Shown here: in pieces, positions 1-64,000 of the stretch
How the letters are laid out: each line of letters opens with the position of its first letter
Position numbering within the stretch: the stretch's first letter is position 1
Assembly: GCA_003693705.1 (NCBI GenBank)
Contig: RBZT01000499.1
Coordinates: 248,001 to 312,000 of the forward strand
Direction of reading: 5' to 3'
Source: Polymyxa betae A26-41
Lineage: Eukaryota > Protista > Endomyxa: Phytomyxea
Length of the DNA: 64,000 bases
The notes under the pieces: generated by a model
Database searches by the model: none
What the model saw: only the letters and a program-made list of their open reading frames with translations
Told to the model about the DNA's origin: nothing
Position numbers and translations under genes: made by a program

Positions 1-1379
1 GAATTTTTACCTCTCATAAACCTAGAGTGTTCCCATTTTACCAGAAATATCTCTTGTCGTCAGCGGCTTCAAGCATGACTCGCTGAGTTGAAGACGAAGT
101 ATATCGCTCCAAAACAGGCCTAGATTTGTCAATTCCACTCAAATATTGTTTTTTTAAGTACCAATATAATGGATATTGCTCGTATATAATGAAGTGTCCC
201 AAGTTCCAGACTGAGCCCCAATTGTGTAATTTAAGAATATGGACGTGCCTGCGTAATTTAGGATTTAGGGTGAACGCATCAAAACTGCACTGAGTACTAC
301 CAAAAGGATTATAATCAAACAATCCATACGCTGGCAGCTGCAGTTTCTCTTGAAGTTCTTTCACAAATCTTCTTGTCAGCAAACAAGGAACCCCCTTTCC
401 GGTTACTAAAACAGCTTGTATCCGATGATGCAGTTGTTGAGCTGCAAGCCGAGAAAACACTGCTTCTGGTATAGGATGAGAACCAAATACTACAGATGAC
501 AATCTGCTCGTACCTTTCTCGACTACAATTATCATCTGGGCCGAGGAATGCATCTCAACGCCTTCTTGAACCATTCCAGATGTTATTAGCTGAGGCTGGC
601 TGCTGCAATCGACACAGATTCCATCCGCCTAAACGGAAGTTTTACAATGGTCAAACAGACGATTCTTAGCATCCACCTGAACCACAACCAGGTTCCCGAA
701 AACTTGACCTTTCGGGGATCCTTCAATGAATAGCTGATGTCGCTGTATGCATAATATTTGGCAAATATCTGCAGACGTTCAAAAATGGTGTTTGGTCACG
801 CAATTGCAATACAACCTTTTAATACTTCAGTCACCTGTTTGGGCGCGTCGAACTCTGGCAAGTTGTAATACAGCTCACGAACTGTAATGATCGACTCATA
901 TTTTAAAGGGTTGTTATAAATATATGCCAAACAGCTCCAAACTGTCACAGTGATAACAAGACACATTCTTCTCAGTTAGATTCAACATACGCCTAGCATG
1001 GTATTGCAGCGTGTTCAGAGTTAATTGCACATATTTAACAGGGCCTGCAGCACCTACGCCCTTGCCTCGTTTCGAGCGGCGTCTCTGTGAGAAAATGTTA
1101 CTCATATTCTTAACATCTGGCCCCACTACCATTTGAATCGTGCATTGATTGCACGTCAGCTGCTCGACATACAGACGCCGGAGATGGCAGATTCGTAAAC
1201 GAACTTGATCGTGATCGGTATGAAGAAGGGATTCATAAATCGCCATGATCTTATGTGAATGACAGAATAAAGGAGAAGCCTTCCCACATGTGCAAACGTT
1301 ACATTCCATGTCATTCCTGCGCTGTCAAGACCAACAAAGTAGCAGAATCCACAATAAACCCTACAGCTTTTGAATCCAT
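1..1379 (-). CDS. SPO11: Meiotic topoisomerase VI-A-like transesterase, Spo11-2-like (multi-exon, 3' end runs off the window)
   Basis: Exon near 840-900 reads ITVRELYYNLPEF (catalytic Tyr motif). The TOPRIM region reads IIVVEK..AVFSRL..LVTGKGVP..TRRFV..GLFDYNPFG. The start at 1379 (MDSKA, intron, RRNDMEC) is inferred from GT-AG splicing. Confidence 0.9.
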
Positions 1380-1658
1380 TGCACTTTAGTTGAGACTGTT
1401 CAACAGCCCTTCTCGCAGGTTTGGTTTGAAGTAGGTTCCTGATGGGGCAATGCAACGTCTGTCGTTGCGAGTTTCTCTTTTAAGCTGTTTGGCTTGAATG
1501 TAGTTGTCTAGGTAGTCTGTTGAACGGACTCAACGACGCTGTTACCACCAACACAAGGTTTTCCTTGACAATGTGTCAGAGCAATGGAGAAGGATTAAAG
1601 TGGTTCGATTTTTGAACGAATAATTTACAATGTATTAACAGCTGAATTAAGGATATCT

Positions 1659-4446
1659 CTAAAACCATCCCCTCTTTTGACTCTCAGCAAGCAACTTGGC
1701 GTTAGCAACGAAATCGGCGGCTGCTGAAGTTAGCCTTTCGCTTTTTTCAGCAGTTTCTTTCACTTTTTCAAGATTATCTCTTGCCTTGGAGGTCATTTCC
1801 GATATCGGATTCGTTTCGGTTTCAATCCTTGACTCCGGTAATGTCTCGTGAGCAATACGCCCCTCGCTGAACAGCTCAGCCACCGATGATCGCTTTATAA
1901 CTTTGGCGATGGATGACAAGAACCCAATGCTATTTCGGCGGTTTCCAGATTGATTTTCACGATCAATTGGGGCAACCATAGGAGCTTGGATTTTCCTCAA
2001 ACCGTCCATAAACAGTAGAGCTGTCATGATCTCGCCTTCTATAGTAATCCACGATAATCGCCCATCTTCCGTGCACGAGCAAGATGGAATGTCTTCAGAT
2101 CTGTAACAAATCAGCTTCTCGAATCGGGACATAAGCAATTCCAACCTGAGGTCATTGGGAATGTCAGATTCCAGTAGAACATGGTTGATATCCAACAGCC
2201 TTCGGATTTGAAGTCGTCTGCCGGAATCTATGGTTACAATAGCAGACGATTTTGAACTTTCACAATGAAGATCAATCGAGATAAGCCAGCATTTGATGAT
2301 TCTATGTGTATACCTAATTTCGCACTAAAATCTAAAGTCAATAAAAATCGTCGAGCCAATAATATCATCCAACCAGAGAGTTGATTTTGACACCAGAACT
2401 GCTTGTCACTAATTCGCATACACGGAGCGAGGCATTCCAAGAGCCAATAAGATAGCGAGGCGAAATATATATAGACTTCGATGCTGAATTAGACTGGATA
2501 GGAATTACACAGCCATGCGAGTCGACGAGACCACATATAATCACTGCATCATTGAAAAGAAATGACGATGGACTTGGTGGATCAGGGTGATCGAAGTTGC
2601 TCCCTTCGTCGCTTTGAAGGACATCGTTTGGAGAGCCGTCGATAACAGGGGCGAATTCCGAGTTAATGCAGCTACCACTCATGGCATCATAGGCGAAGAG
2701 TAAGCGTTTCTTGTTGCCTATTAACAGAACATTCCGAAGCGGCTCTCCAGGATTCTGTGTAGTATTATCAATCTGGCAGAAAAACAGACAGCTTGCTTGC
2801 TGCAGCTGAATTGCAAATAGAATCTGGCCTGAATGAAGCTCGCACAGACTAACGGAATGCTGATCGGCAGAGGCTACCCGATCCCATTTCGAACAAAGCT
2901 TAAGAAGCGTAACAGGACGACTATGTACCCGAACATGAGACACAGCGATAAAACGTGTCCCCTGCTGCTCAAGGCTGTGTTCGAGCACAAGAACGCAGCC
3001 GTTGGAAAACCCGACCGCAATTTGGTAGTTCGAATCTGAACATATTGCGATGCAGGAGACGTCGGCGAAATCATCGCCGTTTGCGAAGTTGTTTTTGTAA
3101 ATGGCAGCAATGTCCAAATCGGAGAGAAATTTTACAGAAAATGGCGATTTTGAGTCCCAAAATGAGATAACCCATTTGTCAGAGACAGTTATGAGCAGGT
3201 TGTGGGCAAGTGCTGTTTCAGGTACAATTCCACCCTGCAGATATTGTGAAGACAGTTGATCTGGATCCGGATCCTGTGGAGCTGTCAAGGCTGAGATCCA
3301 GCCTTCAAGCGAATCGATGTCAGAGAAGACCTCGAACAGAACGCATTGAGCGAAGTCGGACGGGATTAGCGTACACCTTCGAATAGACGGGTCGAATTGC
3401 GATATATATAGCTCGCCTTCCCAGCTGCTCGATAGAAACGTCATCGGAGAAATGAGTAGAAACTGATGCATATTGCAATGGAACGAGGATAACTCAGAGC
3501 AATCGACCAATGAGAAAATTGTCAACGTTTGAGAGGTGGCACCACTGAGAACAACCATTCTATCAGAATCAATCCAGTCCATCTGACAAATAGGTTCGAT
3601 TCCTTCATCAGATCCAGATGGTTTGAGATACCCGAGAGGAGATGATTGATTCTGATTCCAAAGAATAACTCTACCAGCGTCGCCAGCCGAAGCAACTCGA
3701 GGTGGATCTCGACGATCAGAACTTGATGGTTCGATAGATAACAATGATATAACATCAGGAGAATTCAGCCATGATTTGTCCTTCTGTGCTTTGAGATCGT
3801 AGACTCGGATGGTGGAGTTCGAATAGGCAGCATATAACTCATCGCTATTTAATGCAAGGCTGACGACTTCGAGGCTATTGATTTCGGCCTTGTAGCCACG
3901 TCGTCGTTTGATTTGAGAAGCGACCGGTTCGGAGAGAGTGAACCTCGGGCGATCTTCTGGCATGGCGGGATGTATAATGTACGCTGATAAACGCCCATTG
4001 TCAATATCCAACACCTCGATTCGGCCAGCATCGGTACCGAAAACAACAAACCGATTCTCATAGATAACAAAGCAGGCTACAAAAATTTCGATCTGCAATA
4101 ATACCGATCCCAAGGCCCAATTCCAAATCTCGATGGCATCCCCATTACAGACCAGCAATCGGTTGCCATTTAGAAAACTCAACTGTTCAACAGCGTATCC
4201 ACCCGGTGGTCGAAGCGTTGTATGGAGGTCCTTATCACTGATCAGAATCACCAAGCCAGAGCTCGTCCCAGCGGCAATGATACGATTCTCGGTATCGTAC
4301 GCAAGCTGGGTTATGACTCGACCAGCTCCCAAGCGCCCGATCGGGGCAAACACGACGTCAGCTGGGCCGAGATTGCAAGGCAGGAGGTAATCAGGCGGCA
4401 GAATATGGTCTGGTGCCTGGCTAGACGATGTGGACGTATTGCCCAT
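1659..4446 (-). CDS. Tomosyn/Lgl/Sro7-family WD40 protein with C-terminal R-SNARE-like motif
   Basis: The N-terminal QLAYDTENRIIAAGTSSGLVILI resembles the first tomosyn/Lgl blade, followed by multiple WD repeats. The C-terminal KARDNLEKVKETAEKSERLTSAAADFVANAKLL...WF matches the tomosyn synaptobrevin-like tail. One short intron lies near 2335-2375. Confidence 0.8.
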
Positions 4447-5258
4447 GGATTAGTGACTATTGATAAAGGCATGGGAGAAGTGGAGCGACCTCTCCTGTCC
4501 TGTGTCAAAAGCTCAACTGTAATCCGGGAGCCCTTGGGGTCGGGCCCACCACCCCAGCACCCATAAAAAATTCTAGACTATGCTAGAAACTGGGCTAGAG
4601 ATTAGGAACGGGTCGATAGCGAATCCCCTGGAGAGCGGATTTTAATCTATTTATAATCCGAACGAGATATGCATCGATTTTTGAAGCTATCGAGCTAAGT
4701 ATGGAAGCTGGACATCTGGTTGTAGCCTAACACAGAAGGCAATGACGCCTTAATTTGAAAAATACGAATACATGTGAAGATAGACTCTGGTGCTGTTAAA
4801 GGAGCGTGAAATCAACTAAGCCTTTTTTATTGGAGATTTCAGGCAAACAAGTGACATGCACGATAGATTGCAAACAATAGCCTATTAATGAGTATATACG
4901 CCGATGCTGTTGTCCAGCAATTCCTAGAAAAAACATTAACCCTGTGTGGCTCTAATCTGCAAGCCTGATGTAAAAGTAAACAACATCCGGATTGTTTGAG
5001 GGCAATTGCAAACGCGATGAGAGACGCGAAAACCGAATCTCAAGACCCCGGCTCGGTTTGGCCAGCAGCGCCAAGCTTGGAGCGAAAATCGCAACTGATC
5101 GACCTCATGCTGTAGAAGAATGGACGTTAGCGGCAATGATGAACGGGCATAACGCCATAACCCCATGGTGTTACGGGGTCCCCTCTATGGCTCCAACCTA
5201 ACTTCATGGAGTCCACTTTCATTATGGCACTCTTATACATAGGTCAGCTTTAGCATCT

Positions 5259-7221
5259 ATGTCTTTACTAACAGAACAGCAACTGAAGGATCTCGATGCA
5301 GCGCGAGGCATCTCTGGACCTTGTAATATCATCTTACATGGCCAGCTTCGCCGTTGCTCGATCGGCTGCAAACGATCATTCCTGCATCGTTCCAGTCGAA
5401 AAGTCTACGTCGTGCTGGATGATACTAAGTTGAGCTGCTATGAAAGCGAAATTGATTGGCATCTTGGCTTACTTGCCTCACATCAAATCACGCTGGATTC
5501 TATCAGCGCTGTTGAATGCTCGCAGGCCTCTATTGAGATCGTTTATACTTCTGAATGGAGCCAGGTCCAAGACAGAGTGAAATTCACCTCCAGCAACCGT
5601 GGCCATTTTTCACATTGGCGGGAGATATTGCCCCTTTGCCTTCCTGGGTCCAGATCAATGCGAAGTTTCGCTTCTGAACTCGGACTATCACTGAAGTCAT
5701 CTGTTCGAGAAATAATCGATCGCTTGGCATCAGCTTTCCCACAAATACTCGCTGTGCGCTGCATACAACCAAAATGTCCCTCATCGCCGCGACCTTTAAT
5801 CCGAATCTCTTCCTTTTATAAACGAATCATCGCCGACCATCAATTTCGTGTGCAAGTTGGCGGCATTCAGCGTTTATTACAACGCAACCATGTGGCACTG
5901 GAGAAAGCGATTTTGGACGAGCTTCTCGATACGAATAACGATGAAACCCTGCGAAGGGACGCCCTGATTGTCCTATGGAATGTTTGCTCGTGCTCCCCTC
6001 TACGATCATGTCAAACTCACCATGAGATATCATGCAGAGGATGTATCCTCGGCGCTCAGAAGTTCTTGTTCCATATCTCACGATCACCGGACCTCGTGAT
6101 CAGTGAAGGTCTATTAGGTAATCCGCTCGCGCCGTGTTGATACGTTGGACCCTTGAAAACTGATGAAACTTTGTTCATACTTTTCCTAATTTAATGTTAA
6201 CATTGTTGAAGTTTTTTTATCAATGTCGTTGACTTTTACAGTTTGGTCAGCTGTATTTGTTATCTGGTTCTGATAGTCAGTTGTTGCGTTTCTGTTGTCG
6301 ATTGATGAACGCTAACAGTTTACAGATGTTCTCTTGCAACGCACAGCCAATAATTCAGGTGACTGCCGGGTCAAGCGTCCCCGAGCTTGGCCAGCATTGT
6401 TCTCTATACTCGCTGCTGTGTCTGCAGAGCATCGACAGCGCCTTCTGCGTACCATCAACTTCTTGCTAATTGACAACGAATACAACTGCCGTACGCTGGC
6501 GGCCCAAACTGGATGGCAGCATATGATATACTCTGCTATGGTTGCAGATCGGGCTGGTATTGATATGATCGTCGCTCTGTCTCTCAACATTCTTGTGATT
6601 ATGTCATATTACGCTCTTGTGAATACCGACAACTTCATCTGCATGGTTAACGAAACTCTAAAAGAGCTGCAACTTAACGACAATCTTGCTGTAGCCTCGG
6701 TGCAGATAAGTCGAATTTACCTGATCAGCCTGTCAAATAAGATTGCAGCCAATATGAAATCGTTCTCAGCTGTTATTGACTCGAGACCATGGACTCAATC
6801 GTTTCTCTTCAGCAAAGTGGTTCTGAGATTCATGTTTCGGGAAATCGAAGGTGAAAACATCAGCCATTATCGTCGCAGAAACTCGTTTGAAATTGCCAAC
6901 ATTGCGGAACGATTACGACATCGAAAAGATGTGTTGTTTGCGAAGGACTACATTGATTTATTCTGCGTCCGAGACAAATCTGGAAATAGTGGTGATGACG
7001 TCATGCTAGCAGAGAAAATTACATCTCTGTATGATCAACTCCTACATACGATTCGAGATCCGACCATGAAGATGGACGTATCCCGAAATCCAGGCCTCAT
7101 TGAAGATGCTGAATTAATCAGGGATGCTTTTCGACAAATCATATACAAGCTACGGGACGACACAGTGGACAGCGATAACTTTAGGGAGCTGATTAGCACC
7201 AGATCAGGCCTTCATCGCTAA
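5259..7221 (+). CDS. PH-domain protein with helical, neurobeachin-like C-terminal region (paralog A)
   Basis: PH-like N-terminus (RKVYVVLDDTKLSCYESE...ITLDSISAVE...HWREIL). Two ORFs are joined by GT-AG intron 6118-6325. Clear paralog at 33441-35427. Confidence 0.7.
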
Positions 7222-7231
7222 ATATACAAGT

Positions 7232-7849
7232 TTACTGAAGAGACTGCAGCTTCCTTTTTCTTGCCTCTTCTTTCTTTCGCAACCATTCCTCTCTGCGTCC
7301 TGCTCGCACCTCAGCATCTTCAATAGAAGGCGGCTGTGATAAGGGTATCGGCGATGAAGGTGTACAAACTGGTGAGTGTGGCCCGTCTTCTTCAGCAAGA
7401 TGCAGCTGTTCAGGAAGCCCAGGAACAGTGTTGATATTCTTCAATAAAGGAATGATGAAATGATCTCTCAAAATCTCGGCTGATTGAGATAATCGCTCCA
7501 ATGACTGGCTCCAGACAAACTTAACGCCATCAGCAATCATGGTGGAGACATTCATATCGATTTCATGAACGTGGTCAGTGATAATGGCCATGGAACCGTC
7601 GCCGGTCTGGCTGAAACAGTTCTGAATGGCTTGCTCGAGTAGGCTTTGAGCCACGTTCGGTGAATCCATAGCAAGCGAAGGATTGCAGGCCTGTGCTGTA
7701 GACAGCAAGGGAACAGAGGAGACGCTAACAGCGACCAAGTCAGTGAAAGCCATGATGCAGGATCCATCCTGTATCGAGTATTTCAAAAATGCATTTGTAG
7801 AAAAATTCGTTCGAATTCTGTTCCATGGTGATACAGCAACTATATCCAT
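7232..7849 (-). CDS. Putative XLF/Cernunnos (NHEJ1/Nej1)-like protein
   Basis: The motif order SPW..AFLK..MAFTDLVAV..AQACNPSL..GVKFVW..ILRDHFIIPLL parallels the XLF head domain; basic C-terminal tail KKEEARKRKL. Confidence 0.6.
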   Translation of the reverse strand: MDIVAVSPWNRIRTNFSTNAFLKYSIQDGSCIMAFTDLVAVSVSSVPLLSTAQACNPSLAMDSPNVAQSLLEQAIQNCFSQTGDGSMAIITDHVHEIDMNVSTMIADGVKFVWSQSLERLSQSAEILRDHFIIPLLKNINTVPGLPEQLHLAEEDGPHSPVCTPSSPIPLSQPPSIEDAEVRAGRREEWLRKKEEARKRKLQSLQ

Positions 7850-8141
7850 TAACTACAAGTCCGAGACGAAGGCATGAACAACCATGCGAAATCAGGTTTC
7901 TATTCAGATGGCCTTAGCCCTTATCTTAAAAACTGGTTAAATTTGGGTGAAGGAATAACGATATGAGATTGATGCTCTCCGAGACCATGCAGAAAAAAGT
8001 CATTTTATGATTATTAATTCAGAATTTAGCAATTAATGCACATTCAAAAAAATTAAAAAAGCATTCTAGTTTCAATAAATAATCAAAATTCATTACAATT
8101 ATAATTACATCATTATCGATAAGAAGACAGATAAATACACG

Positions 8142-9134
8142 CTACAGCACCATGCGCTCCGGCTCTTCCTCAGCATGTTCTTGCTGCAGCACCGTAGCTC
8201 TCAGCTCATCCGTCGAATGTAGAAGACCATCCAGCGCATTGCGAATGGCTACCGATGCAGGCGCCTCTGGATATTCAGCTGTAAACGACTTGCCATTTTC
8301 ACAGCAATAAGCCAATCGGGGATCGAGAGGAATTGCCCCAAGATAAGTGACACCCATCTCTTCACACATCTTACGAGCGCCGCCCGTCGATGGTTCGAAC
8401 ACTTTGGTTTCGCACGAACAATGAGGGCAGACAAACGCTGCCATATTCTCCACCACGCCTAGAATCGGCAGCCCAGCCTTCCGGCAGAACGAAATCTCCT
8501 TACGGACATCGAGCAGCGACATCTCCTGTGGCGTCGTCACGATGATGGCGCCGTCGGGGTGGCTCTCCTGCAGGTATTGGGTCACCGACAAATGTTCATC
8601 AGAGGTTCCGGGCGGCGCATCGATAATAAGGAAATCGAGGTCGGACCAATCGACCTCACTAAGAAACTGTTTAATAAGAGCAGTCTTTCTGGGGCCGCGC
8701 CACACAATGGCATCTGTCTTAGATTGTAACATAAATCCAACAGACATGACACATAGAGAATCGGTGGCATAAACAGGACTCCAACCAGATGCAGAACGAT
8801 GCACCTCGTTGTCAGCGACGCCGAACAGCAGCGGCACCGAAGGGCCGCAGATATCAACATCCAGGACGCCAATCTGAAAGCGCTGGGATAGGGACCAGGA
8901 CAGCTGCGCGGCTAGCGTCGACTTGCCTACGCCGCCCTTGCCAGAGAGGACCAGGATCTTGTGGCGAATTCGCGACATTCGCTCGTTAATCTCACTCATG
9001 GCCGGGTCAGCTTGACGCCCGGCACCAGATTTACATGCGGCTTGGTTGGGACAGCCAGCGCATGATGCCGCATTACCGGCCTGCTCTGAGCTAGGACCGA
9101 CACAGACCTCATTGACATCATCGGAGGTCGACAT
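8142..9134 (-). CDS. NBP35: Cytosolic Fe-S cluster assembly factor NBP35/NUBP1
   Basis: N-terminal C-x13-CxxCPNQxxC ferredoxin-like motif, P-loop GKGGVGKS, DVDICGPS, WRGP, DAPPGTSDEHL, ENM and CPHC. Intronless. Confidence 0.97.
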   Translation of the reverse strand: MSTSDDVNEVCVGPSSEQAGNAASCAGCPNQAACKSGAGRQADPAMSEINERMSRIRHKILVLSGKGGVGKSTLAAQLSWSLSQRFQIGVLDVDICGPSVPLLFGVADNEVHRSASGWSPVYATDSLCVMSVGFMLQSKTDAIVWRGPRKTALIKQFLSEVDWSDLDFLIIDAPPGTSDEHLSVTQYLQESHPDGAIIVTTPQEMSLLDVRKEISFCRKAGLPILGVVENMAAFVCPHCSCETKVFEPSTGGARKMCEEMGVTYLGAIPLDPRLAYCCENGKSFTAEYPEAPASVAIRNALDGLLHSTDELRATVLQQEHAEEEPERMVL

Positions 9135-9244
9135 CGATTTTCAAGACCTTTTTTGGTTTTTATTTCCAATCTGCGCAGTCCGCCACGGGGTCGCGGGCGT
9201 TCACCCGATTGCCTCAAAAATTTCCTGTTTTCAGAATCGCCAAG

Positions 9245-10328
9245 ATGACTCTGGCTCGAACCCGGTAAGACTTGAATTTTATCGCTGTACGTTTGCAGGT
9301 TAATAAGCGTGTTTTTCAGAAAGCCTCGGAATCAGCGCTCGAAGCGTGTGCTTAAGAACCGAGAATCGAAACTGGTCGAAAATGTCAAAACTGCGATCAT
9401 CGTCAAGGGTCAGACCACAAACCAGATCCTCTGCGATGCTATGAACGATATCGCTTTGATGAAGAAACCACTCATGAAGAAATTGACCAGAAAGAACGAA
9501 ACTCACCCGTTTGAAGACCAGAACACGATTGAGTTTCTGTCGCGAATGAATGATGCCTCGCTGCTTGTGTTCGGATCGCACTCGAAGAAGCGGCCCCATA
9601 ATCTCGTCTTAGGGCGGTTCTTCGACCATCAGATGCTGGATCTGTTCGAATTCGGTATCGACCCGCAGACGATGGTAACTTTGGAGGAATTCTCGGTGAT
9701 TCGATCGTCTGGTGTCCATATGGGATCGAAGCCCATGTTCTATTTCGCAGGCGATGAGTTTGAAATCAACCCGGATCTGGTTCGATTCAAGAACTTTATC
9801 GTGGATTTCTTCCATGGTGACAATGTCGATAAGCTAAACCTGGCTGGTCTGGATCGGGTTATTGTCTGCATCGCGAAAGACGCCAAGACGATCCTGTTCC
9901 GGCAATATGCGGTTGCATTGAAGAAATCGGGGACGAAGATTCCCAAAGTGAAACTCGAAGAAATGGGGCCTCGTTTGGATTTAACTCTGCGAAGGACATC
10001 GCAGGCCAGCGAGGCTGTTGTCAACGAATCACTCAAGAGAGCGAACTTGATGAAATCGAAGACGCAGCGAGGCAATGTCGAGAAGGGCGTTCTTGGCCAG
10101 ACTCTGGGGCGTGTCCATGTTCAACAGCAGGATCTAAAAGAAATTGCTCTACGCAAGATGAAAGGACTCAAGGGAGACACTCCTGCCAAAGAAGAATCCA
10201 ATTCCAGCGATGAAGAGGAAGCCGATTCTGACAACAACACGGAGGACGCCGAATTTTGTTCGGATGATGATGACGAATCGCAGGCTGATAGCGATGATGA
10301 TGATGCTTTCATGGAAGAAGCCGGCTAA
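9245..10328 (+). CDS. RPF2: Ribosome production factor 2 (Brix domain)
   Basis: FGSHSKKRPHNLVLGRFFD and LEEMGPRLDL Brix motifs; acidic tail. The start MTLARTR at 9245 is spliced (GTAAGA...TTTCAG) to KPRNQRSKR. Confidence 0.93.
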
Positions 10329-10465
10329 TACATTTATTGTAAATTTTGATACTGTTCTTGGAGTCTGATTTGCATTCTGGGAAGTATAATGCTATTTCTG
10401 AAACAGATGGAAGATGTTAAATCATGGTCAAGATATAATTTCCTGATATTATTATGAGAGCACAT

Positions 10466-11178
10466 TTATGCCTCTTCGAATAAGATCTTTCGCATCACTG
10501 GTTTAAAATCGTCAAAACACAAGGATATCCGCGAACTGAGCGTATTTGATATGCAAATCTTGTCATTCTGAGACAGCAGCTCGACGCCACCGCAGACATT
10601 TGTTGGCAAGTGGACAGCGGTATCAAGCTCGAGACGCACCTCCTGGCCTTTTCCCAAATCTCGTACAATGATGTCGTTGTACTTAGCCTTGGCTTTATCA
10701 AGGCATCTCTTGACAAGGGCTGCATCTTCACTACGACAGCGAAGTTTAACGTGATCCTCACGTAGTCGAATCAAGCCCTGGACGATCAAAGCAATAACCA
10801 GATCTTCGTAGCCTGGCTGTTGAGAGGCTGTTTTGAGCCGATCCAAGGCTGCGGTCCTTAAAGACTCGACAAGATTCTCTTGATGTTGAAGCCGTTCACG
10901 GCGAGCATTTTGAATAGCGGTCGATCGAGCACTAAATAATTTGAATAGAAAAGCTGGGAAAACGTTTTTGCTTACATTTTCTGATTGTTGATTTTCTCTT
11001 TTCTCAAACGATCGAACTCGTTCAAAATCTGCTGCTTGGCAGCCTCGATTAGGCTGAGTTTTGCGATGTTATACTCTTGGTCGGTTTTGACCCGGATTTC
11101 CTCAGCCTTTTCTTTCGCCTCTTGTTTAATAAATTCAACCATCTGCTGTATCTGGCGTGATGCCTCGGCCGGATTCAT
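10466..11178 (-). CDS. VMA4: V-type proton ATPase subunit E
   Basis: RQIQQMVEFIKQEAKEKAEEI at the N-terminus and GGVELLSQNDKICISNTLSSR..RKILF at the C-terminus; one short intron near 10933-10975. Confidence 0.95.
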
Positions 11179-11500
11179 GGCTGGCTGTCTTTTATAATTC
11201 CAACCGCTACCACACGCTAAACGACTACCTAAGTAGGAAGGCCCAAAGAAGTCTAAGAAGCAGCCAACACCGGGCTGCTGCTATCCTTGTCGTTATCTTA
11301 CCCCTTCAGTCGCAGTTTTTTTGAATTTTTCGCGGAGCGCAGAGAAAATTTCGAAAATTTGTCACAATCCGCTGGCGGAGTGCGTCCCGGCTCGCTCGGT
11401 TGAAATCGCCTTCGGTCAGAGAACTGCTTTCGTCTGGATTCGATTATAGGTGATGCATTTTGAACAGAAAACTATTTTATAGCTCAATGACATGTTTAGG

Positions 11501-11686
11501 ATGCAGATGGAAATCAAGGGTGTGAAACAAATTGATCAGGCCAAGGCTGCTCAGAAGCTAAGGAAGTTCATCGTGAAGCAGGGCCCACAACCCCTGGACG
11601 ATTCGGTCACTAAAATCAGGGCGCATCTACATGAATCTATTCTCATGCAGTTGCAGAGATTAACCGACTACCTGGAACATGCCTAG
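11501..11686 (+). CDS. Small helical-hairpin protein, possibly RNA polymerase I A14 (Rpa14)-like
   Basis: About 61-aa ORF divergent from VMA4 and preceded by an intron-like GT..AG segment. AAQKLRKFI...SILMQLQRLTDYL resembles the two A14 helices. Confidence 0.4.
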   Translation: MQMEIKGVKQIDQAKAAQKLRKFIVKQGPQPLDDSVTKIRAHLHESILMQLQRLTDYLEHA

Positions 11687-11725
11687 AAATGTTTCACTAA
11701 TATAAATGCTGCCATTCTGACAAGT

Positions 11726-12555
11726 TCAATCCTTTTTCTGTCGTTCTTCAATCTTTGTTAACGCCTGCACTGCAATACTCGTGATGCCAGACGCCAGGGT
11801 CGGCATCAACGATGAACTGGCAGACCTTAGGGTCTTATGTGCATCGTCGACATGAGTCTGAACTTTTCTTAATAATCTATCAATTCGATCACGATGAAGC
11901 ACGAAGATCGGCCGAATTGTCTTAGCATAGATGTATCTGGAACCCTGGAACAAACGAATCAAACAATTTGCAAGCAAGCATACAGATTGGTATACCCTGA
12001 AGGGAGGAATGAAACACCAAAGTAAGAATATCATCTTGAATTCTGAATAGTAAGGAAGTCTGTATTGGACAAGTTAGTCAAATTTGTTACATATTCGTAG
12101 CGAGACCAACCTATAGAAAAGCCGATCTGTTATCTGATGAATGAAATGTAATGACCCATACACGACCCAATACGAAAGCCTGTAAAATCGTGAAAATAAG
12201 CGGAACTTTGAAGTGAGATGATTACCAATATCTCTGCTCTTTAAGATCATCGCTCTGAATAGATTCAAACGACTTAAAAGCAGGATATGAGAACGCCAGG
12301 AACAAGCTGAATGCAAGAATAAGACAAAACAAAGACACAGACAACACCATACCAAATGTTTTCTAGCGAATATAGAACGATAGCGAAGGCGGTTATGATG
12401 AGAGCAGAGACTGCAACAGTAGCGATGGGAGGAATCCCTGTCACCCGATAGAAGGCTTTTAACAGTGCTACATGAGTTTAGCAGAGACCAATAGCAGAGG
12501 TCAGACACTAACCATGGTCTTGGAGATGATCATTGAAGGCTGTAATGGACTCCAT
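11726..12555 (-). CDS. HVA22/TB2/DP1 (REEP) family membrane protein, multi-exon
   Basis: YWVVYGSLHFI..LPYYSEFKMIFLLWC..GSRYIYAKTIRP is the TB2/DP1/HVA22 signature. Confidence 0.85.
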
Positions 12556-12794
12556 AATCGGTCCTAGATGGCTCGCATTATCACTATAACACACAGACTC
12601 CGATTTCGCTAAGATTCAGCAAAACTGATTTGTCAATTATAATTTCAAGCGAATTGTAATTCATTCTAATCATATTATTTGAAGTAATTTGGCATGGTCT
12701 TGAGCTCCTCTAACATTGCCGCCCATATCTGTTCTTCGTTCAAAGGCGAAATAACATTTATGACATCCACTAAAACAGTTTGAATAAAATACAT

Positions 12795-13959
12795 TTATAA
12801 ATTCTTTAATGCCCTCATGCAGTATTCAAATGAAGTGAACGTCACCGCGCATGCTGGAACGACACGAATCAAATTAGCGCTCATACCGCGAAAGAACGCT
12901 TTTGAGCCTTCTTCTATGTATATCTTTCTAAGACATTGAGCAAGGCTCGTATAAATTAACCTGGTTCCCTGTTTCTACGACACGGTCAGCAATAACAAAC
13001 AAAACAAACATTCTACTAACCTGAAACCTGGTTCGAACAACTTCGTGGGGATATGTGATAGACGAGGCCACAATTTTCGATAGCGACGACGCCTTGATGA
13101 GACCCCAAAGACTCAGCTGCTTCTCTGGATCGTTCGTTCCGAAGTATTTCTTCAGCGCTTCATACAATGGAAACTGAATAGCGACATGAGTGACCCCAAA
13201 CAATGAGGCGGGTAGGCCCCTATAGAATCCACGAATCCCTTCCTCCTGGAATACCTACGACCTCGATAAGCTTAAGGAATGCTCTGAGACGCAATCTGCA
13301 ACCTTAATGAAAGCATGGGCGATGCCCCTATATTTCGGTGTGCTCTCTGCTGAAGTGTGCTGAGTCTGTAGACGAACCTTGATTAGCCAGATTGGGTTCG
13401 TAGCACATGTTGTGACAGCACCAGCTCCGATTGCCGACACAATGTGAACAGCATTGGCAGAATAGCCGTCCATCAGACCATCATTCAATGTCGCTTTCAG
13501 TCTGCCATACGTCGAGAAGTAGATAGCCCAGTTAGGGACCAGCCCGAAGATCGTCGACCCCAAGCCTTTGAATAAGCCGCGAGCGCCTTCTTCTCGCAAA
13601 GTCCTCGCTAGCGTTCCAGAGAGGCTCGTATATCTTAAATCGATACCGCTGCCGGGATTCGTCGTCGGCTTGAAATGTTGCTGGACCTGCATCCGTGTCT
13701 TCGCCAAGTCCCTGAACGTTAGCGATTAAAGCTGGAAATGAAACTTGTTCCTATTTCTTACAAAGGCGCTGTCACAATGGCGGCCAAGACGCCACTGACT
13801 GCACCCGACACCATCTCTTTCAAAGCTAATCTAAAAATCTCGTTTAATACGAAGAAACCGAGAAAAAACAAAACGTTGGCAAGTGGATAAACAATCGCCT
13901 TACGTTGATTGCTGACTTAAACGACCATGTCGGTGATGGTCATGAATCTCTGTTGTCAT
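12795..13959 (-). CDS. Mitochondrial carrier, NAD+/folate transporter (NDT1/SLC25A32-like)
   Basis: Three carrier repeats: APLDLAKTRMQVQ, TNPIWLIKVRLQTQ, TYPHEVVRTRFQ; also PNWAIYF and HVAIQFPLYE. Exons assembled from MTTEIH at 13959 to the stop at 12795. Confidence 0.9.
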
Positions 13960-14254
13960 CTTCGATTCGCTACCAAGCTCGTGAATTTCTGCAGCATTCA
14001 GGAACGGTAGTCTTGATGGCCAGCCTTGCCGCTGCCTTGCCCGCCGCTGGTCGTCAGTTGCTTTCAGACGTCCAGCGCACCCCAGACACCTCTAACCGGA
14101 CGACGCGGGAAAATCGCACACGGATTGGAAAATGGAAGGATGACGATCGTTATGGAGATATGGGCAGATACGCCTGCCTGTGAATCTTGAGATCATGCTG
14201 CTCTTCAAGGTACTCTTCAGACGGGACTGTTCCAGAATGTTGTCTGCATTGGTC

Positions 14255-14316
14255 GGGATTCGGGGGGGGGGGGGGGGACATAAGGGGGGCACTTTAGTCG
14301 AGTAACTTACCCCCTT
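14255..14316 (+). repeat. G16 homopolymer plus G6 run (potential G-quadruplex or hairpin)
   Basis: GGG ATTC G16 (14262-14277) ACATAA G6 (14284-14289); AAGGGGG can pair with CCCCCTT at 14310-14316. Confidence 0.8.
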
Positions 14317-14802
14317 CTGCATTGTTGCATTTTATTTCTGAGTAATTACATAATAAAAACACCTTGAACTTGTTTGCCTATACCGGTACACTTTATCATG
14401 GAGTTTAATTGGTAAATTGAAGAACTGGATTGCTGTTCACTCATTACGAAATCGGATTTGATTAAGAACAGTTCCGAGCGGAAATCAAATGACAAATTTC
14501 AGCAGAACAGCTCTTTCCATATTCAGTTAAGTTTTGAAGAAATATCAAACATGAGAGAGCGAATACAAACAAGAATCTGTCATCGGCTGAGCATATGATT
14601 TACACCCTTTATAGTAGATAACTAAACCCCTTCGGTTTAAAAATTCCTGCAATCAGTGAAATGGTGGAAAATGATCCATTTTGCATATAAGCACGTCGCG
14701 ATGAGTGTGGTGAAACCCTAGTTAGGACTTGACGAAGGGGCCATATCTCATTGCCCTGCACAGTAACATTACCATCACACATCTCAACTGTCTATATAAC
14801 AT

Positions 14803-16316
14803 TTGCCAAGCAGCTGTTTAATCAGTATGCTTATAGGGCGTCGGAATAAGGAGAACTCGGCCGGAGACTTCAATGCTGCTATGGAGCTGCTGCCCAAGCG
14901 CAAGTCGGTCGGAACAAAGCTGGCAGAGACGCCGCAGAAGTTGAAAGCTGAGATTTTGTGCAAGAATCGCGAGATCGAGCAGCTCAGACGCCTGCTTGAT
15001 CAGGCTAATAAAAGCAATTCGGGTCTATCTTCTCCTAGACAGCAGCTTTTCTCTTGTGATTGCCAGGAAAAATATCGGGTTGCCTTTAAAAAGGTAATCT
15101 TCGTGTTGCAAGACATGAGAAAAATAGTTTTGAACTCCGACCAGGTTGAAGAATGTATCTCTCTTGTTCGCCAACATCCATGGAGTGAAAACGATAAAGT
15201 TTGTTCACAGGTAAGCATGTTTTGGTTTTAACTTTCAGAGGCAATCCAATCATTCTCTGCTAACAGGATGCATTGGATTTGCTGCAAGCTGGATTGGCGT
15301 TATCCTTTGCGCCAGCTATGACAAAAGCTCGAATGAGCAGAAGGCATTCGATGGCGTCAAGCGTTTCCACAGAAGATCTCTCAGAAGAGAGTTATGAAAG
15401 TCGACTTGAGCTAAGACAGAAACTCGCAGAGTATTCGAAGAAACTGGACGCTTCGTTGAAGCACGAGCAGGAAATAGAAGCTGTTGTAAGTAAACTTGGT
15501 GAAGCTTGTAGGCTATCTGAAGCCAGAGCGAGTGAGTACCAGGCGAAAAGCGAATCACTCCATTCGTCTTTAATATCTGAAAGAAAGAACGCCGCTTCGC
15601 TTCTAGTTCGAGTTCAGGAAGCCGAAGATGACCGCCTAAGTTTACGAGAGGATGTCATTCGTCTTCAAGGCGAAATCGAACAACTGGAAGCTAACTTGAA
15701 GCAATCCCAAAAAGCAAATGAACAGGCGAATGCGTCGTTGATTGAGATGAAAATTATGACCGGAAAACTCCATCAATTAACGCGAGATCTCTCTCGGGAA
15801 AGAGAATTCAACGAGGTTCAAGCACAGACAATAGGAAGTCTCGAGAAGGAGAACCAGAACCTGTCAAAGGCAGTAGCTGAACGTGACGAAAGAATTCGAC
15901 ATCTCGTTTGCAGTACTTACACCGAGAAGGAAGCTGAACGTGAGGCACTTCTCAATCGCATCAATATCGCTAACACTGCCGTATCGACGTTGCAACTCGA
16001 GTTGCAATTGAAACAGCAGGGACAAGTCGGTGAAGAATCAGACGAAGAGGGCGCAGGTGAGGAGTTAAGCTCATTCAGTCCCCTCAAATCGCCTAGGCAA
16101 ACACTTTTGAATGGAAATATTGATGCTACACGGGGAGTCCTAAAAGAATTCTCGGATGAAGAGGACGATCAAGAAGAGGAAGATAAAACCATCATCTTGC
16201 AGGATCTCAACAGACACAAGGGAATACCGCTTTTCCTATTGTCCAACCAACTTCTGCCTGGTTATAATTCAGTCAGAATTGTTACCAGATGTTTGAAATC
16301 AAAAATGCTTAAATAA
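14803..16316 (+). CDS. Long coiled-coil protein of unknown function (boundaries uncertain)
   Basis: Two ORFs joined by a GTAAG..CAG intron near 15211-15267; heptad-rich E/K/L/Q composition; N-terminal KEN box-like NKENS. Confidence 0.6.
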
Positions 16317-16420
16317 AATGTTTTACTGCAAGCGAAGATTCCTCTTTGTCCATCATGAATTCATAATCAATCTATTATCCGGTAGAAGCTTGATAAGCTC
16401 GAATGAGATAATGAAATTTT

Positions 16421-16995
16421 TTAAAATACATTTATCGAATGATACGATTGGCGAAAATGAACTAGAGGTCCATCCGTTGCAGACTCTTCTTCCTCCCGTA
16501 ATAAGCCTGAATTAACCTCTGCGAAAATAACAGTATGGTCGCTGATCTCAACAGATTTACAGACACTGCACTCAAGATGCGCGTTTGATTCCAGTAATAA
16601 TCTGTCCAGAATACTTTGAAAGTTGGCAGACGAGTCTGCGATTTTTAATTCATCCAGCATAGTCGTCTGTGAATATCTTAACAAAAATACATCCATTTGC
16701 CTGGTTTGCGAAATCAGCTGATGCATGCGACCTAAGGTTATTTAATAACGATTCTGATATGTCACTACGAATCGTACATTACCATGGGAGTACAACGAGA
16801 TAGAGACAATCGACGGTTCAAGTGATACAGACGTCAACGTGTTAATGGGGACGGCCCGAACCAGGCCATCCTTCGATCGTGAAGATACCACACAGACTGT
16901 GAAATTCAAACTGAGACCCGCCTGCATGCAGCTGGAAACGCATTACCCTGCGAGGCGAATGCCCGACGAAGAATCTGATGTATATCACTGATCAT
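16421..16995 (-). CDS. Flavin reductase-like domain protein (HpaC/RutF family)
   Basis: VCVVS..INTLTSVSLEPSIVSISL..SRMH..AHLEC..EISDHTVIFAEV..PLVHFRQSY. Confidence 0.85.
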
Positions 16996-17232
16996 TATTG
17001 CGATAGGGTTAATTCTGTGATGACCCCGTGCTAAAAGTCATTGATATCACATAATTTGGAAGATTCTGATATCGAAAGCTGATACGTTTAGTGAGTTATA
17101 AACAGTCATTACAATTTAAAGACGTCTCGCCAACACTGAAAGAGACTCTCTAAAAGACAGATTACACAAGTGTCGGGATATATGAGATTCACAGACTTTT
17201 GGCTGATGGATGAAGCAATTAGTTTAGTATAT

Positions 17233-18702
17233 TTAAAGGAATGAATGATATTCCGTACTGCCTTTCTGGCGAAAATGAACACGTTGCTTGATACGGTCTT
17301 CGACAGTATCGCCAGATTCCATAAATGCTTGTTTCTTCATTTTCTGAATGAATTCAGCGTTATTGCCGGCTTCCGAGTCGCGAAGTCGTAGCGCTTCTTC
17401 CTCGCGTTTTTGTGCTTCAATATCGAGCTTTAACTGTTTCGAGCGAATTTCGTGCTGTCCTTGGGCATCGTTCATCATCGCCTTTAGCCTGGCTTCACGC
17501 TCTTCTGGCGTCAAAGTGCTAGAAACTGATGACGCCACATCTCTCTTCCTTTGTAGCCGTTGCCCAATACGAGATTTGAGCGCCTTCAGCCTCAATTCGT
17601 GAGCCTCTTTCGGAGCCATGGCATCTCGTTCTGGGCTTCTAGATTGTGACCGCTTTGCTAGCGAAGCCGCACGAGGTTGACGATCCCTGCTTTGCGATTG
17701 TGAACCACGACGAGAGGACCTTTCGTCGTCATCATAACGATGTCTCCTGTCCCGAGATCTATCACGATCTGGAGAATCTCTGTTTTGTCGCGACGTCGAG
17801 CGCGATCTGCCCCTGCGGTTGTCTCTTGCAGACCATGAGCGACCTCGATCTCGATTATCACGAGAACGATCCCGACGACGATTGCGATCGTCGTCCTCTT
17901 GTCGAGGAGATCTGGACAGGTGCCGAGAGTGACGGCCGTCGTCTTTGGATCTTCGATAATCACTGCGATCATCAGGTGAATGATGTCGGCGTTCAACTGG
18001 ACGGGGCGCCCTCGGCTGAATCAGCCCATATTTATCAACATGGCTACGCACACGCTCGGGAGCCGGCGATCGGCTGCGACTTGCAGATTTCGAGCGTCGA
18101 CTCTCCTTATTGTGCTTCTTCTTCTCTTTTTTCTTTTCCCCTTTCTCCATCTTCTTCAGCTTCTTCAGCAGCTTTTTCTTGTCAACTTCTTCCCGAATGC
18201 GTTTCATCTGCAGCGGATTCTTTAGAATACTTAGACGCTGTTCCTGTTCTTGCTTTAAAATCAGCAGCATGGGATCCTCTCGAATCCTTGATTCTGCATC
18301 AAAATCTCTCTGCTCATACTTCTGCACCCATCTTTCAGTGCCATTCGTAGATATCGCATCGACGCCGGTTGGCTTCTTAGGCTCGGGCGCCAATTTACTA
18401 GCGGGAATGGGTTTCCCGAGAAGAAACTCCTCTTTCTCTTTCTGTTTAATTTCTGCCTCAATCTCGGCACTGCGATACATCCAATCGAGACGTTCGACCG
18501 GCTTTTGTCCGACACCATGCTGGCGTTGCAGGGCGCGAAGCTCCTCGACCTGGCGTTCTTCAGCAATCTCCTTCTGAAGCTGGGCTAGTTTCGACTTCTC
18601 GGCGGCATCCTTTTGCTCTGCAAGCCAGACTTTCTCGGCATTGGCGATCGTGGCTGTATGCCAGCTCTTTTTGTTCAAGAAGGAGAGACCGCCCTTCCCC
18701 AT
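17233..18702 (-). CDS. CWC25: Pre-mRNA splicing factor CWC25
   Basis: LSFLNKKSWHT..NAEKVWLAEQ (CIR N-terminal), ERLDWMY, EFLLGK, IREDPML; RS/RD-rich tail. Confidence 0.93.
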   Translation of the reverse strand: MGKGGLSFLNKKSWHTATIANAEKVWLAEQKDAAEKSKLAQLQKEIAEERQVEELRALQRQHGVGQKPVERLDWMYRSAEIEAEIKQKEKEEFLLGKPIPASKLAPEPKKPTGVDAISTNGTERWVQKYEQRDFDAESRIREDPMLLILKQEQEQRLSILKNPLQMKRIREEVDKKKLLKKLKKMEKGEKKKEKKKHNKESRRSKSASRSRSPAPERVRSHVDKYGLIQPRAPRPVERRHHSPDDRSDYRRSKDDGRHSRHLSRSPRQEDDDRNRRRDRSRDNRDRGRSWSARDNRRGRSRSTSRQNRDSPDRDRSRDRRHRYDDDERSSRRGSQSQSRDRQPRAASLAKRSQSRSPERDAMAPKEAHELRLKALKSRIGQRLQRKRDVASSVSSTLTPEEREARLKAMMNDAQGQHEIRSKQLKLDIEAQKREEEALRLRDSEAGNNAEFIQKMKKQAFMESGDTVEDRIKQRVHFRQKGSTEYHSFL

Positions 18703-18892
18703 TTTGTAAAAAATAGTTTGCCAATTTCACGCACAAAGTTGCGCATAAAGTCACAATTTCTAAAAGGCAGCATAAGCCATATTACAGTTTTTTGGGTATT
18801 TCGCGTGAAATTTTCCTCGAGGCGATATCGATTGAATTACGGTATTTAAATACGCATTTTAAGCTCGCGACTACAGTAAGAACAAAAATAAC

Positions 18893-18978
18893 GACTGTCA
18901 TATCTGCGCAATGAGCAGTCAATTTTCGTCTGCGCAATGAACAGTCAATTTTCGTCTGCGCAATGAGTAATGACAGTC
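18893..18978. repeat. 2.5 x 26-bp tandem repeat bracketed by 9-bp inverted repeats
   Basis: TCTGCGCAATGA(G/A)CAGTCAATTTTCG repeated at 18903-18967; GACTGTCAT (18893) and ATGACAGTC (ends 18978). Confidence 0.8.
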
Positions 18979-19877
18979 AGATGATATTACGATACAGAGG
19001 ATTCTCACACAAGACGCTTCATTAACTGTTTTCTCTAGCTACCAATTATCAAATATTTTCAAAAAAGTTGGACAGGTTACCAGACGAATGCTCTTCTTGA
19101 TTTTTGGTTCCGTGCCAAACCAACAAATTCACGATATAGGTACTGTAGGTATGAGACTCTGGCACAAATAAACACTTTTTTCGTCGCTCCTGGTCGACCA
19201 CTTTTTGACATTTCTCTTATGTATTTGCCGACTTCACCCATTTCTTCTCGATAGCCGCTCTACACTGATTCGTTGCCTGATTATCGCTTCCGTGTTTGGT
19301 TGCCAATATGAACCTGACACATTCAGCCGATTATTGCCAAATCGTCTATTTTGGGTCCGATATCGGTTTAGGCGAAGTAAAAGCAAGCACTCGCCAGACA
19401 AAACCCGCCTGTCGACCAGAAGATGAACGCTGCATTAAGTTCGCATTTACAGCGACGAAGATTAGTTTCATCATACGGCATGACATTCGGCTTCAAGGCG
19501 GCCTCGACAACTACAAACGGAAATTGAGCGAGGCTCAGCAAACCAAGTAGCAGGTGAATGAAGCGTTCGCATGGTTGGCGGTCACTGAAAGCTTGAATTG
19601 ACACTGGGTCGTTTAACAAAACTACAGCATGACTAAATTCAAATGCTGTCGATAAAAATGATTGAAATCTCGTTTCAGAGTAGAGACTGAATACGACCAG
19701 GGACGAAGAAACGCTCACAGATTAACTTCCATTGACGAGATTAGTGCATAAACTACGATCAGTCTGTTTCTTAGGATTCTGAGAATTGAAAGAATAATTT
19801 ATCGATATAAGATCATAAATATTAGGTTAGATCAATGGTTACTGGATGTGAAAGAATTCCAGTGCTGACATTCGGGA

Positions 19878-20927
19878 TTAAATAATACAGAATTCAAGAT
19901 CGTCTGTGTCTGTGAATGATCTTGTCAATACGTCTCTTAGCTCCATCAAATAAAGCACTTGGTCGCTTTGTCTGACTGAAGGGTATTTCACATCCAAACA
20001 GAATTCGGATTCTTTCTCTCGCAGCATATCGGAAACATCAGAAACGATCAGCGACAAAGATTGCTCCTCGGAAAACGAGATGGATTTGAAATGCACAGCA
20101 ATAGAAGTATAGAGGCGCAACCAGAATTGCAATGGATCATGAATGTCCGAACTCGTCGTGGGCAGCCAGCTAAAGAAGACCATCTCCAAAACATCAGGTT
20201 GCAGGAACCCAACACCGAGGGACTTTACAAAGCGCAGATGACAGGCGTTGATATCGTCTTCGCCGAAACCAGCTTGTAGACGATTGAAGACGTTGTTCAT
20301 GATCACGTAAGCGGCCTCATGCCAGACCTCGACGTAATTATGAGGGTTCAACAAGCGACCAAGTTTTGAGTCCAGCAAGTTGATGAAGATGGAGACGCAT
20401 TGCTCAGGAGATGTCTTGGCAAAGAAGTAGACAGTGAGGGAAGCCAGACGATCCCATCCCTGACTATATTCAAGATCAGAGGATTGGAGATGCTTGAAGT
20501 CGATGTCGGAACCATGATGGGCGAGAACTCGAACAACATTGACGAGGACGTCGCTGACAGCACTACGAAACTCGTTAAGCTCGTCCCGATCTTTGACCAA
20601 CACGTTCGGATGCTGAATACGATTGACATCAAGCTTGATTTGCTCATAAGCTTTGTTGACAGTGTTCAAGCTGCTCTGATCCAAGAGACTGTCATCTGCA
20701 GGTGTATGGAGACTCCCAACGCCGAGACGATCGTTGATAGGATGCCTGGAAAGGAGGCGGTCGGTCCCTGGGGAAGACGAATGCTCTAGGAAATGGTCGT
20801 CGATGATCGCTGGTTCCTCGAAAAGCCGAGTCTGCTCTGTGTCCTCGATATAGTTCTCGATGAGGTTGATGCCAAAGACGACGGCAACATGGACCAGGAG
20901 GCAGATAGTGAATGATAGTCTTGACAT
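19878..20927 (-). CDS. Secreted protein with TBC (Rab-GAP) domain, TBC1D20/Gyp8-like
   Basis: Signal-peptide-like MSRLSFTICLLVHVAVVFG; QIKLDVNR (IxxDxxR) and LEYSQGW (YxQG); later FVKSLGVG and FFSWLPT. Intronless, 349 aa. Confidence 0.75.
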   Translation of the reverse strand: MSRLSFTICLLVHVAVVFGINLIENYIEDTEQTRLFEEPAIIDDHFLEHSSSPGTDRLLSRHPINDRLGVGSLHTPADDSLLDQSSLNTVNKAYEQIKLDVNRIQHPNVLVKDRDELNEFRSAVSDVLVNVVRVLAHHGSDIDFKHLQSSDLEYSQGWDRLASLTVYFFAKTSPEQCVSIFINLLDSKLGRLLNPHNYVEVWHEAAYVIMNNVFNRLQAGFGEDDINACHLRFVKSLGVGFLQPDVLEMVFFSWLPTTSSDIHDPLQFWLRLYTSIAVHFKSISFSEEQSLSLIVSDVSDMLREKESEFCLDVKYPSVRQSDQVLYLMELRDVLTRSFTDTDDLEFCII

Positions 20928-21213
20928 GATGGTCTAATACAAATGAATTATGACCGAGGAAGATGGGAGTCAAACGATCTGAGGTCTCCGGGGTTTGCGG
21001 CTACCGTCGTTTTCTTACGGACTCCGGAAGACCGCGAATTCGACATCTTTCAGTTAGATGAAGGAAGTCGAATGCCGTATTCTTGCGACGCGGATTGGAA
21101 TAAAGATAAGATTCTTTCCATGAACATTCGAAGGCGGCAGCTGTCAATGCTGCAAATTCGCAAGCCGATGACTGTTTTTAGTTGCATTTCATTTAAACAG
21201 AGAGGTTCCCATG

Positions 21214-21400
21214 AAGGCTCATCACCCCAAGTGGCTGCTGCGCCTTCTTATTAATCATTAGTCGCTCATTAGAGAGAGCCACGTAGCCCACACCAGTCCA
21301 TCTAAAGGCCCCATCACCCCAAGTAACTGCTGCGCCTTCTCATTAGTCGCTCATGAGAGAGAGCCACGTCACCACTTTAGCCCACACCTTGCCCATCTAA
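21214..21400. repeat. Imperfect tandem duplication, 2 x about 93 bp
   Basis: CATCACCCCAAGT..CTGCTGCGCCTTCT..CATTAGTCGCTCAT..GAGAGAGCCACGT..TAGCCCACACC..CCATCTAA occurs twice head-to-tail. Confidence 0.85.
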
Positions 21401-21540
21401 CAATGTAAATCTTTAGATTGCATACCGAGAACTGCAGATAGAGACTGATATCTAAGAGCGTTGAGTACCATTTCAAGCAGGCTGCTAGTGATCGGCGCGT
21501 GTGCTTCGTCAGATCGTATTCCGATCTGGCTGTGGCGGCA

Positions 21541-22092
21541 ATGGCAGCACGCCGCTCTCTGAAGATCATGGTGACGTCGCCGGAGCTGGAAGATACCGTT
21601 TTGGTGGCTGCAGAAGGTGGCAATAGCCGCTTGTCGACCAAGGAATCGTTTGGCAAGATCTCACTCGGCCCTGCTTCTGAAGAGGGGTCCTCTATCAAGC
21701 CCACGCCGCCTTCGGCTAAACCGTCAAAGAAGCCAGCTGAAACTAACGATGATACTGCAATTACTCGGTTCCCACAAAAACGCAGCGAAAAGTTTACAGT
21801 ATCGGGAGAGACGGCTAGCAATAGCGAGTCATCGGACGCTGAAGAGCAGATTGGCCTCTGGAAACGCGACGATAATGTCAGCGAGATGGTGGCGGTTCAG
21901 AAACAACTCGGCCTAAAGTCTAGCAGATTCAGGCCGCTTTTCCTCGCCTCCGAGGATGAACATTCGGAAACAGATATGTCAGATATCTCGATCGACGGCG
22001 ACGAAATTATCCCAGCGGAAATGCTACAGACCTGGGAAAACGGCAGTACGTTTTCACAATCAGAAGATGAAGATGATACCGACGAGTCCTAA
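21541..22092 (+). CDS. Acidic, Ser-rich low-complexity hypothetical protein
   Basis: Uninterrupted ORF from MAARRSLKI with S/E/D-rich, disordered-looking composition; no recognised domain. Confidence 0.55.
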   Translation: MAARRSLKIMVTSPELEDTVLVAAEGGNSRLSTKESFGKISLGPASEEGSSIKPTPPSAKPSKKPAETNDDTAITRFPQKRSEKFTVSGETASNSESSDAEEQIGLWKRDDNVSEMVAVQKQLGLKSSRFRPLFLASEDEHSETDMSDISIDGDEIIPAEMLQTWENGSTFSQSEDEDDTDES

Positions 22093-22239
22093 TTGTGAAT
22101 ATTATTGCTTTCGTCAATCATGAATCCGTCTTCGCATCAAGTTGGTTTAAAATTATAAAGTTTACATTATTTCGATTGTGCAATCCGTTCCAAGTACCAG
22201 TGCAGTTTATATAAAACAAACAACTTCATATCGAGATGT

Positions 22240-47075: not shown

Positions 47076-50000
47076 ATGGTCCTAGTCGGCCAGCGCGGCA
47101 TCGCCTGCGTCAAAGGCGAAATACACAATGTTCTGGTCACAATGGATGCCTCGACATCGTCATCAGGCGCAGGGTTCTTCGATATCCTTGTGGAAGCATC
47201 TGATCTGTCCGTGTTTATACGAGCACTCCAAGATTTACACGACCAGCTTGGATTCTACTCAGACCTTGCGTCTATCGAATCGACTGCATTCTTTCGCCCT
47301 TTTCTAGCTGTCATTGAATCGAAAGATGTTCCATGGCAGGTAGTTTCATTTTCGCAATATTCACGGATGTGGAACTGAAATCTGGCAAGGCTCGAGCAGC
47401 AGCTCTGCAATCAGTCCACAAATTTCTTCTTTATGAGCTTGTTGTGCCTCAAAGCCTTTCTGCATTCGCTACCATGAATGAATGCGCTGCTGCTTTAGTG
47501 ATAGTGACATCGAAGGCATCCATTCATCGCTCGAGTCGCGAATTACTGCAGCTTCGCGCGCTGGAACTTTTTCTCGAGCTGGTTCGGTGCTCGGCCGGCG
47601 TTCTGATCAGCGACGATTCACTATGTTTGGCATTTGAGCAAATGATAGCTTTGAGACTGCATCCGAGTGCCAGTCACCTTTTAATTACCTATGTAATTTC
47701 GCTCACATTCTCAACTATCTTTATTTATTTTTTTGTAGGCTGAAGACATTCTTGGTCAATTCGTATTGGTGATTTTTGCCCGGGTCCGGTTATTGAAGTC
47801 GTTTGAAGAATCGCCATCGCCGAATTACCAACTCCGGCAGGAATCTGCTGCTGGCCATACATCATCAGGCTATGGCCCAGCAGCACTTGTTCGAATCCTC
47901 AAATTTATCGCTACTCATATTGACCCTGCTAATAACGAAATCATGGTTAGAACAATTAAAATCATTGTTGCAGTTTCGGGAATTTCGAAGTCGCTGGAAA
48001 CCATTTTATGTGTCTTTGTATGTAGTCCTTCAACTTCTGTTCTTTTAGGTTCGCCTGCTCGGGCTACGGTTAATCAATATGTGCCTCGAGACAGCTGGGA
48101 CCGCTGTCGGAAATCATCCAGTTATGGTCGCGGTCGTACAGGACGATATCTGCAAGCAGATTCTTCAGAATTCACAGACCGACGATTCGTCGATTTTAAC
48201 TCTGATCTTGAGGATTGTTTTCGATCTTTTTGCGACGCTTCGGAAGCATATTCGCGTTCAGTTAGAGGTTTAATTCCTCCGATATCACTTTGTTCGCTTC
48301 TAATCAATTTAGATTAGGTGTTCTTCACATCGATCCATATCAGGATCGCATCGAATCCGGCTGCTCCTCTCAATCAACGACGGCTGATCTTGCAAAGCAT
48401 TGTGAGAGATCCTATATTTAACAGTCTTATGTTGATTGCGTTGCAGGTTGAAATCTGTCATGAGCCGAACCTCTTGATCGGTTTATACAGGAATTACGAC
48501 TGCGAAATCGCCTCTACGAATATGTTTGAGGATCTGGTTCGGCTACTGAATCGTCTCTCATTGCCTGAGAGCCTCGTCCCGTCTCCATCTGCTACAAAAT
48601 CAGACGATACACTTTTTCTGAAAACCTCTCACTCTGTATGTTTTCATTTCTAATTTTTCTCTTTCTTTGCTGACTTGCTCAGGCTGTTCATTTACTTGCG
48701 CTGGAATCGCTTCTTGCTGTGATTGGCTCGATAGCGAAACGGTTCTCAAACAAGGTCCGGCATGACGACGACGAAGCCGTTGAGGACAGCAGCGATTGTG
48801 ATGAAGAACGTCTGTCTTCTAATCTTCGAGCTAAAGCCAGCTTAAAGCGGGCGGCGACTCTGTTCAACGAATGCGGCTATAAAGCTGTTGGACAGATTCA
48901 AGTGATGAGTTTAGTGGAACCTCCATCTGATCCAGAATTCTCCATCGATCCTGTCTGTAACCTCGGCTTCATCAATTCTTCTTTTCATGCTTTGACAGAA
49001 TTGTTTACCTTTTATATGTTTCAGTTTACAAATGCGCTTCGTTCATTTTTGCCTTAATCGGCGTGAATTATTCCTGAAACATTGTCTCTGATGATGTGAG
49101 CAGAATAGTATGGCAAAATTCTTATTGGAGACTCCTGGTTTGGATAAGCGACAAATCGGCGCTTATTTGGGCAGAGACGACAAAACATGCAGCGCTGTGT
49201 TGGACGAATATTTGGGTTTCTTTGAAATGCACGGTCTTGGGTGTGTTATCAAAATTGATCGGGGGTCAATATTCATATTTCTCTGTAGATTTGTTCAAGG
49301 TCTTCGTTGTTTCATGGAGTCCTTCATTATTCCTGGAGAAGCTCAAATGATTAGCCGAATCATGGAACGATTCGCGAAGCGTTATTTTTCTAAAAACCAC
49401 TCTGGCCCGATTGCCGATGAAGACGCTGCTTTCGTTTTAGCGTTCTCTGTGATCATGCTCAACACCGACGCTCATAATTCAAACATTTCCGCCAAAAACA
49501 AAATGTCTTTCGAGCAATTTGTTAGAAACAACCGTGGAATCAACAAGGTCTACGATGAGATTCCATCCAGATCGCATTGGTTTAGGCTTGTTAATAGGGA
49601 GCTGATTTCCCTGATGAATTTCTTCAATCGATCTATGATGAAATCGTGCAGCATGAGATCCGTATTGTGTCAGCGAGTATTGAAGACCTCGTTGACCATA
49701 CTGGTCATGGTGTTGTCAATTCCGCTCATTGGGAACAGTTGGTTCGTCACAACAAATACGAATTGGGGATTTTCAGATTTATATCGTTCTTGCTCAGGTG
49801 CGTCAATCACGTCAGGCAGAAATGGCGTCATTTCGTGTATCAGTAGACCATTCTCATGGCAAAGCAATGTTTAAGATGGTGCAGGCCAATTTTGCCCATC
49901 TAATCCCATTCTATTTAAGCAACATTAACGACCCTAAAATCGCCGAGAAACTTGTTGAAGGTTGCCATTTATTCTCGAGAATATGCATCATCTATGTATG

Positions 50001-52173
50001 GTCTCCAGTCAATCAAGCATAGTGGTTTTAATCCTGCAATAGGATATGCGGGATCCGTTCAATGGATTGATAATCAGTCTTTGTCGACATGTGATCCAGA
50101 GCCTGCAAGAAATGTATAACACTTCAGGTGATTCCGTCAAGGTCGTGTTCGGTAAAGCCCGACGAGCACACCGGTGCCTGTTATTGGTTTTCAAACTGGT
50201 TCTCAGTTATGGCTCGCGGTGCTTATGTGAAGGCTGGATGAATGTTATTCATATGATACTTTGGTTGAGGCAACTGGATCTCTTACCTGAAACACTTTGT
50301 CACATGGAAGATATTCGTGATAACGATGGGAAACCTCTTCCATCTTTTCAAATAGCTCCTGAGGATGCAACTTCTCGAAGAAGACCAAGCAAATCGCTGA
50401 CCGCTTCATTATTCAGCTCGTTCTGGTTGGAGAGCTCAGATGAAGAATATCCTGATGAGGAGAACATTCCTGACTGCGATTTAAAGATTTCTAAAGATCA
50501 CGAAGCGGAAAGTATTCTGATCGGATTAGAAGCTGTTCGTTCTGTAAGGATTTTACTCTTTGGTTAAATAACTTTTTGAATTGCTAATCAGTGTGGTATC
50601 GATCAATCATTTATGACCCCTCATCCATCCAGCTCGCCCGAATCGCTACGTCACCTGGTCCAGACGTTAATCATTCTTTCTGATCATGCTGTTGCCGATG
50701 CCAAAACTATCACCGGTCCACTGGAGAATTTTGACCCGGAAGTTTTGAACGAACATTGTGCTGTATTTTGCTTGGAGCGGCTGTCAAACATTGTGGAGAA
50801 CAATTCCGAGCAGTTGATACAAAGTGGTGTTTGGAATGTGATTCTGGAACATTTTCGTCACATTCTGAATGCATTTCCGGATCGGCCATCGCTTTTTGTC
50901 GAGCGTGCTGTCGTCAACCTTCTGCGGTTATGCGTCGCAGGACAGGAGAAAATTATTGATGATGCTGTTCAGTTGCTTCCCTCTTTACACGGTTTACCTG
51001 TAAACGTACATGCAGCGCTTGCTGATCGACTCGCTTTCGGGCTCTCGCTTTTCCTGAGGTGTCATTTGATACTGATTCTCTTGGCACGATTGCTAACTGG
51101 ATTGTAAAGGACACGATTGAACTTGGTTCCCGATTCGGCGTTTTCGAGCGTTTGTGCTATTCTGACCTCAACGAGATCACATCCGAGAGCTTTTGTTGCT
51201 GCCATGGATACTCTGGAGTTCCTGTGTCGGCATAGCAGTAAAACTTCAGAGCTGTTTGGGTTGCTGCATGTTGTTTCTAACCTAATTGAAGCTCCAGTAT
51301 GTTTTTCCGTTTTACCGAGTTTGCATCTGTATTTACATTGGATAGGGACCTTATGTTAAGCCAAGCACCGGTGTCGCCCTGCTGTTTGCCATACACAAAT
51401 CGATTGAGAAATTGGAAAATTCGGTAATCCAGCTTTCTCGAACGTAGTACCTAATCTAATTTTCATTTTAGCACTCCCCTGCGGAGGTGATGCCACAGCA
51501 GAATGCGCTCAGTGATCGCGATGACGCCTCTTTGAGGAACCTCTGGATGGCCAGCATTTCATGCCTATGCCGTGCGTGTTATTCTGCAGCAGATTATACA
51601 TCCCAGATTTATGCTGTGGATTGCCTAACATTGTCTCTCATTACCCAAGAGTGCATGCTCCAGGCCGATGTCTGGATTGACTGCTTCGACCACTTACTGC
51701 TTCCTTTGATTAAGTCTGAAGCAGATTCGGAAGTTGTTGTTCGAATCACAAGCATGGTCTTCAAAATCTTATTGTATCGATTGACAATCATGATGCAGCA
51801 TCCCCATTTTTCACCGTTTTGGTCAAGGTTCCTTTCTGGGGTAACTTCAGCAGTGCTTCGGGACAATCGTGATGAAACAGTTTGTTTGCATTTGCAAGAG
51901 TCACTTAAGAACGTCATTTTGGTTATCGCCAATATGCATTTCTCTCCAACCTGCCCTATTCAAAAAGACGAACTTCTCCAGTTAACCTTCGATTCTTTGA
52001 ACGAAAGCAGGAACTTCCAAGAGTTCTGTGAAGCGATAAAGAAAGAACTTGAAGGCGATCATGACAATGAATCTACGCATGGAGAGAATAAGCAAAATGT
52101 GAGTTCCGAATCTCAACCTGGTCTGAATAATAATGGTGTCGAGACGCATTTAGAACACTCTGTTATAAAGTAA
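47076..52173 (+). CDS. GBF1: Large Sec7-domain ARF-GEF, GBF1/GNOM/Gea type
   Basis: DCB/HUS motifs (LYRNYDCE..TNMFEDL), Sec7 FIIPGEAQMISRIMERF and AFSVIMLNTDAHN..NNRGIN, HDS regions; multi-exon. Confidence 0.9.
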
Positions 52174-52270
52174 TTTATTAATACTGAACAACCACGGGGA
52201 CTATCGTACAAAGGTACAGTTGGAAGCAATATCATGTTTAGAAGGAGTCTAGCTGTTCATTCGTTAAACA

Positions 52271-55063
52271 TTACTTGAAACTGTCAGAAGATTTCACGAC
52301 AATCTTTTCTTGCACGAGATTGTGTCGGAAACATTCGATAATATCGCCCTGTTGAATTTCTGTGAAGCCGTCCAGGACAATACCACATTCGCTCCCTTTT
52401 TCAACAAAAGGTACGTCGTCCTTGAAATGCTTCAAGCTGCTCAGAGAACCCTCCCAGATGAGTTCACCAGAGCGAATCAGCTGCACCAGAGCGGATTTAT
52501 TCATCTTTCCAGCAACGACGCGACAGCCTGCCACACGACTGGCAACCTTTCCTCGATTGCCGCGAAGTTCGAAGATGGTGGCGATTTCAGCTCGGCCCAG
52601 CGATTCCATCACCTGTAGTGGCATTATAAGTTTGACAAGATAATTCATTACTGTGAAACTTGCCTGTTTCGACGGCATCAACCTATTTACAGAATCGATC
52701 ACATCGTCCATCATTTTGTAGATAATCTTCTGTGTTTTGACATCGACCTCAGATTCCTTCGCGATCCGTTTCAGTGCAGAGGGCAGTGCCACATTAAATC
52801 CGAAAATCGTGGCCCCTGACAAGATGTCAGATTTGGACAAGGGCAAGACCCTGGTTGAGTACCTGATTGCTTGGCAAGATCAAAATCTTGCTGTGTAATA
52901 TTTCCAACAGCCTGCGACATCACCCGTACGACGACTTTGTCTTGGGGCAGGCTACTGATAAACTCGGAAACAGCAGTTAACGATCCTGACATGTCGGCAC
53001 GTATGATAGCCCGAAGAATCTTGGGCCCGCTTGGTTCCTATTGATTATTACATCCACAATGTCAAATCCAGCCGAGAACAACCAATACATCATTTGATTC
53101 CAAGGCGTCCTTCTCAGGTGCTTGCCATAGTTGAGAATTAACGAGCTGTTCTTGTTCATGCAACCAAACTCTTCTGGAAGCCATTCTGGCATAGAACGAT
53201 TCAGACGTTCACGCGATTGAAAAACATCCCGATAGCGATATCACCTTCGCGCTCGTTGTTCTGTATCAACAACGACCATATCAGAGCCCGCCTCTGGATT
53301 CTCTTTCAGCCCGCATAATTGCACAGCTTGCGATGGTGTGGCGAGCCTCACTGATTTCCCTTCGTCGTCATACTACAGTATTCAATACAACCATCGACCA
53401 ATACGAGACGTTCTGACCATAGCTTTGACAACCCCGAAATGTGTTCCAGCCAGGACAATATCGCCAACCTTCAATGTACCTCGACGTATTAAAGCAGAGA
53501 CCATGGTACCTTTACCACGTTCAATATGGGAATCTATAACCTAATTACAGAATCACAAACACATCCAACACCGCGGCAATGATGACATTACCACAGCTCG
53601 TGCTGGTCCATCGACGGGCGCCATCGGTTCCGCCATCTCGCCCATCAGAGCGATCGCTTCTCGTAATGCATCAAGACCATTTTTGGTAACCGATGATACA
53701 GGCACGGTTGGAACATCTCCACCCAATGATTCACAGACAATGCCTAAGAGCAGGAGCGTTTAAGAGAATGGAGAGAATCGGTTCACTGATCTCCTTCCTA
53801 CCATGATCGAGCAGATCACGTTTAACCCGATCTATATCAGCTGCTGGTAGATCAGACTTCGTAATAGCCACAACTAAGGGAAGATTCTCAGCCAGGATGG
53901 TCCTGATCGAGGCCACCGTCTGTGCCTGAACGCTGGCGTCCGCCGCCACGACCAGTACGACCACGTCCTAGATGTCGTTCAGCGACGGTCAGCATGCCCC
54001 TGCTGGGATGTTATACCGTTAGACGGCAGGCGTTAGCCCTCATGGTCATGAAAGCACCATGTCCAGGTGTATCCAATACGGTGGCCATCGCATCATCGGT
54101 TAAGGGCAGGGCGAAGGCCCCGATCCGCTGGGTGATGCCACCGAACTCGCCGGACGCTACACGACTGGATCGCAGCGCATCCAGCAGGCTCGTCTGGAAG
54201 ACTAGGGTTAGGGTTTTTTGGGGTTTGATGAAGGGACCTTCACACACCTTGCCATGATCAACATGGCCCACGATCGACACCACCACGGGCCGTTTCGGTT
54301 GCGGATCGCCGGGCGCTTCGGCATACTGGTTTTCGACGTAGCGTTCGTCGTCCTTCTCGATGTCGGCCGGGCGCAATTCGATCTCGAACGATAGATCCAG
54401 GTCAAGAGCCGCGAGCTGTCAAGCCGAGAGATGAGTTCGAGGGCGACGACGACCGCCGCTGTACCTGGATGGCTTCGGTGGAGACGGTGTACTCGGCCTG
54501 AGATCCACGACGAGGGATTCGTTCACCCATACGACGTAGGATACCGACCAGCTTAGGCATAGAGACCATCATTAGCTTACTCGCATCACGTATAGTGATT
54601 GGAACACCCTCGGTTAACAGCACCTTTCTGAGGCGCTCAGGGCGATCGGTCCGAACGAATTTCTTCTTGCTACGTCGAGCGACCCGCTCCTGGTATTCGC
54701 GGTTACGTCGTTCAGCTTCACGAGTTCGCTGCTCTCGGGTCTTAATTCGAGACCCATTCGATTCTGTATCATAGAGAGCGTTGAAAAACGAGACCACCTG
54801 AAGATAGAATTAACTATTTGCAGGAACGTTGAAAGGTGAAAACAGACAGAGTTGTCCTTGGGTTGTAAACTTGGAGCTGCTTGGGCTTTAGGCGGGTCGG
54901 CATCAGCGACGACGATTCGGCGTAAAGAGTTCGTCTGGGCAGTTGCCGGGCCCGGAACCGTCAGCGATGGAGATGGGCGAGCTTCAGCGGCATTCTTTTG
55001 TAGAATTCGGCGGACGTGGTCGACGAGCGACGCGGAACTGGAAGCCCACCTTCTTACCATCAT
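52271..55063 (-). CDS. MTIF2: Translation initiation factor IF-2, mitochondrial
   Basis: Presequence-like N-terminus; [62 protein letters not shown]. Confidence 0.93.
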
Positions 55064-55323
55064 TCAGCAGCTGGATTTTGAGCACATGATGAGGCTGATG
55101 ACGGCAACTGCGTTGAAGCAACTTTACATAAAAGTTTCATGTTGCACTGTCGCAAAACGTGCAAACTATGCGCAATCTTGTCAACATTTGGAATAATTTG
55201 CTATGAACAAAAGGTACAAAACCAACGAAACGTGACTCCTCTGAAATTCTAAATTGAGTTGATCTACAATAATATAATTCGCAGATCACCAATCAAAAGA
55301 ACAATTTCTGATACTTATTATTA

Positions 55324-56658
55324 TTATAATCCGAGATGCTCTTTCATAATTCGTTGAGCATCGGAATCTTTGAAGCTGGAAGACGAGGGTGGCACAATGA
55401 GCCTCTGGACAGGTTCCGGTTCCGAAGTCAAATGCTGTTTAAACTTTCGGAACTCGGCGTCGTCCTCATCAGGCAGCACTGTCCTGGGCCGTTTCGTCAC
55501 CGGCTCCGATTCTTGTTTGCCCTGGCTCACAGCACTCTTCGCCACCGGTCTATCTGGGAACTGATTCTCATTGGCGGCGATCAGCTGCGCCGGATGTTGA
55601 ATCGGTTGTGGTGGCATGGCCGGGTACGGCGGATACGCAGGATGCGGCGCCATTCCGGGGTGGTAATAAGGCTGCATGCCAGGATATGGTACAGGAGGAA
55701 TCCCATAAATGGGTGGCATGCCTGCCATCATACCGGGCATCGGTGGCGGCATATAGCCGTATGGCGGCATCGCATACGACGCCTGTGGAGGTGTCTGAGG
55801 AGCGGCGGCCGGCGTCGGTTTCGGCGGTGGTGGTGGTTTCGGGGCGTTCTTTGCCGCTTCAAAGGCCTGTTTGACAGTCTCAATGAGGTCATCGATGAGA
55901 TTTTTGGCGTCGTTGACGGCCGTCGTAGTCTTGCCCGTGATGTCGAACTGTAGCAGGACGGCCATTGGCCGGTTCTGGTTTCGCAACTGGATTTCGCAGC
56001 CAGACTGCGATTCAATGTGCTTCAGATAGGACGATTCGGGTCCAAGCAGATTGCCAACTAACGCGAATTTCCGAGCCTCAGCTGCCGCACGCGGGATAGG
56101 CACCGGAACCGTCAAAGTCAGGTTGCCATTAGAGTCTTTTACAGCCGCCGGCTGCGACGGTGTCGAAGTCGTGCCCGATCCAGAAGCCGACGTTGGATTG
56201 TTGTAGGTCGAACCGGTCTCCACGACACGATCAATCCATTTGATAGCTTCAGTCATATCAGCCATCGATGGTGCTGTTAATAGGAGATGTAATGACCGGT
56301 CGCTGGGAGTGCTCAGCTTGCTATCAGTCAGGTAGCGTCCGCGAACGACAGCAGTTGTCTTGGTAGCATTCTGCAGTTGGATGTGAACCGTCTTTCGGGT
56401 TAACAGGCCACGATGCTTGCAATCGTTGATGATAAATTCGGCGGTGATCGTCCCATCTGGACCAGTAATGAGATTCTCGACCAGCGGATTCTTGTTGGGC
56501 TGTACAGGTGCCGAGTCTGGGGCGACATCCCAAAGACGTCGGGTGCGCCTTCGGCCGGTAGCGCCAGCAGCATCTGCAGGTGCCGGGGGCGTCGTCGTCC
56601 GACTCATCGATAGCAGATGGAAGTCTGGATACAAACTGCGTGAATGTTCCGAAGACAT
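55324..56658 (-). CDS. KH-domain RNA-binding protein, KHDC4/BLOM7/RIK-like
   Basis: AEFIIND..RGLLTR..RGRY..DRSLHL (KH1) and GPESSYLKHIESQSG (KH2); RRLWD motif; Pro-rich tail. The true start may be the downstream MSRTTT. Confidence 0.8.
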   Translation of the reverse strand: MSSEHSRSLYPDFHLLSMSRTTTPPAPADAAGATGRRRTRRLWDVAPDSAPVQPNKNPLVENLITGPDGTITAEFIINDCKHRGLLTRKTVHIQLQNATKTTAVVRGRYLTDSKLSTPSDRSLHLLLTAPSMADMTEAIKWIDRVVETGSTYNNPTSASGSGTTSTPSQPAAVKDSNGNLTLTVPVPIPRAAAEARKFALVGNLLGPESSYLKHIESQSGCEIQLRNQNRPMAVLLQFDITGKTTTAVNDAKNLIDDLIETVKQAFEAAKNAPKPPPPPKPTPAAAPQTPPQASYAMPPYGYMPPPMPGMMAGMPPIYGIPPVPYPGMQPYYHPGMAPHPAYPPYPAMPPQPIQHPAQLIAANENQFPDRPVAKSAVSQGKQESEPVTKRPRTVLPDEDDAEFRKFKQHLTSEPEPVQRLIVPPSSSSFKDSDAQRIMKEHLGL

Positions 56659-56899
56659 TCAAGAAACAGTGATGGGGTGTTGGGGCCACCGTCATTCAAG
56701 AAACAGTTATAAAGGTGATGGGGCCACGATCATTCAAGAAACAATGATGGGGCCACCATCTTTTAAGAATCAGTGATGGGGTGATGGGGCCACCGTCATT
56801 CAAGAAACAGTTATAAAGGTGATGGGGCCACGATCATTCAAGGAACAGTGATGGGGTCACCATCTTTTAAGAATCAGTGATGGGGTGATGGGGCCACAA
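56656..56899. repeat. Higher-order tandem repeat: seven 29-38 bp subunits with a 104-bp period
   Basis: Subunits C(A/T)TT(C/T)AAGAA(A/T)CAG..GATGGGGCCAC; identical subunit B starts at 56693 and 56797. Confidence 0.92.
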
Positions 56900-56962
56900 T
56901 GGCACATTCCCAGATTTAGAGGCAGATCACATGACTCATTTTTAGTGTTGTTTTATAAATGA

Positions 56963-58437
56963 TTAACGCCTCCAGAACTTCACGACACGGTCACGTCCGC
57001 CTGAAGCAACCCTGTCGCCATCCGGGCTCCAATCCAGGGCGAAGACCTCGTCGGCGTGGCCGGGCAGGTCCTTCATGAGCTTCTTGGTCCTGACCTCCCA
57101 GACCTTCACCGTGCTGTCTCGGCTACCGCTTACTAGCAAGCGACTATCGGCCGACCAGGCCACGCTGTAGACTGCCTGGACGTGGCCGCGAAGCGTCGCC
57201 ACGAATCGCCCGGTGATCCCATCCCAGATTCGAATGGAATGGTCGAACGCAGCGCTGGCAATTAGCCGGCCATCGGGAGAGAATAGAATATGGTTTACAG
57301 GCTGCTGATGTCCCGTTAATCCTATCAGAAGTCAGACAATGAGATTCTAGGGTTTAGGGCTGACATACGAGCTATCGGCTTGTCGGATTTTGACGGGATC
57401 CATAAGAACAGAGTGAAGTCGTCACTGCAAGAGATTAGCCGCTCATCACCGATCGCCTGATATCGTTCCCGGGCCGCCTGGCGATGATCATCGGGAGCCT
57501 GACCGCGATGATCGAACGGTCCTGTCCGTAGGACGTAATCGCTGCTAAGCGAGAGGCTATTCACCCAGTGCGCATGGCCGTTGAGCGTTTTCAGCAGAAC
57601 GCCGGTGTCCGGGTTCCAGACGCGTATCGTCCGGTCTTGAGATGCCGAATACAGGACGCTATCGCCGCCCCAACGAATACACGTGACGCAGGCGGTGTGC
57701 CCGCTTAAGATGCGCTCCAGGACACCGGTCGCCGCATTCCAGATCCGTACGGTGCCATCCTTCGAGGCGGATGCGAACCGTGGCGTGTTGTTGAGGAAGA
57801 CGGGCTGCCAGGCGAACGAGGTGATCCATTTCGAATGACCTCGAGCGAGAGGGCGCTTGGAAGAGGCGACGCCTTTGATAGGGTCCCAGATGTAGATGAC
57901 GCCGTCCTTATCACCCGAAACGAGCCAGGCCCCATTCGGCGACCAGGCGACGCTCATAACCCAGTTTTTATGACCCTTCATGGTGTGCAAAGGCATCTCG
58001 GCGTTTACCTCCCAGATCCGGACGGTTGTATCACCGGATGCGGTAGCCAAATGCTTGCCATCAGGGGAGAATTGGACATGCAGGATGGCTTCAGTATGAC
58101 CCGGCAGTGTTGATGTACAGCGACCGACGGAGCGAACTCGGAAAACAGCCTCGGGTTGAAATGTGATTGTGGTGACAAACTCGGAAGATAGCGACGTGGC
58201 GTCCATCGCTTCGTTCAGAGATCTCAAGATTTCGTCGTCACCCAGGAACAACGAATAAGGCTGGGTTTCATCGGCTCCAGTGATAGATCGAACCACTTCG
58301 GCCAATTGGCTTTTGGTGACGTTGTACGGCAGGGATATTTGAGGTCCGGTTATCTGGCCACTTTCACCATCTCGAAAATGGACAATAACATGACGATCAG
58401 TGTCCGAAACCGAGGCATTTTCCAAAGGGATGCCCAT
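56963..58437 (-). CDS. NLE1: Notchless / Rsa4 ribosome assembly WD40 protein
   Basis: NLE ubiquitin-like domain, QPEAVFRVR..CTSTLPGH, GHAHWVNSLSLSSDYVLRTG, SCSDDFTLFLW, DLPGHADEVFALDWSPDG; intron 57322-57368. Confidence 0.96.
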
Positions 58438-58580
58438 TGCAGATTCTGTGTAAGGCGATCTTGATGACGGGAATTTCACGGAGATGTCGGAGTCCGCAGT
58501 TTAGAGCAACAGATTTTGTTTCTTTGGCGTGAAATTTAACAAATATAATTTATTTATGCTAAAGACAACAAGGGATGTCC

Positions 58581-63058
<4,478 letters not shown>

Positions 63059-63439
63059 GGGCCGAAGCAGATGACGACCAGCTAATCCGGATCACCTTTA
63101 GTGACCCAGCGGAGCCGCGACGCAATTCCAACTTCAACGCCTTCGACAGACGTTTATCAGTTCTGAAGCCTTTTTTGATAAACAATGAAATTCTGTATTG
63201 ATAATGAAGAGACATCAAAATAGTAACGTTTCCTCAGTGAATGATGCTGGTCTAGTGGTTTCATGGCCATTTAGGGGGTTTCATAAGTCATTAGGTCATT
63301 ATGAGTCCTATCGCAGGTCGTAACGTGAACCTACCAGTCCATGCACGACTTGGAGTTTGCGGGGGTATCACTATCGTGTATGTTCTCGACTAATAAAGAC
63401 AGATGATACAGAGCGCAGCTTCACTCTCTATCGACAGCT

Positions 63440-64000
63440 ATGAACATTCTACCTCGGTATTTAATCATTCAGCAGGGCGCCCGGCGCCATCTTCCCAACA
63501 TTCTATCGGAGCTCAAGTGTACGCGCCCGTTGTTGATCACCGATCCCTTTATGCAAAAGCACGGACACGCTGATGAACTTCGGGAGATTATCGCTCAACA
63601 GCATAAAGCAAGTATGCTGCCGATGACTGCTAAGCAAAGGGCTAAACTGATTCGCAATTAGCTCTTGCTCTAGATGTATTCTACAAGACTGTCCCCGAAC
63701 CTGATACTAATTGCCTGAAAGAAGCGCTGGCGACGTTTCGTGATGGCAATTACGATTGCGTGGTTGCTCTTGGAGGAGGATCTCCCATCGGTTGGTAGCT
63801 AATAGATTAGCTCCTCTTGGAGCTCCCTTGCTTAGGGTCAAGAGTTTAGACATCGCCAAAGCTGTAGCTGTAATTGGGCATGGCGAACCTGATCTTAACA
63901 AATACAGAGTGCCGAATATTCCAAAGAATGGATTGCCAGTAATAGCGGTTAGGATATCATACCATCAAGCCTACATTAGCTGATTCTTTTGGAACAGATT
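63440..64000 (+). CDS. Iron-containing alcohol dehydrogenase (5' part only)
   Basis: PLLITDPFM, VPEPD, VVALGGGSP(I)DIAKAVA and LPVIAV motifs across short introns. Confidence 0.88.

Follow-up and report, generated by a model that had tools for sequence, protein, structure and literature searches.

The question raised by positions 19878-20927 of the window (the whole 64,000-nucleotide stretch that was analysed, from Polymyxa betae, a parasite of sugar beet root cells) is whether an intracellular parasite exports a Rab-GAP of its own into the host cell. The original prediction, drawn from the DNA letters, was of an intronless gene whose product joins a signal peptide to a TBC domain with both catalytic fingers, follows the pattern of TBC1D20/Gyp8, and may be sent out to switch off host Rab trafficking.

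Gene structure and transcription

We found the intronless ORF of 349 aa at the predicted position, on the minus strand, and plus-strand translation of the same interval is riddled with stops. The N-terminus of the encoded protein reads MSRLSFTICLLVHVAVVFG, and every motif that had been quoted lies at the residue given for it: QIKLDVNR at residues 96-103, with R103 as the candidate arginine finger, LEYSQGW at residues 152-158, with Q156 as the candidate glutamine finger, and SDVLVNVV, IFINLLDSKLGRLLNP, FVKSLGVG and FFSWLPT starting at residues 125, 180, 233 and 251, respectively.

The gene is transcribed, polyadenylated and unspliced. Two assembled RNA contigs, each from a different RNA run, are colinear with the DNA from the poly(A) site at ~19777 to past 22000, without joints and at a depth of 150-188; one stops at 19777 with a loose end of 11 T (plus strand) and the second at 19779. 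A further poly(A) RNA run, of raw reads, placed none on this DNA and so says nothing for or against expression. On the 5' side the RNA contigs continue into the adjoining genes without marking where the mRNA starts, and the assembled RNA shows no upstream exon. Since an in-frame TAG precedes the ATG, an unspliced N-terminal extension is excluded, and together with the unspliced contigs this places the hydrophobic segment at the true N-terminus. The features of the gene and its product are collected in Table 1.

Table 1. Features of the TBC-like gene and of the protein it encodes, in window positions.
Feature	Position	Strand	Basis
Complete single-exon CDS, 349 codons plus TAA (19878-19880)	19878..20927	-	ORF listing; colinear RNA contigs
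In-frame TAG, 3 codons 5' of the ATG	20934..20936	-	Sequence; RNA contigs cross it unspliced
3' UTR of ~100 nt, poly(A) addition site near 19777	19777..19877	-	RNA contig ends
Residues 1-19, signal-peptide-like: n-region MSR, h-region LSFTICLLVHVAVVF, c-region V(-3)/G(-1)	20871..20927	-	Kyte-Doolittle, flank charges
Residues 20-84, acidic, low-confidence, degenerate TBC N-terminal part including R67	20676..20870	-	Composition; pLDDT < 50; MAFFT
Residues 85-349, predicted all-helical TBC-like core	19881..20675	-	hhalign, AF2, structure search, atlas model
IxxDxxR arginine-finger motif, I97-K-L-D100-V-N-R103	20619..20639	-	I, D and R columns common to 27-29 of 30 sequences
YxQ glutamine-finger motif, L152-EYSQGWDR-160 (Y154, Q156)	20448..20474	-	Y and Q columns common to 29 of 30 sequences
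N183-LLDSKLGRL-192, most conserved family block after the fingers	20352..20381	-	Two-species comparison
F268-WLRLY-273, R271 on the TBC 'LFR' arginine column	20109..20126	-	R in 29 of 30 sequences

A divergent TBC domain that keeps both catalytic residues

The sole homologue of this protein among 1.8 billion representatives was PBRA_000609 of Plasmodiophora brassicae, which a word-index search with the single P. betae protein did not return and a search with the family profile returned alone. The two proteins are reciprocal best matches and are 28-30% identical, with the finger motifs as their best-conserved blocks: PBRA_000609 reads MRLDVGR at the arginine finger, and YSQGWDR is identical in both. 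The pattern TDR...I.[ND]RL.V is likewise conserved, and N183, L184, L185, D186, S187, L189, G190, R191 and L192, as well as F268 and R271, are invariant between the species.

Sequence-family searches did not place either protein. Neither the P. betae protein nor PBRA_000609 matched any Pfam family at E <= 10, and the 349-aa protein fell short of the gathering score of RabGAP-TBC (PF00566), the family in which the original prediction would have had it; a genome scan with PF00566 gave 34 matches elsewhere, this locus not among them. Against PDB sequences, neither phmmer nor the family profile gave a match. The TBC-like domain wholly escapes standard annotation with Pfam and HMMER.

Profile comparison and alignment gave a different result from these thresholds. 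When the family was aligned by hhalign to a profile of 29 TBCs, both fingers were paired in register and the alignment was colinear with profile positions 133-365; its score of 31.2 (P = 0.0013) was reached in 0 of 200 column shuffles (15.0 +/- 2.5, maximum 24), at an hhalign probability of only 5-19%. In an unguided MAFFT alignment, R67, I97, D100, R103, Y154, Q156 and R271 fell on columns with an invariance of at least 90% among TBCs; that of R67 is the motif-A arginine column, where 28 of 30 sequences have R. These seven near-invariant positions are retained colinearly in both plasmodiophorid species. The dual-finger pattern ([ILVM]xxDxxR, 25-65 residues, then YxQG) arose in 90 of 200,000 composition-preserving shuffles (4.5e-4); among the window's 118 open frames with a length of 100 aa or above, just the 349-aa ORF itself contained it. 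The acidic, disordered linker of about 70 aa that had been proposed ahead of the fingers stood in part: the acidity was found (15 acidic against 5 basic residues among residues 21-95), while the stretch is a linker only partly, as PBRA_000609 conserves R67 with its neighbouring residues, and this part lines up with the motif-A arginine of TBCs.

Structural comparison gave mixed results. The five closest structural neighbours of its MSA-free atlas model (pLDDT 0.54) were all TBC clusters, with a TM by query of 0.56-0.66, and the rows after them had a TM of at most 0.31; among the feature matches carrying a family, the ten best were all TBC. With the PBRA_000609 domain alone, TBC clusters were matched again by features, and its atlas model gave no match to TBC structures (TM <= 0.32). 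A single-sequence AF2 model reached a pLDDT of 38, and a homology-informed one had a core of pLDDT 77-93 at residues ~80-230 and a low-confidence C-terminal third (residues ~234-349). A search of 48,161 PDB chains returned TBC domains as its nine best matches (Z 7.0-11.1), a circular result given that the MSA included TBC sequences; TBC1D20-Rab1b led the list and TBC1D23 was among the matches. Foldseek, run with the MSA-informed model, found nothing significant, its best match being TBC1D15 at E = 0.28.

Backed by the atlas model, hhalign, MAFFT and the pattern shuffles, the predicted TBC domain with both fingers was upheld as a very divergent one: the 349-aa protein carries an extremely divergent, lineage-specific TBC domain that keeps both catalytic residues, a case of remote homology. 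Like the TBC Rab-GAPs (PF00566; Gyp1, TBC1D20, TBC1D15), it is predicted to be all-helical, has IxxDxxR and YxQ in colinear order, keeps the motif-A and 'LFR' arginines and finds its best matches among TBC structures. Unlike them, it lies under every sequence-family threshold, is without the motif-A Trp, 'RTF' and 'LRVWD', has a 9-residue insertion ahead of the Gln finger and an acidic, degenerate N-terminal part, bears an N-terminal signal sequence that would give the wrong membrane side for a housekeeping GAP, and has a plasmodiophorid-only distribution.

Relation to TBC1D20 and distribution of the family

TBC1D20/Gyp8 is an ER-anchored Rab1 GAP, and the original prediction had assigned the segments downstream of the fingers to its pattern. 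This assignment was not supported. Searches of every TBC locus in the genome with the family HMM and blastp gave a best E of about 0.5-3, the TBC1D20 locus not standing out from the others, and in structure the Z of 11.1 for TBC1D20 ties with the 10.4 for TBC1D15. No TBC1D20-specific affinity emerged, and hmmsearch and blastp detected no likeness to any TBC gene of the genome. What the protein has in common with TBC1D20/Gyp8 is an aromatic residue after YxQG (YSQGW in the 349-aa protein, YIQGY in the TBC1D20 orthologue of the genome), the TBC1D20-Rab1b complex as top structural row and, in PBRA_000609, hydrophobic segments at the C-terminus; it differs in showing no detected sequence affinity, in the structural tie and, in the P. 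betae protein, in having no C-terminal anchor.

The P. betae genome has ~18 canonical TBC loci and a separate multi-exon TBC1D20 orthologue on another contig, with HYIQGYHD and FALSWVLTWFSH; when this orthologue was searched exon by exon, one exon matched human TBC1D20 (4hl4) at 2.1e-15. The 349-aa ORF is thus an extra gene. The housekeeping TBC1D20 and the paralogues to which the original prediction had drawn attention came out accordingly, the former as a canonical gene elsewhere and the latter as none found in the P. betae genome. As a separate observation on gene structure, the intronless Ras-family genes of the genome comprise only a divergent Rab-like protein and a fragment, and its canonical Rabs are multi-exon.

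A scan of metagenome contigs found no relatives, and on the searches made here the TBC-like family is restricted to plasmodiophorids. Between the window and the 17-kb locus of P. brassicae, the TBC-like gene is all that is shared, and microsynteny is absent. PBRA_000609 and its accessions were absent from the searched literature and from the supplements of the secretome paper, and that structure-guided study of the P. betae secretome mentions neither the 349-aa protein nor a TBC fold (PMC12503489).

Predicted topology, and possible export and action on host Rabs

To assign a topology we applied the positive-inside heuristic to charge and hydrophobicity. Kyte-Doolittle hydropathy of the P. betae protein peaks at 2.26 over residues 5-23, within an uncharged run of 20 residues (L4-I23) whose N flank has a charge of +1 (R3) and whose C flank, over 16 residues, has a net charge of -3. 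The n/h/c signal architecture is kept in PBRA_000609 as well, where the h-region has 14 uncharged residues and ends in AVA. Given the positive N flank, the acidic C flank and an h-region in the homologue that is too short for a membrane span, the domain is predicted to be exoplasmic, and the P. betae protein is probably so. Its mature part has only 4 Cys and no N-glycosylation sequon, and its C-terminus, EFCII, is no ER-retention tail. The terminal CII was considered as a CaaX box and ruled out, the Cys being third from the end and not fourth. In agreement with the original prediction, the P. betae protein has no C-terminal membrane anchor, no 19-residue window outside the N-terminus exceeding a Kyte-Doolittle mean of 1.24. 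PBRA_000609 ends with two hydrophobic segments and then a polybasic tail, and its domain would be membrane-displayed, not released; secretome pipelines that drop transmembrane proteins would probably lose this orthologue.

The reading that we favour, tentatively and at somewhat less than an even chance, is that this single-exon plasmodiophorid gene gives rise to an exported divergent TBC protein acting on host Rabs, a plausible host-Rab GAP effector. The N-terminal segment would direct entry into the ER and put the domain on the exoplasmic side. A phytomyxid plasmodium sits within the host cell, enclosed by a plasma membrane of its own; what P. betae secretes in the ordinary way, this protein included, would then reach the host cytoplasm, and in P. 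brassicae the C-terminal hydrophobic segments would instead display the domain on the parasite surface, toward the host cytoplasm. There it would accelerate GTP hydrolysis by host Rabs through the dual-finger mechanism of TBC domains, and vesicle delivery, secretion-based defence or autophagy would be shut off locally at the parasite interface. The parasite plasma membrane directly abuts host cytoplasm and organelles (PMC10953367), and the SignalP-predicted secretome of P. betae already contains folds of cytosolic type, among them a G-domain cluster of six members (PMC12503489). Possible but rather doubtful is the fuller picture of a Rab-GAP turned inside out, which would have gained a signal peptide and become a soluble protein in P. 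betae and a type-I surface protein in P. brassicae, inactivating host Rabs as they come near the bare membrane of the parasite.

A GAP in a lumen would have no Rab substrate, and the protein may instead be a binding or scaffold module of TBC fold without GAP activity, residing in the parasite's secretory pathway (the lumen of ER, Golgi or phagosome) or at the plasmodial surface, with its fingers conserved for structural reasons. Catalytically inactive TBC domains are known, and TBC1D23, one of the structural matches here, is an example; the loss of the motif-A Trp, of the 'RTF' after the arginine finger and of the 'LRVWD' block, a C-terminal third that is not confidently TBC-like and the predicted membrane anchoring of PBRA_000609 all fit such a module. 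It is harder to square with IxxDxxR and YxQG being the best-conserved blocks of two proteins so little alike overall, with a mature protein whose four Cys and missing sequon are unlike typical lumenal or extracellular proteins, and with the absence of an ER-retention tail, and we consider it unlikely. Were the N-terminal segment an uncleaved anchor, or the P. brassicae protein held by a C-terminal tail anchor, the domain would lie at a parasite organelle, on the side facing the cytosol, and could serve as a parasite-internal Rab-GAP, as TBC1D20 does at the ER. The rank of TBC1D20, a membrane-anchored Rab1 GAP, as top structural match, the C-terminal segments and polybasic tail of PBRA_000609, and an uncharged N-terminal run of a length borderline for a membrane span would suit this arrangement, yet the flank charges predict N-in/C-out with the domain outside the cytosol, the short h-region of the homologue with its AVA end is typical of a cleaved signal peptide, the P. 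betae protein has no C-terminal anchor, and a canonical TBC1D20 is already present in the genome; we hold it to be distinctly unlikely.

There remains the view that no TBC domain is present and that the gene encodes an orphan helical secreted protein, its finger-like motifs having arisen by chance or convergence. Empty Pfam, HMMER and PDB sequence searches, the low hhalign probability, an atlas model of PBRA_000609 without a TBC match, a Foldseek search without significance and Z scores of a middling size common for helical proteins would all be expected of such a protein. The hhalign score that no column shuffle attained, seven near-invariant TBC positions colinear in both species, an MSA-free atlas model that sets five TBC clusters apart from all else and the low chance rate of the dual-finger pattern argue against it, and we regard this view as very unlikely.

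Pathogen GAPs directed at host Rabs have precedents. VirA/EspG, with TBC-like dual fingers, and Legionella LepB are bacterial Rab1-GAP effectors; they are delivered by type III or type IV systems, and their folds are unrelated to TBC or only convergent with it. The logic proposed here, of a pathogen GAP turned on host Rabs, is the same; the P. betae protein differs in coming from a eukaryotic gene, in being apparently a true TBC descendant and in the ordinary signal-peptide route that it would use, and none of these bacterial proteins was among its best 50 structural rows. VirA/EspG are reported to inactivate host Rabs via an Arg/Gln pair (PMC3674391). A Phytophthora infestans effector is reported to co-opt a host TBC Rab-GAP and so to subvert defence-related secretion (PMC11451530); the likeness lies in Rab-GAP activity working against defence secretion at the pathogen interface, as proposed here, and the difference in the Rab-GAP recruited there being plant-encoded, whereas the plasmodiophorid pathogen would bring its own TBC domain.

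The candidate offers an assayable enzymatic mechanism, that of a dual-finger Rab-GAP, with R103 and Q156 as obvious loss-of-function controls, and the orthologue in the clubroot pathogen makes the question directly testable. To our knowledge, very few plasmodiophorid effectors have a known activity. Should secretion or GAP activity fail, the gene would be no more than a divergent TBC paralogue specific to its lineage, and its interest modest. If the proposal is true, the protein would be the first Rab-GAP that one eukaryote exports into another, and would give a wall-less intracellular plasmodium a way to evade host vesicle fusion or autophagy, which would bear on how the naked plasmodia of plasmodiophorids persist in plant cytoplasm, neither enclosed nor degraded by host membranes.

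Transcription and coding structure of the TBC-like gene

The 349-aa open reading frame of the original prediction is real and lies on the minus strand (translation of the plus strand over the same interval meets many stops), and every motif that had been quoted from the protein is present at the residue listed in the table. We defined the dual-finger pattern as [ILVM]xxDxxR followed after 25-65 residues by YxQG. It arose in 90 of 200,000 composition-preserving shuffles. Of the 118 open frames in the window (GC ~45%) that reach 100 aa, the TBC-like ORF alone contained it.

The gene was covered by Logan contigs of two 2022 RNA sequencing runs, X2 and X3, at depths of 150 and 188 (a neighbouring contig had a depth of 3.3). 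The 3' ends of these contigs lie at 19777 and 19779. On the plus strand the X2 contig has a loose end of 11 T, corresponding to the poly(A) tail of a minus-strand mRNA with a 3' UTR of ~100 nt. Both were colinear with the genome across the whole ORF and the upstream stop to beyond 22000. Since they run without a joint through the ORF and this in-frame stop and reach a poly(A) end, the gene is expressed as an unspliced, polyadenylated mRNA and can have no start earlier than M1, bearing out the claim that it is intronless. The 5' end of the mRNA is undefined in these runs because the contigs merge with the transcripts of neighbouring genes. A contig of a third run, X1, derived from a ~95%-identical relative, spans the last ~65 codons; the six differences listed for it fall in five codons, with S299L and V318A as the two resulting residue changes.

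The next gene downstream encodes a CWC25/Cir_N splicing factor. Upstream, a 206-aa ORF on the same strand shares a 3125-nt RNA contig with the TBC-like gene in X2 and, judged by its signal-peptide-like start, is a second candidate secreted protein adjoining it. A divergently oriented 197-aa ORF is covered by the X2 and X3 contigs and by an X1 contig of the ~95%-identical relative. Neither ORF matched a Pfam family. Between the divergent genes, ~300-440 bp upstream of the TBC-like ATG, lies a two-copy direct repeat that may be a shared promoter element.

Features of the TBC-like gene, its neighbours and related loci
Feature	Position	Strand	Description
TBC-like ORF	19878-20927	-	349 aa
In-frame TAG	20936-20934	-	three codons 5' of the TBC-like ATG
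QIKLDVNR	residues 96-103		R103
SDVLVNVV	residue 125
LEYSQGW	residues 152-158		Q156
IFINLLDSKLGRLLNP	residue 180
FVKSLGVG	residue 233
FFSWLPT	residue 251
Residues on invariant TBC columns (MAFFT)	R67, I97, D100, R103, Y154, Q156, R271		R67, motif-A Arg; R271, 'LFR' Arg
CWC25/Cir_N pre-mRNA splicing factor	17233-18702	-	489 aa; long Arg/Ser/Asp-rich tail
Two-copy direct repeat	21220-21369		period 85-92 bp; 37-nt and 30-nt blocks, 89-97% identical
197-aa ORF	21499-22092	+	acidic, Ser-rich
206-aa ORF	22240-22860	-	1.3 kb upstream of the TBC-like gene; start MSMPKSLIICAAITALISAVYC|QD; nine Cys in mature part
TBC1D20-type Rab-GAP gene	L020 (G000:C942:11383-14664), ~1435-2393	-	multi-exon; VSKDIARS, HYIQGYHD, FALSWVLTWFSH
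Ras-family GTPase	L037:1408-2118 (G000:C356)	+	intronless, 236 aa; PF00071 at 2e-46
PBRA_000609 (P. brassicae)	L032:8001-9296 (OVEO01000008.1)

A probable divergent TBC domain and its relatives

When 1.84 billion representatives were searched exhaustively with HMMER, one relative emerged, Plasmodiophora brassicae PBRA_000609 (CEO97263.1; P0001), at E = 6.6e-6. It is a single-exon gene in three assemblies. Each of the two proteins is the other's best hit; they are 28-30% identical, and there is no microsynteny between their loci. A profile search and a metagenome scan added no further relatives, and no paralogue was found in the P. betae genome. The best-conserved blocks of this two-member family are Q[IM][KR]LDVxR, YSQGWDR and F[IV]NLLDSxLGRL; because both catalytic residues are kept at such low identity, the comparison argues that catalysis is under selection. 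One NCBI record calls PBRA_000609 a 'DUF2330 domain-containing protein', and Pfam gave no DUF2330 match in it.

The Pfam and HMMER scans of the P. betae protein were negative: no Pfam family matched at E <= 10, no PDB entry was matched by phmmer or by the family profile, and a PF00566 scan of the genome gave 34 matches at ~18 other loci and none at this one. The TBC assignment was instead upheld by three other comparisons. When the family was aligned by hhalign to 29 TBC proteins, EQIKLDVNR paired with EQIEKDLQRTF and LEYSQGWDRLA with IGYSQSMNFVA, at a score of 31.2 versus 15.0 +/- 2.5 (maximum 24.0) in 200 column-shuffled controls, and the extended alignment was colinear over TBC positions 133-365. 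Unguided MAFFT placed seven residues, in both family members, on TBC columns at least 90% invariant. Finally, the ESM Atlas contains the sequence, and the nearest structural neighbours of its MSA-free model (pTM 0.57, pLDDT 0.54) were five TBC clusters (TM by query 0.56-0.66, 256-299 residues aligned), with all non-TBC rows at TM <=0.31; the ten best Atlas feature matches carrying a family were all TBC (top score 0.90).

Against the assignment, single-sequence AF2 gave no usable model, and no TBC match was found for the Atlas model of P0001. AF2 run on the joint family/TBC alignment reached pLDDT 77-93 at residues ~80-230, the C-terminal third not being confidently modelled. After its low-confidence parts had been trimmed, TBC domains took the first nine places among 48,161 PDB chains (Z 11.1 down to 7.0; first non-TBC chain 6.7), a ranking that is circular for a TBC-informed model and counts as consistency only. 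Foldseek on this model returned no significant row (best TBC1D15, E = 0.28, probability 0.75). Taken together, these results make it very probable that the protein contains a genuine, though highly divergent, TBC domain.

Its proposed TBC1D20/Gyp8 subtype did not hold. Neither the family HMM nor blastp revealed affinity to the canonical TBC1D20 locus (L020) or to other TBC loci of the genome, and structurally TBC1D20-Rab1b (Z 11.1, rmsd 2.6 over 96 residues) and TBC1D15 (Z 10.4, 176 residues) tied. A separate housekeeping TBC1D20 is present, one of its exons matching human TBC1D20 (4hl4) at 2.1e-15. The TBC call and the status of an extra gene stand; the subtype falls. The genome also encodes a Ras-family GTPase (L037) whose switch II, DSCGQGRF, is unusual and which lacks a Cys prenylation motif at its C-terminus.

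Predicted topology

Topology was called heuristically from charge, hydrophobicity and segment length. The N-terminus is the sole strongly hydrophobic stretch of the P. betae protein (maximum Kyte-Doolittle 19-residue mean 2.26, residues 5-23; second-best window 1.24). It comprises an n-region MSR and an h-region LSFTICLLVHVAVVF, with V at -3 and G at -1. A net charge of -3 is carried by the 16 residues that follow, and residues 21-95 hold 15 acidic versus 5 basic residues. The uncharged h-region of P0001 (CLAAAFALVLVAVA, ending AVA|RK) is 14 residues, a signal-peptide length too short for a membrane span. The annotated start of PBRA_000609 lies 21 residues before a second Met (M22), and a start there would give a classical signal peptide. 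Both proteins are predicted to be N-in/C-out, with the TBC-like domain exoplasmic. P0001 has two C-terminal hydrophobic segments (~346-364 and 388-402, with a +8 loop between and a +10 tail after) and would therefore be membrane-anchored with its domain outside. The P. betae protein contains no C-terminal anchor, ER-retention tail or N-glycosylation sequon and has only four Cys in its mature part; its secretion is plausible on these heuristic grounds.

A possible role in the host cell

The sugar-beet root parasite P. betae lives obligately within host cells and is the vector of rhizomania virus. Phytomyxid plasmodia are bounded by a plasma membrane of their own and, within the infected cell, directly abut host cytoplasm and organelles (PMC10953367), so ordinary secretion would suffice to bring a soluble P. 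betae protein into the host cytoplasm, and a type-I membrane version would face it from the plasmodial surface. In either position the two fingers could inactivate host Rabs, and such export would meet the objection that a GAP in the secretory lumen lacks a substrate. The proposal fits a pattern: folds of cytosolic type, among them a six-member G-domain cluster, occur in the SignalP-predicted P. betae secretome (PMC12503489). Neither the TBC-like protein nor a TBC fold is listed in that structure-guided plasmodiophorid secretome paper. Parallels are VirA/EspG and LepB, Rab-GAPs delivered by bacterial pathogens (PMC3674391), and an oomycete effector that co-opts a host TBC Rab-GAP (PMC11451530). 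Our literature search found no signal-peptide-bearing TBC protein and no Rab-GAP exported by a eukaryotic pathogen. Judged from sequence, the protein would be a TBC Rab-GAP with predicted inverted topology, restricted to plasmodiophorids.
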